Origin: Candidatus Latescibacterota bacterium
GTDB taxonomy: Bacteria > Latescibacterota > UBA2968 > UBA8231
Assembly: GCA_965203355.1 (NCBI GenBank)
Contig: OZ241889.1
Coordinates: 192,001 to 256,000 of the forward strand
Reading direction: 5' to 3'
DNA length: 64,000 nt
The notes under the pieces were generated by a model that worked only from the letters and a program-made list of their open reading frames with translations, was not told the origin of the DNA and did no database searches. Below are positions 1-64,000 of this stretch, piece by piece. The number at the start of each line of letters is the position of its first letter. The stretch's first letter is position 1. Position numbers and translations under genes: made by a program.

Positions 1-238
1 TACCCGTCACCTTATGCACTTGGGCTGCGTCGGAAAGCCGTTCGTGGACATCGCGGGCGGCACCGGGCTGTTTGAAAACGCCAAAGCGCGTCCCAGAATT
101 GCCGTATCCCCAAGAAGGCGTTTCGATCTCCTGGGCTTTGAGCTTAGCTTTGACTTCTTCGACTTCAATACCTTGGCCTGAGAGCATTTCGGCTAAAGCT
201 GCGAATTGGTCTTCTATATTGTACCCTGAAATTCCCAT
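1..238 (-). CDS. L-rhamnose isomerase-like sugar isomerase (5' part; runs off window start)
   Basis: Manual translation from ATG at 238: MGISGYNIEDQFAALAEMLSGQGIEVEEVKAKLKAQEIETPSWGYGNSGTRFGVFKQPGAARDVHERLSDAAQVHKVTG. The ETPSWGYGNSGTRF motif is typical of RhaI-type isomerases. Purine-rich RBS (GGAGAGG) upstream. Not in ORF track. Confidence 0.8.
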   Translation of the reverse strand, partial: MGISGYNIEDQFAALAEMLSGQGIEVEEVKAKLKAQEIETPSWGYGNSGTRFGVFKQPGAARDVHERLSDAAQVHKVTG

Positions 239-281
239 TCTACCTCTCCCTTATGTCGGGCCTAGCGTATAGTGGTTACAC

Positions 282-851
282 TCAACCGCTGCGATCTGCT
301 ACCAAACTTAGGTATTCTGCAGAGGCACTGCGACGACGCCCCCGCGCCAAGGTCTCCATTTCCGCGTAAAAGGATTCTACGGTAGCGAGCGAGCCACAGG
401 CCTCCTCGTATAACTGCCGGTAGTTGGGTAGCGAAGCAGCGTATTGAGTACAGACCCCCAAGTGCAGATTGGTTTGCCTCGCCAAATCAACCAAGGCCCG
501 CGCCTGTATCTGCGTCTGCTCCGGCCCATCCGAATGCCAGACTAAGGGCTTTTCGCAGAGGACGTGACAACCCCGTTCAAGAGCGCATTTGACACAGTCG
601 AAATGGGCTTCGTTCGGCAAACAGACATCAACCACATCGGGTGCTTCTTCGCTCAGCAGTCGGTCCAAGTCCCAATAGCCTTGTCCCGAAAAGGGAAAAA
701 TATCGCGTAGAACTCGCTCTGTAGCAGCGGCACTTTCCCGACTGCGGCCTAAAAAGCCTACTACTTGTGCATTGGCGTGGTGGAACCACTTGGCGTGATG
801 CTTGCCAATACCGCTGGCACCGGCGATCGCGACACGCAAGGCCCTTTTCAT
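282..851 (-). pseudogene. Gfo/Idh/MocA oxidoreductase, C-terminally truncated (189 aa)
   Basis: Rossmann GASGIG and CEKP motifs present, but the ORF stops far short of the usual ~330 aa, lacking most of the C-terminal domain. Confidence 0.6.
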
Positions 852-860
852 TTTTTAAAT

Positions 861-892
861 AAAAAAGAGCCGACAGCCCATCTGTCGGCTCT
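861..892 (-). terminator. Rho-independent terminator
   Basis: Stem AGAGCCGACAG/CTGTCGGCTCT followed by a T-run on the minus strand, just after the 918-1034 ORF. Confidence 0.75.
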
Positions 893-917
893 CCTAAGGC
901 TAGTGGCAGCTTAGCTA

Positions 918-1034
918 TTACTTCTTCCGCGGTGCCAGTTTGGCCTCCTGAGCGCGTTGCTTCAAGCGCTTTTTGCGCCGCTGCCGTCGGCTCCTCAGTT
1001 CCTTATCTCTCATTCTGCCTTTACTCGAACCCAT
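918..1034 (-). CDS. Small highly basic protein, 38 aa (DUF6800-like)
   Basis: MGSSKGRMRDKELRSRRQRRKKRLKQRAQEAKLAPRKK; strong AGGAGG RBS upstream, tandem TAA-TAG stops, terminator downstream. Confidence 0.7.
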   Translation of the reverse strand: MGSSKGRMRDKELRSRRQRRKKRLKQRAQEAKLAPRKK

Positions 1035-1096
1035 CTGTGTATCCTCCTAAGCATAAGAAGCGGTTGCCGGCAATATATTCGGCGATACCACTGAGG

Positions 1097-2020
1097 TCAA
1101 GCGAGGATCATCCGCAAAAGAGCCATGCGCACGTACAGCCCGTTGTGGGCTTGGCGAAAATAGGCCGCCCGAGGGTCTGCGTCCACTTCCGGGTCAATCT
1201 CATCGACGCGCGGCAACGGGTGCATGACCACAGCGTGTTCCTGCATACAGTCCATTATCGAGCGATCGACAATGTACTTGCCTCGCGCCTGCTCGTATTC
1301 TCCTGTGTGGTCGCCAAAGCGCTCTTTTTGGATGCGCGTCTGATAGACGACATCGGCTTGCCTCGCCACTTCATGGAGGTCGTCCACCTCCTCAAAAGGG
1401 ACCCGGTGCCGCTGTAAATAATCCTTTATGTCGTCCTTCATCCTCACCGTCTCAGGCGCGACGAAGTACATCTTAACGCCCTCGTACTTGGCCAGCAGAT
1501 AACACAGCGAACGCACTGTCCGCCCATTGGCCAAATCCCCCACCAAAGTAATGGTAATTTTTTCGAGACGTCCGATTTCGCGCTGAATAGTAAAAAGGTC
1601 CAAGAGGGCTTGGGTTGGGTGCTGCCCGGCCCCGTCGCCGGCATTGATTACCGGAATGCCAGCGACAGCAGCCGCTCGGTTACTAGCACCACTTTCGTAG
1701 TGTCGCAACACGATCACGTCCGAGTACCCGGCAACGACGCGAATGGTGTCCTCGAGGGTCTCGCCCTTGGCAACCGAAGAAAATTCCTGTGCGCTCTCAG
1801 TTGTAATGACCGCCCCACCCAATCGCGTCATCGCCGACTCAAAAGACAGCCGTGTGCGCGTACTTGGCTCGTAGAACAGCGTCGCCATGACCCGGCGATT
1901 GAGGATATTGGATCCGTAGTGCTGAACTACTTGCTCCATCTCTTGAGCCGTAAAGAAAATGGACTCTATCAAGTCTAGGTCGAATTGCTGCGCTTCGAGG
2001 ACGTGATAAAGGCGATCCAT
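1097..2020 (-). CDS. pyrB: Aspartate carbamoyltransferase catalytic subunit
   Basis: FYEPSTRTRLSF, HPTQ, HPLPR motifs. Confidence 0.97.
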   Translation of the reverse strand: MDRLYHVLEAQQFDLDLIESIFFTAQEMEQVVQHYGSNILNRRVMATLFYEPSTRTRLSFESAMTRLGGAVITTESAQEFSSVAKGETLEDTIRVVAGYSDVIVLRHYESGASNRAAAVAGIPVINAGDGAGQHPTQALLDLFTIQREIGRLEKITITLVGDLANGRTVRSLCYLLAKYEGVKMYFVAPETVRMKDDIKDYLQRHRVPFEEVDDLHEVARQADVVYQTRIQKERFGDHTGEYEQARGKYIVDRSIMDCMQEHAVVMHPLPRVDEIDPEVDADPRAAYFRQAHNGLYVRMALLRMILA

Positions 2021-2030
2021 CAGATACTCC

Positions 2031-2468
2031 TCAACGGCCTTCTCGCTCCCCCAACACCGCCATAATCTCCGCCGCCGCCGCCACTTCCTCCCCTACTAGT
2101 GCTCGCCCCTGCAACTTACAGGACCCGCCCCGTTTCCTAAGTACTTTTAGTTCCAGTCGCAATTGATCGCCTGGCACAACCGGGCGGCGAAATTTGCAGC
2201 GGTCAATGCCGGCGAAAAACGGCACCTTGGATCTGGGATTTTCTACGCCGCTCAGCATCATTGCACAACCCGCTTGCGCCAGAGCCTCGACGATCAGCAC
2301 GCCGGGCATGACCGGATAACCGGGAAAATGCCCTTGGAAAAACGACTCGTTGATTGTCACGTTCTTCAAAGCCACGACGCGTTCCCCTGGTACCAATTCG
2401 AGAATGCGGTCAATGAGCAGCAGCGGATAGCGGTGCGGCAATAGGTCGAGAATCTCCGTTAAATTCAC
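2031..2468 (-). CDS. fabZ: 3-hydroxyacyl-ACP dehydratase
   Basis: LPHRYPLLLIDR, FFQGHFPGYPVMPGVLIVEALAQ motifs. Confidence 0.96.
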   Translation of the reverse strand: MNLTEILDLLPHRYPLLLIDRILELVPGERVVALKNVTINESFFQGHFPGYPVMPGVLIVEALAQAGCAMMLSGVENPRSKVPFFAGIDRCKFRRPVVPGDQLRLELKVLRKRGGSCKLQGRALVGEEVAAAAEIMAVLGEREGR

Positions 2469-3001
2469 TCCTGTTCCTCTTCTTTTTCCTTCTCCATCAG
2501 TTCCAGTAACTGCTCAGTTAGATCGTATTCTTCTTTGGCAAAAACCAGCCCACTCGAAGGCGCAGCGGCATCAAAAATAAAATCGTAGCCCTTTTCCTCG
2601 GCCATGCCCTGAATGGCATCGTTAATTTTTTTGAAAATCGGCTCGGAAAGCTCAATGTTCTTGCGCATCAGTTCGCCTTCGGGGCCGAACTTCTCTTGGG
2701 TAAATTGCTGGAGTTGCTGCATTTTGGTCTCGAACTCAGCTTGCAGTTCCGCCTTTTTCGCCTCGCTCAACAGCAACTCCTGCCGCCGAAAATCCTCTTG
2801 CAGTTTAAGCAGTTTGGCCTCGCGATCCTTAGCTTGGTTCTCGTAGTCCTGACGTAGCTGGTCCAACGTGCGCTGCGCATCCCGGAATTCAGGCAGGCGC
2901 TCTTTCAGCACTTCCGAATCAATGTAGCCTAATTTCAACTGAGCCAAGGCACCTGTGGCGCAACAAGCCACGACGAGGGCGGACAATAGGGCGCGTTTCA
3001 T
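2465..3001 (-). CDS. skp: Periplasmic chaperone Skp/OmpH
   Basis: Signal peptide, KLGYID N-terminal strand, long coiled coil, GYDFIFD..YDLT C-terminus; downstream of bamA. Confidence 0.9.
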   Translation of the reverse strand: MKRALLSALVVACCATGALAQLKLGYIDSEVLKERLPEFRDAQRTLDQLRQDYENQAKDREAKLLKLQEDFRRQELLLSEAKKAELQAEFETKMQQLQQFTQEKFGPEGELMRKNIELSEPIFKKINDAIQGMAEEKGYDFIFDAAAPSSGLVFAKEEYDLTEQLLELMEKEKEEEQE

Positions 3002-3102
3002 ACGTACTCCTCTTTATGGACGAGAATCAATGGGATTGAAGTTGCGTTCATCTTTTAATTCAACTGCGCTATTTTCGCTGCAGCGTTGGAGCAAGGATTA
3101 GG

Positions 3103-3384
3103 CTATTTGCTCTTGCGCCGCCTCAACGAGAGACCCCCAAAGCCGCTGATAACGGCAACGTAAAACCCAACATCGTACCACCAGCCCGTGTTGTGCGGTT
3201 CATAGAGGCGGATGTCCGAGTTAAACAAGCCCCATATGAGCGATATGGGAGCGACCCAACCGTGCCAGATTCCCCAGAAAAACCCGGCGGGATTTGCTCC
3301 AGTGTGTTTCCCATCGCCAGGGACACATCCGGTAAGCGAAACCAGAACGATCAAGACAAATATGCAGCTCAACTGTTTGGCCAT
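3103..3384 (-). CDS. Small membrane (lipo)protein, hypothetical
   Basis: Hydrophobic N-terminus with LTGC lipobox; GFFWGIWHG..PISLI..YEPHNTGWWYDVGF pattern. Confidence 0.75.
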   Translation of the reverse strand: MAKQLSCIFVLIVLVSLTGCVPGDGKHTGANPAGFFWGIWHGWVAPISLIWGLFNSDIRLYEPHNTGWWYDVGFYVAVISGFGGLSLRRRKSK

Positions 3385-3491
3385 GGAAAATCCTGCGTCG
3401 GTCCGTTTTTGTACAATCCGCTATTTCTTTCGCTCCAAGTAAATTATATAAGATACGACCTGGCAGAATTTTGTGAAACAGCGGACATAAT

Positions 3492-3524
3492 AAGGCCCAA
3501 GATGTCAGACGACATCTTGGGCTT
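3492..3524 (-). terminator. Stem-loop terminator after bamA
   Basis: GCCCAAGATGTC-AGAC-GACATCTTGGGC perfect 12-bp stem with a T-rich tail on the minus strand. Confidence 0.65.
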
Positions 3525-3549
3525 CGTCTTGTGCCCCTGAGATCAGAGC

Positions 3550-5943
3550 CTAGTAAAACTGCGGGCCGAACTGGAAGTGGGTCTTCCAGCCAGCCGGCGT
3601 ACCATCGATATCCTTGCGGTCAAAACCATAGCCGAAGTCGAAGCCGATCATCCCCAACATCGGCGTCTGGACGCGAAAGCCAAAGCCTAGCGAACGCTTG
3701 AGATCCAAAGGATTAAGGTCGGGAATCGTCGCCCAAGCGTTGCCTGCGTCTGCGAAGAGGATGCCGTACACTTGCTGCTCGGCTATCGGAAAGCGGTATT
3801 CTAGGTTCAACACCATCATCGAGCGACCGCCGAGGGGAATCCCGCTGGCTTTGTCTCTCGGCCCCAAAGAGTAATCTGGATAGCCCCGGACCTGTCCGTC
3901 CCAGTAATCAATGCCGCCTGGAGTAAACAGATCATAGTACGAAATGAGGCCATCGTCCTCGTCGGAAAAACCATCTATAACCGCGACTTTGGTCTCCAAA
4001 CTCCAGACGAACTTCCACCAACTCGGTCGGTAATAGTTGAAGTTCACTTCGTGGTTGTGGAAGTCCACATCGCCAGCCACGATCGAAGTCGCGACCGATG
4101 GAGTGTAGCTAAAAACCGTCCCCTTGGTCGGAAACTCGGCCCGGTCGCGCGTATCGCGCGTATAGATCAACTCAAAGCGGCTCGTAAGCCGATCTTGATA
4201 GCGGGGATCGTTTTCAGCCCCCGTAAAGCTATCGCTGAAGTCGGAATAGCCTTGGCTATAAAGGCGATAGCCAAGCGAAAGGCTGGAGTTGGCTGGCTTC
4301 TTCAACCGCCGACCCACCCGCAGATTGATCGACTTGCGCTGGGATTTCCAGAGAATCGAATCGTACCTGCCTGATCGGTAGTCATAGTAATGGAGGTTTT
4401 GCGTATAAGCGCGCGCCGACAAACTGGTCGGGGTGTCAAAGAGCCACGGCTCGGTAAAACCGACGAGGAACTGCTCGCGCCGGGTGCCGAACTCCCAGTT
4501 AAAGTCCAGGCTCTGGCCCATGCCACGGAAGTTGGGAATTTGCAAGCCGATTTGGCCCACCATCTTGTCGCGGTCCGAATACCCGGCCCCCATAGACGCT
4601 TGCCCAGTCTGCCGCTCATCGACATGAAACACCATATCCACCAGCCGCTCGCCCTCGCCAGTACTGTATTGGGGCTGAATTTGCACATCTTTGAAGAAGT
4701 TCAACAGCATGATGCGCCGCTGACTTTCTTGAACGAGATTTTGCTGATAAATATCGCCCGGACGCAATTCGATCTCGCGCCGGATCACCTTTTCCCGCGT
4801 CTTGGTATTGCCGGCGATCTCGACCTTGCGAATCGTCCACGGCTGCCCTTCAAACACCTGGAACGACACGTCAATCGAGTCGTTGCGAATCGTCTCCTGC
4901 GGCACTACGCGCGTGTCCAAGTAGCCCTTCTCGTAATAGACAAAGCGCGCCAAATCGGCGAGCTCTGGCCCCGAGCGCCCATATACCATCCCCGCCTGTA
5001 ACTCCAGCTTCTCCACCAACTCGTCGGAGCCAAACAACTCGTTGCCTTCCCAAGCGACCTCGCCCAACCGGTATTGTAGCCCCTCGTCGATTTCCACGTC
5101 GATGAACAAGTGCCGTCGAGTCGAGTCGTAATAGACGCTGTCGCGCACTATGGCTGCCTGTTGAAAACCCAAGCTGCGATAGTACGCCAGCAATTTCTGC
5201 TTATCTTCCTCGTACGTATCGCCGTTGAACTCGCCTTTGCGCCACCAGCGCTTCTCCTCGGTCGCCATCAACGACGCCAATCGGCGCGGCTCCGGACCTT
5301 GGCCATCCCATTTTTGCGGTCGCCGAGGACTGCGTGCTGGCAACTCTCGACTGTCAATCACTGTGCCGTCGGCGCGATGTTGGATCAAGCGGATCTGCTT
5401 GATCTGTACCTTGGCTCCCTCGTTGATGTCGTATTGGAGGAATACCTCACCCTCTTCCGCACCGGCAAAAGTCTGGCCTTTGACCTCGGCGCGCAGATAG
5501 CCCTTCTCGCGATAGAGATCGAGAATTTTTTGCTCGCCCCGCACCACGTCTTTCGGCGCAATAACCTGACCGGTGACCAAGCTCAGCGCTTCCTTGAGGT
5601 CTTTCTCCTTGACGTTTTTCTGTCCCTTGAACTGCAAACCCTCTAAGGCCGGATATTCTTCAACCATGATGATCAGGTTGATTCCTTCGGGAACGGGGTC
5701 GCCCCATATCTGAATATCCTCAAAGACGTTGAGTCCTTGTAGATCGCGCACTGCCTGCTGCACATTCTCTTGCGATAACTCAACTCCAGGTTCCAAGCCC
5801 ACCGTGGTCAGGATCAGCGACTTGGCCACCTTGCGCAGTTTGCCCTGCACCTCGATCGAGACAACCTTTTGAGCCTCGACTGCGCTACCCAGCAACCCCA
5901 CAGCGACGATAGCAAAAAGTATGGTGCGGAAATTCTGCTTCAT
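3550..5943 (-). CDS. bamA: Outer membrane protein assembly factor BamA
   Basis: POTRA repeats (GNTKTREKVIRRE), VRGY motif in barrel loop 6, aromatic C-terminus FQFGPQFY. Confidence 0.95.
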   Translation of the reverse strand: MKQNFRTILFAIVAVGLLGSAVEAQKVVSIEVQGKLRKVAKSLILTTVGLEPGVELSQENVQQAVRDLQGLNVFEDIQIWGDPVPEGINLIIMVEEYPALEGLQFKGQKNVKEKDLKEALSLVTGQVIAPKDVVRGEQKILDLYREKGYLRAEVKGQTFAGAEEGEVFLQYDINEGAKVQIKQIRLIQHRADGTVIDSRELPARSPRRPQKWDGQGPEPRRLASLMATEEKRWWRKGEFNGDTYEEDKQKLLAYYRSLGFQQAAIVRDSVYYDSTRRHLFIDVEIDEGLQYRLGEVAWEGNELFGSDELVEKLELQAGMVYGRSGPELADLARFVYYEKGYLDTRVVPQETIRNDSIDVSFQVFEGQPWTIRKVEIAGNTKTREKVIRREIELRPGDIYQQNLVQESQRRIMLLNFFKDVQIQPQYSTGEGERLVDMVFHVDERQTGQASMGAGYSDRDKMVGQIGLQIPNFRGMGQSLDFNWEFGTRREQFLVGFTEPWLFDTPTSLSARAYTQNLHYYDYRSGRYDSILWKSQRKSINLRVGRRLKKPANSSLSLGYRLYSQGYSDFSDSFTGAENDPRYQDRLTSRFELIYTRDTRDRAEFPTKGTVFSYTPSVATSIVAGDVDFHNHEVNFNYYRPSWWKFVWSLETKVAVIDGFSDEDDGLISYYDLFTPGGIDYWDGQVRGYPDYSLGPRDKASGIPLGGRSMMVLNLEYRFPIAEQQVYGILFADAGNAWATIPDLNPLDLKRSLGFGFRVQTPMLGMIGFDFGYGFDRKDIDGTPAGWKTHFQFGPQFY

Positions 5944-5944
5944 G

Positions 5945-8413
5945 TCAACTCGCGGTCTCGCGTTTTTTCTTCACCCCTTGGCTCGCCCCCCCTCGACGCT
6001 CCTCGTCAAAGACTAGTTCCTCACCCCTTTTGGTGACGCGGATGCGACTGCCTTCGCCAAAGCGACCTTGGAGAATCTCCTCGGCCAACGGATCTTCGAG
6101 CATCTTCTGGATGGACCGCTCCAAATAGCGCGCACCATACGCCTGGTCAAAACCCTTGTCAGCAAGCAAGGTTTTCGCTCCAGGCGTAACTCGCACTTGG
6201 ATATCCTGCAATGCTAAACGCTCTTTGAATTCACCTAAGCGAATATCTATTATCGCGGTGATGTGATCTTTGTCGAGCGCGTGGAAAGTGATGATGTCGT
6301 CAACGCGATTGAGGAATTCGGGATTGAAGGTCTTTTTCAAGGCGTCGTTGATTTTGCCCTCCATCAGCGCGTACATCGAGTCAGAATCGGACTTTTGGAA
6401 ACCCAACACACCACCCGTGCCCACATCCCGACTGCCCACGTTAGAGGTCATAATTAGCACGGTGTTGCGAAAATCTACTTTGCGGCCCGCGCTGTCGGTA
6501 AGCCGTCCCTCGTCGAGAATCTGCAACAGGATGTTGAAAACATCGGGATGGGCTTTCTCGACCTCGTCTAGCAGAACCACTGAATACGGACGCCGACGAA
6601 CCCGCTCGGTAAGCTGCCCCCCCTCGTCAAAACCAACGTAGCCCGGAGGCGCACCAATCAGGCCCGACACTGCGAACTTCTCCATGTACTCAGACATATC
6701 GACCGAAATCAACGCATCGGCATCGTCGAAGAGGAATTCGGCTAGCCGCTTAGCCAACTCGGTCTTGCCCACGCCCGTTGGGCCGAGAAAGATGAACGAG
6801 CCGATAGGCCGCTTGGGATCCTGGAGGCCCGCCCGGCTGCGGCGAATGGCCCGCGCAACCGCAGAGACCGCCTGTTGCTGACCGACGATGTTCTTTGTGA
6901 GTTCGTCTTCCATGGCCAGCAGGCGCTCGGTCTCGGTCTTAGCCAGCCGCGAGATCGGGATGCCGGTCATACTGGCGATGACCTCGGCGATGTCGTCTGT
7001 GGTCACTTCAACCACTTCGTCGCGGACCGCTTCCTCCCACGCTTGGCGTTTGTTTTGAAGCTGTTCATTCAGATGGAGCGCCTTGTCGCGCAGCACGGCA
7101 GCGTCCTCGAAGTCTTGGCGCTCGGACGCTTCGTTTTTTTGGCGATTGATTTCCTGTATCTCAGCCTCGATGCGGCCGACCTCTTCCGGCGGACTGAGCC
7201 GCGCCAGATGCACACGCGAGCCCGTCTCGTCAATCACATCAATGGCCTTGTCGGGCAAGTAGCGGTCGCTTATATAGCGATCAGACTGGCGCACCGCATA
7301 GGCAACAACATCGTCGGCAAACTCCACGTGATGGTGGCTCTCGTAGTTGGCGCGCAGTGCCTTGACGATCTCAATGGTGTCTTCGACCGAGGGTGGATCG
7401 ACCATGACGCTCTGAAAACGCCGCTCAAGGGCCCCATCCTTTTCAATGTGTTTGCGGTACTCGTCGAGCGTGGTCGCCCCGATGCACTGCAATTCGCCGC
7501 GGGACAAAGCGGGCTTGAACATATTAGAAGCATCCAATGTGCCCTCGGCACTACCGGCCCCGACAATGGTGTGTAACTCGTCGATGAAAATGACGACTTC
7601 GGAGTTTTGCTGCAGTTCGTTCATCACCGCCTTGATGCGCTCTTCAAACTGGCCCCGATATTTGGTGCCGGCGACCACCCCGCCCATGTCGAGAGTGACC
7701 AAGCGCTTGTCTAGCAGGATCTGCGGTACGCGTTTTTCAATGATGCGTTGGGCCAGCCCTTCGACAATAGCCGTCTTGCCGACGCCTGGGTCGCCGATGA
7801 GGATGGGATTGTTCTTCTTGCGGCGGCTGAGTACCTGCGTGACGCGCTCGATCTCCTTCTGGCGACCAATCACTGGGTCTAGCTTGCCCTCGCGGGCCAA
7901 CTGAGTCAGGTCGCGACCAAAGTGGTCGAGGAAGGGCGTCTTGCTCTTCTTGCCCTTTTCCTTGCGCCCGGTGGTCTTGCCTTCGAGCACGGCCAAGGTC
8001 TCTTCTAGGGCCGTTTTGTAATCAACCCCAAAGGCCGCCAAAATCTGCGCGGCAACCCCATCCTTGTCCTTGAGTAGAGCCAAGAGCAGATGTTCGACGT
8101 CAATGAACTGCGTCTTCATCTCCTTGGCCTCGTTAGCCGCTACTTCGAGGATCTGTTTAGCGCGGGGAGTATAGGGCACCTCGCCGATGGTCATGGTGCC
8201 GCCCGAAGTCGTCACGTAGTCTTCTACTGACTGCTTGACCGTCTCCAAGCTCAACCCCAGATTCGTCAGCACAGCCACGGCCTTGCCCTTGCCGTCCTTG
8301 ATAAGGCCCAACAGCAAATGCTCGGTGCCGATGTAGTTGTGACCTAAGCGCGCCGACTCTTCGCGCGCTAGCTTCATTACCTGTTTTACGTTTTCGGTGA
8401 ACATGTTGTCCAT
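5945..8413 (-). CDS. clpC: ATP-dependent Clp protease ATP-binding subunit ClpC
   Basis: Two Clp-N repeats, two Walker A motifs ([16 protein letters not shown]), UVR middle domain, LGF ClpP-binding loop. Confidence 0.96.
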
Positions 8414-8533
8414 CTAATTGTCCTCCACAATCTGCCTATGGCTATATAATAAGGAAGCTTGATTCTCGACAATTCGGAGAGCGCAAATTGAATATCGAGT
8501 CTGGCAAACTTTGCTGGATAAAACTCAATTTTG

Positions 8534-8562
8534 AACCTACCAAATGGGCCGATTATTGTCAA
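8534..8562 (-). promoter_or_regulatory. Putative sigma70 promoter for clpC-bamA
   Basis: Minus strand TTGACA-N17-TAGGTT in the mcsB-clpC gap. Confidence 0.5.
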
Positions 8563-8567
8563 TGTTG

Positions 8568-9632
8568 TCAAGATAATCCCCTCTGTTCGGCCCAGCGCCG
8601 TCTCACTAGTTCGGCGCGGCGCACATCGCGGGCTGCCGACGAGAGCTCCGCTCTAGCTTCGGCCTGCAAATGCGAGGGCTGAGTAACGATCATTAACTGA
8701 TTGATAAAGCCGAGGGGAAAGCCGTCGATGATCCCCAAACTACACCCTAAACGAACTGCCGACAACAAATTCATAAACTCCTGCCCACTCAACACCCGTG
8801 CGTGTTGCAAAATCCCATACGCCCGCCAAACCTTGTCCTCCACTTGGGCCGATGCGTCTGCCAACAGGGTGGCCTGCGCCTCTTTTTCATGGCCCATGAT
8901 CTGTTGGGTTATCTCCGAGAGTTTCTCGACGGTCTCTCCTTCGGTTACGCCCAAAGTGGCTTGGTTGGATATCTGAAACAGGTTGCCGACCGCATTGGTA
9001 CCTTCTCCGTAGAACCCGCGCACCGCAAAAGCCATGCGGGCCAACCCGCGCATCACTCGTTCCATATCCTCGGTCAGAACTAAGGCCGGCAGGTGGATGA
9101 GCACTGATATCCGCAAACCCGTCCCGGTGTTGGTCGGGCAGGCCGTCAAGAAGCCCCAGCGCTCCGATTGCGCCCAGTCCAACTCGCTCATGAGCGCATC
9201 GTCGAGCGCATCAACTCGCTGCCACGCCGCGTGCGTTTGCAAACCCGGGAGGATGGCCTGCAAGCGGAGGTGATCCTCCTCATTAATCATCGCGCTAAGC
9301 GACTCATCCGCATTGAAAAGCACACCGCGCTGGCCCTTGCTTTTGGCCAGAGCCGGACTAATCAGGTGGCGTTCCACCAGCAACTGACGCTGGTTGGCCT
9401 GTAGGGCGTTCATATGGAAAAAGGCCGCATCGCACATAGGGCGACACTTTTGGGCGGCACTCAGGACCTGTTCGATGATCTTTTCTTGATCTTCAAGTGT
9501 GGTTTTCGGCGCAAAAGCCCACCCGGCAAGATTGCGAGCCAAGCGGGCGCGACAACTAACGACCATGCCGTCGGCATCCCCTTCTCCGCTAAGCCAGCTA
9601 GCCGCATTGTAAACGAGATCCTCAATGTTCAC
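8568..9632 (-). CDS. mcsB: Protein-arginine kinase
   Basis: SCRARLARN, NEEDHLRLQ, LTACPTNTGTG motifs; upstream of clpC. Confidence 0.95.
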   Translation of the reverse strand: MNIEDLVYNAASWLSGEGDADGMVVSCRARLARNLAGWAFAPKTTLEDQEKIIEQVLSAAQKCRPMCDAAFFHMNALQANQRQLLVERHLISPALAKSKGQRGVLFNADESLSAMINEEDHLRLQAILPGLQTHAAWQRVDALDDALMSELDWAQSERWGFLTACPTNTGTGLRISVLIHLPALVLTEDMERVMRGLARMAFAVRGFYGEGTNAVGNLFQISNQATLGVTEGETVEKLSEITQQIMGHEKEAQATLLADASAQVEDKVWRAYGILQHARVLSGQEFMNLLSAVRLGCSLGIIDGFPLGFINQLMIVTQPSHLQAEARAELSSAARDVRRAELVRRRWAEQRGLS

Positions 9633-10144
9633 GGCTGTTTTCCTTCGAGGACGCGGATGCGGTCTCTGAGCTGAGCAGCCTCTTCAAATGCCTCTTCCGC
9701 TACCGCTTGGGACAGCGCTTCGCGCAATCGCTCCAACTCGTCGGCCGCGCCAGAACTTTGCGCCGCTTCCAGCCGCCCTTTGCCCCGATGCCGATCGTCG
9801 CCGTGGATGCGTTTGAGCAGGTGCTCTAGCTGTGAGGCGAAGGCATCGTAACAATGAGGACAACCGAGGCGACCTATCTTCTTAAACTCCTCGTAGCTCA
9901 TCGCGCAAGTCGCACAGCACACCTCCCCGTCGCCTTCGGCTCCGGCCACCTTGACCAACTCTATCTTGATTTCCTTCACCAGCACGGGTACCTCTTTGGC
10001 CTGTGTAGTCGGGACGCCCAGCATCTTGATGTTTTTTTCGTTAGCGCACTGATGGCAGAGCAAGAGCGTCTGTTTTACGTCGTCGACAATATGGTTATAG
10101 GACACTGCGGCCTCGCGCTTATTGCATACTCCGCACTTTTTCAT
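9629..10144 (-). CDS. mcsA: McsB activator with CxxC motifs and UVR domain
   Basis: Four CxxC motifs, GRLGCPHCYDAF, EEAAQLRDRI UVR motif. Confidence 0.93.
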   Translation of the reverse strand: MKKCGVCNKREAAVSYNHIVDDVKQTLLLCHQCANEKNIKMLGVPTTQAKEVPVLVKEIKIELVKVAGAEGDGEVCCATCAMSYEEFKKIGRLGCPHCYDAFASQLEHLLKRIHGDDRHRGKGRLEAAQSSGAADELERLREALSQAVAEEAFEEAAQLRDRIRVLEGKQP

Positions 10145-10833
10145 GTCGCATCGTCTTCCATGTGCAACACACCTGCTTCTATGCGCCCCCGGCGATCCAT
10201 GCTCTGGGCCAATTTGCGGTCGTGAGTCATCACCACAAAAGCCTGTCCGCGCTCTCGGGCCAACCCGGCGAGCAGTTGATGCAGCGACTCGCTGGCCGTC
10301 TCGTCGAGATTGCCCGATGGCTCATCGGCCAGCACGATCAACGGCTCGTTGACCAGCGCGCGCACCATGGCCACCCGCTGGCATTCGCCGCCCGACAGGG
10401 CCCCAGGCCGGTGGTGCAAGCGGTCCGCTAGTCCGACGGAATTCATCAAATCAAGGGCCTCCTTGCGGCGCTCGACGCCAGCGACCCGCGCCGGCAGCAA
10501 GACGTTTTCCAGCGCGGTAAATTCCGGCAGCAGATAGTGAAATTGGAATACGAAACCAAGGTGCCGATTGCGGAAGCGCGACAGCGCCTGATCTTCGAGG
10601 TTGAGCACGTCAATACCGGCAATCCGCAATTGGCCAGCCGTCGGCAGGTCGAGCGTACCCAACAGGTGCAGCAAGGTGCTTTTGCCAACACCGGATTCAC
10701 CCATCACCGCCACCAACTCACCCGGTCGCACGGCTAAGTCCACGCCTTTGAGTACTTCCAAGCCCGTGCCGCCGGTGTCGAACACCTTGCACAAACCGCG
10801 CGCTTCGAGGATGATGTCGGCCTGTTTCACCAT
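10141..10833 (-). CDS. lolD: Lipoprotein-releasing ABC transporter ATPase
   Basis: GESGVGKST, GFVFQFHYLLPEFTALEN, LSGGECQR. Confidence 0.9.
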   Translation of the reverse strand: MVKQADIILEARGLCKVFDTGGTGLEVLKGVDLAVRPGELVAVMGESGVGKSTLLHLLGTLDLPTAGQLRIAGIDVLNLEDQALSRFRNRHLGFVFQFHYLLPEFTALENVLLPARVAGVERRKEALDLMNSVGLADRLHHRPGALSGGECQRVAMVRALVNEPLIVLADEPSGNLDETASESLHQLLAGLARERGQAFVVMTHDRKLAQSMDRRGRIEAGVLHMEDDAT

Positions 10834-10834
10834 T

Positions 10835-12100
10835 TTACATTATATACCGAATGGCTTCTACGGGCATCAACCCCGCGGCCTTGCGCGCCGGATAAATCGA
10901 CGTCGCCAAGCAGATAACCATGCTAATCGCCGCTACCAGTGCAAAGTCCACGACATCCATATCCACGGGCAACGAACTGATAAAATACATGTCCCCGGGA
11001 ATGGAAATCAGCGCAAAGCGCTGTTGGGCTGAACAGAGCGCAAAACCGATCAAGCAGCCCAAGAAGGTGCCAATGCCACCAATGACCAAGCCCTGATAGA
11101 TGAAGATGCGGTAAATCTCGCCCACGGTGCAACCAATCGTCCGCAAGATGCCGATCTCGGGCGTCTTGACCAGCACCGACATAACTAGAATCGACATGAT
11201 GTTAAAAGCAGCGACCAGCACGATGAGGCTCAGCGCGAGGAAGATTGCCCATTTTTCCAACTCGATCCAGCGGAAGAACTCGGGAAAAAGCTGGGTCCAA
11301 TCGCGCACTTGATAGGGATAACCCAACTCCTCGGCTAGGCGGTCGCGGATCTCAGGTGCTTGGTAGATGTCTGCGACGTGGATGTGGATATCAGTAATCG
11401 CATCGCCCAATTCGAGCATGCGCTGGGCGTCCTCTAGGTGAATAAAAGCATAGTTGTCATCGTACTGGTACATGCCGCTTTCAAAGTGATCGGTCACAAA
11501 AAAGGACCACGGACGCGGTGAGAAGCCGTCCATCACGGCTGCCTCCACATCGAGATTCTGCACCGTCATCAGCAACACTTCAGAACCCGGCCCCACGTGC
11601 AAACGCCGCGCCAAGTACTCGCCGAGGACAATCCCCCGCTTATTTAGCTCGGCGAGCAAGCCGAGGCGCAGTTGACCTGCTGGATTGGCGTAGCTCAGGT
11701 GTTCGGTCAGGTCGGAAACCGCTGGAAAGGTCCCCGGATCAACGCCCCACACGGGAATGCCATCGACCCGGCCCAAATCGAGCTGCGAAGCAATAATGAC
11801 CTTGAAATCCACGACCCCGGCCGTGCCCACGACCCCGGCCGCGCCGTTCACCTGCTGCAACAGCGCATCCCAATCCGCGATGGGGCCGCCGTCAAAGCGG
11901 CGAATGTTCACGTGGGCGTTCATGCCGATCAGTCGGTTTTTGACTTCGCCGGCAAAACCATTGGTCACCGAGAGAATGATCACCAAAGCCGCAACCCCCA
12001 AGATCACCCCACCGACGGCCACATAGGCGATGACCGAGAAGAAGCCCTCGCGCTGCTTGGAACGCAGGTAGCGGCCAGCGACAAACAAAGCAATGCTCAC
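10835..12100 (-). CDS. Lipoprotein-releasing ABC transporter permease LolC/E
   Basis: RYLRSK..FFSVI N-terminus, VAAFNIMSIL, PARKAA..PVEAIRY C-terminus. Likely start is GTG at 12100, overlapping the prfB stop. Confidence 0.9.
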   Translation of the reverse strand: MSIALFVAGRYLRSKQREGFFSVIAYVAVGGVILGVAALVIILSVTNGFAGEVKNRLIGMNAHVNIRRFDGGPIADWDALLQQVNGAAGVVGTAGVVDFKVIIASQLDLGRVDGIPVWGVDPGTFPAVSDLTEHLSYANPAGQLRLGLLAELNKRGIVLGEYLARRLHVGPGSEVLLMTVQNLDVEAAVMDGFSPRPWSFFVTDHFESGMYQYDDNYAFIHLEDAQRMLELGDAITDIHIHVADIYQAPEIRDRLAEELGYPYQVRDWTQLFPEFFRWIELEKWAIFLALSLIVLVAAFNIMSILVMSVLVKTPEIGILRTIGCTVGEIYRIFIYQGLVIGGIGTFLGCLIGFALCSAQQRFALISIPGDMYFISSLPVDMDVVDFALVAAISMVICLATSIYPARKAAGLMPVEAIRYIM

Positions 12101-13192
12101 GTTGGTCCCTCGGTCAAATAGGCCCGGATAAATCGGTCGATGTCGCCGTCCATTACCGCTTGGACATTGGCCGTTTCGCAAGCGGTGCGGTGATCTTTGA
12201 CTACGGTGTATGGATGAAACACATAGGAGCGGATCTGCGACCCGAAGTCAATGCTCTTCTTGGTGCTCTCCACCGCAAGCTGCTTCTGCTTCTGTTCATC
12301 CCTGAGGCGCTGGTACAGACGCGCCTTCAGCACCTTAAACGCAGTGGCCTTGTTCTTGAACTGCGAGCGCTCGTTTTGGCATTGGACGACAAGGCCGGTG
12401 GGCAGATGCGTGAGCCGCACGGCCGAGGCGGTCTTGTTCACGTGTTGACCGCCCGCGCCCCCGGAGCGGTAGGTTTCGACCTTCACGTCCTCGTCGTTGA
12501 TATCCACCTCGATATCGTCTTCGACCTCTGGATAGACAAATACCGAAGCAAACGAAGTGTGCCGGCGACGATTCGTATCAAACGGCGAGAGCCGCACTAG
12601 GCGATGGACGCCCGCCTCGGCTTTGAGGTGGCCATACGCATAATCCCCTCTAATCTCAATGGTTGCGCCTTTGATGCCGGCTTCCTCGGCCGGCTGCAGA
12701 TCCACGACTGTACATTCCATGCCATGACGCTCGGTCCAGCGCGTGTACAAGCGCATCAACATCGACGCCCATTCGGCCGCGTCCGTGCCGCCCGCGCCCG
12801 AGTGAATGACGAGAATCGCGTTCTTGGAGTCGGCCTCATCGTTGAGCATCGTGCGGAATTCCAATTCGCCGATGTCCTGCATGGCGCGTTCGACCTCGGC
12901 TTCGACCTCGGTCAGCGCTTCTGCATCGTCCTCTTCGGCCGCCATCTGCCGCAGCTGACCCAAGTCCTCCAACTGCGCGTCCAAGGTCTCCCAATCCGCG
13001 ATGGTGTCCTTGAGGATGCGCACTGTCTTGCCGACGGATTCGGCCTGTCGCCTATCGTTCCAAAAGTCCGCGGCCACCATGCGCTTCTCTAGCGCGGCCA
13101 ACTCTTCCTTCTTACCGCTTATGTCAAAGATACCCCCGCAGCCGCTCTAGCTGCTGCCGTCCACTTGTCAACTGTTCCTCAATCGTGGCCAT
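12097..13192 (-). CDS. prfB: Peptide chain release factor 2 (programmed +1 frameshift)
   Basis: GGQ and SPF motifs. Upstream frame MATIEEQLTSGRQQLERLRGYL from ATG 13192 ends at CTT-TGA-C and joins the main ORF by a +1 shift. Confidence 0.96.
13123..13138 (-). promoter_or_regulatory. RF2 programmed frameshift site
   Basis: CGGGGG-TAT-CTT-TGA-C: internal SD-like run plus slippery CTT TGA C. Confidence 0.93.
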
Positions 13193-13724
13193 TGTCATCT
13201 TCCTCGGTTTCGTAGTAGCGATCAAAAAGGAGACTTTCGTGCTTGCGTTCAGCGGGTATTTCAAAAAGTAGCTGCCCCTCGTACACCTTGCCCTTGGTCC
13301 CCTTTAGCTGGTCGGTGTGCGCAATAAAAAACGGCGAGCGCGACAGCGGGTAGTACCGCCGCCCTTGGCCGTCAACGAGCTGAAAACAGCGCGGCACAAT
13401 CGCCCACGCAAGCTGCAAATTCACCTGCAAACGCACATCAACGAGCACGAACTTATGGCCCTCGTCAGGCGGACCGTGAAAAAAGTGCATGTAGCGCACC
13501 CCGTCCGCGGGCACCGTCAGGGCAACCTGATTGTTGATGTTGGCGAACAGATTGGTCAGGTTCTCCAGTTTATCCGCCGATCCGCCCGTCAAGCTCACCC
13601 CAATGTAGATGGGCACAAAGAGGCTCACGCCACCCAAGACGACGCGGTTGAGCATCCGCAGGCGTTTGTTAAACTGCTTCTTGCGCTCTTTTGCCGGGAG
13701 CACCATGGCGTTTCCCCAAAGCAC
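13179..13724 (-). CDS. DUF4352-like membrane-anchored Ig-fold protein
   Basis: One TM helix, then PDEGHKFVLVDV..FQLVDGQGRRY..GQLLFEIP pattern. Confidence 0.65.
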   Translation of the reverse strand: MLWGNAMVLPAKERKKQFNKRLRMLNRVVLGGVSLFVPIYIGVSLTGGSADKLENLTNLFANINNQVALTVPADGVRYMHFFHGPPDEGHKFVLVDVRLQVNLQLAWAIVPRCFQLVDGQGRRYYPLSRSPFFIAHTDQLKGTKGKVYEGQLLFEIPAERKHESLLFDRYYETEEDDNGHD

Positions 13725-15437
13725 CTAGCGCACAAGGGCGATTTTGCCCAAGCGACTGCGGCTGGGCAGCCGCAGTTGATAGAAGTACATCCCGTTGGCC
13801 ATGGCCCGGCCTGGCATCCAACGCGGGGCGCGGCCCGGCCCGTCGTGCCTGCCCGGCCACAGGTACCAACGCTCGGTGAACACCAATCGGCCCGCTAGGT
13901 CAAAAACGCTCAACTCGACAAAGCCGCGCTCGGCTAGCTGCACTGGAAAATGCACCACCCCGTCCCGGGCTGGATTGGGAAAAGGCGCCAACAGGCGGTC
14001 CGCCTCCGGCGGCACCTCGTCGAGGCCACTGGCCGCCCACGCGTTTATCTGCCCCCAGCCATACACCGTGTCGGGACCAGCGGTTCCCAAGTCCAACGCG
14101 GTCGAGCGCAAAGCCGCCATCACTTGGTCCGGTCCCCATTCGGGATTTTTTTGCAACAATAAGGCGCAAACCCCGCTCACCAAGGGCGTAGCAAAGGAAG
14201 TGCCGCCCCGGCGCACATAGCCACCGCCCCGCAGATCCGCGACCACCACGCCGCTGCCGGGCGCGACTACATCCGGCTTGATCCGGCCATCAGCCGTCGG
14301 TCCCCGCGAGCTAAAGGAGGCAATCTGCGGTGCATGCGCCGCACTGCCGGGCACATCTACCGCGCCCACCGCAATCGCGCCGGCGGCGTCCGCTGGCATC
14401 GTTATGTAGTGCCAATCCACGTTGGCCTCATTGCCTGCGCCCACGACCACCACGATGCCGCGCCGCACCGCCAGCTCCGCCGCCACGCTCGTCAGCGCGG
14501 TTTGTCCGTCCAGATCCGCTGGCGAGTAACCCGTGCCGTCGTCCCAGCGATTGTAGCCCAATGAACTGTTGACCACCTGCGCTCCCAAGCTGTCGGCCCA
14601 TTCCAAACCGGCGACCCAGCGATCCTCCTCCGAGGGCATTTCGGGCAAGTTGTCGTCTAGTTCGGTCTTGGCCAAGATGTACTCAGCGTCGGGTGCCACG
14701 CCGACAAAGTGACCGGGCTGATAGCCTGCCAACAGAGAAAGTACTTGCGCACCGTGCAAATTTTGGCTACCGCTCATTTCGTCGCCCGTGATGGGTTGGT
14801 TGGCTTCATCGCTGACAATCTCGTCGCTATTGACAAAGTCGCGCTGGGCCACCACGCGAATGGAGGCGAAGGCCGCGTGTTCGACGTAGTGGAAACCGTT
14901 GTCGAGCAAGGCCACGCGCACCCCAGCACCCGTCAGACCTCGGTCGTGTAGAGGAGGAACGGCGATTTGAGCTAGTTGCTCAAAGGCGAGGCCATAATGG
15001 CTTTGCTGCAACTTAGGACTGACAAACAGCGCGGGCGGCGATGGCTTGGGCCGCTGCAAGCGCTGCACGGGCCGGGTTGCGACGACAAAGTCCGCCTTCT
15101 GCACTCGATGCTGTACCTCGGGCGAAACCCGCGCACTGACCGCGTTGAGCCAACGCGAGGAAAAGCGCACGGCCACTCCCATCTCCCGCAGCCGCTCGAT
15201 GTAGCGTGGGCTGATGGGCAGGTCCAGCTCCGCGTCCGTATGACCAGCCCCCAAATCCACCCAAGCGATGCGCCGTCCCTCGGCATCCGTTTTGTCGCGC
15301 AACAAAATCCAGATACTCTGATCCGCTGCAACCGCCAAGGCCCCCGCGTGTACCAGCAGAGCCGCGCACCACCACACTTTCTTACTCAACAGGAGGTTCC
15401 CTAGTGTCCAGCACCTCCACCCCCTCTGGTATCGCAA
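13725..15437 (-). CDS. Secreted S8 subtilisin-family peptidase with FlgD-like/T9SS-type CTD
   Basis: Triad motifs LLDNGF, HGAQVLS, GTSFATP; C-terminal PFPNP..FDLAGRLV..ANGMYFY..KIALVR. True start is probably near 15389. Confidence 0.9.
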   Translation of the reverse strand: MRYQRGWRCWTLGNLLLSKKVWWCAALLVHAGALAVAADQSIWILLRDKTDAEGRRIAWVDLGAGHTDAELDLPISPRYIERLREMGVAVRFSSRWLNAVSARVSPEVQHRVQKADFVVATRPVQRLQRPKPSPPALFVSPKLQQSHYGLAFEQLAQIAVPPLHDRGLTGAGVRVALLDNGFHYVEHAAFASIRVVAQRDFVNSDEIVSDEANQPITGDEMSGSQNLHGAQVLSLLAGYQPGHFVGVAPDAEYILAKTELDDNLPEMPSEEDRWVAGLEWADSLGAQVVNSSLGYNRWDDGTGYSPADLDGQTALTSVAAELAVRRGIVVVVGAGNEANVDWHYITMPADAAGAIAVGAVDVPGSAAHAPQIASFSSRGPTADGRIKPDVVAPGSGVVVADLRGGGYVRRGGTSFATPLVSGVCALLLQKNPEWGPDQVMAALRSTALDLGTAGPDTVYGWGQINAWAASGLDEVPPEADRLLAPFPNPARDGVVHFPVQLAERGFVELSVFDLAGRLVFTERWYLWPGRHDGPGRAPRWMPGRAMANGMYFYQLRLPSRSRLGKIALVR

Positions 15438-16026
15438 AAGAAAAGACCTCGTCGGCTATCTTCCTGTTGGCGCGATGATCCCTAAGAACGTACGTAGTGC
15501 GATTGCCATTGACCTCGCGCTGCTCGACTTGCAGCAGAATCCACCCCCTAGGATCCACCCAAATCCGCATCTGTTCGACCACAGACGCTTCGTTTTCCGG
15601 TGCCGCGATCAGCAAATAGCAGGGCCGGCCCCCCAACGCACTTTCCTCCACCGCAATGGGCACATAGCGCTCGGTATAGTCGAAAAACACTTCCCACGGG
15701 GTCTTTATTTCCGCTTCGTAAGGGCTGATCACCACTTGGCCGTTCTGCACGACATACGACCAGACGGCCTGGCCATCAGCCACCACCACATCGCCGCCTT
15801 CTAGCTCGATGCGGAAGCGGTTCGGGCGGCGCAAATAGAGCCGCCCCTCGCGGCTGGAGTACTTGTCCAGCACGGCCCAGTAGAATTGCTTTTCAAAACG
15901 GGCTGAAAACGTCTTGTAGCTAGCGAGGCGCTTTTGCACCCTAGCGATGATTTCTTCGCCGCTCTGTCCAAGAGCGGTGCTCGCCGCCAAGCACATACAA
16001 GAAACGGCCCACAACCACAGTCTCAT
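15382..16026 (-). CDS. lolA: Outer-membrane lipoprotein carrier LolA
   Basis: Signal peptide; FSARFEK, G.LYLRRPNRFR, VADGQAVWSY, F.F.IPEGVEV motifs; follows ftsK. Confidence 0.85.
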   Translation of the reverse strand: MRLWLWAVSCMCLAASTALGQSGEEIIARVQKRLASYKTFSARFEKQFYWAVLDKYSSREGRLYLRRPNRFRIELEGGDVVVADGQAVWSYVVQNGQVVISPYEAEIKTPWEVFFDYTERYVPIAVEESALGGRPCYLLIAAPENEASVVEQMRIWVDPRGWILLQVEQREVNGNRTTYVLRDHRANRKIADEVFSFAIPEGVEVLDTREPPVE

Positions 16027-18302
16027 TCTTTTGCGTACTCCTCTTCCGCGCGCTCGAGGAGAATCTCGCGCGGCTTTGCCCCAACGATCGGCCCGACGAT
16101 ACCGGCGGCCTCCAACTCGTCCATCAAACGCGCGGCGCGGGAATAACCCACTTTCAAGCGCCGCTGCAAAAACGAGGTGGAGGCCTGCTGGTGTTCGCAG
16201 ACTAAGCGCACGGCATCGTCGAAAAGGTCGTCGCGCACATCGGCAACCGCGTTAATATCCGGCTGCTCGGAAAACACCGCAACTTCCTCGGCCTCGTACT
16301 GGCTCTCTTTTAATGCCGCGACCAAACGCTCGGTTTCCTCGCCGGAAATAAAGGCTCCGTGGACGCGGAGCGGCTCGCCTTGACCGCTCGGCAAAAAGAG
16401 CATATCGCCCATCCCCAACAGCCGCTCAGCCCCGTTGAGATCGAGAATCGTGCGCGAGTCCGTCTTTGACGCCACTTGGAAGGCAATGCGCGACGGGAAG
16501 TTGGCCTTGATTACTCCGGTAATCACGTTCACCGAAGGCCGCTGGGTCGCCAAAATGATGTGAATGCCCACAGCGCGCGACTTCTGCGCCAAACCCATCA
16601 GTGAGGTCTCCACCTCAGCGGGAGCCGTCAGCATCAAATCGGCAAATTCGTCGATTACTATCACGATGTAAGCCAGCGGCTTCTCAGGCTCAACGCCGTC
16701 TTCTGCGGCCTCGGCTTGGACGCACGCCAGCTTGGCGTTGTAGTCGGACAGATTGCGCACCCCCAGTTTGGCCAGTTTCTGGTAGCGAGTTTCCATTTCG
16801 GCTACCGCCCACTTCAGGGCCTCGGCGGCCTTTTTCGGCTCGGTGATAACCGGCACCAGCAAATGCGGTATATCGTTGTACATCGTCAATTCGACGACCT
16901 TGGGATCCACCATGATAAAGCGCACTTCGTCCGGCGTGGCCTTGAGGAGGATACTGCAAATTAGGCTGTTCAGGCACACGCTCTTGCCAGCCCCGGTGGC
17001 ACCGGCGACCAATAGATGAGGCATTTTAGCCAGATCTGCGGCGCACGGCTCGCCCGAAATAGTCTTGCCCAGCGCCATGACCAGCTTGGAATCCGACCGG
17101 CCAAACACCTCGTCTTCGATGATCTCGCGCAAGTAAACGGTCTCCCGCTCCTGATTGGCAATCTCCACCCCCACCACGGATTTGCCCGGCACTGGTGCTT
17201 GAATGCGAATGCCTTTGGCACTCATCACGCGCGCGAGATCGTCCGAAAGCGCGGCAATGCGATTGACCTTGACGCCAAGGGCCGGCTCTACCTCGTAGCG
17301 GGTCACTACCGGCCCGGGACTTACCTCTACGACCTTGCTGGCCACGTCGAAATTGTCCAACGCACTCTCCAGCAGCTTGGCGTTTTCCAGCAAGGTCTCC
17401 TTGGATACACCGCTACGGCTGGCCGGGATTTCGTCTAACAACGCAGAACTCGGGATTTCGTAACGACCCCCGGCTGGCTTGCGGGCTGGCTCTGGTATAG
17501 CTGCGGCTGCAACCGCCGGTTCCTTTTTCTTTTGGCGCACCCGTCGCTCAACGCGCACTGGTTCCTGCACCCGAGGCTCCGCTGCGTCAACCTGTTCAAC
17601 CATTGGCTTCCAAGGGGCTGCATCCTCGACCCGAGGCACCGCACTGATCTCAGGTCTCATTTCTCGCGCCATAGCGGTTTCGTCCCGTTCCCGTTTTGCG
17701 GCTTTGCTCTTGTGTATAGCCGGGAGCAGTTTCCGCAGCCGCCCGAGCAGCCGCCAAACCATCGCCAAACCATCGCCCAGCCACGCCAACAATCGCCAGT
17801 TCAGACCGGGGGTCAAAATCACCGCAACCACAAAAAGCGCACCCAGCAAAACCGCCGACCCTAGCCTCCCTAGGTACGGTATGAGGATATCCAAACTGAT
17901 CTGAGTTCCCAGCACACCGCCCAGCTCAAAGGCCGTGTGCGGCGAATAGTCGGGCAGACCGGTAGCGACGCTAATAAAGACAGCCATGAGTAAAAGGCCC
18001 ACACTGCGCTGCACCGCAAGAGCCACCGGCTGGCACCGCACCCTATTCCAACCCCACAGCAACAAAAGCACAGGCCAGACATACGCAGCCCATCCCATGC
18101 CCACAAAGGCCCCATACGACGCATACGCACCAATCCGCCCCCCCCAATTCAAACTCTCCGCCACCGAGCGGCTCGAATTAGGAGGATCTAGCTCCTCATA
18201 GGATATCAAGCAGACAAGCAAAAACGCGCCGAGGCCAAGGAGGAGGACCCCTAGTGCTTGGGGTCTCTTATCGCCTTCGGACGTATGTAAAAACTCGAAC
18301 AT
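16023..18302 (-). CDS. ftsK: DNA translocase FtsK
   Basis: N-terminal TM domain, PHLLVAGATGAGKS, IDEFADLM, LATQRPS, gamma domain LQRRLKVGYSRAARLMDELE. Start approximate. Confidence 0.96.
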   Translation of the reverse strand: MFEFLHTSEGDKRPQALGVLLLGLGAFLLVCLISYEELDPPNSSRSVAESLNWGGRIGAYASYGAFVGMGWAAYVWPVLLLLWGWNRVRCQPVALAVQRSVGLLLMAVFISVATGLPDYSPHTAFELGGVLGTQISLDILIPYLGRLGSAVLLGALFVVAVILTPGLNWRLLAWLGDGLAMVWRLLGRLRKLLPAIHKSKAAKRERDETAMAREMRPEISAVPRVEDAAPWKPMVEQVDAAEPRVQEPVRVERRVRQKKKEPAVAAAAIPEPARKPAGGRYEIPSSALLDEIPASRSGVSKETLLENAKLLESALDNFDVASKVVEVSPGPVVTRYEVEPALGVKVNRIAALSDDLARVMSAKGIRIQAPVPGKSVVGVEIANQERETVYLREIIEDEVFGRSDSKLVMALGKTISGEPCAADLAKMPHLLVAGATGAGKSVCLNSLICSILLKATPDEVRFIMVDPKVVELTMYNDIPHLLVPVITEPKKAAEALKWAVAEMETRYQKLAKLGVRNLSDYNAKLACVQAEAAEDGVEPEKPLAYIVIVIDEFADLMLTAPAEVETSLMGLAQKSRAVGIHIILATQRPSVNVITGVIKANFPSRIAFQVASKTDSRTILDLNGAERLLGMGDMLFLPSGQGEPLRVHGAFISGEETERLVAALKESQYEAEEVAVFSEQPDINAVADVRDDLFDDAVRLVCEHQQASTSFLQRRLKVGYSRAARLMDELEAAGIVGPIVGAKPREILLERAEEEYAKE

Positions 18303-18405
18303 AGAGCCGCAGACTCCGCTAGTACCTAGGCTGGAAAGCAATCAGATTGGCAAGGGGATTAACGAAAAATAAGCAAAAACGCGGCTTTTTGCATCTTGCG
18401 GCGCG

Positions 18406-20547
18406 TCAGATCATGCCGCTGCGCTTCCGTCCAAACCACTCAACAGCCAACAGGGCCGTAGCCAAAAGCGCGGGCCACAGCGGCCCCCACAGCGGCAAAA
18501 CCTCGGCCTTTTCGACCCAATGCTTGCGCGGCGCAAGCTGTTCCAGCATGTCCTCCCAGTCCGCAAGCGAATAGGCGCGACCACCGCTGGCGCGGGCCAA
18601 CTCGCCCAAGAGCAATGGGTCGGCGCGCAAATCCCCAAGCTCAACGCTGTACTCTTCGACGACAAAGCGACCCGTAGCCGCACCTACCGCGGCTTGGTCC
18701 ACTGCGGCCCGGACTTCGTATTCATACGTGCCGGGCGCCAGCCCACTAGCGACGCCTCGGTAGTGTCCAGCTCCTTGTGATTGCAAATCGAACGCTTCCC
18801 GCCCGGCTAGCGCGACCTGTACCGTCGCTCCCGGTTGTGGCTTCAGCAGCTCGTCGAAAACCTGTACCGCGAAAATCACTTCCTCGCCCGCCCGGTACAC
18901 AGGTCGCTCCGTCGAGGCACGGACCCGCCCGCCCGGAGCGTCAAGCGCGAGCCACTTGGCAGCGTCACGCCAGAACGCACGAATGGTCTGCGGCTGGCCA
19001 TTGACGCCGCTGCTCATCAGATCAAGCCGCCAAAAAGACGCGGATAGGGCCGCGAGTACCTTGCCAGCGCCATAAACACCCGCAACTATCACAGGCTCGC
19101 CGGCGGCGCTCTCGACCAGCACGGTGGTTCCCGGCCGCTGCTGCGCCGTGCGAAAGTAGCCTGGCAGTGGCGGCAACCGCAGCCACGGGTCATCCGCCCC
19201 TGCGGGCGGGCGCACGACCGGATGGTGCCGCCCGCCCGCGCTGAGCCGCAACAAGACCTCGCCCGGCACAAAGGGCATAGGGCCAGCCACCTGAAGCGGC
19301 ATGAGCGCAGCCAACGGCGAGTCGGCACGCCAAGCCCGCGCCATCTTGGGACCTCCGACGACGAGCAAACCGGCGCCGGCGTACACGTGCTGTACCAACG
19401 CAGCAGCGGGTGGGCCTTTGAGCAGCCACGCGCCCGGATTCACCAGCAGCACCACATCCCGGCCCTGCAAAACAGCCGGACTCCACGCGCCGCCGTAGAA
19501 CGCGCCCGGGTCCCGCTGAGTCATGGCCTCTACTACCCAACTTGAATCTGCGCTTAAACTGCGGTGCAAAAAGGCCAAGTCCTCGCTAGGACCTCCGGCT
19601 AGCAACAGCACCCGCGTACGCCCGGCGAGAATGTGAGTAAACGCGAGGGCCTCGTTGTCTGCGGTCGCAAATTCCCCGGCCACGGGCGCAATGGCCACGC
19701 GAAAAATGCGCGGCCCAGCCTGCTGGGGCGTCACTGCAAAGGAAACGCGCTGCACCTGTCCATCGCCGGCCAACAGCAGCGATTGTCTCTGAAGCAATCG
19801 CTCGCCCTCGTAGAGCCGGACTTCCACGCGCTGTCCCTCGTATCCCCAACTCCGCACCTCGGCGTCAACTGGCTGGCTCTGACCGACGTATCCAGTTTCG
19901 GCCGTGCGCACGTCCACTAGCTGGATATCAACCGGGACCTCCGTGCCCCCTACGCCAAGCGCGTACACGGGCACACCCAATTCCGCGCCCAGTTGTACCG
20001 GGTCGCGGCCCAAATTGTGGCCTCCGTCGGAGAATAGGACCACGCCTCGTACGCGCTCCCGCTCGGTGACCGCCTCCAAGCTAGTGACGAGGGCGCGGCC
20101 TATATTGGTCGCCTGACCGCGAGTAACTGCGGTCGCAACCGTATCAAGCGCGAACGGATACGCGGATTCGGCAAATCCCCAAGCGCGGACTTCGGCCTGT
20201 TCCAAGCGCACCGCCCACCCCTCGTCGTCCAGCACGGCCGCCACTTGTTGTAGTCGCGTATCAGGCCCGTCGGCTACCCCCATGCTCGGGCTGGTATCGA
20301 CCAACACCAACACCAGCGGCCGGATGACCTGCTGGTGCCACCACGTCAAAACCGGCTCGCACAACACCATAGTTAGCAAAGCCACGGACGCGGAGCGCAA
20401 CACCACGAGCACCATGCGACGCTTGGGATCAACCTGCGGATACGTCCGCTGATACACCCAATAAACGAATGCGAGTAGGAAGGGCAGCAGGACGAGGAAT
20501 ACGTGCGGTCCCGCCAACTGTAGATGGCTATCCGACCACTCAGACAC
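18406..20547 (-). CDS. Membrane-anchored VWA-domain protein with glutamine-amidotransferase-like domain
   Basis: N-terminal TMs, DTSPSM MIDAS-like motif, LFSDG, VPVYALGVG, C-terminal TM ending EWFGRKRSGMI. Likely GTG start at 20547. Confidence 0.75.
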   Translation of the reverse strand: MSEWSDSHLQLAGPHVFLVLLPFLLAFVYWVYQRTYPQVDPKRRMVLVVLRSASVALLTMVLCEPVLTWWHQQVIRPLVLVLVDTSPSMGVADGPDTRLQQVAAVLDDEGWAVRLEQAEVRAWGFAESAYPFALDTVATAVTRGQATNIGRALVTSLEAVTERERVRGVVLFSDGGHNLGRDPVQLGAELGVPVYALGVGGTEVPVDIQLVDVRTAETGYVGQSQPVDAEVRSWGYEGQRVEVRLYEGERLLQRQSLLLAGDGQVQRVSFAVTPQQAGPRIFRVAIAPVAGEFATADNEALAFTHILAGRTRVLLLAGGPSEDLAFLHRSLSADSSWVVEAMTQRDPGAFYGGAWSPAVLQGRDVVLLVNPGAWLLKGPPAAALVQHVYAGAGLLVVGGPKMARAWRADSPLAALMPLQVAGPMPFVPGEVLLRLSAGGRHHPVVRPPAGADDPWLRLPPLPGYFRTAQQRPGTTVLVESAAGEPVIVAGVYGAGKVLAALSASFWRLDLMSSGVNGQPQTIRAFWRDAAKWLALDAPGGRVRASTERPVYRAGEEVIFAVQVFDELLKPQPGATVQVALAGREAFDLQSQGAGHYRGVASGLAPGTYEYEVRAAVDQAAVGAATGRFVVEEYSVELGDLRADPLLLGELARASGGRAYSLADWEDMLEQLAPRKHWVEKAEVLPLWGPLWPALLATALLAVEWFGRKRSGMI

Positions 20548-21550
20548 GCCAGCCCAAACGGGGAGCGGCGTCCACATTGAGACTGTCGCAGACGCCGCGA
20601 CTAAGGTAGAAAGCTCCAACAGCCCCCACCATAGCAGCGTTATCTGTACACAAATCGTACGCCGGACAATGGAAGGCTAGGCCGCGGTGCTCAACCGCGA
20701 CGCGCAGCCGCTGGCGCAGCCGCTGGTTGGCGGCAACGCCGCCCGCAAGGCATACGGCCGCCACGTCTGCTCGCTCCAAGGCCAACAGGGTCTTGGCGAC
20801 CAAGGCATCCACTACGGCTTCTTGGAAGCTAGCGGCAATATGGGCGAGCTGCTGCGTACGCGCTTGCGGGGTAAGAGAGCGGACGTAGTGTAACACCGAG
20901 GTTTTGAGGCCACTGAAGCTGAAGTCCATCTCGTCCACGAGCGCACGGGGGAAATCAATAGCCTTGGAATCGCCAGCCTCGGCCAATTCGGCGATGAGCC
21001 TACCACCGGCCACCACCCCTTCTCCGGGCAGCAGGCCCAGCAGCTTAGCGACCTTGTCAAATGCCTCGCCAGCCGCGTCGTCGCGCGTACGGCCCAGCAC
21101 CTCGTATGAGCCGAGTTCGCGCACCAAGATCAACTCAGTGTGTCCGCCCGACACCAGCAGCGTCAGGAAAGGAGCCTCGACCTGCGCGGCGACCAAGTTG
21201 GAAAACACGTGGGCTTCCAAGTGGTGGACGCCTACTAGCGGCTTGTTGCACGCTAACGCCAACCCCTTGGCTAGTGACAGCCCCACGATCAACGACCCGA
21301 CTAAGCCAGGCCCTCGCGTCACTGCCACTCCATCCACTTCTTCCCACCCAACTCCTGCAGCCGCTAGGGCCTGTCGCACGACCGGCACCAAAGCACACAT
21401 ATGGGCGCGCGAAGCCAACTCGGGCACCACGCCCCCATATGGCGCGTGATCTTGCTGCGAGAAGATGATATTGGAATGCACGGCGTACGACTCATCAACT
21501 ACGGCCGCGGCCGTCTCATCACAGGAGGTCTCCAGCCCCAGTACCAACAC
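20540..21550 (-). CDS. tsaD: tRNA t6A threonylcarbamoyltransferase
   Basis: GLETSCDET, GGVVPELASRAH, HHLEAH, SGGHT, DDAAGEAFDK, CTDNAAM. Confidence 0.97.
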   Translation of the reverse strand: MLVLGLETSCDETAAAVVDESYAVHSNIIFSQQDHAPYGGVVPELASRAHMCALVPVVRQALAAAGVGWEEVDGVAVTRGPGLVGSLIVGLSLAKGLALACNKPLVGVHHLEAHVFSNLVAAQVEAPFLTLLVSGGHTELILVRELGSYEVLGRTRDDAAGEAFDKVAKLLGLLPGEGVVAGGRLIAELAEAGDSKAIDFPRALVDEMDFSFSGLKTSVLHYVRSLTPQARTQQLAHIAASFQEAVVDALVAKTLLALERADVAAVCLAGGVAANQRLRQRLRVAVEHRGLAFHCPAYDLCTDNAAMVGAVGAFYLSRGVCDSLNVDAAPRLGWRV

Positions 21551-21551
21551 G

Positions 21552-22514
21552 CTAGTAGCTCACCAAATCGACGTATGCCGGCGCGATCTCGCGCACCTCA
21601 AAAAGCGATGTTTCCGAGCTGTGCACTGGCAGCGCATTCCCCTGATATTCGGCGTAATCTACGTATAGCTCTATGTCGTGGGCTGGGTCGAGCTGGGTGA
21701 TCACGCCAACTCCACCGCGCACCTTGACTTGGGCGGTGGCCGGCTCGGGACGCAGGCGCATCCCGCCGGCATGACGCACGTTAATCGGCACTCCGATTAA
21801 ATCGTCCTCGGCTAACATCTGCACGGTGGCGCGTACGCGTACCGCCTCGGGTACCAACGAGAATTGCGTGTGCTCGGGATGTCGCAAAGACCACTTCACA
21901 TCCACATCTTCTCGGACATCCTGCAAAACCAGCGAATCCGTATCCACATAACGCAGTGCTGCGACCTGCTGCTGCGGGCCGATCACCCGGACAAACGCGG
22001 GATCGGCTAGCACCGGCGTCACCTGTACGTGGGCAGCAGCCACTTCTAGCCTCGCTTGCACCCGCACGGGCACGTCCCGTTCTATCCTCGGTGCTAAGGC
22101 TATTGCAATTTCTTTTGGTTCGAGAATTTCCTTGACTTCGACATCCAAGTCGGCCACCCGCTTGGTGATCTGGGAAGGAGTCAAGCGGTGGATTCGATTC
22201 TTGCCTTCGGCTCGTAACTTCAGGACAAAGGAATCGTCGTCCAAGTTAAACAGCAGATCCTTGCCCCCGCCAGTGACCAAGACGCGAACCGTGGAGGGCA
22301 CTTCACTGGCCAGCGCCATATCCCCATCCACCCCTTCGCCCGGCGGCGGGACTTCGATCCAGAGGCGCACTGCAATTTCTTTATCGTAGTACTTCTCTGT
22401 AACTGCGTGAAGCCACAGCGCAAAAGATAAGACCAAGGCACTTACCTTGATCCCCCAACTTCTTACACTGATGTTGGCCAACAATAGACCCCATAAGAAG
22501 AAGAGGCTCCGCAA
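21552..22514 (-). CDS. YbbR/CdaR-like protein
   Basis: N-terminal KVSALVLSFALW TM followed by repeated P..V.V.G beta domains. Confidence 0.75.
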   Translation of the reverse strand: MRSLFFLWGLLLANISVRSWGIKVSALVLSFALWLHAVTEKYYDKEIAVRLWIEVPPPGEGVDGDMALASEVPSTVRVLVTGGGKDLLFNLDDDSFVLKLRAEGKNRIHRLTPSQITKRVADLDVEVKEILEPKEIAIALAPRIERDVPVRVQARLEVAAAHVQVTPVLADPAFVRVIGPQQQVAALRYVDTDSLVLQDVREDVDVKWSLRHPEHTQFSLVPEAVRVRATVQMLAEDDLIGVPINVRHAGGMRLRPEPATAQVKVRGGVGVITQLDPAHDIELYVDYAEYQGNALPVHSSETSLFEVREIAPAYVDLVSY

Positions 22515-22575
22515 AAGGGGGCCTCTTCTCGTGATCTACTACTTTACCGCGTACCAAAGGCGAAGACGGGACCTC

Positions 22576-22770
22576 TTACTTAAACGATCGCTTGAGTTCC
22601 TCGCCGATACTCAACTCGCCGTTGTCAATTCTTATATGATACCCGCAACTTGGATTCGTGCAGACCCACGCTTTGTAGTGAATGGCTGCGCCGTCTCTTC
22701 CATAGTCGGAAAGCGGAATCAAAACGCCTTCCTTGCACTTCAAACACTCAGGAAAATCAACCTTTTCCAT
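22576..22770 (-). CDS. Small zinc-ribbon protein (64 aa)
   Basis: CLKC...CTNPSC; GGAGGAAGG RBS. Confidence 0.75.
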   Translation of the reverse strand: MEKVDFPECLKCKEGVLIPLSDYGRDGAAIHYKAWVCTNPSCGYHIRIDNGELSIGEELKRSFK

Positions 22771-22849
22771 CCGAGCCCTTCCTCCGGTTTTAACGTATAG
22801 TATAGCCCTCGAAGCTACACTTATTGTTCAATGTACTGGTGCCGTCCCA

Positions 22850-23323
22850 CTATGTCAATTGCCCAAGATGCACGGCGTATTCATATACGGCCCGCTCTTG
22901 GGCGGCTGTTTCCACCGAGCCGGGGCGCAGGCTCCGCACCTGCGTTAGGGCGTCAGCCGCACTGCTGCCCATGCTTACCAAATAACTCGCCAACATCGTG
23001 CCCGTGCGCCCCAAGCCCGCACTGCAATGGACCATCACCGGCCGTCCTTGCTTGACGGCCTCGTCAACGAATTGGACAAACGTCCGTATCTCCCCGAGCG
23101 AAGGCGACCGCATATCCTGTATGGGCAAGTGCAAGTACTCCATATCGCACGCCGCCACCTCGCCTGCTGGCAGGGCATTCGAGGTCAGCGACACAATCGC
23201 CTTTACACCCTGCGCCGCCAGCAAATCAAGATCGTCCTCCAACCGCTCGACCCCTTCCCAACCACCAATCTGCCCGGCACCTGCCAATCGGCCCTCCAAT
23301 AGCCAACCAAAGTTGAACACCAT
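22850..23323 (-). CDS. Dual-specificity (CX5R) protein phosphatase
   Basis: VHCSAGLGRTG P-loop, PIQD general-acid loop, RPGSVET..Q. Confidence 0.9.
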   Translation of the reverse strand: MVFNFGWLLEGRLAGAGQIGGWEGVERLEDDLDLLAAQGVKAIVSLTSNALPAGEVAACDMEYLHLPIQDMRSPSLGEIRTFVQFVDEAVKQGRPVMVHCSAGLGRTGTMLASYLVSMGSSAADALTQVRSLRPGSVETAAQERAVYEYAVHLGQLT

Positions 23324-23325
23324 AC

Positions 23326-23766
23326 TTAGCGGCCTTCATAGGCTGCCTGTGGACCTTCAACCCAGCTTTCGCCTTGATCCCCTACTTCCTTCTTCCATAT
23401 CGGCACGACCTGTTTGAGCCGATCAATGGCGTACTGACACGCGGCCAGAGCCTCGGCTCGATGCGGGCTAGCGACGGCAATTAACACGCTGACCTCCCCG
23501 ATTCCGAGCTTTCCTACGCGGTGAATCATCCCGACATCCACGACGCCCCACCGCGCCTTCAGTTCTTTGCCAATCTCCGCCATTTTCTTCTCGGCCATAG
23601 CTGGATAGGCTTCGTACACCAAGTACTCGGTTTTCTTATCCCCGGAGTGATTGCGCACCACGCCGGCAAACGTGGCCACCGCGCCATTCTCATCGCGCAC
23701 CACGTCGGCAAACAAATCGCTAGGTTCAATTGGGTCTTCGGTAATTTTGAACACGTCAGCCCCCAC
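23326..23766 (-). CDS. moaE: Molybdopterin synthase catalytic subunit
   Basis: GAVATFAGVVRN, YEAYPAMA, HRVG, PIWKKE. Confidence 0.95.
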   Translation of the reverse strand: MGADVFKITEDPIEPSDLFADVVRDENGAVATFAGVVRNHSGDKKTEYLVYEAYPAMAEKKMAEIGKELKARWGVVDVGMIHRVGKLGIGEVSVLIAVASPHRAEALAACQYAIDRLKQVVPIWKKEVGDQGESWVEGPQAAYEGR

Positions 23767-24001
23767 TGACCGGCGGAATAAAGGCTACCTCGTCCCCGGC
23801 TTGTAACGCGGTCTGGCTCTCCGCGTACTCGGAGTTGACCGCAATCGACAACACCTGCTGCACCGCGGCCAGTTGCGGATACGCAGCCACGAGTTCGCGC
23901 TGCAAGTCTGCGACTCGACAGCCTTCGGCAATTTCCCACTCACAGCTTCTGTGGCCGACGGCATCGCGGCAGGAAGCAAAAAATAAAACCTTGATCTTCA
24001 T
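23756..24001 (-). CDS. moaD: Molybdopterin synthase sulfur carrier
   Basis: MKIKVLFFA..GDEVAFIPPVSGG with C-terminal di-glycine; ATG at 24001. Confidence 0.93.
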   Translation of the reverse strand: MKIKVLFFASCRDAVGHRSCEWEIAEGCRVADLQRELVAAYPQLAAVQQVLSIAVNSEYAESQTALQAGDEVAFIPPVSGG

Positions 24002-24044
24002 CACCAAGTACCAATAACGCCGCCTGACGCAACGAGCCACGGCC

Positions 24045-24082
24045 AAAAAAGGAAATGGGACCCCTCATTGAGGCCCCATTTC
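24045..24082 (-). terminator. Rho-independent terminator after the 682-aa CTD protein
   Basis: Minus strand GAAATGGGGCC...GGTCCCATTTC followed by CTTTTTT. Confidence 0.7.
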
Positions 24083-24120
24083 ACTCAGTGATTACTGCTG
24101 TTATATCTCGCTGAGAAAAC

Positions 24121-26169
24121 TTACCTCAGCAGCACCATCTTGCGCTTAGCTACGTAGTCGCCAGCGTGGAGCAAGTAAAAATACATGCCGCTGGCCACGC
24201 TAGCACCGCTTTCGCTCCGGCCATCCCACACGGCTTGGTACTGACCTGCGGCCAACGCCTCGCCGTCAACCAGCTTGCGCACGACCTGACCCGCGATGTT
24301 GTAAATCGTCAGGGAGACGATTGCATCGCTGCTCAGAGCGTAGGGAATCGTGGTTTCCGGATTAAACGGGTTAGGATAGTTTTGACTCAGCGAGCTAGCC
24401 AACGGCAGCGCGGCTAGTGGCTTAGCAGCAGCCCAAGCCGCGCTGAAGTCAATCGCTAAGTCGAGATGCTTGCCGGCCGCATTCTCTGTGGCGGTACTCG
24501 CCGTAATACTAAGGAAAGACACGACATCGGCGTCAACTTCGATCGACGAGTTGCCATGGGCATCTGTCGTATTGCGCACGAACGCGCTACCATGGGGGGG
24601 AATCGTGCCAATGCCGAGCACTGACACCCACTCCGTACTACGGTTGAACACATCCCACAAGATACGCTGCCCCTCGCCCGGCTCACCCCAGAGGTTGGTG
24701 AAATTGACCGAGTACGTGATCTCGCCGGGACTATCGTCGTCAACAGCTCCTGTGTCAACCCCAGAAGTCAACGCGTTGCCAACCAGCGGCGCGGTGGCCA
24801 CCAGCACTGGATCCGGCCGGTTGAGGTGAATGCTGCGACTCAACAACTCGGTGTCCAAGTAATCGCGTTCGCCAGACGACGGGCCCAAAGACACGCTGTG
24901 GACCACAATCCCCGCCTCCATATCCTCGGTAAAGTTGTCCGAGGTGACGAGGGTGAAGGTCCCCAGATCGGCATCTCCATCTACGGCTTCGCTAATAACA
25001 ACTGCGCCGCCCCGCACCTGATTGCCGGAAACTTCTACACCCGGTGCCGACAAGAGAAACGCACTGGAACCCCCAAATGTGGTGGCCTCTAGATCAAAGG
25101 CTTCGGCGGGCGACACCGTCAAGATGACCTCAACCTGCTTCACGCCGGCTAGTCCGGCCGCAGACACCACGACTGGGATTTTCGTACCTGGCCCCGCAAC
25201 TAGCTCGTTGAGGGCGTTATCATCGTTATTCAAGGAAACCTGCGAGACGAACATCAACTTGTCGGAGTCTGGAACTTCCCATGTGGCATTGAAGTCAACT
25301 TCCAAGGGAAGGGTGTCACCGGCTGGATTCACAGCAGTCGTACGCGCCTTAACGTCGAGCGAAGTCGCAGCCGCCTTTAGGTTGCCTTCGGCATCAAACT
25401 GTACTGCCGCATTCCCGTCCGCATCGGTCACATTCCGCAAGCATACGTACACGCCAGAGGGAACCTCGCCGACACCAAGCAGATAGACCGACCGCGAGCC
25501 GGTATTGGTGATGTCCCAAGCAATGGTCTGGCCCTTGGATGGGGCTCCATCATCGGTAAAATTGACCGAGAACTCGATCTCACCGGGGCTACCATCCGCG
25601 GCCGCACCTGTGCCGACCGAGGAATAAGCCTGGTTAAGGGTGAGTTCTGAGGTTGCCAGCATATTCGGCGGGGGCACGGCCCAATTGACGATAAACAATC
25701 CCTCGACGCCAAGGACATCCCGGTCCATAGACGACGGCCCAAGGGACACGCTACTCACTACGATCTCGGCGGGGGAATCCCTAGTAAAACTACTCGACAT
25801 CGTGAGGGTAAAAACACCCAAAGTACCATCGCCATCTACCGCCTCGCCGAGAGTGGCTACACCGCTTTTGATCTGGTCATCCCCCAGCAACTCCACGCCG
25901 GGCGAAAAACCAAAAGCAGGGGTAAAGGTCGTCGCCGCCAGATCAAAGGCATCCGCAGGCAATACCGTCAGGGTAACGTCAAACTGCTTTACCCCGACCA
26001 TTCCAGCAGCCGACAGTGGTACCTGGACTTGCTCTCCAGCATCAGCGGCGGCATGTTCCCCATCAAGCGAAATGACGACACTCGCGTTATTCCCGGCGAC
26101 AGCGGCACCACAGAATGCGAGCAACAGGGCGATGGCAAGAGGAAACGTCTTGCACAAGCTGTTCTGCAT
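24121..26169 (-). CDS. Secreted protein with duplicated cohesin-like plus Ig-like module and FlgD-like/T9SS-type CTD
   Basis: Signal peptide; ~280-aa internal duplication (VPLSAAGMVGVKQFDVTL / VVVSAAGLAGVKQVEVIL; SVSLGPSS twice; SPGEI.[FY]SVNFT twice); QNYPNPFNPETTI...SGMYFY...KMVLLR. Confidence 0.8.
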   Translation of the reverse strand: MQNSLCKTFPLAIALLLAFCGAAVAGNNASVVISLDGEHAAADAGEQVQVPLSAAGMVGVKQFDVTLTVLPADAFDLAATTFTPAFGFSPGVELLGDDQIKSGVATLGEAVDGDGTLGVFTLTMSSSFTRDSPAEIVVSSVSLGPSSMDRDVLGVEGLFIVNWAVPPPNMLATSELTLNQAYSSVGTGAAADGSPGEIEFSVNFTDDGAPSKGQTIAWDITNTGSRSVYLLGVGEVPSGVYVCLRNVTDADGNAAVQFDAEGNLKAAATSLDVKARTTAVNPAGDTLPLEVDFNATWEVPDSDKLMFVSQVSLNNDDNALNELVAGPGTKIPVVVSAAGLAGVKQVEVILTVSPAEAFDLEATTFGGSSAFLLSAPGVEVSGNQVRGGAVVISEAVDGDADLGTFTLVTSDNFTEDMEAGIVVHSVSLGPSSGERDYLDTELLSRSIHLNRPDPVLVATAPLVGNALTSGVDTGAVDDDSPGEITYSVNFTNLWGEPGEGQRILWDVFNRSTEWVSVLGIGTIPPHGSAFVRNTTDAHGNSSIEVDADVVSFLSITASTATENAAGKHLDLAIDFSAAWAAAKPLAALPLASSLSQNYPNPFNPETTIPYALSSDAIVSLTIYNIAGQVVRKLVDGEALAAGQYQAVWDGRSESGASVASGMYFYLLHAGDYVAKRKMVLLR

Positions 26170-26214
26170 GGTTGCTTCTCCTTCTATAATTGTAACCTGT
26201 TGATTTAATAGTGA

Positions 26215-26246
26215 AAATGGGACCCAAAAAATTGGGGCCCCATTTC
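26215..26246 (-). terminator. Stem-loop after the 1874-aa surface protein
   Basis: Minus strand GAAATGGGGCCCCAA-TTTT-TTGGGTCCCATTT; homologous to the 24045-24082 hairpin. Confidence 0.6.
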
Positions 26247-26269
26247 CCTAACTCGCTGTACAGTGGGTG

Positions 26270-29200
26270 CTACTTGAGCAGCAACATCTTCTGGATGTCG
26301 AGGAAATCACCGCCCGCCTGCAAGCGGTAGAAGTACATTCCCGACGACACGCTCTGGCCGCTATCGTTGGTCGCGTCCCACTCCACCGCGTAACGACCCG
26401 CCGCCTGATGCTCGGCGACCAGCGTCCGAATCGGCTGACCCAACACGTTATACACCGTCAGCACCACGTCCGCCGCCTGCGGCAACGCATACTGAATCGT
26501 CGTCTGCGGGTTGAACGGGTTCGGGTAGTTGGCCGCCAGCGAGAACACGGCCGGCCGCGTCTGCACCGAAATCGGCGCGGGCAATGCCAAGCGGTTGAAG
26601 CCCAACGCCCGGTCATACGTCTGGCTGTCGGTGATTTCGAGGGTCGTGTGCGCGATCTCGGTCGTTGGCCGGAACACTAAGCGCAGCATCAGTTCACCGT
26701 CCGAAACGACATCGCCGTGAGCGGCTACCGTCAACACGCCCGCTTGATCGGCCAACACCTGCGGCGTAGCAAATGCGCTCCCGCCCAGCGGCTGATCGGT
26801 CCGCACTTCGACGAAGGTCAACTGGTCGGCGTCATACGCCACCTGCAAGCCGTAGCCTTTGACCGCCACGAAATCGGCTAACCGCACATTAACGATGAAC
26901 TCTTCTCCTACGCTCGGCAGGGCTGTCGGCGCGTCCAGATACAGTCGCGCATCCGCATTCAGCCCGGTCCGCAACGGCACCGGCTTGCCCGCCACGGCCA
27001 CGCTGCGACCGAAATGGTCGGCCAACACGAAGAAGTCGTCGAAGTCAATCGTCCCATTCGGCGCCAGGTCAAACGCCGGATCAAACCCGGCGTCGCCCGC
27101 CGTCAAGCCGAAGCGGTCGGCCAACACGAAGAAATCGTCGAACCCAATGCGAGCGTCCGCACCGAACAGCCCCAACAGAGCCTGCCCTTGGCTATCGGCC
27201 ACCCGGTTGCGCACGGCCAACGCGGTATGCTCGACCGAACCGGTCTCGTTGTCTAAGTCGAAAGCACGCACCTGATAGGTGTAATGCACGCCATGCTGCG
27301 CCGTCTCATCGACGAAGGACGCGACCCCGGACGCCACCTCGGCGACCACGGAAAACGTTTCGTCTCCCACGGCGCGGCGATAGATGCGGTAGCCATGTAC
27401 GCCCACGACCGGCTCGACCGGTGCCGGGCCTAACGCGCCAGCCACGACTCCTTGCAGCACCTGATCCGACGGCGACAGCGTCCACGTCAGCGCGATGCGA
27501 CCGCCTTGATCGTCCGGCGCATCCAACACCTGTAGTGCGGACACAGCCAACGGTGCGATGTCGTCAGTCGCCCGCACGGCCTCGGCCGTCCAAGTAATCG
27601 ACGAACTCAGCACACTACTGACGACATTTAGCTTCGGCGCCACGCCGCGAGCGTAGGCCAACGCCTCCGGCAGCAACGACGCCAGCACCGGCCCCTCACC
27701 GCCCTGCGCGGCGTCCCGGCTGGCTTGCAACGTCGCCGCCATTTGCGCGTAAGGCTGGGTCAGGTCGTCGGCCTCGACGAACACGGCTTTGGCCACATGA
27801 TGCGTAGTGCGCCCCCCGCGCTCGGCGGCAATACCCCAGCGCGTCGAGACGTTGTCCAGCGTCGCCACGATAGCACGGCCCATCGCTACGCCGGGCACGG
27901 CATCCACTCGCGCCCACGGCACCATCTCATTTTCCAGCACCGGCAAGGCGCGGAAGATGCGATAGCTGTCCAGCGACTTATGATCAGCCGACAATTCCCA
28001 AGACAGCATTACGAAACCGCCTTGGTCGCCTTGGCCGTCCGCACCTTTGTAGTCTTCGGCGACCAAGTTAGTCGGCGCCGACAGCGGCGGCTCCACCACC
28101 GCCATGCTCACCGGCAGCGACTGACTCGCGCCGTTGGCATCCATGACCGTGTAGGTCGCAACCGTCTCGCCCATCGTCGTCGGCGTCCCGGAAATCGTCC
28201 GGGTGGCCGGGTCAAACGACAGCCCGGCCGGCAAACCCGACACGCTATACGTCAGCGGCGGGGTGCCCCCGGAGACGGCCGGCAACGTCAGGTTTGCTGG
28301 CACGTTAATGGCGAGTTGAATCATACTGTTGTCGTGCGAGTCGGCTGGATTGGCTTTGCCGGCTCCGCTGTTGAACAGACCGAACAACGCGCTCAAGTCG
28401 CCAAAATCCAGCATCGCGTTGACCGTAATCGTGAACATCAGCGAGACGCTTTCGTCGCCAGCCATGGCCGTGTAGGTGACTTCCATGGTTCCCTCGGCTT
28501 CTGGCGTCCCGGAAAGCGTCCGGGTGGCCGCGTCAAACGACAGCCCGGCCGGCAGCCCCGACACGCTATACGTGATGGTGCCTTCGCCGCCCAACGCCAC
28601 CGGCAGCACCAACGGCGTAATCGCCGTGCCCGCCGTGTAGGTGTGTACGGCAATCGAAGCACCATCGACAAAGGCCAAGGGGAGCATCATCTCCTTATCA
28701 TCGTCGCCGTCCATCATGCCGCTATCCATGTCGGTCAGCACCAGCGTCGCCGAACTCTCAGCAAAGCCCGGCAGCATCGCGTTGAGCACGATCGTCTCGT
28801 CGCCCTCGGCCATACCGTCGGAGACCGGATCAACCAACAGGCGTGTCGAACCCATAATCGAACCGGCGGCAATGGTAATGGTCGGATTGAACAGCGCCGA
28901 GTAGTCCGTGTCGCGCGTGGCACTACTCGCAGCCGCGTCAATCGAAACGGAGACCGTCGCGTTCTCAGCCAGCGGCTTGCCGTCCAGCGCGGCCATGACC
29001 ATCACTTCCGTCAATTCGGCTGACTCGCTGATCGCGCTCGGCATTACCGACAGCACCAAAGACGTGCTGGGCGTTTCGTCGTCGGAAATGCGGATGTCCA
29101 CCTGCGCCCAACCGCCCGAAGCCGCCGCCCGAACACCCAAGTGCTTATGGCCGTCCGCCGAAGCATTGTCAATGGGCGACAGGAACAGCGTCGTCCAGCC

Positions 29201-31894
29201 CGCCTTTTCCCCGGCCGCAATGGTGACGGTCCCTGCTAATGTCGCGGTATAATCCACGTCGCGGGTCGCCATCGCGCCGCTGGCCGGCGGCACAATCGTA
29301 AAGCGGACCGTCTCAGCCGCCGGAGCCGCGCCCGACAGAGTCGCCGTAACGCGGATTTCAGCCGTCTCGCCGTTTTCGCGCACGGCCGATTGCGAAGCCA
29401 TTACGCTGGCGACGCCAATCGTAACCGGCGCGGCGTCAGCAACCGTGATGGTGAAAGTCCGCACCCCGCCATCGCCGTCGGCATCGATCGCCGTATAGAC
29501 GACCGTGGCCATGCCCGCCAGCGTCGGCGTACCCGAAATCGTCCGCGTGGCCGGGTCAAACGACAGACCCATCGGCAGGCTCGACGAAACGCTGTACGCG
29601 AGGGTGCCTTGGCCGCCCGTGGCCGCGGGCAAAACCTCGCTGAACGCTTGGCCAACAGTCGCTTCAAAGGCTAACGCTCCAGAACCGAAACTCGGTCGGC
29701 CCGTGTCCGCGGGCGTATCCGTATCCGAAGAACCAGAATCGTCCATCTTCGCCGCGTCTTTCAGCTTGATCGCCACGGAACTGACCGCGATCTTGTCGTC
29801 GTCTTGGTTCTTGAGGTTGTCCGTCAACTGCTTCAGCGTGATCGTCTCGTCGTTGTCAGCGGCTCCGTCATTCACCGGCGTGATCGAGATCGTCGTCGAG
29901 CCGGTGATCTCGCCCGCCGGAATCGTCAGCGAGCGAAGCACCGCCGTGTAGTCCACGTCCCGCGTCGCGGCACCGGACACATCCTCATCCAAAACCAACG
30001 TGATCGTCGCATTCGCGTCGAGCACCTTGCCGTCTAATGTGCCCGTAACCGTAACCGTCGTCTCACCCGCGTCCTCTTTGACTTCACCCGGGCTGACCGA
30101 CAGCGTAATTTTTTCGCTCAGCGTCTCATCATCGGTGATCGTGAACTCCGCATCCCTCGTCTGATTATCGTCGGAGCCGACTTTCGCTGTCACCGTGAAC
30201 GTCCGCGCATTATTCGCACCGCTGTTGTCCACCGGCGTGACCCGCAGCGTCGCCGTGCCCTTGGTATCGCCGGCCGGGATCGTCAGCCCCTCAATGACCT
30301 CCACCTCATAATGCACATCGCGCGTCCCAACCCCCGCCGTAATTTGAAAGTCCACCGCCTTAGAGCCAGTTAAAGCCGTCTCCAACTCAACGGTCATCGT
30401 AACGTCCGTCACCCCAGCGGCCTCGCGGATCGTCGCCGGACTCAGCGTAAAATTATCCTTGAGCCGCGCCACCGCAATGTCCTCAACCGTGATGGTGCCG
30501 GGGTTGACCACAATAGGAATGACAAAAGAATCCAAACGCTTGATAACTGTGCCTGCGGGAAGACCAGTCGCCCCCTTAATCACCCCATCGCCGTTAAGGT
30601 CAACACCGATCTCGAGCAGCCTGGGAATACTGCCGGAGCTAAGAGCTCCTCTATCGACTTCATAGGGACCTGCTTCCGTTAGCAATTTTCCTTCGGGCAC
30701 CACATAGGTATCCAAAAAATCGCCATCCCCGAAAAAGTCGATCCCCAAGTCTCGTTCTACTAAGACGGTGCCCGACGTGAGGGTGTCGGAGTTGCTAAGG
30801 TCATATCGATAACCGGACCATGCCCCGAACACTGCTCCGGATCCTAATTTAACACTCCCATCGCCATCCAAGTCTATGGTGGTGGTGAAGTTGGTTCCCA
30901 TAACTTCCGCAATAACAGCGAGTCCTTCCCCTGTCGGTTGTACATGACCATCTTTTTCTAAGGTACCATCACCATTGTAGTCGAACCGGACCTGCTTACC
31001 CGCCTTATTGATCCGTTTCTTAAACTCCACCAGCAGCGTATCCTTGGCCCCCAGCACGATATTGCCCGCCTTATTATTCGGATCAACGGTGATCGTCGTC
31101 TTCCCGTCGACCCTCCGCTTTGGAATGGTCAACTTCCCCAGCCCCCGAATCGAATAATCCACATCGCGCGTCAACGTACTGGTAGAAGCAACAACCAATT
31201 GGTTTTCAAGGTCGCGCTCCGTCCACGAGCCGCCCTTCAACAGCGCCGTCACTTCAACCGAAGTCGCATCCGCCTGCTTGCTGAGCTTGGCCGGCGAAAC
31301 AGAGAGGTCGATATTGGGGACGAACACATCGTCGTCAATCAGCTCGATATAGAAGACGCCCGTAACACCAGTACCACTCTCCGTATAGGACGCGGCGGTT
31401 TTGCCTTTCTCGAAAATGGTTCCAGTAGAACCCCCCACATCAATCACGATAGGAAGATTAACCCGCATTTTAACCTTACCCGTATCGACCGCCGTACCCG
31501 CCGTTATGGTCAGGGTATCGACATCCGCCGAAGCGTTGGCCGCGTTAATTCCAATCCGATTATTGTTGATCGGAGTTATGGTGATCGTCCCTGTCGCCTT
31601 GCGCTCGCCCTTCTTAATCACCAAAGAAGGGAAAGAGATTCTGAACAAATCGTTGAGATAGCGGGACGTGATACCGACAAGACGCAACGGAAGCTGAAGA
31701 TCGGCCTTCGCCTTCGCGTCAGCCGTTCGCAATTCGGCTGTTATCGTAATATCCTGCGCTCCTCCATCCTCGCGAACGGAACGCCGATCAATGGATATGT
31801 CGATGTTCTCGTCCTGAGCCATAGCCTCGCCGGCCCAGCCAAACACCAAACTAGCCGTCAGCAAAAAAGGCACGAACAACTTCGAGTATTTCAT
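26270..31894 (-). CDS. Giant secreted surface protein: Calx-beta-like repeats, He_PIG Ig repeats, FN3-like, dockerin-like, cohesin-like, FlgD-like CTD
   Basis: Signal peptide; about six repeats of S.S...V.E....V.VTA with TRDVDY-type motifs; three GLSFD.ATRT[IL]SGTP; duplicated FDDFFVLAD.FG; VGEEFIVNV...GYGLQVAYD; NYPNPFNP...KMLLLK. Confidence 0.85.
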   Translation of the reverse strand: MKYSKLFVPFLLTASLVFGWAGEAMAQDENIDISIDRRSVREDGGAQDITITAELRTADAKAKADLQLPLRLVGITSRYLNDLFRISFPSLVIKKGERKATGTITITPINNNRIGINAANASADVDTLTITAGTAVDTGKVKMRVNLPIVIDVGGSTGTIFEKGKTAASYTESGTGVTGVFYIELIDDDVFVPNIDLSVSPAKLSKQADATSVEVTALLKGGSWTERDLENQLVVASTSTLTRDVDYSIRGLGKLTIPKRRVDGKTTITVDPNNKAGNIVLGAKDTLLVEFKKRINKAGKQVRFDYNGDGTLEKDGHVQPTGEGLAVIAEVMGTNFTTTIDLDGDGSVKLGSGAVFGAWSGYRYDLSNSDTLTSGTVLVERDLGIDFFGDGDFLDTYVVPEGKLLTEAGPYEVDRGALSSGSIPRLLEIGVDLNGDGVIKGATGLPAGTVIKRLDSFVIPIVVNPGTITVEDIAVARLKDNFTLSPATIREAAGVTDVTMTVELETALTGSKAVDFQITAGVGTRDVHYEVEVIEGLTIPAGDTKGTATLRVTPVDNSGANNARTFTVTAKVGSDDNQTRDAEFTITDDETLSEKITLSVSPGEVKEDAGETTVTVTGTLDGKVLDANATITLVLDEDVSGAATRDVDYTAVLRSLTIPAGEITGSTTISITPVNDGAADNDETITLKQLTDNLKNQDDDKIAVSSVAIKLKDAAKMDDSGSSDTDTPADTGRPSFGSGALAFEATVGQAFSEVLPAATGGQGTLAYSVSSSLPMGLSFDPATRTISGTPTLAGMATVVYTAIDADGDGGVRTFTITVADAAPVTIGVASVMASQSAVRENGETAEIRVTATLSGAAPAAETVRFTIVPPASGAMATRDVDYTATLAGTVTIAAGEKAGWTTLFLSPIDNASADGHKHLGVRAAASGGWAQVDIRISDDETPSTSLVLSVMPSAISESAELTEVMVMAALDGKPLAENATVSVSIDAAASSATRDTDYSALFNPTITIAAGSIMGSTRLLVDPVSDGMAEGDETIVLNAMLPGFAESSATLVLTDMDSGMMDGDDDKEMMLPLAFVDGASIAVHTYTAGTAITPLVLPVALGGEGTITYSVSGLPAGLSFDAATRTLSGTPEAEGTMEVTYTAMAGDESVSLMFTITVNAMLDFGDLSALFGLFNSGAGKANPADSHDNSMIQLAINVPANLTLPAVSGGTPPLTYSVSGLPAGLSFDPATRTISGTPTTMGETVATYTVMDANGASQSLPVSMAVVEPPLSAPTNLVAEDYKGADGQGDQGGFVMLSWELSADHKSLDSYRIFRALPVLENEMVPWARVDAVPGVAMGRAIVATLDNVSTRWGIAAERGGRTTHHVAKAVFVEADDLTQPYAQMAATLQASRDAAQGGEGPVLASLLPEALAYARGVAPKLNVVSSVLSSSITWTAEAVRATDDIAPLAVSALQVLDAPDDQGGRIALTWTLSPSDQVLQGVVAGALGPAPVEPVVGVHGYRIYRRAVGDETFSVVAEVASGVASFVDETAQHGVHYTYQVRAFDLDNETGSVEHTALAVRNRVADSQGQALLGLFGADARIGFDDFFVLADRFGLTAGDAGFDPAFDLAPNGTIDFDDFFVLADHFGRSVAVAGKPVPLRTGLNADARLYLDAPTALPSVGEEFIVNVRLADFVAVKGYGLQVAYDADQLTFVEVRTDQPLGGSAFATPQVLADQAGVLTVAAHGDVVSDGELMLRLVFRPTTEIAHTTLEITDSQTYDRALGFNRLALPAPISVQTRPAVFSLAANYPNPFNPQTTIQYALPQAADVVLTVYNVLGQPIRTLVAEHQAAGRYAVEWDATNDSGQSVSSGMYFYRLQAGGDFLDIQKMLLLK

Positions 31895-32040
31895 CGGTAA
31901 AACTCCTTTGTGGAAAGAGTATGATGTGGTATGTTGATTAGCTTCTTAAAAAGCGCTTGCGTTCTCGCGTCTGCAATCCTAAGAAATATAGATGTAAATA
32001 CAAATAGACGCAAACGAAAATAGGGAGTGGAACCTTTTGA

Positions 32041-32059
32041 AGTGTAGCTTTACTACACT
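32041..32059. promoter_or_regulatory. Inverted repeat, possible operator
   Basis: AGTGTAG-CTTTA-CTACACT in the AT-rich region upstream of the giant protein gene. Confidence 0.35.
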
Positions 32060-32110
32060 ACCAACGGATAGGCCGATGAATGAATCGAAAGCCCAATGCC
32101 CGATAAAATC

Positions 32111-32123
32111 GGGGGGGGGGGGG
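32111..32123. repeat. Poly-G homopolymer (13 G)
   Basis: Directly visible; intergenic, upstream of the 1874-aa gene. Confidence 0.9.
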
Positions 32124-32347
32124 TAAGTAGTTGTTTTTTAACAACTTATGAAAATAAAGACTCGGCGTTCTTTCAAGCGTAAAACAAGGTATCGTCATCT
32201 CACCAAACACCGCTCCCAGCAATGGTACTTTTGCAACTTGTGCTATTGACGCTGTGCCCATCCTGTTAAGCCGCCTAAGAGTGCCGCAAGCCGCCGGGGT
32301 TGTATCCTAAATTTCAAAACGTACCACTGCCTTTCTTAACGGCAACT

Positions 32348-32449
32348 TCACTCCTGGGGACGGTACGATTCGCCAGACTCGGCCACCCGTTCCCCGCGCC
32401 AATGCGACTAGCCCGATCAAAAAGCGAATCCCGAATCCCCACTTTCCAT
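32348..32449 (-). pseudogene. Deletion remnant, third copy of the TM-coiled-coil gene
   Basis: Same 42-nt leader and ATGGAAAGT start, fused directly to the IRDSLFDRA...VAESGESY tail; frameshifted with in-frame stops. Confidence 0.85.
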
Positions 32450-32491
32450 CAGAACACCTCCGCCAAAGCTGTCGCCAGATAGGTTACTCTT

Positions 32492-32932
32492 TTATCCCTG
32501 GGGATGGTACGACTCGCCAGACTCGGCCACCCGTTCCCCCGCGCCAACGCGCCCAGCCCGATCAAAAAGCGAATCCCGAATCCCCTCAATAAGCCCTGCC
32601 GTGTGAGCCTGAGATTGCTCCAAACGACCCACACGAGACGAAAGAGCTTCAAGCGAATCCCGAATCCCCTCGATAAGCCCCGCCGTGTGAGCCTGCTCCT
32701 GCTCCAAACGACTCACACGAGACGAAAAATCGTCAAGTGAATCCCGAATCCCCTCGATAAGCCCTGCCGTATGCGCCTGAGATTGCTCCAGATGCGCTTG
32801 AGACTGCTCCAAACGACCCACACGAGACGAAAGATCCCGCATCTCAGCGCGGATGCTTCGCGTCGTAGCCAGTATTAAACCCGCCAACGCAATACCGACG
32901 CCTATAACAGTCCAGTCCACATTACTTTCCAT
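32492..32932 (-). CDS. N-terminal TM plus coiled-coil repeat protein (copy 2; three 28-aa repeats)
   Basis: GGAGGAGG RBS; SSRV[GS]RLEQ.QAHTAGLIEGIRDSL three times plus an extra LEQSQAH heptad. Confidence 0.8.
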   Translation of the reverse strand: MESNVDWTVIGVGIALAGLILATTRSIRAEMRDLSSRVGRLEQSQAHLEQSQAHTAGLIEGIRDSLDDFSSRVSRLEQEQAHTAGLIEGIRDSLEALSSRVGRLEQSQAHTAGLIEGIRDSLFDRAGRVGAGERVAESGESYHPQG

Positions 32933-32974
32933 GAGAACACCTCCTCCAAAGCTGTCGCCAGATAGGTCGCTCTT

Positions 32975-33334
32975 TTATCCCTGGGGATGGTACGATTCGC
33001 CAGACTCGGCCACCCGTTCCCCCGCGCCAACGCGCCCAGCCCGATCAAAAAGCGAATCTCGAATCCCCTCGATAAGCCCTGCCGTATGAGCCTGAGATTG
33101 CTCCAAACGACTCACACGAGACGAAAGATCGTCAAGCGAATCCCGAATCCCCTCGATAAGCCCCGCCGTATGAGCCTGAGCCTGCTCCAAACGACTCACA
33201 CGAGACGAAAAATCCCGCATCTCAGCGCGGATACTTCGCATCGTAGCCAGTATTAACCCCGCCAACGCAATACCGACGCTCACCAACGCAACGACGACAC
33301 CTACAAAAGGAATCCAGCCCACATTGCTTTCCAT
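32975..33334 (-). CDS. N-terminal TM plus coiled-coil repeat protein (copy 1; two 28-aa repeats)
   Basis: Paralogue of 32492-32932 with identical C-terminus FDRAGRVGAGERVAESGESYHPQG; GGAGGAG RBS. Confidence 0.8.
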   Translation of the reverse strand: MESNVGWIPFVGVVVALVSVGIALAGLILATMRSIRAEMRDFSSRVSRLEQAQAHTAGLIEGIRDSLDDLSSRVSRLEQSQAHTAGLIEGIRDSLFDRAGRVGAGERVAESGESYHPQG

Positions 33335-33394
33335 GAGAACATCTCCTCCAAGGCTTTGACCAGATATACTACTTTACTCATCCCTATCCATTTG

Positions 33395-35824
33395 TCAACC
33401 ATCTCGCCGCCACGCCACCACCAAGCCCACCAATACCGCCAAGCCCACCAATACCGCCAGCCGCGACCAAGCCAACACTCGCGAAAAATAGCGCAATTCC
33501 ACCTCGTGTTCTCCCGCCGACAAAGCCACGCCCTTCCATATATAGTTCACCCGCAACATCTCGGCCTCTTGCCCATCCACCCACACCGACCAATTCGATT
33601 GGTAATTCTCCGACACCACCAACAAACGCGGCTCCTTACTGTTCGTCCGCAGGCGAATCAGCCCGTCCGCCGGATCGTACGCCAGCCGCTCGATCCGGTC
33701 GCCCGCCCACTCCCCCGCGCCATCGAGCTGCACCGTCGGCACTTTCTCCAACAAAGCCACGCGCTGCAGATCCACCCGGCCGCTCAGCAGCCGCGTCAAA
33801 ACCGCCTCGCCGCCATCCAAAACCTCGGCTTGCGGCACCAAGTAAAACCACGGCAACGCCTGCGGATTTTCGTACAGGCGAAAGCGCGCCGCCTCAAAGC
33901 GCAGCGGATACGCCGCCATATTCAGTTCTAGCGGCTTGGGCACAGCCAAGTACTTCCCATTGAGCAAATTCAACAGCGATTGAAACCCTGCCGACGGCAC
34001 CCCCGTGTGCAAAAATTGCTGCACCAGCGGCTCAAACTCCTTCAGCATCCGATCGTAGCGCCCCACCGTCAAATCGTGAAAACCCGTAATGGACCAAACG
34101 CCGTGCAAGTGATAGCCCGGCTCCTCCAGCACCCGAAAGCTAGGCAAGGGCAAGATGCGAAAGAGCGACTCATCGCTTTGCAAAAACTGAACGGCACGCG
34201 GATTCTCTCGGCGAATATCGGTATAGTGGCTCGGATTCCGATAGTGCAAATAAACCCGATCAACGCGCCACGTATCGAACAGCGTCACCGCACACAAACC
34301 CGCCACCAACACCGTCGCCGAAAGCTGGCCCCACAGCCGCAGATAGAGCAACGCCAAACCCGCACCCACGGCCAGCACCACGCACCAGCCGCCGCGCGCA
34401 ATCCAATCGTAGCTCCCAGCCAACACCGCCCTCTTCTGCGGCGCAATGTCCTCGTACAAAGCAGAAATCCAAGCGTCGGTCATGCCCTGCGGAAAAAGTG
34501 CCACCAGCAAGGCCAGCGCGGCGAGGATGCCGCCGACATAGGCCAAGCGTTTCCGCAACACCGCCCGCTCGTCCGCGTCGGCGTCTAATACCCGCTGCAA
34601 CCCCAACCCAGCCAGCGCACACCCGGCAAACGCGAACACAAACGAACCCATGCCAATGGCGCGCTGCACATCCGCCCCGGGCAGCAAGTGAAACGCCAGC
34701 CAATGCACGGGCGTGTGCTCGCCCAATACGTAAGCCAACGCCAGCACAAACACGCCCCCCAATACCACCACTTGAGGACGCCGCCGCCACTCTGGCACCA
34801 TCAGCAGAGCCAATAGAACAGCCAGCACGCCAAAGTACTCGGAGTTGACCTTGAACGCATTGCGGCCCCAATAGCGCGAACCACCCTCCACCAGCACATC
34901 GTCGTACCCCCCGAACTCCGGCACCACCAGCGACGCCACTTCTTCGGGATGCAGAGACCAACTCCGCGCATACGCAAGCTGTTCCTCCACCGTCTTGCCG
35001 CCCACCTCATCGCCCGTAGCACGCTTGGACTCGGCGCGCGTGTAGAGCATCACCGGAAAGGCCCCCTCCGCTCCCAACGCCAAGCCCAGCACCACCGCGC
35101 CGACAAAATGCACCAAGCGGCGCACCAAAGCCCGCTCGCGGCGCATCTGGTACAACTTAAATAGGAAATAGACGCCGAGGCCCAAGAGCGCAAAGTACGT
35201 CATCGGCGGATGAGAGTAGATACACGCCCCAATCAGCACCCCGACTGCCGCCCAATAAATCAGCCTGCTCCGCGCCAAAGCCCGTTCCAACGCCCCGATG
35301 ATCCACGGGAACAGGGCAATGACGCCCATCTTGGCATAGTGCCCGGCCAAAGGGAACGCCAAGAAGGTCGGCGCAGACATAAAAGCCACCCCGCCCCACA
35401 GCGCGGCGCGCCCACCCACGTGAACTTGCCGCAAGTACGCGTACATCCCCAAGCCAGCGACGAACATCGTCAGGATATAGCGCCAGCCAACATACCGCTG
35501 AAAGCTCGTAAAAAAGTACAAAACGTACGCCGGAAAGTACTGGGGACGAATGCCCTCGGACTGGGGGAAGCCGCCCATCTTGGGATCCCACATCGGCTGG
35601 TCCACAGTCTGCACTTTGTCCCAGAAGCTCAGGTCCGCGCCCTGGTGGTAATCCGTCCCCACATCCATGCCAAAGACGATCTTGTCCGACAGCGGGAATT
35701 CGTAGAAGTACAGCAAGCTCAAGGCGAGAAAAAAGATCGGCGGAAAAAGTCGGTGATTCCACAAGGGCGACCTATCGGCCTTTGCCGGTGCTTGGGTTTT
35801 GGCGCGTTTGTTCTTTTGGACCAT
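33395..35824 (-). CDS. YfhO-family multi-TM glycosyltransferase-like (GT-C) protein
   Basis: PMWDPKMGGFP, many TMs, C-terminal LLVVSENY..NWSVWVDG...GEHEVELRY; likely start MVQKNK at 35824. Confidence 0.85.
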   Translation of the reverse strand: MVQKNKRAKTQAPAKADRSPLWNHRLFPPIFFLALSLLYFYEFPLSDKIVFGMDVGTDYHQGADLSFWDKVQTVDQPMWDPKMGGFPQSEGIRPQYFPAYVLYFFTSFQRYVGWRYILTMFVAGLGMYAYLRQVHVGGRAALWGGVAFMSAPTFLAFPLAGHYAKMGVIALFPWIIGALERALARSRLIYWAAVGVLIGACIYSHPPMTYFALLGLGVYFLFKLYQMRRERALVRRLVHFVGAVVLGLALGAEGAFPVMLYTRAESKRATGDEVGGKTVEEQLAYARSWSLHPEEVASLVVPEFGGYDDVLVEGGSRYWGRNAFKVNSEYFGVLAVLLALLMVPEWRRRPQVVVLGGVFVLALAYVLGEHTPVHWLAFHLLPGADVQRAIGMGSFVFAFAGCALAGLGLQRVLDADADERAVLRKRLAYVGGILAALALLVALFPQGMTDAWISALYEDIAPQKRAVLAGSYDWIARGGWCVVLAVGAGLALLYLRLWGQLSATVLVAGLCAVTLFDTWRVDRVYLHYRNPSHYTDIRRENPRAVQFLQSDESLFRILPLPSFRVLEEPGYHLHGVWSITGFHDLTVGRYDRMLKEFEPLVQQFLHTGVPSAGFQSLLNLLNGKYLAVPKPLELNMAAYPLRFEAARFRLYENPQALPWFYLVPQAEVLDGGEAVLTRLLSGRVDLQRVALLEKVPTVQLDGAGEWAGDRIERLAYDPADGLIRLRTNSKEPRLLVVSENYQSNWSVWVDGQEAEMLRVNYIWKGVALSAGEHEVELRYFSRVLAWSRLAVLVGLAVLVGLVVAWRRDG

Positions 35825-35841
35825 AGAATCCTTCCAGCGGC

Positions 35842-36960
35842 CTAATCTCGTCCCATTTCTTCGACCACCCGCAAATATACATTCTCCAGATCCTCGGCCA
35901 ACCGATCCCAACCAAACCGCCCGGCCCACACTCGACCCGCCATCCCCAGTGCCTGACGCTTGGAGTCATCCGCAATCAACGCCCGCATCCCGTCTGCCAA
36001 AGCCCCCACATCCTCGGGCGGCACCAACACCCCAGTCTCATCGTGGCGCACGGCGTCGCGCAGGCCGTCGATATTGGTTCCCAACACAGCTTTACCAGCG
36101 GCCGCCGCTTCTACGGCCACCATGCACCAACCCTCGTAGCGGGACGGGACGCAGACCATGAGCGCACGGCGCAAAAGCTCGCCTTGTCGTTCCTCTTCCA
36201 CGCTCCCGATTATCTCCACCCGGCCCGCCAAACCCGCCCGCCGCGCCAAGCCGCGCACCCTAGCGAGTTGCGGCGGAGTGCCGCGCCCGGCCAGCTTGAG
36301 GTGAATATCCGGGTACTCGTCAGCCATCTCGGCAAACGCAGCAATCAACAGGTCAATCCCCTTCGTGTGTACATCCATGCGCCCAAAGTAGAGCAAGTAC
36401 GGCGCTTCCTCGGGCACCAGCGCAAAAAAGCGCCGATCGACGCCGTTGTACACTATATCCACCTCCGCATCGTGCGCCCGGCACTGAATGGACGCGCGCA
36501 CACTCGGAGAGATCGTCAAGATGCGTCCATAGGCACGCAGGACGCGGCGCTCGCACAGCCACGCCACGCCGCCCACCAGCGGATGCTTGGCGAAGGCGTG
36601 CATACCCATGAAGTGATGAAACAAAAGCAACCCCTGCCGCCGCAGCGCGGCCGGAACGCGCAACGGCGCAAACGCCGAAAACTCGTTGATCCACAAATCC
36701 CATTCCAACCGCTGCAACTGGGCTACGGCCGCATGGCAATAACCCAAACGGCTCAGGGCATAGCTGCGGGCCGAGCCGACCCGCAACAGGCGCAGGCCGT
36801 GCCGCTCGGTCTCCGGCTCCGCCCCGGGAAAAAGGCCGCTGACGACGGTAATCTCGTGGCGGCTGGCCAAGCGGCGATAGAGTTCCATCGCCCGCACCGC
36901 ACCGCCGCCACCCAGCCACGGATTGGCCGGGTCGTCGTACATCAAGTGGCAAATCTTCAT
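35842..36960 (-). CDS. Glycosyltransferase family 4
   Basis: YFGR..KG, PSRYEGWCMVAVEAAAAGKAV motif. Confidence 0.92.
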   Translation of the reverse strand: MKICHLMYDDPANPWLGGGGAVRAMELYRRLASRHEITVVSGLFPGAEPETERHGLRLLRVGSARSYALSRLGYCHAAVAQLQRLEWDLWINEFSAFAPLRVPAALRRQGLLLFHHFMGMHAFAKHPLVGGVAWLCERRVLRAYGRILTISPSVRASIQCRAHDAEVDIVYNGVDRRFFALVPEEAPYLLYFGRMDVHTKGIDLLIAAFAEMADEYPDIHLKLAGRGTPPQLARVRGLARRAGLAGRVEIIGSVEEERQGELLRRALMVCVPSRYEGWCMVAVEAAAAGKAVLGTNIDGLRDAVRHDETGVLVPPEDVGALADGMRALIADDSKRQALGMAGRVWAGRFGWDRLAEDLENVYLRVVEEMGRD

Positions 36961-36977
36961 GGACTTTTGCCCGCGCT

Positions 36978-37574
36978 TCAGAGCACGCCTTTAGTCGAAG
37001 GAATGCCTTGGACCCGCTCGCTCCGCTGCGCAGCCATGAGCAGGGCGCGCGCGAATGCCTTGAACAGGGCCTCAATACCGTGGTGAGCGTTGTGGCCGCG
37101 CACGAGGTCGAGGTGCAGATTCATCCGACCTTGGTCGGCCACCGCGTAGAAAAACTCGCGCACCAAGGACACATCCAGCGCGCCGACTCGCTCTTCGCTG
37201 AAGGCCGCGGCAAAGACCAAATAGGCCCGGCCCGACAAATCCACCACAGCCCGCGCGAGCGCTTCATCCATGGGCACGTAGCTGTGGCCGTAACGCTGAA
37301 TACCGGCCTTGTCGCCCAAGGCTTGAGCCATGGCTTGGCCGAGGCAGATGCCCACGTCTTCCACCGTGTGGTGAGCATCCACATGCAGATCGCCGCGGCA
37401 TTGGACGTCTAGATCGCACAGGCCGTGCCGAGCAAAGGCGTGGAGCATGTGATCGAAGAAGCCGAGGCCCGTGTCGGCGCGGCATTGGCCGCTGCCGTCG
37501 AGGCACAACCGCAACTCAATCTCGGTCTCAGTCGTCCGACGTACAATCTGCGCCGTGCGCTGATCTGCGCTCAT
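36978..37574 (-). CDS. hisB: Imidazoleglycerol-phosphate dehydratase
   Basis: RRTTETEI, FFDHML, DAHHTVED, NAHHGIEALFKA, IPSTKG; ATG overlaps the hisD stop. Confidence 0.96.
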   Translation of the reverse strand: MSADQRTAQIVRRTTETEIELRLCLDGSGQCRADTGLGFFDHMLHAFARHGLCDLDVQCRGDLHVDAHHTVEDVGICLGQAMAQALGDKAGIQRYGHSYVPMDEALARAVVDLSGRAYLVFAAAFSEERVGALDVSLVREFFYAVADQGRMNLHLDLVRGHNAHHGIEALFKAFARALLMAAQRSERVQGIPSTKGVL

Positions 37575-38875
37575 GGTGTGGATCCTTGTTGGCGGATGCG
37601 GACCGCTTGGGCGTGGGCCTCCAAGCCCTCGGCTTGCGCCATGCGGGCGATGTGATCGGCTGTGTGGGCCAAGCGCTCGGAGGTGTAGGCGATGATGCTG
37701 GTCGTCTTGACGAAATCGGCCCACCCCAACGACGAGGCGTAGCGGGCCGCGCCTTGGGTCGGCAACACGTGGTTGGTGCCAGCGAAATAATCGCCGACCG
37801 ACTCGGAGGAAGCCGCGCCGAGGAACAGCGCACCGCAGTGGCGAATGGAATCCAACCAATGCCACGGGTCGGCCACCTGCAATTCGGCGTGTTCCGGTGC
37901 TAAGCGGTTGAGCAGTTCAATCCCCTCTTTGAGGCTAGGCACCACGACAATCGCGCCGTATTCTTCTAGGGCCCTACTTATAATTGAATAGCGCGGGAGC
38001 ACCGCTCGTTGTGCCTCAAGTTCCGCTTGTACGCGGCGCGCCAAGGCCGCGCAATCCGTGATGCACACGCACGCCACCCCCCAGCCATGCTCGGCTTGCG
38101 AGAGCAAATCCGCCGCGACCAAGCGCGGGTCAGCCGCTGCGTCGGCGAGCACCACGATCTCCGACGGGCCGGGCAGCAGCGCGATGCCCACTGTGCCGAA
38201 GACCTGCCGCTGCGCCGCCACCGTATAGGGAGAACCCGGGCCGACGATTTTGTGTACCGGCGGAATGCTCTCCGTGCCATACGCCAGCGCACCCACGGCC
38301 TGCGCCCCACCCACAGCGTACACCTCGTCAATACCCAACAGGTGCGCGGCCGCCGCAATCACCGGGGCCGGGCGACCAGCCGCTACGGGCGGCGTAACCA
38401 CGCAGAGCTGATCCACGCCAGCCACCTGCGCGGGCACGGCCGTCATCAGCAGGCTCGAAAACAGCGGCACCTCGCCAGCCGGTACGCACAGCCCCACCCG
38501 CTCAATGGGCGTGATTTTCTTGCCCAACATCACCCCATCGCCATCTTCGACAAACCAAGCGTTGATCTTTTGCCGCTCGTGGAAGGCGCGGATATTAGCT
38601 ACCGCCGCTTCCATAGCAGCGCGCAGGTTCGGGTCGAGCGCGGCCTCGGCCTCGGCGAGCACAGACGCTGCTACCCGCAACTGCCGAGGGCACACCTCCA
38701 CGCCATCGAAACGCTGGGTCAGCGCACACAGGGCGGCATCGCCTTCTTTCCGCACCTGCCGCAGGATGTCCCGCACCGCGTCCTCGACTTCGGGGTCGGA
38801 TTCGGGGCGGCGCGCCAGCAGGGCGGCGAGCGGGGCAGCGAGCGGGGCAGCGGGATAAGACGCAATGGGGACCAT
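37571..38875 (-). CDS. hisD: Histidinol dehydrogenase
   Basis: GGAQAVGALAYGT, GPSE, DLLSQAEH, APEH, GDYFAGTNHVLPT. Confidence 0.96.
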   Translation of the reverse strand: MVPIASYPAAPLAAPLAALLARRPESDPEVEDAVRDILRQVRKEGDAALCALTQRFDGVEVCPRQLRVAASVLAEAEAALDPNLRAAMEAAVANIRAFHERQKINAWFVEDGDGVMLGKKITPIERVGLCVPAGEVPLFSSLLMTAVPAQVAGVDQLCVVTPPVAAGRPAPVIAAAAHLLGIDEVYAVGGAQAVGALAYGTESIPPVHKIVGPGSPYTVAAQRQVFGTVGIALLPGPSEIVVLADAAADPRLVAADLLSQAEHGWGVACVCITDCAALARRVQAELEAQRAVLPRYSIISRALEEYGAIVVVPSLKEGIELLNRLAPEHAELQVADPWHWLDSIRHCGALFLGAASSESVGDYFAGTNHVLPTQGAARYASSLGWADFVKTTSIIAYTSERLAHTADHIARMAQAEGLEAHAQAVRIRQQGSTP

Positions 38876-39753
38876 CAGTACACGACCTTGTTGAGCGGAT
38901 ATTCAATGATGCCTTCGGCTCCGAGCCGCTTGAGCTGGGGGATCACCTCGCGCACCACGCGCTCGTCAGCGACGATTTCCAGTGCCACCCATTCGTCGTC
39001 CATCTGGTTAGATACCGTGGGCGTGTGTAGGGCTGGCAGCCGGGCGATGACGCGGTCGAGCTGGGCGCGCGGCACGTTCATCTTGAGGCCAACCTTGTGC
39101 TCGGCCTCGAGCGCCCCCTTGAGCAGCATCAGCAAGTTCTCGGCCTTTTCTCGCTTCCAACCATCGGCCCACGCCTCCTGGTTGGCAATCAAGCGCGGCG
39201 TCGAGGCGCAGACCGTATCGACGATGCGCAGCCGGTTGGCCTTGAGCGATGTGCCCGTCTCGGTCGCCTCGACAACTGCATCCACTAGCCCGGGAATGCC
39301 GGCCTTGACCTCGGTCGCGCCCCACGAAAACTCCACCTCGGCCTCCACGCCGCGGTCCTGCAAAAAACGGCGCGTCACGCCGACCAACTCGCTGGCGATG
39401 CGGCAGCCCTGCAGGTCTGCGACGCATTGGATGGGAGAATCCTCGGGCACGGCAATAACCCAGCGCAAGGGCTGCGCCGTACTCTTGCTATAGGTCAGTT
39501 CGCCCACTTCTACTACATCGACCTCGCTTTCGAGGATCCAGTCCCGACCCGTCAGGCCGATATCGACGACGCCGCGCGCCACATACTGGGCAATTTCCTG
39601 CGCCCGGAACATGAGGCCCGAAAGCTGGGGATCGTCCATGTCGGGCACGTACGAGCGCGCCGCCAAACGCACCCGATAGCCAGCGCGAACAAACAGATCA
39701 AACGTGGACTCCTTCAAACTCCCGGAAGGAAAGCCAATTTTCAATTTCTTCAT
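38875..39753 (-). CDS. hisG: ATP phosphoribosyltransferase (long form)
   Basis: DIGLTGRDW, SWGATE, ETGTSLKANRL, C-terminal regulatory domain. Confidence 0.95.
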   Translation of the reverse strand: MKKLKIGFPSGSLKESTFDLFVRAGYRVRLAARSYVPDMDDPQLSGLMFRAQEIAQYVARGVVDIGLTGRDWILESEVDVVEVGELTYSKSTAQPLRWVIAVPEDSPIQCVADLQGCRIASELVGVTRRFLQDRGVEAEVEFSWGATEVKAGIPGLVDAVVEATETGTSLKANRLRIVDTVCASTPRLIANQEAWADGWKREKAENLLMLLKGALEAEHKVGLKMNVPRAQLDRVIARLPALHTPTVSNQMDDEWVALEIVADERVVREVIPQLKRLGAEGIIEYPLNKVVY

Positions 39754-39763
39754 AATAGTTTCC

Positions 39764-39838
39764 AGTGGTCAGTGGTCAGTGATCAGTGATCAGCACCACT
39801 CCACGTGCGGGGGGACTGGCCACTGGCCACTGACCACT
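39764..39838. repeat. Palindromic element built of 7-bp tandem repeats
   Basis: (AGTGGTC)2(AGTGATC)2 ... GACTGGCCACTGGCCACTGACCACT; arms of ~24 bp are imperfectly complementary. Confidence 0.85.
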
Positions 39839-40709
39839 ATCTTAGCTTGTACAGCGCTTGCCGCGCCGCGGTTTGGTCTTGCTCCGTGCCCTCTCGCATG
39901 AGCTGCTGCAAGTGCGGCACGGCCCGCACATCACCCACTTCGGCGAGGGCGTGTACGGCCTTGCTGCGGATGCTCTGGAGCTCGTCGGCGTCGAGGGCGA
40001 CCAGCAGGGCTTCGTAGATGGCGTCGCGGGCCGGCGGGTGATCGATCTGGCCGAGGGCTTGCACGGCCACGTAACGCACCTTGTTCGAGGGGTCCTGCGA
40101 CATGCGGATGACTTCTGCTGCTGCGTCGCGGTATCCGTAGGTGTGCAAGCTCTGCAAGGCGGCGATCCGCCATTCGGGCTTGGGGGCACGCAAGGCGCGG
40201 CGCACCACGCGGAAAGCCGAGTCGCTCAAGGCCGGCTCAGCTTCGTACGAATGGCACGGCCCGAGCGCACCGAGCACGTATTGGCGCACTTCCACCGTGG
40301 GGTCGCGTGCGTACTTGAGTAGCGGGGCGAGGGCGACCGGCGCGCCGATCTGGCCCAATGCCCACGCCGCGGCGGCCGCCACCCGCGGCGACTTGTCTTT
40401 TAGAGCGGCGACTAACGCTGGCACGGCGCGCTCGTCCTTAAAGCGGCCCAACAGCTGTATGACCTCAAACCGCACGCGGATGTACCCGGAGTCGGCTTCC
40501 TCAATCAGCAGGGGGACGACCTCGTCGGCGTCGAAGCGGATGAGCTGGTTGGCGGCTTTGACGCGCTCGGCTTTTTGCAGGCTTTTTAACTGCTGAAGAT
40601 ACTCTTCCGGCGTGGGGCCTCCACACGCAAAGCCCAAACCCACTAGCAAGGCCCCAAGGGCAAGCCGTGCGCTGCCACATTTTTGCTTGTCGAACAAAGT
40701 GCCCGCCAT
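39837..40709 (-). CDS. HEAT-repeat lipoprotein
   Basis: Signal peptide with FAC lipobox-like Cys; repeated VR..A..ALG / AVP.L units. Confidence 0.85.
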   Translation of the reverse strand: MAGTLFDKQKCGSARLALGALLVGLGFACGGPTPEEYLQQLKSLQKAERVKAANQLIRFDADEVVPLLIEEADSGYIRVRFEVIQLLGRFKDERAVPALVAALKDKSPRVAAAAAWALGQIGAPVALAPLLKYARDPTVEVRQYVLGALGPCHSYEAEPALSDSAFRVVRRALRAPKPEWRIAALQSLHTYGYRDAAAEVIRMSQDPSNKVRYVAVQALGQIDHPPARDAIYEALLVALDADELQSIRSKAVHALAEVGDVRAVPHLQQLMREGTEQDQTAARQALYKLR

Positions 40710-40822
40710 ACTGCGTTTTCTATCGAATGAGAGGGAGCTTGCGGCGGCTGATTCTCATTTGCGAATGTATGGTAAAGATAAAAGCCATATATAACCTCGT
40801 CCACTGCATCCGCCGGCCGTTT

Positions 40823-40851
40823 TTGACAACACGCCTAGGGGCTTTTATACT
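40823..40851 (+). promoter_or_regulatory. sigma70 promoter for the SelW-TPR-RdgB-ABC operon
   Basis: TTGACA-N17-TATACT, followed by AAGGAGG RBS. Confidence 0.75.
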
Positions 40852-40882
40852 TTTTTGGCCCCTATTCCAAAGGAGGTTTCCC

Positions 40883-41116
40883 GTGAACTTGGAACTCATG
40901 TACTGCTCTGCTTGAGGCTACGAAACCAGAGCCGCCAGTTTGGCGGAACAGCTACTCGTCGCCTACAAGACAGACATCGCCACCTTCTCGCTGGTGCCCT
41001 CCGATCGAGGGCGGTTTGAAGTCAGCCTCAATGGCGAACTGATCTTTTCCAAGCTGCAAGAAGGCCGCTTTCCCGACGACGGCGAAGTCAAGGCCCGACT
41101 CGACGCCCGCCGCTAA
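40883..41116 (+). CDS. SelW/SelT/SelH (Rdx family) selenoprotein, 77 aa, Sec at codon 11
   Basis: MNLELMYCSA-U(TGA 40913-40915)-GYETRAASLAEQLL...GRFEVSLNGELIFSKLQEGRFPD; CxxU and G.FEV..NG.LIFSK motifs; RBS and promoter; hairpin downstream of TGA. Confidence 0.9.
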
Positions 41117-41158
41117 GCCCGCCTAGGCCTTTTACCATTTTGTATAGGAGGATTCGCT

Positions 41159-42217
41159 TTGAAGTACTGCCGCTTGCTCAGTCTCGCGCTCGCGCTTTTG
41201 AATACCCCAGCCCTCGCCCAATCGCCCGAAGCCCTCAACTACTTCCGCACCGGCTTCGACTTGGTCAAAAAGGGCAACTATCGCAACGCCGCCATTGAGT
41301 TGGAAAAGGCCGTGGAGGCCGATTCTTCCTACGGAAACGCTCACTATGTCCTCGGCATTTCCTACAAGGCCCTCAACGAGTACGACAAGGCCATCGCCAG
41401 TTTTACCGCCGCCCACGCCCTCGGCACCAAGCCGGAGCAGTCCGCCAAGGCCCTAGCCCAACTCTATAAACAGGCCGCCCTCAACAGCTTTCGGCAAAAG
41501 AAGTACAACGAGGTCATCGCCTATTTTACCGAGAGCCAAGCGCTTGGCGTACTCGACGCCGAATCGCTCTACATCATGGGCCTTTCCTACAGCGGTCTGC
41601 ACGAGAAAGACAAAGCGGCCATGGCCTATGCCGAAGCCATAACAGCCGATCCCACCGACGCCAGACCCTACAACGCCCTCGGCGATATCCAGCGCCTCAA
41701 CCGCGACTACGGCAAATCCGTCGTCACCTACCAGCGTTCCATAGAAGCCGATTCCACGTACATGGAATCGTACGGCGACTTAGCGCGGGTGAAGTTCGAG
41801 ACCCAAGATATAGAGGGCGTGGTGCTGCTTTTGCAAAAGGCCCTAACGGTCGACGACACGTACGCCGAAGGGCATCGCTTGCTCGGCATTGCGCTCAACC
41901 AACTCGGCCGTTTCCACGAGGCCATTGCCCCGCTGAACAAGGCCGTCGATCTAGACAAAGACTACTGCGAGACGCATTACCGGCTGGGCGAGGCGCACTA
42001 CGGCATGGGCAACTTCCGCCAAGCCATTGAGCACGGCCAGCGCGCCACGAGTTGTCAAGTGGACTACCGAGCCGCCGAAGTGCTGTTGGGCGACGCGCAC
42101 TTCCAACTTGGCCAACGCGAGGAAGCGCGGCGCTGGTACAACCGCGCGGTGAACGACAGCCGCTACAAGGACTACGCAGCGAGCAAGCTAGCAGAGATCG
42201 ACGAGCAGCCCCAATAG
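41159..42217 (+). CDS. Secreted tetratricopeptide-repeat protein
   Basis: Signal peptide and multiple 34-aa TPR patterns. Confidence 0.88.
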   Translation: MKYCRLLSLALALLNTPALAQSPEALNYFRTGFDLVKKGNYRNAAIELEKAVEADSSYGNAHYVLGISYKALNEYDKAIASFTAAHALGTKPEQSAKALAQLYKQAALNSFRQKKYNEVIAYFTESQALGVLDAESLYIMGLSYSGLHEKDKAAMAYAEAITADPTDARPYNALGDIQRLNRDYGKSVVTYQRSIEADSTYMESYGDLARVKFETQDIEGVVLLLQKALTVDDTYAEGHRLLGIALNQLGRFHEAIAPLNKAVDLDKDYCETHYRLGEAHYGMGNFRQAIEHGQRATSCQVDYRAAEVLLGDAHFQLGQREEARRWYNRAVNDSRYKDYAASKLAEIDEQPQ

Positions 42218-42222
42218 CCACC

Positions 42223-42831
42223 ATGGCGCTGCTTCTGGCCTCGAACAACACCGGCAAGCTGCGCGAAGTCCGCGCCCTACTCGCCGATATCGAGGTTGTC
42301 GCGCCGGCCGCGCTGGGCTTTGCACTCGATGTCGAGGAAAGCGGCCAGACCTTTGCCGCCAACGCCCAGCTCAAGGCCCGCGCCTATGCCGCAGCCAGCG
42401 GCCATATAGCCCTCGCCGACGACTCTGGGCTTGAGGTCGACGCCCTCGGCGGTGCCCCTGGAATCTACTCGGCTCGCTACGGCGGCCCCGACCTCGACGA
42501 CGCCGGTCGCTGCCAGCTCTTACTCACCCAGCTTGCGCCCTATCCCGAGCCAGCCGAGCGCCAAGCGCGATTCCGCTGCATCCTCTGCGCCGTAAGTCCC
42601 GATGGCCGCCAGTGCCAAGCCGAAGGTACGTGTGAAGGGTTGATCGCCCCGGCCCCAGTCGGCACCAACGGCTTTGGCTACGATCCGGTCTTTTTTGTCC
42701 CAGCCTACGGCAAAACCATGGCCCAGCTCGATCCGCAGGTAAAAAACCGCCTCAGTCACCGCGCCGAGGCGCTGGCAGCCATGCGCCCGCTCCTCGCCAG
42801 CACCTTTCCCGAGCTAGCCCTCGCTCGCTAA
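42223..42831 (+). CDS. rdgB: Non-canonical purine NTP pyrophosphatase (RdgB/HAM1)
   Basis: ASNNTGKLRE, ADDSGLEVDALGGAPGIYSARY, GFGYDPVF, SHR; ATG at 42223. Confidence 0.93.
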   Translation: MALLLASNNTGKLREVRALLADIEVVAPAALGFALDVEESGQTFAANAQLKARAYAAASGHIALADDSGLEVDALGGAPGIYSARYGGPDLDDAGRCQLLLTQLAPYPEPAERQARFRCILCAVSPDGRQCQAEGTCEGLIAPAPVGTNGFGYDPVFFVPAYGKTMAQLDPQVKNRLSHRAEALAAMRPLLASTFPELALAR

Positions 42832-44567
42832 TGTTTGGGCCGTTTTCCCAATACGTCCGTCCCTACCGGATCCCCATCCTGCTCGGTGCGCTCTGCGTTG
42901 GGCTGGGGCAGGCGGCGACCGCGCGCATCCCGCTGCTGGTGGGCGATGCCGTCGATGCGGTCTCCACGCCGGATACGGCCTCCGGGGAAATCGCAACCTA
43001 CATCTTCTACATCCTCGCCTACGCCTTGGGCGTAGCCCTGTGCGGCTACGCCATGCGGATTCTGCTAGGGCACGCCGCCAACCGCATCGAATACGACATC
43101 CGCACCGCGTATTTTGCCCACCTACTCAAGCTACCGCTGTCGTACTACCAGCAGCGCCGCACCGGAGACCTCATGGCGCGGGCGACCAACGATCTACACT
43201 CGGTGCATCTCTTTTGGATCTATGGCGTTCGCGGCATCGTCGATACCGCCTTGAGTCTGATTTTCACCCTCGCCTGTATGTGCTGGCTCGACTGGAAGCT
43301 GGCTCTACTGGTGTTGTTGCCCATGCCGCTTTTTAGCGTCGTGATGATCCGCATCGCCGCGGTCATCAACACCCGCTACAAAGCCATCCAAGATTACTTC
43401 GGCCGCATCAGCACCTTCATACAGGAAAACCTCTCCGGCATCCGCGTGGTCAAGGCATACACCCAAGAGCCGACACAAAACGCCGCGTTCGACCAACTCA
43501 ACTTGGCGTACCTCGAAAAAAACCGCGCCTACATCCTCACCCGCGCCAACTACCGACCCCTGTCCTACGTCATCGCCTCGCTCTGCTTGGGGCTGAATTT
43601 GTGGCTGGGCGGCCGCGCGGTCATCAACGGCGAACTCAGCCTAGGGGCCTTCGTGGCTTTCAACGCCTACCTGACCCAACTCATCCGCCCGATCATGTAC
43701 ATCGGCTGGGTCATCGACCGCGCCCAGCGCGCCCTCGTGTCCATGCAGCGCATCAACGAAATCCTCGCCGTCGAGCCTGAGATCCAAGACCGCGCCTTGC
43801 CGCCGACAACGCCGCGGCCAATCGCCGGGCACATCGCCTTCCGAAAGCTCAGCTTCTCCTACGGCGAGGAGCAAGTTCTGCATCAGATTGATCTCGAAAT
43901 TCCCCAAGGCACGACCCTCGGCATCATCGGCCGGGTCGGCTCGGGTAAGACCACCTTGGCGCGCCTCGTGCCCCGCTTGATCCAAGCCGGGCCAAGCCAG
44001 CTCCTCATTGACGGGGTGCCAATCGAGGAATGGCCCCTAGCGACTTTGCGCGACGCCATCGGCTATGTCCCGCAAAATCCCTTTCTGTTTTCCAATACCC
44101 TCAGTGCCAACCTCGCCTACGGCGCGGACTCGGCCAAAGAGGCCCAAATCCACGCGGCGGCCGAAGAGGCCCAGTTCAAAAAGGACATCGACCAATTCGA
44201 CGAGGGCTTCGACACCCTCATCGGCGAACGCGGCGTCACCCTGTCCGGCGGCCAAAAGCAGCGCGCGACCTTGGCCCGCGCACTCATTCGCCGGCCGCAG
44301 ATCCTCATCCTCGACGATGCGCTTTCCGCGGTGGATACCCACACCGAAGAAGCGATCCTCGATCAGCTACACGCCCTCATGCAGGGCCGCACCACGCTCA
44401 TCATCGCCCACCGCATCTCCACGCTGCGCCACGCCGACTGCATCGCCGTGCTCGAAGACGGTCGCATCGCCGAACTGGGCACCCACGCCGACTTGGTCGC
44501 CAGCGGCGGCTTCTACGCCGAATTGTACCAGCACCAGCAGCTTCGCGCCGAGCTAGAAACGCTGTGA
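42831..44567 (+). CDS. ABC exporter, TMD-NBD half transporter
   Basis: TGDLMARATND, GRVGSGKT, LSGGQKQR, ILDDALSAVD (degenerate Walker B). Confidence 0.92.
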   Translation: MFGPFSQYVRPYRIPILLGALCVGLGQAATARIPLLVGDAVDAVSTPDTASGEIATYIFYILAYALGVALCGYAMRILLGHAANRIEYDIRTAYFAHLLKLPLSYYQQRRTGDLMARATNDLHSVHLFWIYGVRGIVDTALSLIFTLACMCWLDWKLALLVLLPMPLFSVVMIRIAAVINTRYKAIQDYFGRISTFIQENLSGIRVVKAYTQEPTQNAAFDQLNLAYLEKNRAYILTRANYRPLSYVIASLCLGLNLWLGGRAVINGELSLGAFVAFNAYLTQLIRPIMYIGWVIDRAQRALVSMQRINEILAVEPEIQDRALPPTTPRPIAGHIAFRKLSFSYGEEQVLHQIDLEIPQGTTLGIIGRVGSGKTTLARLVPRLIQAGPSQLLIDGVPIEEWPLATLRDAIGYVPQNPFLFSNTLSANLAYGADSAKEAQIHAAAEEAQFKKDIDQFDEGFDTLIGERGVTLSGGQKQRATLARALIRRPQILILDDALSAVDTHTEEAILDQLHALMQGRTTLIIAHRISTLRHADCIAVLEDGRIAELGTHADLVASGGFYAELYQHQQLRAELETL

Positions 44568-46345
44568 GCACCGAACTCAACAAAGAAGAAGAAATCCAGC
44601 AGCGCGCCTTCAACTTGGGGCTGACGCTGCAACTGTTGGGATACCTCAAGCCCCATCGCGGGCGCGTGATCCTCGCCTTTGGCACCATTGCCCTCGCCGC
44701 AGGCTTTGGCCAGGTCGGGCCCTATATCACCCAGGTAGCGGTTGACGACTACATCGCCGTCGGCGACTGGGCGGGGCTGCGGTGGATGATCGCGGCCTTT
44801 TTTGGCAGCGTCGCCGTGCAGTATGGTGCTCAATACGCCCAGACTTTGGTCGCCGGCATGATCGGTCAGCGCGTCATGTACGACATGCGCCGCGACCTGT
44901 TTGCCCACCTGCAAAAGCTGCCGCTGCGCTACTTCGACCGCACGCCGCTGGGCCGCATTATGACCCGCGCCACCAACGACATCGACGCCCTCAACGAGTT
45001 TTTCAGCGAGGGCGTCGTCTCGGTTTTTATGGATTTTTTTAGTTTGCTGGCCATCGTCGGCTTCATGGCCTATATCGACTTCGAGCTGGCCCTGATCTGC
45101 TGCACAGTGGTCCCGGTCATCGCCATCTCGACCTTCTACCTACAGGGCCTCGCCATGCGCGCCTATCGCGAATTGCGCACGCGCTTGGCGCGGATCAATG
45201 CCTATTTGCAGGAGAACATCACCGGCATGGAGGTGGTGCAGCTTTTCAACCGCCAGCAACGCAACTTGCGCGACTTCGACGCCGAGCACTTGCCCTATCG
45301 CCGCGCCGAGGACCGCGAAATCCACTGCTATGCCATCTTCTTCCCCTTTACCGAATTGCTCGGCACGGTTGGCATGGCACTGGTGCTGTGGTACGGGGCC
45401 TCTGACGCGATCGAAGGCCGCATTGAGCTGGGGGTGTTGGTGGCCTTTCTCCAGTACATCCGCCGCTTCTTCCGCCCGATCATGGACATCTCCGACCGCT
45501 ATGCCCTGCTGCAGAGCGCCATGGCCGCGTCTGAGCGCATCTTCGAGATGTTGGCCGTCCCCAGCGAACCCGGCGGCGGCCCGCCGCGCAATCGCGCCGC
45601 CAGCCGCGGCGGCGCGATTGAATTCCGCAACGTGTTCTTCAAGTACGATCCAAAAGCCGAAGACTGGATTCTCAAGGATGTCTCGTTTGAACTGCGGGCC
45701 GGGCAGAGTATGGCGATAGTCGGGGCTACCGGCTCGGGCAAAACTACCATCGTCAGCCTCCTCTGCCGCTTCTACGACATCCAGCGCGGGGAAATCCTCG
45801 TCGATGGCCGCGACGTGCGCCAGTGGCACGTGGCCGAATTGCGCCGCCGCATCAGCATCGTCCAGCAAGAGGTCTTCCTGTTTTCAGGGAATATCAGCGG
45901 CAACATCCGCCTCGGCAACGACGCCATTGACGAAGCCCAAGTCGAGCGCGCAGCCCGCTACGTCAACGCCGCGCCCTTTATCGAACGCCTCCCCCAAAGG
46001 TACGCCCACGCCGTGGCCGAAGGCGGCTCGACCCTGTCGGCCGGCCAGCGCCAGTTGTTGGCCTTTGCCCGCGCCCTGGCCTCCGACCCGGAAATTCTCG
46101 TCCTCGACGAGGCTACTTCCAGCATCGACACCGAGACCGAATTGCTCATCCAAGACGCCATCGCCAAGCTAATGAGCGAGCGCACTTCCATCGTCATCGC
46201 CCACCGCCTCTCCACCATCCGCAGTGCCGATCAGATCTTGGTGATGCACCGCGGCGAGGTGCGCGAGCGGGGCCGCCACGAGGAACTCTTGCTCCAAGAC
46301 GGCATCTACGCGCGCCTCTACCGCCTCAATTACGGCCGCTCTTAG
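44564..46345 (+). CDS. ABC exporter, partner half transporter
   Basis: GTG start overlapping previous stop; GATGSGKT, LSAGQRQ, LDEATSSID; heterodimeric exporter pair. Confidence 0.92.
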   Translation: MSTELNKEEEIQQRAFNLGLTLQLLGYLKPHRGRVILAFGTIALAAGFGQVGPYITQVAVDDYIAVGDWAGLRWMIAAFFGSVAVQYGAQYAQTLVAGMIGQRVMYDMRRDLFAHLQKLPLRYFDRTPLGRIMTRATNDIDALNEFFSEGVVSVFMDFFSLLAIVGFMAYIDFELALICCTVVPVIAISTFYLQGLAMRAYRELRTRLARINAYLQENITGMEVVQLFNRQQRNLRDFDAEHLPYRRAEDREIHCYAIFFPFTELLGTVGMALVLWYGASDAIEGRIELGVLVAFLQYIRRFFRPIMDISDRYALLQSAMAASERIFEMLAVPSEPGGGPPRNRAASRGGAIEFRNVFFKYDPKAEDWILKDVSFELRAGQSMAIVGATGSGKTTIVSLLCRFYDIQRGEILVDGRDVRQWHVAELRRRISIVQQEVFLFSGNISGNIRLGNDAIDEAQVERAARYVNAAPFIERLPQRYAHAVAEGGSTLSAGQRQLLAFARALASDPEILVLDEATSSIDTETELLIQDAIAKLMSERTSIVIAHRLSTIRSADQILVMHRGEVRERGRHEELLLQDGIYARLYRLNYGRS

Positions 46346-46590
46346 GCCGCCGCCTCTTCTTCTGGGGGCTTCTTTTCAAACCGCGACGCCACCCCGTCCA
46401 CGGCCTTCACCACCTGATCGCGCGTCTCTTCGGCTTGGCGCACGATCAAGCGCCGGGTATCCTCGCCCTTTTTCGGGGCCAGTAAAACGCCTATGGCCGC
46501 GCCGACCGCAACGCCGGCCGCAAAACCCGCCAAGAGGCACGTCGTGCCGTTGGTCGAATGGTTCCGCGGGTACATTTTTTCGTAGAACAT
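46342..46590 (-). CDS. YtxH-domain protein
   Basis: GFAAGVAVGAAIGVLLAPKKGEDTR signature. Confidence 0.85.
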   Translation of the reverse strand: MFYEKMYPRNHSTNGTTCLLAGFAAGVAVGAAIGVLLAPKKGEDTRRLIVRQAEETRDQVVKAVDGVASRFEKKPPEEEAAA

Positions 46591-46649
46591 AACAAAGCTC
46601 CTTTAGCTTGTGGATGTACTAATATAGTAAAGAAAATTAATTAAGTGTG

Positions 46650-46678
46650 TTGAATAAAACCAATGCAACTTTTATACT
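46650..46678 (+). promoter_or_regulatory. Putative sigma70 promoter of guaB
   Basis: TTGAAT-N17-TATACT. Confidence 0.6.
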
Positions 46679-46724
46679 TTAAGGCTAAATTCTTCCCTCC
46701 CCCGCCAACGCTGAGAGGACTTTT

Positions 46725-48206
46725 ATGGCCCAAGTCCTGAGCACCCCTTCGCACAGCCTCAAAGAATTTCGCATTCTGCCAGGGTACACACCAACCGACG
46801 GCAACGTGCCCAACACGTCGCTCAAAACCCGGCTCTGCCGTAAAGAGGACGACTTTCTCTATCTGCACGTTCCCTTCCTCAGCGCCGCCATGCAGGCCGT
46901 GACCGGCGGCGAGATGGCCATTGCCTTGGCCCAGTTAGGCGGCATCGGCATCCTGCCCGTCAGTCAGCCTATTGACGAGCAGTGCGCCAAAATCAGCCAA
47001 GTCAAACGCTTCAAGGCCGGTTTTCAGACCGATATTCTCACCTTGGCCCCCGAGCAGCCCATTGCCGAGGTCGTCGAGATCATCCACCGCACTGGCTATA
47101 CGACCTTTCCGGTCACCACCAGCGGCCAGTTCCACGACCAACTGCTCGGCATTCTCACCGACAAGGATTTCGACGAGCGCCGCGATCTCGACTGCCAAGT
47201 GGCCTCCCGCATGAAAACCGACGTGCAGGCCGGCCGCGAAATAAGCGACCTCAAGACCGCCAACGAGCTGATGATCCGCTACGGCCGCGGCTTCCTGCCC
47301 ATTCTATCCAAAGGGGGCGTACTCCAAGCCGTAGTCTTCAAAAAGGACCTCGACAAGCACCTGCGGCACCCCAACGAATCCATCGACAAAAAGAAGCGCC
47401 TGCTCGTCGGCGCGGCCGTTTCCACCCACCCCGAGGACCGCGAGCGGGCCGAAGCCCTCATCGCGCAAGAAGTCGACGTACTCGTCATCGACGCCTCCGA
47501 CGGCCACGCCGAGTACCAGCGGCAGATGATCCAATGGCTCAAGGAGCGCACCGACGCCCCGGTCATCGGCGGCAATGTCGTCACGGCCGAGGGATTTCGC
47601 TTTTTGGCCGAGGCCGGTGCCGACGCCGTCAAAGTCGGCATGGGCATCGGCTCGGGCTGCATTACGCAGGAAGTCAAGGCCACCGGCCGCGGCCAAGGCA
47701 CGGCCTTAATGGAAATCAACGCAGCACGCAACCAGTGGCAGCAAAATTGCAACGCCTACTTGCCCATCATTGCCGACGGCGGTATTTCGGGCCCGGCCGA
47801 GGTCGCCGTGGCCATGGCCTTGGGTGCCAACGCCGTGATGATGGGGCACTTTTTCGCTGGCTACACCGAGAGCCAAGGCAACCTCGTGCGCACCACGGCC
47901 GGCGACATCGTCAAGGAATATTGGATGGAAGGTTCGCTGCGCGCCCACAACATGCGGCGCTACGCGCAGACGCAAGAGAACTTCTTCGAGGAAGGCATCT
48001 CCGGCTACGTGCCCCACATCGGCTCGATTCACGACAAGTTGCCGATTCGCATTCAGATGCTACGCGCTACCCTCGCCACGGCCGGTTGCCGCACCATCGA
48101 CGAACTACACGAAAAGGCCGTACTCGAAATGCAGTCGCCCACCGCGCTAATGGACAGCCAGATCCACGACATCGTCCCCACCCAAACCGACCAGCAGGTA
48201 CTCTAA
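46725..48206 (+). CDS. guaB: IMP dehydrogenase
   Basis: SAAMQAV, CBS pair, KVGMGIGSGCITQ catalytic Cys, IADGG, YWMEGS. Confidence 0.92.
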   Translation: MAQVLSTPSHSLKEFRILPGYTPTDGNVPNTSLKTRLCRKEDDFLYLHVPFLSAAMQAVTGGEMAIALAQLGGIGILPVSQPIDEQCAKISQVKRFKAGFQTDILTLAPEQPIAEVVEIIHRTGYTTFPVTTSGQFHDQLLGILTDKDFDERRDLDCQVASRMKTDVQAGREISDLKTANELMIRYGRGFLPILSKGGVLQAVVFKKDLDKHLRHPNESIDKKKRLLVGAAVSTHPEDRERAEALIAQEVDVLVIDASDGHAEYQRQMIQWLKERTDAPVIGGNVVTAEGFRFLAEAGADAVKVGMGIGSGCITQEVKATGRGQGTALMEINAARNQWQQNCNAYLPIIADGGISGPAEVAVAMALGANAVMMGHFFAGYTESQGNLVRTTAGDIVKEYWMEGSLRAHNMRRYAQTQENFFEEGISGYVPHIGSIHDKLPIRIQMLRATLATAGCRTIDELHEKAVLEMQSPTALMDSQIHDIVPTQTDQQVL

Positions 48207-48210
48207 GGCT

Positions 48211-48900
48211 ATGCGCTTACTCATTACCAACGCCGCGACCTCACTCGGCCAAGCCCTAGCCGCTGGCCTCGGCGACGCACACCAAGTGCGCTTGACCGAT
48301 CCCGAGCCTAGGCTCGGGATTCAGTGCGATCTAGGGCACGGTCCAGAGACTGATGCACTCGTCAAAGACATCGCCGTCGTCGTCCACCTCGCCTACACTC
48401 CGCGGGCGGGCGACGGCGAGATCACCTGGCTAGACCGCAACACGCGCGGCACGTACAATCTGCTCTTGGCGGCGGCCGCTGCCGAGGTCGAACACGTCAT
48501 CCTCTTGAGCTCCCTCGACCTTTTCGCCCCGTACGCCGCCGATCTCACCGTTGACGAGACTTGGAAGCCGCTGCCCTCCTGCGCACCAGCCGTTCTCGGC
48601 ACTCACCTAGCCGAGTTCACGGCCCGCGAATTTGCCCACAGCCACAAACTCCGCATTACCATCGCCCGCCTTGGCCATCTGGTCCGCGCCGAGGAGGTCG
48701 CCGACCAGCCTTACGACCCCATGTGGCTCGATGAGCGCGACGCCGCCCAAGCCGTGGCCCAGATTGTAAAAAAAGGGCCAGCCGGGCAGTACAGTGCCAT
48801 TCACATCCAGTCTGCGACGGCCCGCGCCCGCTTTGCTGTCGAACGCGCCAAGAGCCACCTATCGTTTGACCCCCAATACAGCTTTGAGGCCAACCCATGA
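48211..48900 (+). CDS. NAD-dependent epimerase/dehydratase-like protein (degenerate)
   Basis: Rossmann-like start, VVHLA, NTRGTYNLL; lacks a clear YxxxK. Confidence 0.7.
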   Translation: MRLLITNAATSLGQALAAGLGDAHQVRLTDPEPRLGIQCDLGHGPETDALVKDIAVVVHLAYTPRAGDGEITWLDRNTRGTYNLLLAAAAAEVEHVILLSSLDLFAPYAADLTVDETWKPLPSCAPAVLGTHLAEFTAREFAHSHKLRITIARLGHLVRAEEVADQPYDPMWLDERDAAQAVAQIVKKGPAGQYSAIHIQSATARARFAVERAKSHLSFDPQYSFEANP

Positions 48901-49631
48901 AAGTTTTGCTGCTAGGCGGCAATGGTATGCTCGGTCCACACGTGGTCGCACAACTCCAAGACACCTACGAGTTGCGCATCACCGACATCATGCCCATCGA
49001 CAGCCCGCACGAGACCATGCAGGTGGATGTCTCCGACCTCGATCAAGTGCGCCGCGCCACCGAGGGCACCGATGTCACCATCAACTGCTCGGTGCTGCGC
49101 CCCGACCGCAAGATCGCCTTCGACGTCAATACCATTGGCACGTACAACGGCATCCTCGCCGCAGTCGAGAACGGTCATGCCCGCTTCGTCAACACCGGGC
49201 CTCACTTCACCCAAGCCGGCCCCTCGTACGAGCACTATGACTTCGACATCAACGAGGAAGTGCCCCTGCATTCGGGGGTCGGCCTCTACGCTCACACCAA
49301 ATCGCTCGGCCAAGAGATTTGCCGCGTATTCGCCGCCAATCACCCCATTCACGTGCTCACCGCGCTCTTTTTGAGCTTTCGCCCGGCCGAGCCGTCAGCC
49401 GAGCAACTCGGGCGCGGTACCAATCCCTTCTCCGTCACCTTTCCCGACGCCGCACGCGCCCTGCAAAAGTGCCTAGCGGTAGATTTGGCGTCCCTGCCTT
49501 CGCGCTGCGAGATATTCCATATCACCACGGACACGCCCCACGGCTGCTACAGCAACGCCAAAGCCCGGCGGCTGTTGGGCTGGGCACCGCAAGACCTGCT
49601 CGAAGGCTACTGGCGCAAGTCGCCGGGCTAG
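48897..49631 (+). CDS. NAD-dependent epimerase/dehydrogenase (uronate dehydrogenase-like)
   Basis: GGNGMLG, NTIGTYN, YAHTK, NAKARRLLGW.P. Confidence 0.85.
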   Translation: MKVLLLGGNGMLGPHVVAQLQDTYELRITDIMPIDSPHETMQVDVSDLDQVRRATEGTDVTINCSVLRPDRKIAFDVNTIGTYNGILAAVENGHARFVNTGPHFTQAGPSYEHYDFDINEEVPLHSGVGLYAHTKSLGQEICRVFAANHPIHVLTALFLSFRPAEPSAEQLGRGTNPFSVTFPDAARALQKCLAVDLASLPSRCEIFHITTDTPHGCYSNAKARRLLGWAPQDLLEGYWRKSPG

Positions 49632-49792
49632 CCCGCGCCCGCGGGGTCGACCGCTTTATCGGTGCGCTCGACGCCCAAGACATTATCTTGGGGACTACCC
49701 ACTTACGCTAAACACCCCGACCAAGCCGACCTGCAAACGGCATGACCACTGCTTTCGGGCTAGCCGAGGAGGTCTTCGCCGAGTGGGAGTAA
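49632..49792 (+). pseudogene. Possible eroded 3' gene remnant
   Basis: Protein-like pieces in shifting frames (RGVDRFIGALDAQDIILG / YAKHPDQADLQ / GMTTAFGLAEEVFAEWE*), ending 4 nt before the next ATG. Confidence 0.35.
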
Positions 49793-49796
49793 GCCA

Positions 49797-50600
49797 ATGA
49801 GTAAGCCAAGGAGCTTCCGAGAGCGCGTCTATCACTTTATCGAGCCAGACCACGAGCCAGGGCGCATCGTCGATGTGGCCATCATCGTCCTGATCCTGCT
49901 CAACATCGTCGCTCTGATCCTCGAAACCGTCGAGCCGATCTACAACCTCAATCGCACGGCCTTTGAGCTTTTTGAGGATTTCTCATTGACCGTGTTCGCG
50001 ATTGAATACGCGATACGCCTGTGGGCCATTACGGCCAATTCGCGATTTTCGCGTCCAGTGACCGGGCGCATCCGCTTTGCCTTAACGCCTCTCGCCATCA
50101 CCGACCTGTTGGCTATTCTTCCTTTATTGCTACCGCCCTCGAGCGTGGACGCGCGCTTTATTCGCGTCATCCGCGTCCTGCGGATCTTCCGCGTCCTCAA
50201 GCTGGTGCGCTATTTCCGCGCCCTGCGCCTGCTCGGCCAAGTCATTGCCGATCGCAAAGAAGAGTTGGTCAGCATCTTCTTAGTGCTTCTGATTCTGTTG
50301 GCCCTCTCCTCATCGCTGATGTACTTCGTCGAGCACGAGGACCAGCCCGAGGTCTTTACCAGCATTCCGAGCACCATGTGGTGGAGCATCGTCACGTTGA
50401 CCACGGTCGGCTACGGCGATACCTATCCAATTACCCCCCTCGGCCAGACCATCGCCGCCATCATCGCCATCTTGGGGATCGGCATGTTCGCGTTGCCGGC
50501 CGGCATCCTCGGCGCGGGATTCGTCGAGGCCCTAGCCGCGAATCGGTCAGAAGACTCAGAGCGCCGCTGCCCGCACTGCGGCGAGCCGCTCGACCAATAA
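49797..50600 (+). CDS. Voltage-gated potassium channel (6TM)
   Basis: S4 R..R..R..R..K..R pattern and TTVGYGD selectivity filter; C-terminal CPHCG. Confidence 0.93.
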   Translation: MSKPRSFRERVYHFIEPDHEPGRIVDVAIIVLILLNIVALILETVEPIYNLNRTAFELFEDFSLTVFAIEYAIRLWAITANSRFSRPVTGRIRFALTPLAITDLLAILPLLLPPSSVDARFIRVIRVLRIFRVLKLVRYFRALRLLGQVIADRKEELVSIFLVLLILLALSSSLMYFVEHEDQPEVFTSIPSTMWWSIVTLTTVGYGDTYPITPLGQTIAAIIAILGIGMFALPAGILGAGFVEALAANRSEDSERRCPHCGEPLDQ

Positions 50601-50633
50601 AAAAGCGGCCAGGGCAAAAGCCCCGGCCGCTTC
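50599..50633. terminator. Stem-loop terminator between convergent genes
   Basis: AAGCGGCCAGGGC-AAAA-GCCCCGGCCGCTT with a flanking A-run. Confidence 0.65.
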
Positions 50634-50824
50634 TATAGCTGCTAAACAGACGTTATTTCACTTAGCTTCTTCTTCGCTAAACGCACTCATGCGATTTTTA
50701 AGCGGCCTATTCGCACGGCCATTTTGCGCCCCACCTGGCCGTTTCTGCGATCCAGACCATGTCAGACCGCCTCCTTTCGCTTCAAAACTCAAAATTCAAA
50801 AAATGACCCCAAGCGGTCTTTCTC

Positions 50825-51100
50825 TCAGAAAAACGCGATTTTGACCAGCAGGGCCAAAATAGCCGGGCCGTATACAAATTTGAGCAACGCCAAATCGCGC
50901 TCGACTTTGGTAAAACGCTCGTTAAATTGCGCTTTCAAATCGGCCAAGTCCTCTTTGGTAGCCGCTTTCAAATCGGCCAAGTCCTCTTTGGTCGCCAACC
51001 GCTCGGTGTGGGGAATCGCCCCCGCAGCCGCCTTGGCCTTTTCTTCGGACGTTCCGGCCTCGACCAGCGCATCATAGACTTCAGCAACAATCAAACTCAT
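50825..51100 (-). CDS. DUF1640/CCDC90-like coiled-coil membrane protein
   Basis: YDALVEAG.SEEKA head, ATKEDLADLKA twice (33-bp repeat), C-terminal TM; ATG at 51100 with purine-rich RBS. Confidence 0.75.
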   Translation of the reverse strand: MSLIVAEVYDALVEAGTSEEKAKAAAGAIPHTERLATKEDLADLKAATKEDLADLKAQFNERFTKVERDLALLKFVYGPAILALLVKIAFF

Positions 51101-51133
51101 CGCTTCCCTTCTCGGTTGTTCGGTCAAAAGCCA

Positions 51134-52195
51134 TCAATCGAGCGGCAACTCCACCCGCCGCCCTTCCGCCATGCTGATCTGCACGGCCTCGGTGAATTCC
51201 ATGTACTTGACGCCATCGGCGAAGCTGGTGTGCGTAACGGGCCGGCCGTCGCGGATGGCAGCGACGAAATCCTCTTCCACCTGCCAGCCGTCGCACGGAT
51301 GCTCGGGGATGTCGAAGGATTGGTACTCGTCGTCGCCCTCGCCAGCTATCCATATCCCACTCTCGTCCATCTTAAACGAGCCTTTGGTTCCGTAAAAGGC
51401 AAAGGCAAAAGGAGACCCTAAGCGCACGACGCTGCTCAAGTGATAGACCGCGGTCGCGCCGCTTGTCATCTCGGCGACAATACCCAAGCTCTCCGGCACA
51501 TCGGCCGGTGCTCTCTTCCCCGTCTCCTCGTCGAGCCGCTCGGTCGTAAACGTCTTGCCGTAGGCTATGACGGCCTTTTCGTGCCCGGCATAGCGCCGCA
51601 CCGTCTCGTTGCCAATACCCATCACCATGATGTTGTTGCCAGACAAATCGCGGCGCTGCCGCCAGTGCAGGGGCGCATCCGGGTTGTAGCCGCCAGAGAG
51701 ACCGGTGAAGTGAATTTCCAACAAGTCGCCGAAAAAACCGCTGTGCAGCTTGTCAAGCAACAGCGGCTCGGCCGACAAGTAAAAGGGGGCCGGCACGACC
51801 ATTGCCACCTTGTCCGTTTGCTGGGCGGCTGCGTACATCTGCCGCGCCTCGGCCAGATTCATACACATCCGCGCCTCGGTCAGCACGTGTTTGCCCGCTT
51901 CAAGCCCGGCCAGCGTCATCGGACAGTGCATATAGGGCCACGTGCCGATGCAAATCGCATCGACATCGTCGCTGGCGATCAGTGCCCGCCAGTCCGCAAA
52001 GACCTGTGAGATGCCGTACTCGTCGGCGATCCGTTGGCCCGATTCGCGCGAGCGATTGCAGACTGCGGTTATTTCGACTCCGTCAATACCTTGGAAACCG
52101 GGGATGTGCTGTAGGCGGGTGTTGGCTCCCGCGCCGATTAGGCCGATGCGAAGTGTCAAGTCATTTTCCTCACTATTTTTATTTGCGTGTACCAA
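51134..52195 (-). CDS. Gfo/Idh/MocA oxidoreductase
   Basis: IGLIGAG, DVDAICIGT, GKHVLTEARM. Confidence 0.9.
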   Translation of the reverse strand: MVHANKNSEENDLTLRIGLIGAGANTRLQHIPGFQGIDGVEITAVCNRSRESGQRIADEYGISQVFADWRALIASDDVDAICIGTWPYMHCPMTLAGLEAGKHVLTEARMCMNLAEARQMYAAAQQTDKVAMVVPAPFYLSAEPLLLDKLHSGFFGDLLEIHFTGLSGGYNPDAPLHWRQRRDLSGNNIMVMGIGNETVRRYAGHEKAVIAYGKTFTTERLDEETGKRAPADVPESLGIVAEMTSGATAVYHLSSVVRLGSPFAFAFYGTKGSFKMDESGIWIAGEGDDEYQSFDIPEHPCDGWQVEEDFVAAIRDGRPVTHTSFADGVKYMEFTEAVQISMAEGRRVELPLD

Positions 52196-52337
52196 CCATA
52201 CAACTGACGAAAGCCATTATCCTCAATAGCTTCTGTCATGAGGTATCTCCTCGGCGCGATCTCTTTGAGTCAATATAGCCGGAAGCTACTAGGCAATCAA
52301 ATGGACCTTGACCTATCACGTCGAGAAAAATCCTAGG

Positions 52338-53798
52338 TCAACGCCACTCGTAAAACGACTTACGCGCTAACCGGTACGCATCGGCGGGCCGATCAATCGC
52401 CGTCGCCCCGCCCGAGGCCACTTCAATTATGCGACCGCACACCGGCTCGTACGCGGCTCTGGGTGCTACCGCGCCCTTGGCCACCAAGATGCGCTGGTGC
52501 TCAGGCTGGATTCCCGCACAAGTAATCTGGTGAATACTGTTGGGACAAGCGCGCGCGCTGTTGAGCAAGAGCAGCCCTTTGCTCCCGGCTTGTTCTACTT
52601 GCACGACTGCGGTCGGCCCCTGGTTGAAATAGCGACCCCCACCGTGCCGACGCTCGCGCTCCTCGTACGACCCGTCGTGTAGCGTCCGCACCTGCCCGCC
52701 GATCGCCAAGGTCGGCCCGTGCATGTCATCGGTCTTGCCGCCCACGCGAAGCTGGACCTGCCCACCGACGCCGGCAGCAAAACACGCCTGCGCACTTTCG
52801 GCGTCCCAGACCGACACGACCCAGCCATCGGCCCCCTGCGCGAGCAACTGCTCCAACACAAACGTCGAGTCCCCGGACGAGCCGCCGCCGATGTTGTCGC
52901 CCATGTCGAGCAAACACACGGGCGCCTCCGCGCTCGCTAACGCCAACCGCACCGCCTCGGCTGGGTCGGGCACCGCTGGCTTTAACTGGTCGCGGCTGGC
53001 CCACATCTGCGCACCCAACCTCTCGGCCTCGCGTTGCGCTGTTGCTTCGTCTCCGTCCGCAATCACCACAATCGCCGGTCCCATGTAGGGCACGTCCGCG
53101 TATTGGTATCCAGCGGCGATGCTGCATCCGAGAATCCCCGCTTGGGATTCCAACTCAATCGCCGCCTGCATCAGCGGCTGCATGGGCGCGACACTCGTGT
53201 TGTGGAAGTAAATGTTGAAGAGCACTTCTGGTTTGACTAGTGCCATCTTGGGCTGAACCTCGCCGCGAATCTGCCGCGTCAGAATGGACGCAGCCTGCAA
53301 GCCTCGTTCCCGCTGGTCAATGTGGGGATTGGTCTTGTAGACGATCAAAGAATCGGCCGCAGCCACTAGCTCCGGGGGCACGTTGGCGTGGTAATCGTGG
53401 GTCACGGCGACGGGCAAATCGCCCACCAGCGCACGCACCCGGCGCACGGTCTCGCCGTCAGCTTGGGGAAATCCTTCGGCGACCATGGCCCCGTGTAGTG
53501 CCAACAACACCCCGTCGAGCCTAGGGGCCGCCTCCAGTCCGCCGAGGATGCGTCCGACAAAGTGCTCGTACGCGTCTGCCGTCACTGGGCCGCCCGGCGT
53601 CGCCGAGGTGGCTAGCAGCGGATAGAGTTCATAGCCAAACTCCTCCGCCCCGGCGATATAGCCGGCGATCTCGTGGAAAGTTCCCGCGTACTGGCCAATC
53701 ACATCCGCGCCTTCACAGGCCCCGAAGTCCGCCCGCTGCGTCGGCTGCGAATAAAACGAATTCGACTCGTGGGAAAAACCTGCCATTGCAATGCGCAT
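52338..53798 (-). CDS. M81 (MlrC-like) metallopeptidase
   Basis: HESNSF, LALHGAM, HDYHAN, YKTNPHID, DNIGGG. Confidence 0.9.
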   Translation of the reverse strand: MRIAMAGFSHESNSFYSQPTQRADFGACEGADVIGQYAGTFHEIAGYIAGAEEFGYELYPLLATSATPGGPVTADAYEHFVGRILGGLEAAPRLDGVLLALHGAMVAEGFPQADGETVRRVRALVGDLPVAVTHDYHANVPPELVAAADSLIVYKTNPHIDQRERGLQAASILTRQIRGEVQPKMALVKPEVLFNIYFHNTSVAPMQPLMQAAIELESQAGILGCSIAAGYQYADVPYMGPAIVVIADGDEATAQREAERLGAQMWASRDQLKPAVPDPAEAVRLALASAEAPVCLLDMGDNIGGGSSGDSTFVLEQLLAQGADGWVVSVWDAESAQACFAAGVGGQVQLRVGGKTDDMHGPTLAIGGQVRTLHDGSYEERERRHGGGRYFNQGPTAVVQVEQAGSKGLLLLNSARACPNSIHQITCAGIQPEHQRILVAKGAVAPRAAYEPVCGRIIEVASGGATAIDRPADAYRLARKSFYEWR

Positions 53799-53878
53799 TC
53801 GGTATCGCCTTTCTAGCGAGCCGATCGCTCGGCCATCTCGCCTGTCTTAGAATATGGTGTTATCTTTTTCAAACGCTT

Positions 53879-54940
53879 ATGAACCGCTCGCAAAAGATAT
53901 TTACCTATAAAAAGACGAAGCGCCTAACGCAAATGGTCGCCTGCGGCGGCTGAGCTTCCAAGCTGCGCCCCGACCAGTTGCGGCGCATCCTGGCAGGTCT
54001 GCCAGCAAACGCGGATCCCAACCTGCTAGTCGGCTTCAACCTCGCCGACGACGCCGGAGTCTATCGTCTTAACGAGCGCGAGGCCCTCGTGCAGACCGTT
54101 GATTTCTTCACCCCCATCGTCGACGATCCCTACACCTTTGGGGCCATTGCCGCGGCCAATTCGCTCAGCGACGTGTACGCCATGGGCGGCAAGCCGCTCA
54201 CCGCGCTCAACATCGCGGGCTTTCCCGCCGACGATCTCGATCCCCAAGTGTTCAACGAGATTCTGCGCGGCGGCCAAGCCAAAGCGGCTGAAGCCGGCTG
54301 CACACTCGTCGGCGGACACACCGTGCAAGACCCCGAGTTAAAGTACGGCCTCGCCGTCACCGGCCTCGTCCACCCGGACCGCATCTACACCAATGCTGGT
54401 GCCCAACCCGGCGACCGTCTCATCCTCAGCAAAAAACTGGGCACCGGGCTGATCGCCAACGCCTTCAAGGCCGGTCACCTCGCCGAAGCCGACCTCGCCG
54501 AAGCCGTGGAATCCATGCTCGCGCTCAACAAGGCTGGTGCTGAAATCCTGCCGGACTTTGCCGTCCACGCCTGCACCGACATCACCGGCTTCGGTCTTTT
54601 AGGGCACGCCGCAGAAATGGCCGAGGGCAGCCAAGTGGGCATGATCTTTTACGCGGCCCAAGTTCCAGCCTTAGCCCATAGCTTGGCGCTGGCCGCTAAG
54701 GGACTGGCAGGCGGTTCCCGCGACAATCAGCTTTTCTTGGAACCCAAAGTCGCCATCGCCGACGGCGTCGATCCGGCCCGCGCCCATCTCCTCTTTGACG
54801 CCCAGACCTCCGGAGGCCTGCTCATCGCCGTGGCCGCAGCCGAGGCCGCAGCCCTCCTCCGTGCCCTCCAACTAGACGCCGCTGCGATCGTCGGCGAAGT
54901 TACCAAAGAAAATCCCGGCCGCATCTTCGTCGAGCCATAA
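53879..54940 (+). CDS. selD: Selenide, water dikinase (Sec-containing)
   Basis: DDAGVY, TVDFFTP, ANSLSDVYAMGG, TDITGFGLLGH, DAQTSGGLL. In-frame upstream RLTQMVACGG-U(TGA 53951-53953)-ASKL supplies the catalytic U-x-x-K. Confidence 0.93.
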
Positions 54941-54965
54941 CCGCGATTTTGCCTGCCGGGACCAT

Positions 54966-56057
54966 ATGGCCCATCGCCCTCGCATCCTCTTCCTTGCCCG
55001 CCGCTATCCGCCCACTATCGGCGGTATCCAGACCCATTGCCACGCCCTGCACGCCCAGCTCGTGCAACAGGCCCAAGTCCGCCTTGTCGCGCTGGGCCGC
55101 CAGTCGCTTTTGCACTTGACTTGGTTCCTTCCCTATTGCTTTGTGGTCGCCTTTTGGGCCGTGCTCTGCCGCCGCATTGATGCCGTGTACTTCGCCGACG
55201 GGGTCGCCGCTTCGTTGGCTCCGCTCTTGCGCCCTTTGGGTCCGGCGCGATTCATCACCACCGTCTACGGCCTCGAAATGACCTACGAAAATCCCCTCGC
55301 ACGCACCCTGATGCACTGGGGAGTCCGAGCCTGCGACAAGGTCGTCGTCATCAGCCAACACAGCCGCCGCCTTACCGCGGCGAGCGGCGTCCCCGCGGAC
55401 AAGTTAGCCATCATCTATCTAGGAGTTGAACCACTGGAGTTAGCACCAGACGAACTGGCAGCAGTCAGAAAGCACTTTGAGGAAAAACACGGGCTGCGTT
55501 TTGGCCAAGACCGCATCCTGCTGCTTTTTGGCCGTCAAGTTCCCCGCAAGGGCATGGTCGAATTTTTGGCAAAGGGAATGCCCCTGCTCGACGCGGATAT
55601 ACGCCTCTTGATCGGCGGTCCTCCAAGCAGCGAAACCGCGCGCTTGCAGGAGCACTGTCGATCGGACGACCTAAAAGATCGCGTCGTCTTGCTCGGACCA
55701 GTCCCCAGCGATGTGCTGGCCATGCTGCGCGCCAGTTGCGATCTTTTTCTCATGCCCAACATCCACATACCCGGCGACGTTGAAGGCTTCGGCCAAACCC
55801 AACTCGAATGTATGTACGCCGGCACCCCGGCTGTAGCCTTTGCCGTCGATGCTCTGACCGAGAGTGTGCGCGAAGGCGGATTCCTCGTTGACCCGCAAGA
55901 TTACCCAGCCTTCGTCGAGCAAATCCACCGCTTCTTCGCCCTCAGCCCAGCGGAACGCGCCGCGCTAGGCCACCAGTGCCGCGCCTACGTGCAACGCGAA
56001 TACTCCGAGAAAAAAATCGCCGGCCAATACATGGACCTTTTTACCGGAAAGGCTTAA
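54966..56057 (+). CDS. Glycosyltransferase family 4
   Basis: YPPTIGGIQ, GRQVPRKG, EGFGQTQLE. Confidence 0.9.
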   Translation: MAHRPRILFLARRYPPTIGGIQTHCHALHAQLVQQAQVRLVALGRQSLLHLTWFLPYCFVVAFWAVLCRRIDAVYFADGVAASLAPLLRPLGPARFITTVYGLEMTYENPLARTLMHWGVRACDKVVVISQHSRRLTAASGVPADKLAIIYLGVEPLELAPDELAAVRKHFEEKHGLRFGQDRILLLFGRQVPRKGMVEFLAKGMPLLDADIRLLIGGPPSSETARLQEHCRSDDLKDRVVLLGPVPSDVLAMLRASCDLFLMPNIHIPGDVEGFGQTQLECMYAGTPAVAFAVDALTESVREGGFLVDPQDYPAFVEQIHRFFALSPAERAALGHQCRAYVQREYSEKKIAGQYMDLFTGKA

Positions 56058-56062
56058 ACGCC

Positions 56063-57112
56063 ATGTACTATACCGAACTCGATACCCCGGCCCTCTGCGT
56101 CGATCTCGACATACTGGAGAAAAACATCCGCGACCTGCAAAACGCCTGCGACCAACTCAAAATCGGCCTGCGCGTCCACACCAAGACCCACAAGACGCCG
56201 GCCATTGCACACAGGCAAATCGCCGCCGGGGCCATGGGCATCGTCAGCCAGAAGTTAGGCGAGGCCGAGGCCATGGCCGACAGCGGCATCGAGGACATCC
56301 TGATTCCCTACAACATCGTCGGCCCGCCCAAGCTAGCGCGCCTGACGCGCCTAATCCAAACCGGCAAGAGCACGATAACGGTCGCCGCCGATTCCGCCGC
56401 CACTGTTGACGGGCTTTCGCAGGCCGCCACGGCCGCTGGTTGCCGCATCCGCACAATCGTCGAAATGGACACCGGCGGTGGTCGCGTCGGCACCCAATCG
56501 CCCGCTGACACCCTGGCGCTGGCCCAGCACATTGACCAATTACCGGGGCTGGACTTTACCGGCGCGATGACCTATCCCAGCAGCGAGCGCGCCCGCCCCT
56601 TCCTCAACGCGGTACGCGAAGGAGCACGCAAAAGCGGCTTGCCCTTGCACATCATCAGCGGCGGCGGCACTGGCAGCGAAGCCATTTCCAAATCCCTCGG
56701 CTGCACCGAGACCCGCATCGGCTCGTACGCCTATGAGGGCATGACGCGCGTGGGTAAGCGCGACGACCTCGACCCTACCCGCTGTCCGCTGCGCTTGGTC
56801 ACCACCGTGGTCAGCACCTCGCGCCCGGGACAAGCCATCGTCGATGCCGGCCAGAAAGCCTTCACCAGCTACCCGCCGATCCCGTATGGCTACTGCATCG
56901 AGCAACCGGAGCTTTTTATCAAAGGCATGTCCGTCGAGCACGGCCACGTCGATACGACCGCCGCAGACCGTCCGGTCAACGTAGGCGATATTCTCTCTTT
57001 CATCCCCCTGCACGGCGGCATGACCACCAACCTCCACGACCGCCTCTTCGCCCTCCGCAACGGCGAGGTCGTCGAAGAATGGGCCATCGCTGGCCGCGGC
57101 CGCGGCCAGTAG
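56063..57112 (+). CDS. PLP-dependent DSD1/D-threonine aldolase-family enzyme
   Basis: LDTPAL, RVHTKTHK, SGGGT, DAGQKA, SVEHG. Confidence 0.88.
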   Translation: MYYTELDTPALCVDLDILEKNIRDLQNACDQLKIGLRVHTKTHKTPAIAHRQIAAGAMGIVSQKLGEAEAMADSGIEDILIPYNIVGPPKLARLTRLIQTGKSTITVAADSAATVDGLSQAATAAGCRIRTIVEMDTGGGRVGTQSPADTLALAQHIDQLPGLDFTGAMTYPSSERARPFLNAVREGARKSGLPLHIISGGGTGSEAISKSLGCTETRIGSYAYEGMTRVGKRDDLDPTRCPLRLVTTVVSTSRPGQAIVDAGQKAFTSYPPIPYGYCIEQPELFIKGMSVEHGHVDTTAADRPVNVGDILSFIPLHGGMTTNLHDRLFALRNGEVVEEWAIAGRGRGQ

Positions 57113-57144
57113 GGTGGCTCCCTTTTCCATACCGGAAGGACATC

Positions 57145-58020
57145 ATGGAAATCCAACCGCAACCGCAGATATTCGACGTCAATGAGCAAAACTTTGAAGA
57201 GCGGGTCCTCCAAGGCTCGTTAGAACGGGTCATCGTCGTCGATTTTTGGGCCCCTTGGTGCGGCCCTTGCAAGACTTTAGGCCCCATTCTCGAAGACGTC
57301 GTTACGTCGCTCGGCCCCGGCATAGCCCTAGCCAAGATCAACGTCGATGAAAACCAGCAACTCGCCATGGCCTTTCAAGTCCAGAGCATCCCCGCCGTCA
57401 AAATCGTCAAGAACGGCCAGCTAGCCCAAGAATTCACCGGCGCGCTACCCAAGGAGCAGATTGAAGCCATTCTCCGTCCCTTGGTTCCCGATGCTCCCAT
57501 CCCCGAAGCCGAGACAGTGCTTGACCAAGCCGACGACTTAGCGGCCCTCGGCGACCTCGACGGAGCAGCACACCAGTACGAGCAGGTGCTTGAGGAAAAT
57601 CCCACCGACGGCCCCGCCCTCCTCGGCTTGGCGAAAATTCACCTACGGCAGGGCCGCTTCGAGACCGTACGAGAACTAGTCAATCTCGTCGAGACGGACG
57701 CCTCCGAATACCCACAAGCCCAAGCACTGCTCACCCAAATCGAGTTTGCCCACCAGTGCCAGCAGGCTGGAGGCCGCGCCGCCTGTGCCCAGCGAGTGCT
57801 CGGTCAGCCAGACGACCCCGAGGCCCGTTACCTACTCGCCTGTTGCGCCGCCGCCGAGGGCGACTACGAAACCGCGTTGCAGGAATGGCTACACATCGTG
57901 GAAAAAAAAGCGCACGGCGACCCAGCCAAGGACGCCATGGTCGCCGTCTTCCACCTACTCGGCCGCGACAATCCGCTGGTAGCCAACTACCAGCGCAAGC
58001 TCTACCAAGCCCTGTACTGA
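57145..58020 (+). CDS. cnoX: Thioredoxin-TPR chaperedoxin (CnoX/YbbN family)
   Basis: DFWAPWCGPCK, TPR region, C-terminal YQRKLYQALY. Confidence 0.85.
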   Translation: MEIQPQPQIFDVNEQNFEERVLQGSLERVIVVDFWAPWCGPCKTLGPILEDVVTSLGPGIALAKINVDENQQLAMAFQVQSIPAVKIVKNGQLAQEFTGALPKEQIEAILRPLVPDAPIPEAETVLDQADDLAALGDLDGAAHQYEQVLEENPTDGPALLGLAKIHLRQGRFETVRELVNLVETDASEYPQAQALLTQIEFAHQCQQAGGRAACAQRVLGQPDDPEARYLLACCAAAEGDYETALQEWLHIVEKKAHGDPAKDAMVAVFHLLGRDNPLVANYQRKLYQALY

Positions 58021-58031
58021 GCGCGTCCCGC

Positions 58032-58802
58032 TTAGGCCGGAACCAGCGCCTGTGCGCCAAAGATCATCGGATAGCCCTCGCCCGTGCGCACCGAGCGCGC
58101 CGCTCCGTCCATATAGGCGATGCTAAAGGCGCGGCGCGACTGACCTGTCGGATTGATTCCCGAGCGGTGCAGCAGCAGGTTGTTGAGCAAAATCGCCTCG
58201 CCCGCCTCGGCTTCGAGCTCGATTTCCGCGCCCAGCGGCGCGTATTCGGCTAGCTGCTCTGCCGAAGGAAAGTGCCTTTCGGTGATCACTCCGTGCTTGT
58301 GGCTGCCGGGCACCACCTGCATACAGCCATTGGCCGCCGTCGCCGGATCGAGTGCCGTCCATACCGTGGTCGTCGGGTTGCAATCCACGCCCCAACCGAC
58401 GCCCACGTCTTGATGCCAAGGCAGTATCGTGCCCTTTTCCGCCGGCTTGTTCATAAACATCGCCCGGAAAATCGACACGTCCTCGCCGATATAGCGCCGG
58501 GTGATCTGGCGGAAGAGCGGGTGCTGCATGTAGGCGAGATAAACCGGGTCCTGCTCCAAACCCATGATCTTGCGGTACTGGAGCGTGGTGCCCTTGTGGC
58601 CGACAGAGACGACGGGCATCTTCGCGTAGTCGGCGTCCTCGCCGTCGAGTTGAAAGTCCATCTCCGGGTAGGCTATCTCGCCGAGCATGATCGCGTCAAT
58701 GCGCTGCTGTAGTTCGGCCAATCCCGCGTCGTCGAGTACCTTGCCGAGCCGCACGTAGCCGTGCTCCTCAAAGTGGGCGTGCTGTGCGTCGCTGTATTCC
58801 AT
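58032..58802 (-). CDS. PhyH-family Fe(II)/2-oxoglutarate dioxygenase
   Basis: WHQD, WTALD.AT..NGCM.V.PGSH, HRSG.N....RR. Confidence 0.9.
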   Translation of the reverse strand: MEYSDAQHAHFEEHGYVRLGKVLDDAGLAELQQRIDAIMLGEIAYPEMDFQLDGEDADYAKMPVVSVGHKGTTLQYRKIMGLEQDPVYLAYMQHPLFRQITRRYIGEDVSIFRAMFMNKPAEKGTILPWHQDVGVGWGVDCNPTTTVWTALDPATAANGCMQVVPGSHKHGVITERHFPSAEQLAEYAPLGAEIELEAEAGEAILLNNLLLHRSGINPTGQSRRAFSIAYMDGAARSVRTGEGYPMIFGAQALVPA

Positions 58803-58913
58803 TAGATATTTTCCTCCGTTGCCCTAAGAAATGAGCAATGTTTTCCCCGGGGTCAAATTTCCCTACCTTATCCGGCCCGTGCTTCTACAAGTACGAAATG
58901 CAGCAGATAGTAG

Positions 58914-60002
58914 ATGAGAAAGGAATCACACATGAAGACGTCCGATCCATTTGAACAAGGTCTCGCCGCCGGTGAGGCCGCGGCTTCGGCCACCAAAGTC
59001 GCATCGACAACATCGGCCCATGGCGGGCGCATGTACGTGCGCACCCAAGGTTTTGGGTCAACGGATGCCGAGTTGCGCTTTTTGCAGCGCTGTGGCGTGC
59101 GCCACAAGGCCGCCAATTTTCCCTTCCACCCCGACCGGGGCTGGGATCTCGACGAGTTGATCCGGGAAAGAGAGCACCACGAGGCCTTTGGGCTGACACT
59201 GGATATGAGCTTGCTACCGATATATCAGCATTTTCCCAACATCATCTACTTTGGCAAAAGCCCGGAGCGCGACCGAGAAATCGACCTCGTATGCGAAATG
59301 ATCCGAACCGCTTCGCACGCCGGCATCGATTCTCTGCGCTATAACACTTGCATCCTGCCCATCGACCGCACCCAGCAAGAAGAAGGGCGCGGCGGCTACT
59401 ATCACACTGCGTTCCGCCTCGACAAGGTCCCGGCGGAAGAACAGGCCAAGCTGACTGAGGTCGGGCGCGTCACCGCAGACATGCACTGGGAACGAATTGA
59501 GTACCTGCTCGAACGCATGATTCCGGTGGCAGAAGAATTCAAGGTCCGAATGGGCAATTCTCAAGAAGACCCAGCCACACCGTCCGGCTACAAAGGCGTC
59601 GACAAAGTCCTCAATGACTTTGAGGGCATGCAGCGTTTTATCGAGATTCAGCGCAGTCCGTATCACGGCTGGAACTTCTGCGTCGGCTCCATCGCTGAAG
59701 GACTCGAAGATCCGGCCCACGAAATCTACCCCATCATAGAGTACTTTGGCCGCCGCAATACGATCTTCCTCGTTCACTATCGCAACCTCCTCGGGGGACG
59801 CTATAGCTTCCGCGAGGCACTGCCCGACGAAGGCGATATGGACTTCCACCGGGTATTAAAGGCCCTCAAGGACACCGGCTACTGCTACGGCATTGATCCC
59901 GACCACGTTCCGCGCACCGACGACGATCCAAAGGGCTATTATCAGTCCTATGCGTACTGCTTCGGCTACATCAATGCCATGATTCAGGCGATCTACGGTT
60001 AG
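58914..60002 (+). CDS. Mannonate dehydratase (UxuA)-like protein
   Basis: RDREID, FCVG, VHYRN, DEGDMD, PDHVP; HPDDP replaced by SQEDP. Start may be 58932. Confidence 0.8.
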   Translation: MRKESHMKTSDPFEQGLAAGEAAASATKVASTTSAHGGRMYVRTQGFGSTDAELRFLQRCGVRHKAANFPFHPDRGWDLDELIREREHHEAFGLTLDMSLLPIYQHFPNIIYFGKSPERDREIDLVCEMIRTASHAGIDSLRYNTCILPIDRTQQEEGRGGYYHTAFRLDKVPAEEQAKLTEVGRVTADMHWERIEYLLERMIPVAEEFKVRMGNSQEDPATPSGYKGVDKVLNDFEGMQRFIEIQRSPYHGWNFCVGSIAEGLEDPAHEIYPIIEYFGRRNTIFLVHYRNLLGGRYSFREALPDEGDMDFHRVLKALKDTGYCYGIDPDHVPRTDDDPKGYYQSYAYCFGYINAMIQAIYG

Positions 60003-60027
60003 TGTCAAGGGACAATAGTACGGGCGA

Positions 60028-60204
60028 TTAATTTTCGGGGGGCCATTCCCGGCTGCTATCTCGCTCAATCCAATCGTTGATAGTCTGGTACCTGTCAACG
60101 GCCCTTTTGTAATCCGTCCGGCTGAGCTGGACGCGGATAGCCACGTCAGCCAGCAGAATATCTGTCGATTCGGTCAGTTGCGGTGGAATAGTCCTAGTCT
60201 TCAT
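60028..60204 (-). pseudogene. Truncated CBASS-type (CD-NTase/SMODS) nucleotidyltransferase, N-terminal 58 aa
   Basis: MKTRTIPPQLTESTDILLADVAIRVQLSRTDYKRAVDRYQTINDWIERDSS...; matches, from my recall of the family, the spine helix of bacterial cGAS/DncV-like enzymes and stops just before the expected QGS active-site loop. AAGGAG RBS. Not in ORF track. Confidence 0.65.
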
Positions 60205-60256
60205 TTTAGACTCCTTGTTTGTGCCGTCGGCACAGAAGGCATTTCCCGTGGTCGCA

Positions 60257-60293
60257 GTTTATATATTGTGGGATAATCTATATCTTTGTAAAT
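60257..60293 (-). promoter_or_regulatory. Putative operator/promoter of the CD-NTase remnant
   Basis: GTTTATATA-N19-TTTGTAAAT (plus strand); minus strand reads TTTACA-N16-CACAAT. Confidence 0.5.
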
Positions 60294-60415
60294 TGCAATA
60301 ACCTCATCTACATATAGAGCAAGCGCAGAAATTTTGTTCCACGATTTCCTTTTTCTCCTATCTAGAGAATGCTGCTGTGATGGTCATCGTCAGATGACAA
60401 AAATCAGCCCTACTT

Positions 60416-60452
60416 GTTTACAATACGATAAATATATCTTATAATTGTAAAC
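60416..60452 (+). promoter_or_regulatory. sigma70 promoter with overlapping inverted-repeat operator
   Basis: TTTACA-N17-TATAAT embedded in the perfect IR GTTTACAAT-N19-ATTGTAAAC. Confidence 0.7.
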
Positions 60453-60465
60453 TTTCAATAGGAGA

Positions 60466-61614
60466 ATGCCGTCCATGCTAGGACAAAGGCTCAAGCTCGC
60501 TCGCTCTGCCGCCGGCCTGTCCCTTCGCGGCTTAGAGGAACGCATTGGCAATCGCGTAACAGCGCAGGCGATCGGCAAGTACGAGCGCGACGAATCCCTG
60601 CCAAGCTCGGGCGTCCTTATTGCGCTAGCCGACGCCCTCTCAGTCCCCGTGTCCTACTTGGTCGAAGACCAAGAAATGGCACTGGAGAGCCTTGAGTTTC
60701 GCAAGCAAAAGCTCACAAGCAAGCGAGAAGTGATGCAGGTCGAAGCCAAAGTTTTACACCTGTTGGAACGCTACCTCATGGTCGAGGAGTTTCTCGGCTT
60801 GCCGAGCCTCAACTGGGACAAACCACGCGAAGTTCCTTATCCCGTCGTCAGCGATCCCGCGGAGGCCGACCGCGCCGCTCACAGTCTTCGCCTTCACTGG
60901 GATTTAGGGCTCGACCCTATTCCCAATCTAGTCGAGTTGCTGGAAGAACGCGGCATCAAGGTGCTCTCTTCTGCTCTTGAAAATATCGACGGCCTGATGG
61001 CGCGAGTGCGCCGCGCCGACAAGGGCGTTGTGCCCGTTCTCGTCATCAACGACAGCCACTGGGGGGAACGACAGCGTCTCACAATGGCTCACGAGTTGGG
61101 GCATATGGTCTTGGCGGTTGGTCCAAAGGTAGATGACGAGACGGCTGCCTTCCGTTTCGCCGGGGCATTCCTCATGCCCGCTGAGGTGCTGTGGGCTGCA
61201 ATCGGCAAGCACCGCACGTCCACCGGATGGAGCGAACTTTTCGCCCTCAAGCAGCTATTCGGCGTAAGCGTTCAGGCCCTGACCTATCGATGCAAGGATC
61301 TCGGTATCTTCAGCCCAACCCTGTTTCGGCGGCTATTGCGCGAATTTTCCCGTTTGGGCTGGCGCAAGCCGCCCTATCGGGAGCCTTACGCTATGCCGGG
61401 CGAGATCCCCCGGCGTTTTGAGCGCCTGTGCTTCCGCGCCTTGGCCGAAGGCGCAGTATCCGAGGCCAAGGCCGCCGAGCTACTAGAAATCTCAGTCCAC
61501 AAGTTGAACCAGCGCATGGAGGAGCCGCCAGACTTGGAGTGTGATGAAGCCCATGAAAATGCAAGTCTCCGACACGTCCATCCTGATCGATCTCGAACGC
61601 GGTTCATTGCTTGA
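60466..61614 (+). CDS. XRE HTH - ImmA/IrrE (M78) metallopeptidase fusion
   Basis: RLKLAR..AGLS...AIGKYERD HTH; linker LEFRK; RQRLTMAHELGH (HExxH); A.RFAGAFLMP; FGVSVQA. Confidence 0.92.
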   Translation: MPSMLGQRLKLARSAAGLSLRGLEERIGNRVTAQAIGKYERDESLPSSGVLIALADALSVPVSYLVEDQEMALESLEFRKQKLTSKREVMQVEAKVLHLLERYLMVEEFLGLPSLNWDKPREVPYPVVSDPAEADRAAHSLRLHWDLGLDPIPNLVELLEERGIKVLSSALENIDGLMARVRRADKGVVPVLVINDSHWGERQRLTMAHELGHMVLAVGPKVDDETAAFRFAGAFLMPAEVLWAAIGKHRTSTGWSELFALKQLFGVSVQALTYRCKDLGIFSPTLFRRLLREFSRLGWRKPPYREPYAMPGEIPRRFERLCFRALAEGAVSEAKAAELLEISVHKLNQRMEEPPDLECDEAHENASLRHVHPDRSRTRFIA

Positions 61615-62053
61615 AACTTGCTTCCGCCTCCCGTTCCAGTTTGCCGTCCCGGACCTTTTGTACGAACGAGAACTAAAAAACCACGGAGGCGATAATCTGC
61701 TCAGGCTCGGCCTACGCATCGAGGAACTAGATAGCATCGGCGTCAATTGTGCCCTTCGCTACCGACGCGAGCAACCGCTGATTTCGCTACCGGACAGTTT
61801 TGCTCTTGCCCTTGCGGCAAGGAATGCTTGGGCCTTACTCACGGGTGATGGTGCGCTCCGTGGGTTAGCCAACAAAGAGTGCGTCAATTGTCACGGTGTT
61901 TTGTGGCTGCTAGATCGGATGTTTGAGCTTTCCGCTGCCAGCGCAAATGAGCTACATGCAGGTCTTGAAGCAATCAGCACTCACCCGCGCTGTAGGCTGC
62001 CCAAGGCAGAAATCCGCAAGCGGCTCGGGCACTGGCGACCGGAGTCTCACTAA
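61541..62053 (+). CDS. PIN-domain protein (putative RNase toxin)
   Basis: VSDTSILIDL, ..E.., DSFALALA, LLTGDGALR acidic PIN residues; overlaps the end of the XRE-peptidase gene. Confidence 0.82.
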   Translation: MMKPMKMQVSDTSILIDLERGSLLETCFRLPFQFAVPDLLYERELKNHGGDNLLRLGLRIEELDSIGVNCALRYRREQPLISLPDSFALALAARNAWALLTGDGALRGLANKECVNCHGVLWLLDRMFELSAASANELHAGLEAISTHPRCRLPKAEIRKRLGHWRPESH

Positions 62054-62067
62054 AGGATATATACACT

Positions 62068-63447
62068 ATGAACCGCCCCAACATCGTCTTCATCCTCAGC
62101 GACGACCAAGGCCCTTGGGCCGCCGGCTGTTACGGCAACGCGGAAATCCGCACCCCAGCCATTGACCGCATCGCTCAGACCGGCATGCGCTTTGACAATT
62201 TCTTCGTCGCCACGCCGGTCTGCTCGCCCAGCCGTGCGACCTTTTTGACCGGGCGGATTCCCTCGCAGCACGGGGTCCACGACTGGATCAGAGAGGGCAA
62301 CATCGGCGAGTCCGCAGCCGCCTATCTCGCCGGCGAGGTGGCTTACACCGACATCCTCGCTGACAATGGCTGGGTCTGCGGCCTGAGCGGCAAGTGGCAC
62401 CTCGGGCACAGCCAACTCGCGCAGCACGGCTTCTCGCATTGGTACGTGCATCAGCAGGGCGGTGGGCCGTACAACGACGCGCCCATGATCCGCGATGGCG
62501 AGCTAATCACCGAGCCGGGCTACGTGACCACGGCGATCACCAACGACGCGCTGGCGTTTATCGACCGGCACGCCGACGGCAACGCGCCCTTTTACCTAGG
62601 CGTCCATTACACGGCACCCCATAGCCCGTGGACTGGCCACCCACGGGAAATCGTCGATTCCTACGACAACTGCGCGTTCGCCTCCTGTCCGCAGGAAGCG
62701 ATCCACCCTTGGGCGGTGGGCCACGCGCTGAGCGAGAATTGCCTAGGCAACCGCGAGATGCTCAAGGGCTATTTCGCGGCGGTGACGGCCATGGACCGCG
62801 ATATGGGGCGGATCATCGACAAGCTGGAGGAAAAAGGGCTGCGCGACGACACGCTGGTGGTCTTCACCAGCGACAATGGCTTTAGCTGCGGCCACCACGG
62901 TTTCTGGGGCAAGGGCAACGGTACGTATCCGCCGAACATGTACGAGAATTCGATCAAGGTGCCCTTTGTCGTTAGCCACCCCAGCCGCATCCCGGGGGAG
63001 AGCGTCCAACACGGCATGGTCAGCGCCTACGACTTTATGCCAACCTTGCTCGACTATCTGGGACTACCACTACCAGAGGCCGCCAATTTTCCCGGACAAA
63101 GCGCGCGGCCCCTGTTGTTGGGAGAGGGCGACACGGGTCGGCAGGAGGTAATCATCTACGACGAGTACGGCGTGACGCGGATGATGCGCACCGAAGAGTG
63201 GAAATACATCGACCGCTATCCAGCGGGACCGCACGAACTCTACGACCTAGCCAACGACCCGGACGAGCGCGCCAATCTGGCGGACGACCCCAGCCAGGCC
63301 GAGCGGATCGGCGGCCTGAAGCAACGGCTGGAGGATTGGTACCAACGCTACGTAGTGCCCGAGCGCGACGGCCGCACCTTCGCGGTGACGGGCAAGGGAC
63401 AGCTCAGGCCGGTGGGCGATGGCACCCAACCTTTTGTGCAGGAGTAG
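62068..63447 (+). CDS. Arylsulfatase/choline-sulfatase-like sulfatase
   Basis: PNIVFILSDD, CSPSR formylglycine motif, GKWHLG, SDNG, ELYDL.NDP.E. Confidence 0.93.
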   Translation: MNRPNIVFILSDDQGPWAAGCYGNAEIRTPAIDRIAQTGMRFDNFFVATPVCSPSRATFLTGRIPSQHGVHDWIREGNIGESAAAYLAGEVAYTDILADNGWVCGLSGKWHLGHSQLAQHGFSHWYVHQQGGGPYNDAPMIRDGELITEPGYVTTAITNDALAFIDRHADGNAPFYLGVHYTAPHSPWTGHPREIVDSYDNCAFASCPQEAIHPWAVGHALSENCLGNREMLKGYFAAVTAMDRDMGRIIDKLEEKGLRDDTLVVFTSDNGFSCGHHGFWGKGNGTYPPNMYENSIKVPFVVSHPSRIPGESVQHGMVSAYDFMPTLLDYLGLPLPEAANFPGQSARPLLLGEGDTGRQEVIIYDEYGVTRMMRTEEWKYIDRYPAGPHELYDLANDPDERANLADDPSQAERIGGLKQRLEDWYQRYVVPERDGRTFAVTGKGQLRPVGDGTQPFVQE

Positions 63448-63509
63448 CGAGCCGCAACTCCGGGCGCCTGTCGATCATCCTCCGAGCCCCGATCAACCCC
63501 ACGCGATAT

Positions 63510-64000
63510 TTAGCGCGCACGCGCCCACAGCCACCCCAGCGTCCCTGCTACCGCCAGCAAAAAGGGCACCGCCAAGTGATTGAGCCGGTCCCAGCCCAGC
63601 ATACCCTCCAAAGGTGCCGCCCCGAAACTGGTCAACACCATCAGACCAAAGACTAAAAAATCATTGCACGATTGCACCCGCGCCTTTTCCTCGGGCCGGT
63701 GTGTCATCGCCAACAGCGACGTCGCCCCTACGAAAAGAAAGTTCCACCCCACGCCCAATAGTACCAACCCGACCGCGTAGTGATACAGCCCGACACCGCT
63801 CAAATTGACCGCAATGGAGCAGCCAAGCAGCACAATCCCAGAGAACATGATCCGATGCTCGCCCCAACGCGAGATTAGGTGTCCAGTAAAAAAAGACGGC
63901 ACGTACATGCCCAATACATGCCACTGAATGACCCAAGCCGTATCGGCAAAAGAATGCAAATGCCGCTTCATCGCCAGCGGCGTGGCATTCATCAACAGCG
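63510..64000 (-). CDS. MFS transporter (3' part; 5' end outside window)
   Basis: MNATPLAM, HVLGMYVPSFFTG, LLGVGWNFLFVGAT TM helices. Confidence 0.85.
   Translation of the reverse strand, partial: LLMNATPLAMKRHLHSFADTAWVIQWHVLGMYVPSFFTGHLISRWGEHRIMFSGIVLLGCSIAVNLSGVGLYHYAVGLVLLGVGWNFLFVGATSLLAMTHRPEEKARVQSCNDFLVFGLMVLTSFGAAPLEGMLGWDRLNHLAVPFLLAVAGTLGWLWARAR

Follow-up and report, generated by a model that had tools for sequence, protein, structure and literature searches.

The gene pair described here has VapBC52 of Mycobacterium tuberculosis as its closest characterised relative, and the passages on that system in its published description (PMC13273310, NAR 2026; PDB 9vzy/9vzz) present it as a stand-alone toxin-antitoxin (TA) system. 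According to the same passages, the large protein uses its N- and C-terminal domains to bind the PIN toxin and to occlude it, VapB52 cleaves itself with single-stranded DNA (ssDNA), the probable site being an FR motif, and VapC52 is a tRNA-cleaving PIN protein that protects against phage. A second described arrangement is that of CapH and CapP, which derepress CBASS upon DNA damage and whose divergent, head-to-head placement is experimentally regulatory (Lau et al., bioRxiv 10.1101/2022.04.27.489752). The relevant passages of that preprint also report a capH-capP fusion in 15 CBASS systems, one DISARM system in which such a fusion has a vapC-like gene as its neighbour, and a cysteine-switch loop in 33% of CapPs. 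HTH-peptidase antitoxins pair with varied toxins, PIN-like ones included (Ernits et al. 2023, PMC10440598; Makarova 2009, PMC2701414; Matelska 2017, PMC5499597), and RmrA-type ImmA proteins are confirmed antitoxins (Ernits et al. 2023, PMC10440598). Both the fused form and its pairing with a PIN gene are therefore already described and are not new (Lau et al., 10.1101/2022.04.27.489752; PMC2701414; PMC5499597; PMC13273310). Beyond these papers, a literature search gave no printed account of a fused CapH-CapP with a PIN gene beside CBASS.

Here we analyse such a pair in a stretch of 64,000 nucleotides from a Candidatus Latescibacterota bacterium (contig OZ241889.1), hereafter called the window. 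Like VapBC52 as portrayed in the passages mentioned above, the locus encodes, in the same order, a large protein (HTH-like domain, FR motif, HExxH peptidase of the IrrE type and presumed C-terminal helical part) and then a PIN protein, the FR motif being at residues 78-79 as compared to 75-76 in the numbering of the VapB52 paper. However, the sequence similarity of the large proteins is distant, the window fusion has no cysteine-switch residue, and the PIN proteins share a fold class without detectable sequence similarity. Furthermore, in the window as well as in relatives, the pair stands head-to-head with CBASS or other defence operons, an arrangement that does not appear in the VapBC52 passages. 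The locus resembles CapH and CapP, as covered in the passages of the preprint, in combining an HTH repressor with an M78 peptidase, placed upstream of defence operons (CBASS of types I, II and III among them) and on the other strand, but here there is one chain instead of two, a PIN protein is a near-constant partner, and the cysteine switch is missing. RosmerTA (RmrT/RmrA) also unites an HTH with a zinc peptidase, and 14 RmrA models match the fusion; however, the adjacent PIN protein matches no PADLOC model and hence is no recognised RmrT, so that PADLOC would presumably not call the locus RosmerTA. ImmR/ImmA of ICEBs1 and DdrO/IrrE of Deinococcus are similar in that an M78/IrrE peptidase cleaves an HTH repressor upon DNA damage, but they consist of two proteins, lack a toxin partner, and have a mobile element or a repair regulon under their control. 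Compared to a short type II CBASS, the window keeps only 51 cyclase codons and about 44 bp of the E2 gene, so that the system is non-functional.

Results

The small minus-strand ORF is a truncated CBASS cyclase gene

An earlier note on this DNA had taken a 58-codon ORF (Table 1) for the N-terminal part of a CBASS CD-NTase with its own ribosome-binding site. This was borne out, as six CBASS "Cyclase" models of PADLOC matched the 58-aa peptide, the best of them being PDLC00800 (E=1.5e-11; residues 10-51 of the stub on model positions 13-54 of 420), and an AAGGAG lies 6 nt upstream of the ATG on the minus strand. When the stub was compared with longer proteins from a search of 5.8 billion proteins, E-values of 0.01 or lower were obtained for 80 of 87 candidates. 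These longer relatives are mostly 410-421 aa in length and carry PF18144 (SMODS) and PF21654. By BLASTP, residues 1-51 were 88% identical to the best full-length SMODS cyclases (413-415 aa), and no identity extended beyond residue 51. The full-length relative P0003 has GS and D-x-D stretches, which we take to be the active-site motifs of the cyclase, at about residues 64-83. The gene is thus cut off just before the active-site loop, in agreement with what the note had proposed. Pfam and NCBIfam gave nothing significant for the 58-aa peptide (in NCBIfam, only a chance match at 0.099). A full-length CD-NTase with its active site is missing from the window, whereas it is present in the related loci L001, L007, L010, L012 and L023. 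On this sequence evidence, the small ORF is a CD-NTase pseudogene, and the locus represents no live CBASS.

Table 1. Features of the locus, in window coordinates
Feature	Position	Strand	Evidence or remark
Relic of about 44 bp, interior of CBASS E2 gene	60005..60048	minus	blastn-short, alignment A5
58-codon ORF, CD-NTase pseudogene stub	60028..60204	minus	codons 1-51 cyclase, last 7 codons and stop within E2 relic
CD-NTase 5' remnant, residues 1-51	60052..60204	minus	tblastn, BLASTP, blastn (L010 homology resumes at window 60051)
AT-rich divergent promoter region, 261 bp	60205..60465		36.8% G+C; conserved blocks in alignment A4
Promoter-like site facing stub, TTTACA-16-CACAAT, 9 of 12	60265..60292	minus	within a conserved block of CBASS-bearing relatives
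Putative operator, perfect 9-bp inverted repeat GTTTACAAT / ATTGTAAAC, 19 bp apart	60416..60452		pattern search
Sigma-70-like promoter of fusion-PIN operon, TTTACA-17-TATAAT, 11 of 12	60417..60445	plus	bracketed by putative operator
HTH-M78/IrrE peptidase fusion, 382-aa ORF	60466..61614	plus	Pfam, PADLOC, profile
Fusion FR motif, F78-R79	60697-60702	plus	family alignment
Fusion HExxH, H209-E210-x-x-H213	61090-61104	plus	family alignment
Fusion E225	61138-61140	plus	family alignment
PIN-fold nuclease, 170-aa ORF from GTG	61541..62053	plus	overlaps fusion gene end
PIN acidic residues D 61571, E 61670, D 61793, D 61847	within 61541..62053	plus	alignment

At least two deletions removed most of the CBASS operon

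The 2-kb unit had been placed between two metabolic genes, and these proved to be a UxuA-like gene and a sulfatase gene. The same flanks are found in L010, with a whole cyclase-E2-patatin operon between them, which is a short type II CBASS. By blastn, the window lacks positions 6892-9552 of L010, that is 2661 bp. This is in good agreement with the proposal that the CBASS arm was deleted while regulator and toxin were retained. The intact cassette also occurs in L001, L007, L012 and L023. In the relatives, the cyclase gene (PDLC00800) is followed by an E2 gene (PDLC00877) and by the gene for a patatin phospholipase effector; in L001, PADLOC recognised the cyclase at 7e-149, the E2 protein at 4e-48 and the phospholipase at 2.8e-113, and Pfam recognised Patatin at 5e-27. 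While the relatives thus have an E2-only, Cap2-like gene and an effector downstream of the cyclase, the window has about 44 bp of E2 and no patatin gene, and no further cyclase, E2 or patatin copy was found in it. The 49 bp at 60002-60050 had been considered as unrelated filler, a view that was overturned by blastn-short, in which the relic of about 44 bp matched inside the E2 genes of L001, L007, L010 and L012, and by alignment A5. The presence of an E2 relic at the junction indicates that at least two deletions took place.

Two samples of a single study, which may be the source study, yielded contigs identical across the junction, and in run X4 no contig spans 59717-60209. Given the identical contigs from two samples and the E2 relic, the junction is probably not an assembly artefact. 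The contigs of the X11 RNA library derive from a relative that is 90-95% alike.

We also looked in the window for the second copy of the sulfatase 5' end that lies left of the island in L001, L007 and L008, and did not find it. Repeats of 26-61 bp from the sulfatase start had been considered as att-like sites and were dropped for L003-L006, where a second ORF of 468-472 aa occupies that spot; this ORF is a putative tandem sulfatase paralogue. No Rfam family was detected in 59900-62200.

An intact HTH-peptidase fusion overlaps a PIN gene

The gene facing the stub had been described as an intact XRE-ImmA/IrrE fusion. Indeed, its product harbors both HTH_3 (PF01381, 9.5e-11) and Peptidase_M78 (PF06114, 1.5e-17), and the HExxH motif and E225 are kept. 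The likely start is the ATG at 60475, located 10 nt 3' of a GGAG. In PADLOC, the best RmrA model matched at 4.6e-51, capP at 9e-13 and capH at 5.8e-5; the NCBIfam entry "spr1629 family repressor/antitoxin" remained far below its cut-off. Among 58 fusion sequences, residues E210, H213 and E225 do not vary at all, and conservation is 90% or more at H209, F78 and R79, the last two forming the FR motif of the LEFRK linker to which attention had been drawn earlier. There is no cysteine between H213 and E225 and, consequently, no cysteine switch of the VapB52/CapP type. A profile of the fusion searched against the PDB matched the VapB52 chain 9vzy_A (E=1.4e-7) over the peptidase part only, with the HExxH motifs aligned, as well as the HTH of ImmR (7t8i, 7e-7) and IrrE (3dte, 1.5e-4), while the single sequence matched HTH chains alone.

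The coupling of the fusion to a PIN gene was likewise confirmed: the two genes overlap, the product adopts a PIN fold in prediction, and four acidic residues are kept. The likely start of the PIN gene is the ATG at either 61544 or 61553. The 37 PIN sequences compared all have D8, D82 and D100, and the conservation of E41 is 90% or more. The window protein matched PF01850 at E=0.015, under the Pfam cut-off, and this family was matched at E<=0.1 by 36 of the 37 members (best 3.6e-8). The predicted structure has a pLDDT of 93.3, and its top Foldseek matches were PIN/VapC chains (probability 1.00, TM 0.6-0.69). Neither the PIN sequence nor the PIN profile matched any PDB chain significantly, and the VapBC52 entries 9vzy and 9vzz were absent among the matches of the profile at E<=1. 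No PADLOC model matched the window PIN protein at E<=1 or the L001 PIN protein at E<=0.01.

A palindrome marks the promoter of the fusion

The gap between the divergent genes, noted earlier as AT-rich and about 260 bp long, is indeed poor in G+C when compared to the whole window (59.4%; Table 1). In 48 of 79 loci, the fusion is preceded by the palindrome TTTACA-N22-24-TGTAAA, at a fixed position of about -55/-26 relative to the fusion start codon, and this pattern was absent from the remaining 1,519,202 bp searched. The putative operator is kept in CBASS-less relatives (alignment A4). With its fixed distance from the start codon, it offers a simple handle on the regulatory claim. The complete palindrome is present only at the promoter of the fusion itself; the promoter-like site on the cyclase side carries a single TTTACAA half-site, and an extra half-site on the CBASS side occurs in two separate lineages. 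Since the CBASS side has one half-site, the case for control of CBASS in the lineage of the window rests on synteny.

Related fusions lie head-to-head with CBASS and other defence operons

Our census comprised 80 sampled fusion loci, in which loci of one lineage are not independent; L062-L080 were screened for defence genes at E<=1e-30 only, and L004-L006 and L011 were assigned by synteny alone. CBASS genes or relics were present in 36 of the 80 loci and, with the exception of L061, all were head-to-head with the fusion (35 of 36), the distance from the CBASS 5' end to the fusion being about 80-300 bp. The cyclases belong to at least six model types (00800, 00808, 00822, 00793, 00814 and 00780). 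In the window, where it faces the cyclase stub, as in the relatives, the fusion is on the opposite strand to, and upstream of, the defence operon. Another 14 loci harbored other PADLOC defence families, of which SIR2-HerA (L034) and ZacAB (L067) are likewise divergent from the fusion. Fusion-PIN homologues are thus strongly enriched in head-to-head position with CBASS and other defence operons, an enrichment on which the earlier note had let its reading depend, and no part of that reading was contradicted. In 30 of the 80 loci, no defence neighbour was seen among the three nearest upstream ORFs.

Of the 80 loci, 45 have an intact PIN gene and 19 a broken one; the remaining 16 have none, two of these loci being cut by contig ends. 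The pairing is asymmetric: all 63 PIN loci with at least 1100 bp of upstream sequence have the fusion directly upstream, and the fusion is often found without an intact PIN gene. When PIN loci were taken as the starting point, a CBASS in head-to-head orientation was seen in 17 of 44. On a tree of 79 fusions, the type of partner changes at least 30 times.

Discussion

We propose that the locus is a decayed five-gene defence cassette, in which a dead CBASS arm faces an intact fusion-PIN arm acting as a self-regulating switch and toxin, and we give this reading a probability of roughly 0.7. The lost arm was a CBASS operon of the short type II, encoding a CD-NTase, an E2-only protein and a patatin-like phospholipase, and was destroyed by two or more deletions that left its promoter, its ribosome-binding site, the 51 cyclase codons and the piece of E2. 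The surviving arm, an HTH-IrrE/M78 fusion with an overlapping PIN gene, is a distant VapBC52 relative, akin to RosmerTA-type antitoxins and to CapH-CapP fusions. We suppose that the fusion binds the palindrome around its own promoter, leading to repression of the operon, and that it also keeps the PIN nuclease inactive. Upon phage attack or DNA damage, ssDNA would activate the peptidase, which may then cleave itself at the FR motif that separates HTH and peptidase, so that repression would be lifted and the PIN RNase freed. In CBASS-bearing ancestors and relatives, the same event could also derepress the head-to-head CBASS promoter. We infer both this control of the CBASS promoter and the self-cleavage from synteny, the operator motif and a distant homologue. 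The pair may have outlived the CBASS arm because, as we propose, losing the fusion or its promoter would come at a cost with the PIN gene present.

A module that regulates only itself, be it a TA or an abortive-infection system, could also have come to lie beside CBASS by clustering in islands and never have controlled the cyclase promoter. Such autonomy would fit the complete palindrome that brackets the fusion's own promoter, the 30 of 80 loci without a recognised defence neighbour, the 30 or more switches of partner type on the tree of 79 fusions, and the description of VapBC52 as a stand-alone TA system in the passages on it (PMC13273310). We nevertheless consider it unlikely, as it does not account for the head-to-head orientation at about 80-300 bp in 35 of 36 CBASS loci with six cyclase model types, an orientation shared by SIR2-HerA (L034) and ZacAB (L067) and reported as experimentally regulatory in the CapH/CapP passages (10.1101/2022.04.27.489752), or for the extra half-site that two separate lineages have on the CBASS side.

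A further view, namely that the fusion is a pure transcription switch (CapH and CapP in one chain) and the PIN protein an extra effector checked by transcription alone, appears less probable still. The capP and capH models do match the fusion, fusions are classed as regulators in the passages of Lau et al. (10.1101/2022.04.27.489752), and the fusion stays intact in the 35 of 80 loci where the PIN gene is broken or absent. However, in all 63 PIN loci that could be judged the fusion is the gene directly upstream, and the two reading frames overlap or abut, as is the case in toxin-antitoxin pairs. Binding and occlusion of the PIN toxin by the domains of the large protein, as described in the VapBC52 passages (PMC13273310), and the confirmed antitoxin role of RmrA-type ImmA proteins (PMC10440598) also argue against it. 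As for the possibility that the 58-codon ORF arose by chance or through misassembly and that CBASS was never present, we regard it as already refuted: the lack of a significant Pfam or NCBIfam match for the peptide and of an X4 contig across 59717-60209 stands against the 88% identity over 51 residues to cyclases of 413-415 aa, synteny with intact loci that holds at the nucleotide level on either side, the E2 relic at the junction and identical junction contigs in two samples.

Going beyond the decayed-cassette reading, we tentatively suggest, with somewhat less than even confidence, that the fusion is a one-chain ssDNA sensor with two outputs, which by its self-cleavage would derepress a head-to-head immune operon and free the PIN RNase, and that the addictive PIN arm shields the shared promoter. 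The immune operons concerned would be CBASS types I-III, SIR2-HerA, Azaca and others. Three or more separate lineages retain a cyclase 5' stub (that of the window, L052 with L146-L148, and L068), and the persistence of these stubs could be due to this shielding. If this were true, stand-alone VapBC52-type modules could be orphans of decayed defence cassettes.

For annotation, these results call for the label of CD-NTase pseudogene on the small ORF and for that of a VapBC52-like or RosmerTA-like module on the pair. The census moreover joins two literatures that the papers cited above keep apart, one treating HTH-peptidase/PIN pairs as toxin-antitoxin systems and the other treating CapH/CapP as regulators of immune operons: one gene family in one position covers both classes, with CBASS operons or relics in about two fifths of the sampled loci. 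The series of states among the relatives represents a clear natural example of a defence arm that decays while a presumably addictive neighbour persists. In close relatives, we observed the full cassette, an internally deleted cyclase, the stub, the operator alone, and the fusion without a PIN gene.

Deletion of a type II CBASS operon left a cyclase stub

The 58-aa peptide encoded upstream of the fusion (an HTH-M78/IrrE peptidase) had no Pfam match but was matched by six PADLOC CBASS cyclase models, the best being PDLC00800 (E=1.5e-11; residues 10-51 on model positions 13-54 of 420). A database search limited to longer proteins gave 80 matches among 87 candidates, almost all of 410-421 aa and carrying SMODS (PF18144) and PF21654. 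The top full-length cyclases share 88% identity with stub residues 1-51, and the similarity stops at residue 51. In a full-length relative (P0003), the GS and D-x-D stretches, which we take to be the catalytic motifs of the cyclase, come some 13-30 residues past this end. The stub is therefore what the earlier note had described, the N terminus of a CD-NTase cut just before its active-site loop. Five of the 80 matches were themselves fragments of 107-151 aa (P0010, P0014, P0033, P0034, and P0079). In the first four, a clean N-terminal match runs into unrelated residues, which suggests further independent truncations. Cyclases of this family seem to be often broken. Some of these fragments are carried by contigs that reach 159 kb in length.

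The operon that was lost could be identified from related loci. Between the same two flanking genes, L010 carries, in this order, patatin, E2, CD-NTase, fusion, and PIN genes, a set of five that it shares with L001, L007, L012, and L023. In L001, PADLOC recognized the cyclase (7e-149), the E2 (4e-48), and the phospholipase effector (2.8e-113), and Pfam recognized Patatin (5e-27); the lost operon is of this kind, a short type II CBASS. Blastn aligned window positions 58918-60001 with L010 5810-6891 and 60051-63418 with L010 9553-12938, so that 2661 bp are missing from the window. The 49 bp at the junction are not filler, as about 44 of them match an internal part of the E2 gene in five relatives. 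Two or more deletions are needed to account for this relic, through which the final seven codons of the stub ORF are read. No further copy of the cyclase, E2, or patatin gene was found within the window.

The stub and fusion ORFs diverge from a 261-bp gap with a G+C content of 36.8%; that of the 2-kb unit is 54.9% versus 59.4% for the window. The closest related loci, all labelled Candidatus Latescibacterota except L001 (Gemmatimonadetes), are 83-94% identical in nucleotide sequence across the flanks. Contigs from two samples of one study, possibly the one that yielded the window, are identical to it over 58900-62200, spanning the deletion junction.

Features of the window and of related loci (L numbers)
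Locus	Feature	Position	Strand	Remark
Window	UxuA-like gene	58914-60002	+	left flank
Window	E2 relic	60005-60048		junction
Window	stub ORF, 58 codons	60028-60204	-	
Window	cyclase-side promoter-like site	60292..60265	-	9/12
Window	9-bp inverted repeat	60416-60424 / 60444-60452		perfect
Window	fusion ORF, 382 codons	60466-61614	+	
Window	PIN ORF, 170 codons	61541-62053	+	overlaps 3' end of fusion ORF
Window	sulfatase gene	62068-63447	+	right flank
L010	patatin	6934-8043	-	
L010	E2	8007-8465	-	
L010	CD-NTase	8462-9706	-	
L010	fusion	from 10001	+	
L010	PIN		+	next to fusion
L001	copy of sulfatase start	4933-4993		
L007	copy of sulfatase start	3558-3618		
L008	copy of sulfatase start	5449-5488		
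L009	patatin C-terminal relic	9319-9529		
L009	TnpB-like frame	9516-9725	+	
L052	cyclase stub	9678-9941	-	head-to-head
L068	cyclase stub	9605-9847	-	head-to-head
L146-L148	cyclase stub	~4731-4835	-	head-to-head

Close relatives form a series of CBASS decay

The 13 closest loci and the window could be arranged by what remains of the operon. The full cassette is present in L001, L007, L010, L012, and L023; L008 has an internally deleted cyclase with E2 and patatin relics; the window has the cyclase stub; and L009 has a relic of the patatin C terminus together with a TnpB-like zinc-ribbon fragment. CBASS is gone from L003, L004, L005, L006, and L011, which retain operator, fusion, and PIN, and L002 retains the fusion with PIN exactly absent. 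The palindrome (or a near copy) and the fusion promoter are kept in all 14.

The L009 fragment lies between the patatin relic and the CBASS-side promoter block and presumably encodes the zinc-ribbon C terminus of a TnpB/IS605 OrfB protein; an IS element may have taken part in CBASS loss there. In L002, which has a 1032-aa type IIG restriction-modification gene upstream, the fusion end abuts the sulfatase start at 11131/11132 (window 61596 and 62067). A 1033-aa gene of this type is included in the defence island of L007 and L008. The sulfatase 5' end (window 62068-62128) is copied over 40-61 bp at the far left of the island in L001, L007, and L008, so that direct repeats of the sulfatase start flank the island. 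Such an arrangement resembles the outcome of repeated site-specific insertion at this position; the window holds no second copy of the sulfatase 5' end.

Both retained genes are intact, and in 63 loci PIN lies behind the fusion

Both genes retained in the window are intact, with conserved motifs. The fusion has HTH_3 (9.5e-11) and Peptidase_M78 (1.5e-17) domains and is matched by 14 PADLOC RmrA models (best 4.6e-51), by capP (9e-13), and by capH (5.8e-5). Across 58 aligned relatives, E210, H213, and E225 do not vary, and H209, F78, and R79 are at least 90% conserved. The profile of this alignment matched PDB chain 9vzy_A (E=1.4e-7, HExxH motifs aligned) as well as ImmR HTH and IrrE structures. 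There is no cysteine between HExxH and E225, and hence no cysteine switch. Judging from related sequences and from the placement of a GGAG, the likely true start is the ATG at 60475. The ORF runs eight codons past that of L010 (61588-61614, inside the PIN overlap), with CGA where the L010 stop would fall by alignment.

The PIN protein of the window falls under the Pfam cut-off (PF01850, E=0.015), and PF01850 matches 36 of 37 family members at E<=0.1 (best 3.6e-8). D8, D82, and D100 never vary in the family, and E41 is kept in at least 90% of its members. At the sequence level, no PDB chain was matched significantly. The AlphaFold model (pLDDT 93.3) has PIN/VapC chains as its best Foldseek matches (E from 2e-4, TM 0.6-0.69, probability 1.00), which establishes the PIN fold of this 170-aa protein.

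With the fusion protein as query, 403 relatives were retrieved from genome contigs. Among the best 80, PIN is intact in 45 (including L010, where the sole "stop" is the natural end), broken or partial in 19, and absent in 16, two of them cut by contig ends; the fusion is free of stops in all 80, a set biased by having been chosen for fusion similarity. A counterpart designed against this bias, a search of metagenome contigs with the PIN alignment, gave 288 relatives. In 63 of the best 80, 1100 bp or more of sequence precede PIN, and every one of these loci has the fusion immediately before PIN in the same orientation. Contig ends truncate the remaining 17, 11 with a partial fusion reaching the contig end and 6 with at most 436 bp before PIN. 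Fusions without PIN thus exist, whereas PIN without fusion was not seen in these 63 loci. A toxin and its antitoxin would be expected to show just such one-sided dependence.

The fusion often stands head-to-head with CBASS and other defence operons

PADLOC was run on up to three upstream ORFs of 68 loci (E<=1e-5 or E<=1e-30); the remaining 12 were 11 close relatives and the cut L072. L001 was scanned separately, the other close relatives were judged by tblastn and synteny, and a tblastn panel added relics. CBASS genes or relics adjoin the fusion in 36 of the best 80 of 403 loci, with the operon 5' end facing the fusion in 35 (exception, L061).

CBASS genes and relics adjoining the fusion
Type	Loci
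cyclase 00800 with E2 and patatin, or 2TM-SAVED effector	L001, L007, L008, L010, L012, L014, L017, L018, L020, L021, L023, L028, L032, L038, L048, L061
patatin relic alone	L009
cyclase 00808 or 00822 with HORMA and/or TRIP13	L031, L043, L058, L071, L074, L076, L077, L078, L079
cyclase 00793, type II	L039, L042, L044, L065
cyclase 00814 with 2TM effector	L046, L049, L051
cyclase 00780 with E2 and HNH-SAVED	L057
N-terminal cyclase stub	L052 (residues 1-35, E=1e-5), L068 (residues 15-63, E=9e-13)

Within the three nearest upstream ORFs, other PADLOC families occur in 14 of these 80 loci, and no defence neighbour was recognized in 30. SIR2+HerA (L034) and ZacA+ZacB (L067) are both divergent from the fusion; further neighbours include E1/E2-like, BilD-like, viperin, HmaA, PDC-M38, ATPase, and restriction-modification genes. 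The tabulation thus bears out the defence neighbourhood that the earlier note had expected for homologues of the fusion. From the PIN side, 44 of the best 80 of 288 loci have 1500 bp or more of sequence before the fusion, and 22 of these 44 had a CBASS-panel match; by inspection, 17 are head-to-head, 4 are weak (24-26%) and about 2 kb off, and 1 is downstream. Three of the 17 are the same 35-codon stub as in L052. The stubs of L052, L068, and L146-L148 are of other CD-NTase types (PADLOC models 00814 and 00808), in unrelated lineages.

Broken CBASS operons adjoin the fusion in L008, L017, L028, L032, L043, L044, and L051. In all of these except L008, the cyclase, patatin, or TRIP13 gene is in 2-3 pieces (frameshift or internal deletion) and the fusion is open.

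A FastTree tree was built from 79 fusions, without L012 and L072, and with L009, L052, and L068 labelled "none". On it, the partner label requires at least 30 changes, the minimum possible being 6. Shuffled labels gave a mean of 42.2 changes, and none of 200 shuffles was as low as 30; CBASS presence or absence requires 20 changes. Partners are inherited within lineages, yet have been exchanged or lost many times.

A putative operator and a working model

The inverted repeat brackets the fusion promoter, a sigma-70-like TTTACA-17-TATAAT (11/12). In 48 of 79 loci, the 200 bp preceding the fusion contain the pattern TTTACA-N15-27-TGTAAA, with spacers of 22-24; the pattern is absent from the remaining 1,519,202 bp of these loci. 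The half-sites of this putative operator keep almost constant positions, around -55 and -26 relative to the fusion start, which supports autoregulation by the HTH domain. The -35 element of the cyclase-side promoter-like site contains one half-site, and this promoter block is conserved in CBASS-bearing relatives, the window, and L009. An extra CBASS-side half-site in two lineages, on a background of 0.23 half-sites/kb and with same-lineage loci not independent, is weak evidence.

None of the components is new in kind, and earlier work has already recorded the fused regulator both beside CBASS and beside a vapC-like gene. Lau et al. (bioRxiv 10.1101/2022.04.27.489752) report 15 CBASS systems with an apparent capH-capP fusion, and one DISARM system in which such a fusion adjoins a vapC-like gene. 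Makarova et al. 2009 (PMC2701414) describe operons that combine COG2856-Xre fusions with PIN or RelE toxins, and Matelska et al. 2017 (PMC5499597) list PIN-like families downstream of HTH-DUF955 fusions. Ernits et al. 2023 (PMC10440598) treat the ImmA node as the RosmerTA antitoxin and link it with PIN-like domains. The VapBC52 paper (PMC13273310), with which 9vzy is one of two deposited PDB entries, describes VapB52 as binding two VapC52 via its N- and C-terminal domains and self-cleaving with ssDNA, probably at an FR motif, and VapC52 as cleaving tRNAs and protecting M. smegmatis against phage. Our literature search found no paper joining the CapH-CapP fusion and HTH-peptidase/PIN threads for CBASS. 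This knowledge is extended, within the same category, by our census, the conserved operator, and the decay series.

In our working model, the fusion would repress its own operon, neutralize PIN, and cleave itself at F78-R79 upon sensing ssDNA; the cyclase promoter would formerly have been under its control. The PIN arm would be the reason why the pair and the promoter-proximal DNA outlast CBASS decay, an idea that N-terminal cyclase stubs in three separate lineages fit without proving it. The overall reading of the earlier note, a locus that lost its CBASS arm and kept regulator and toxin, is largely right and the finding real.

In the PIN-less loci L015, L022, L024, L025, and L054, other same-strand ORFs follow the fusion, among them ORFs of 971, 478, and 518 aa in L025, L024, and L054, respectively. 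By analogy with RosmerTA-type systems, these ORFs may be alternative toxins or effectors.
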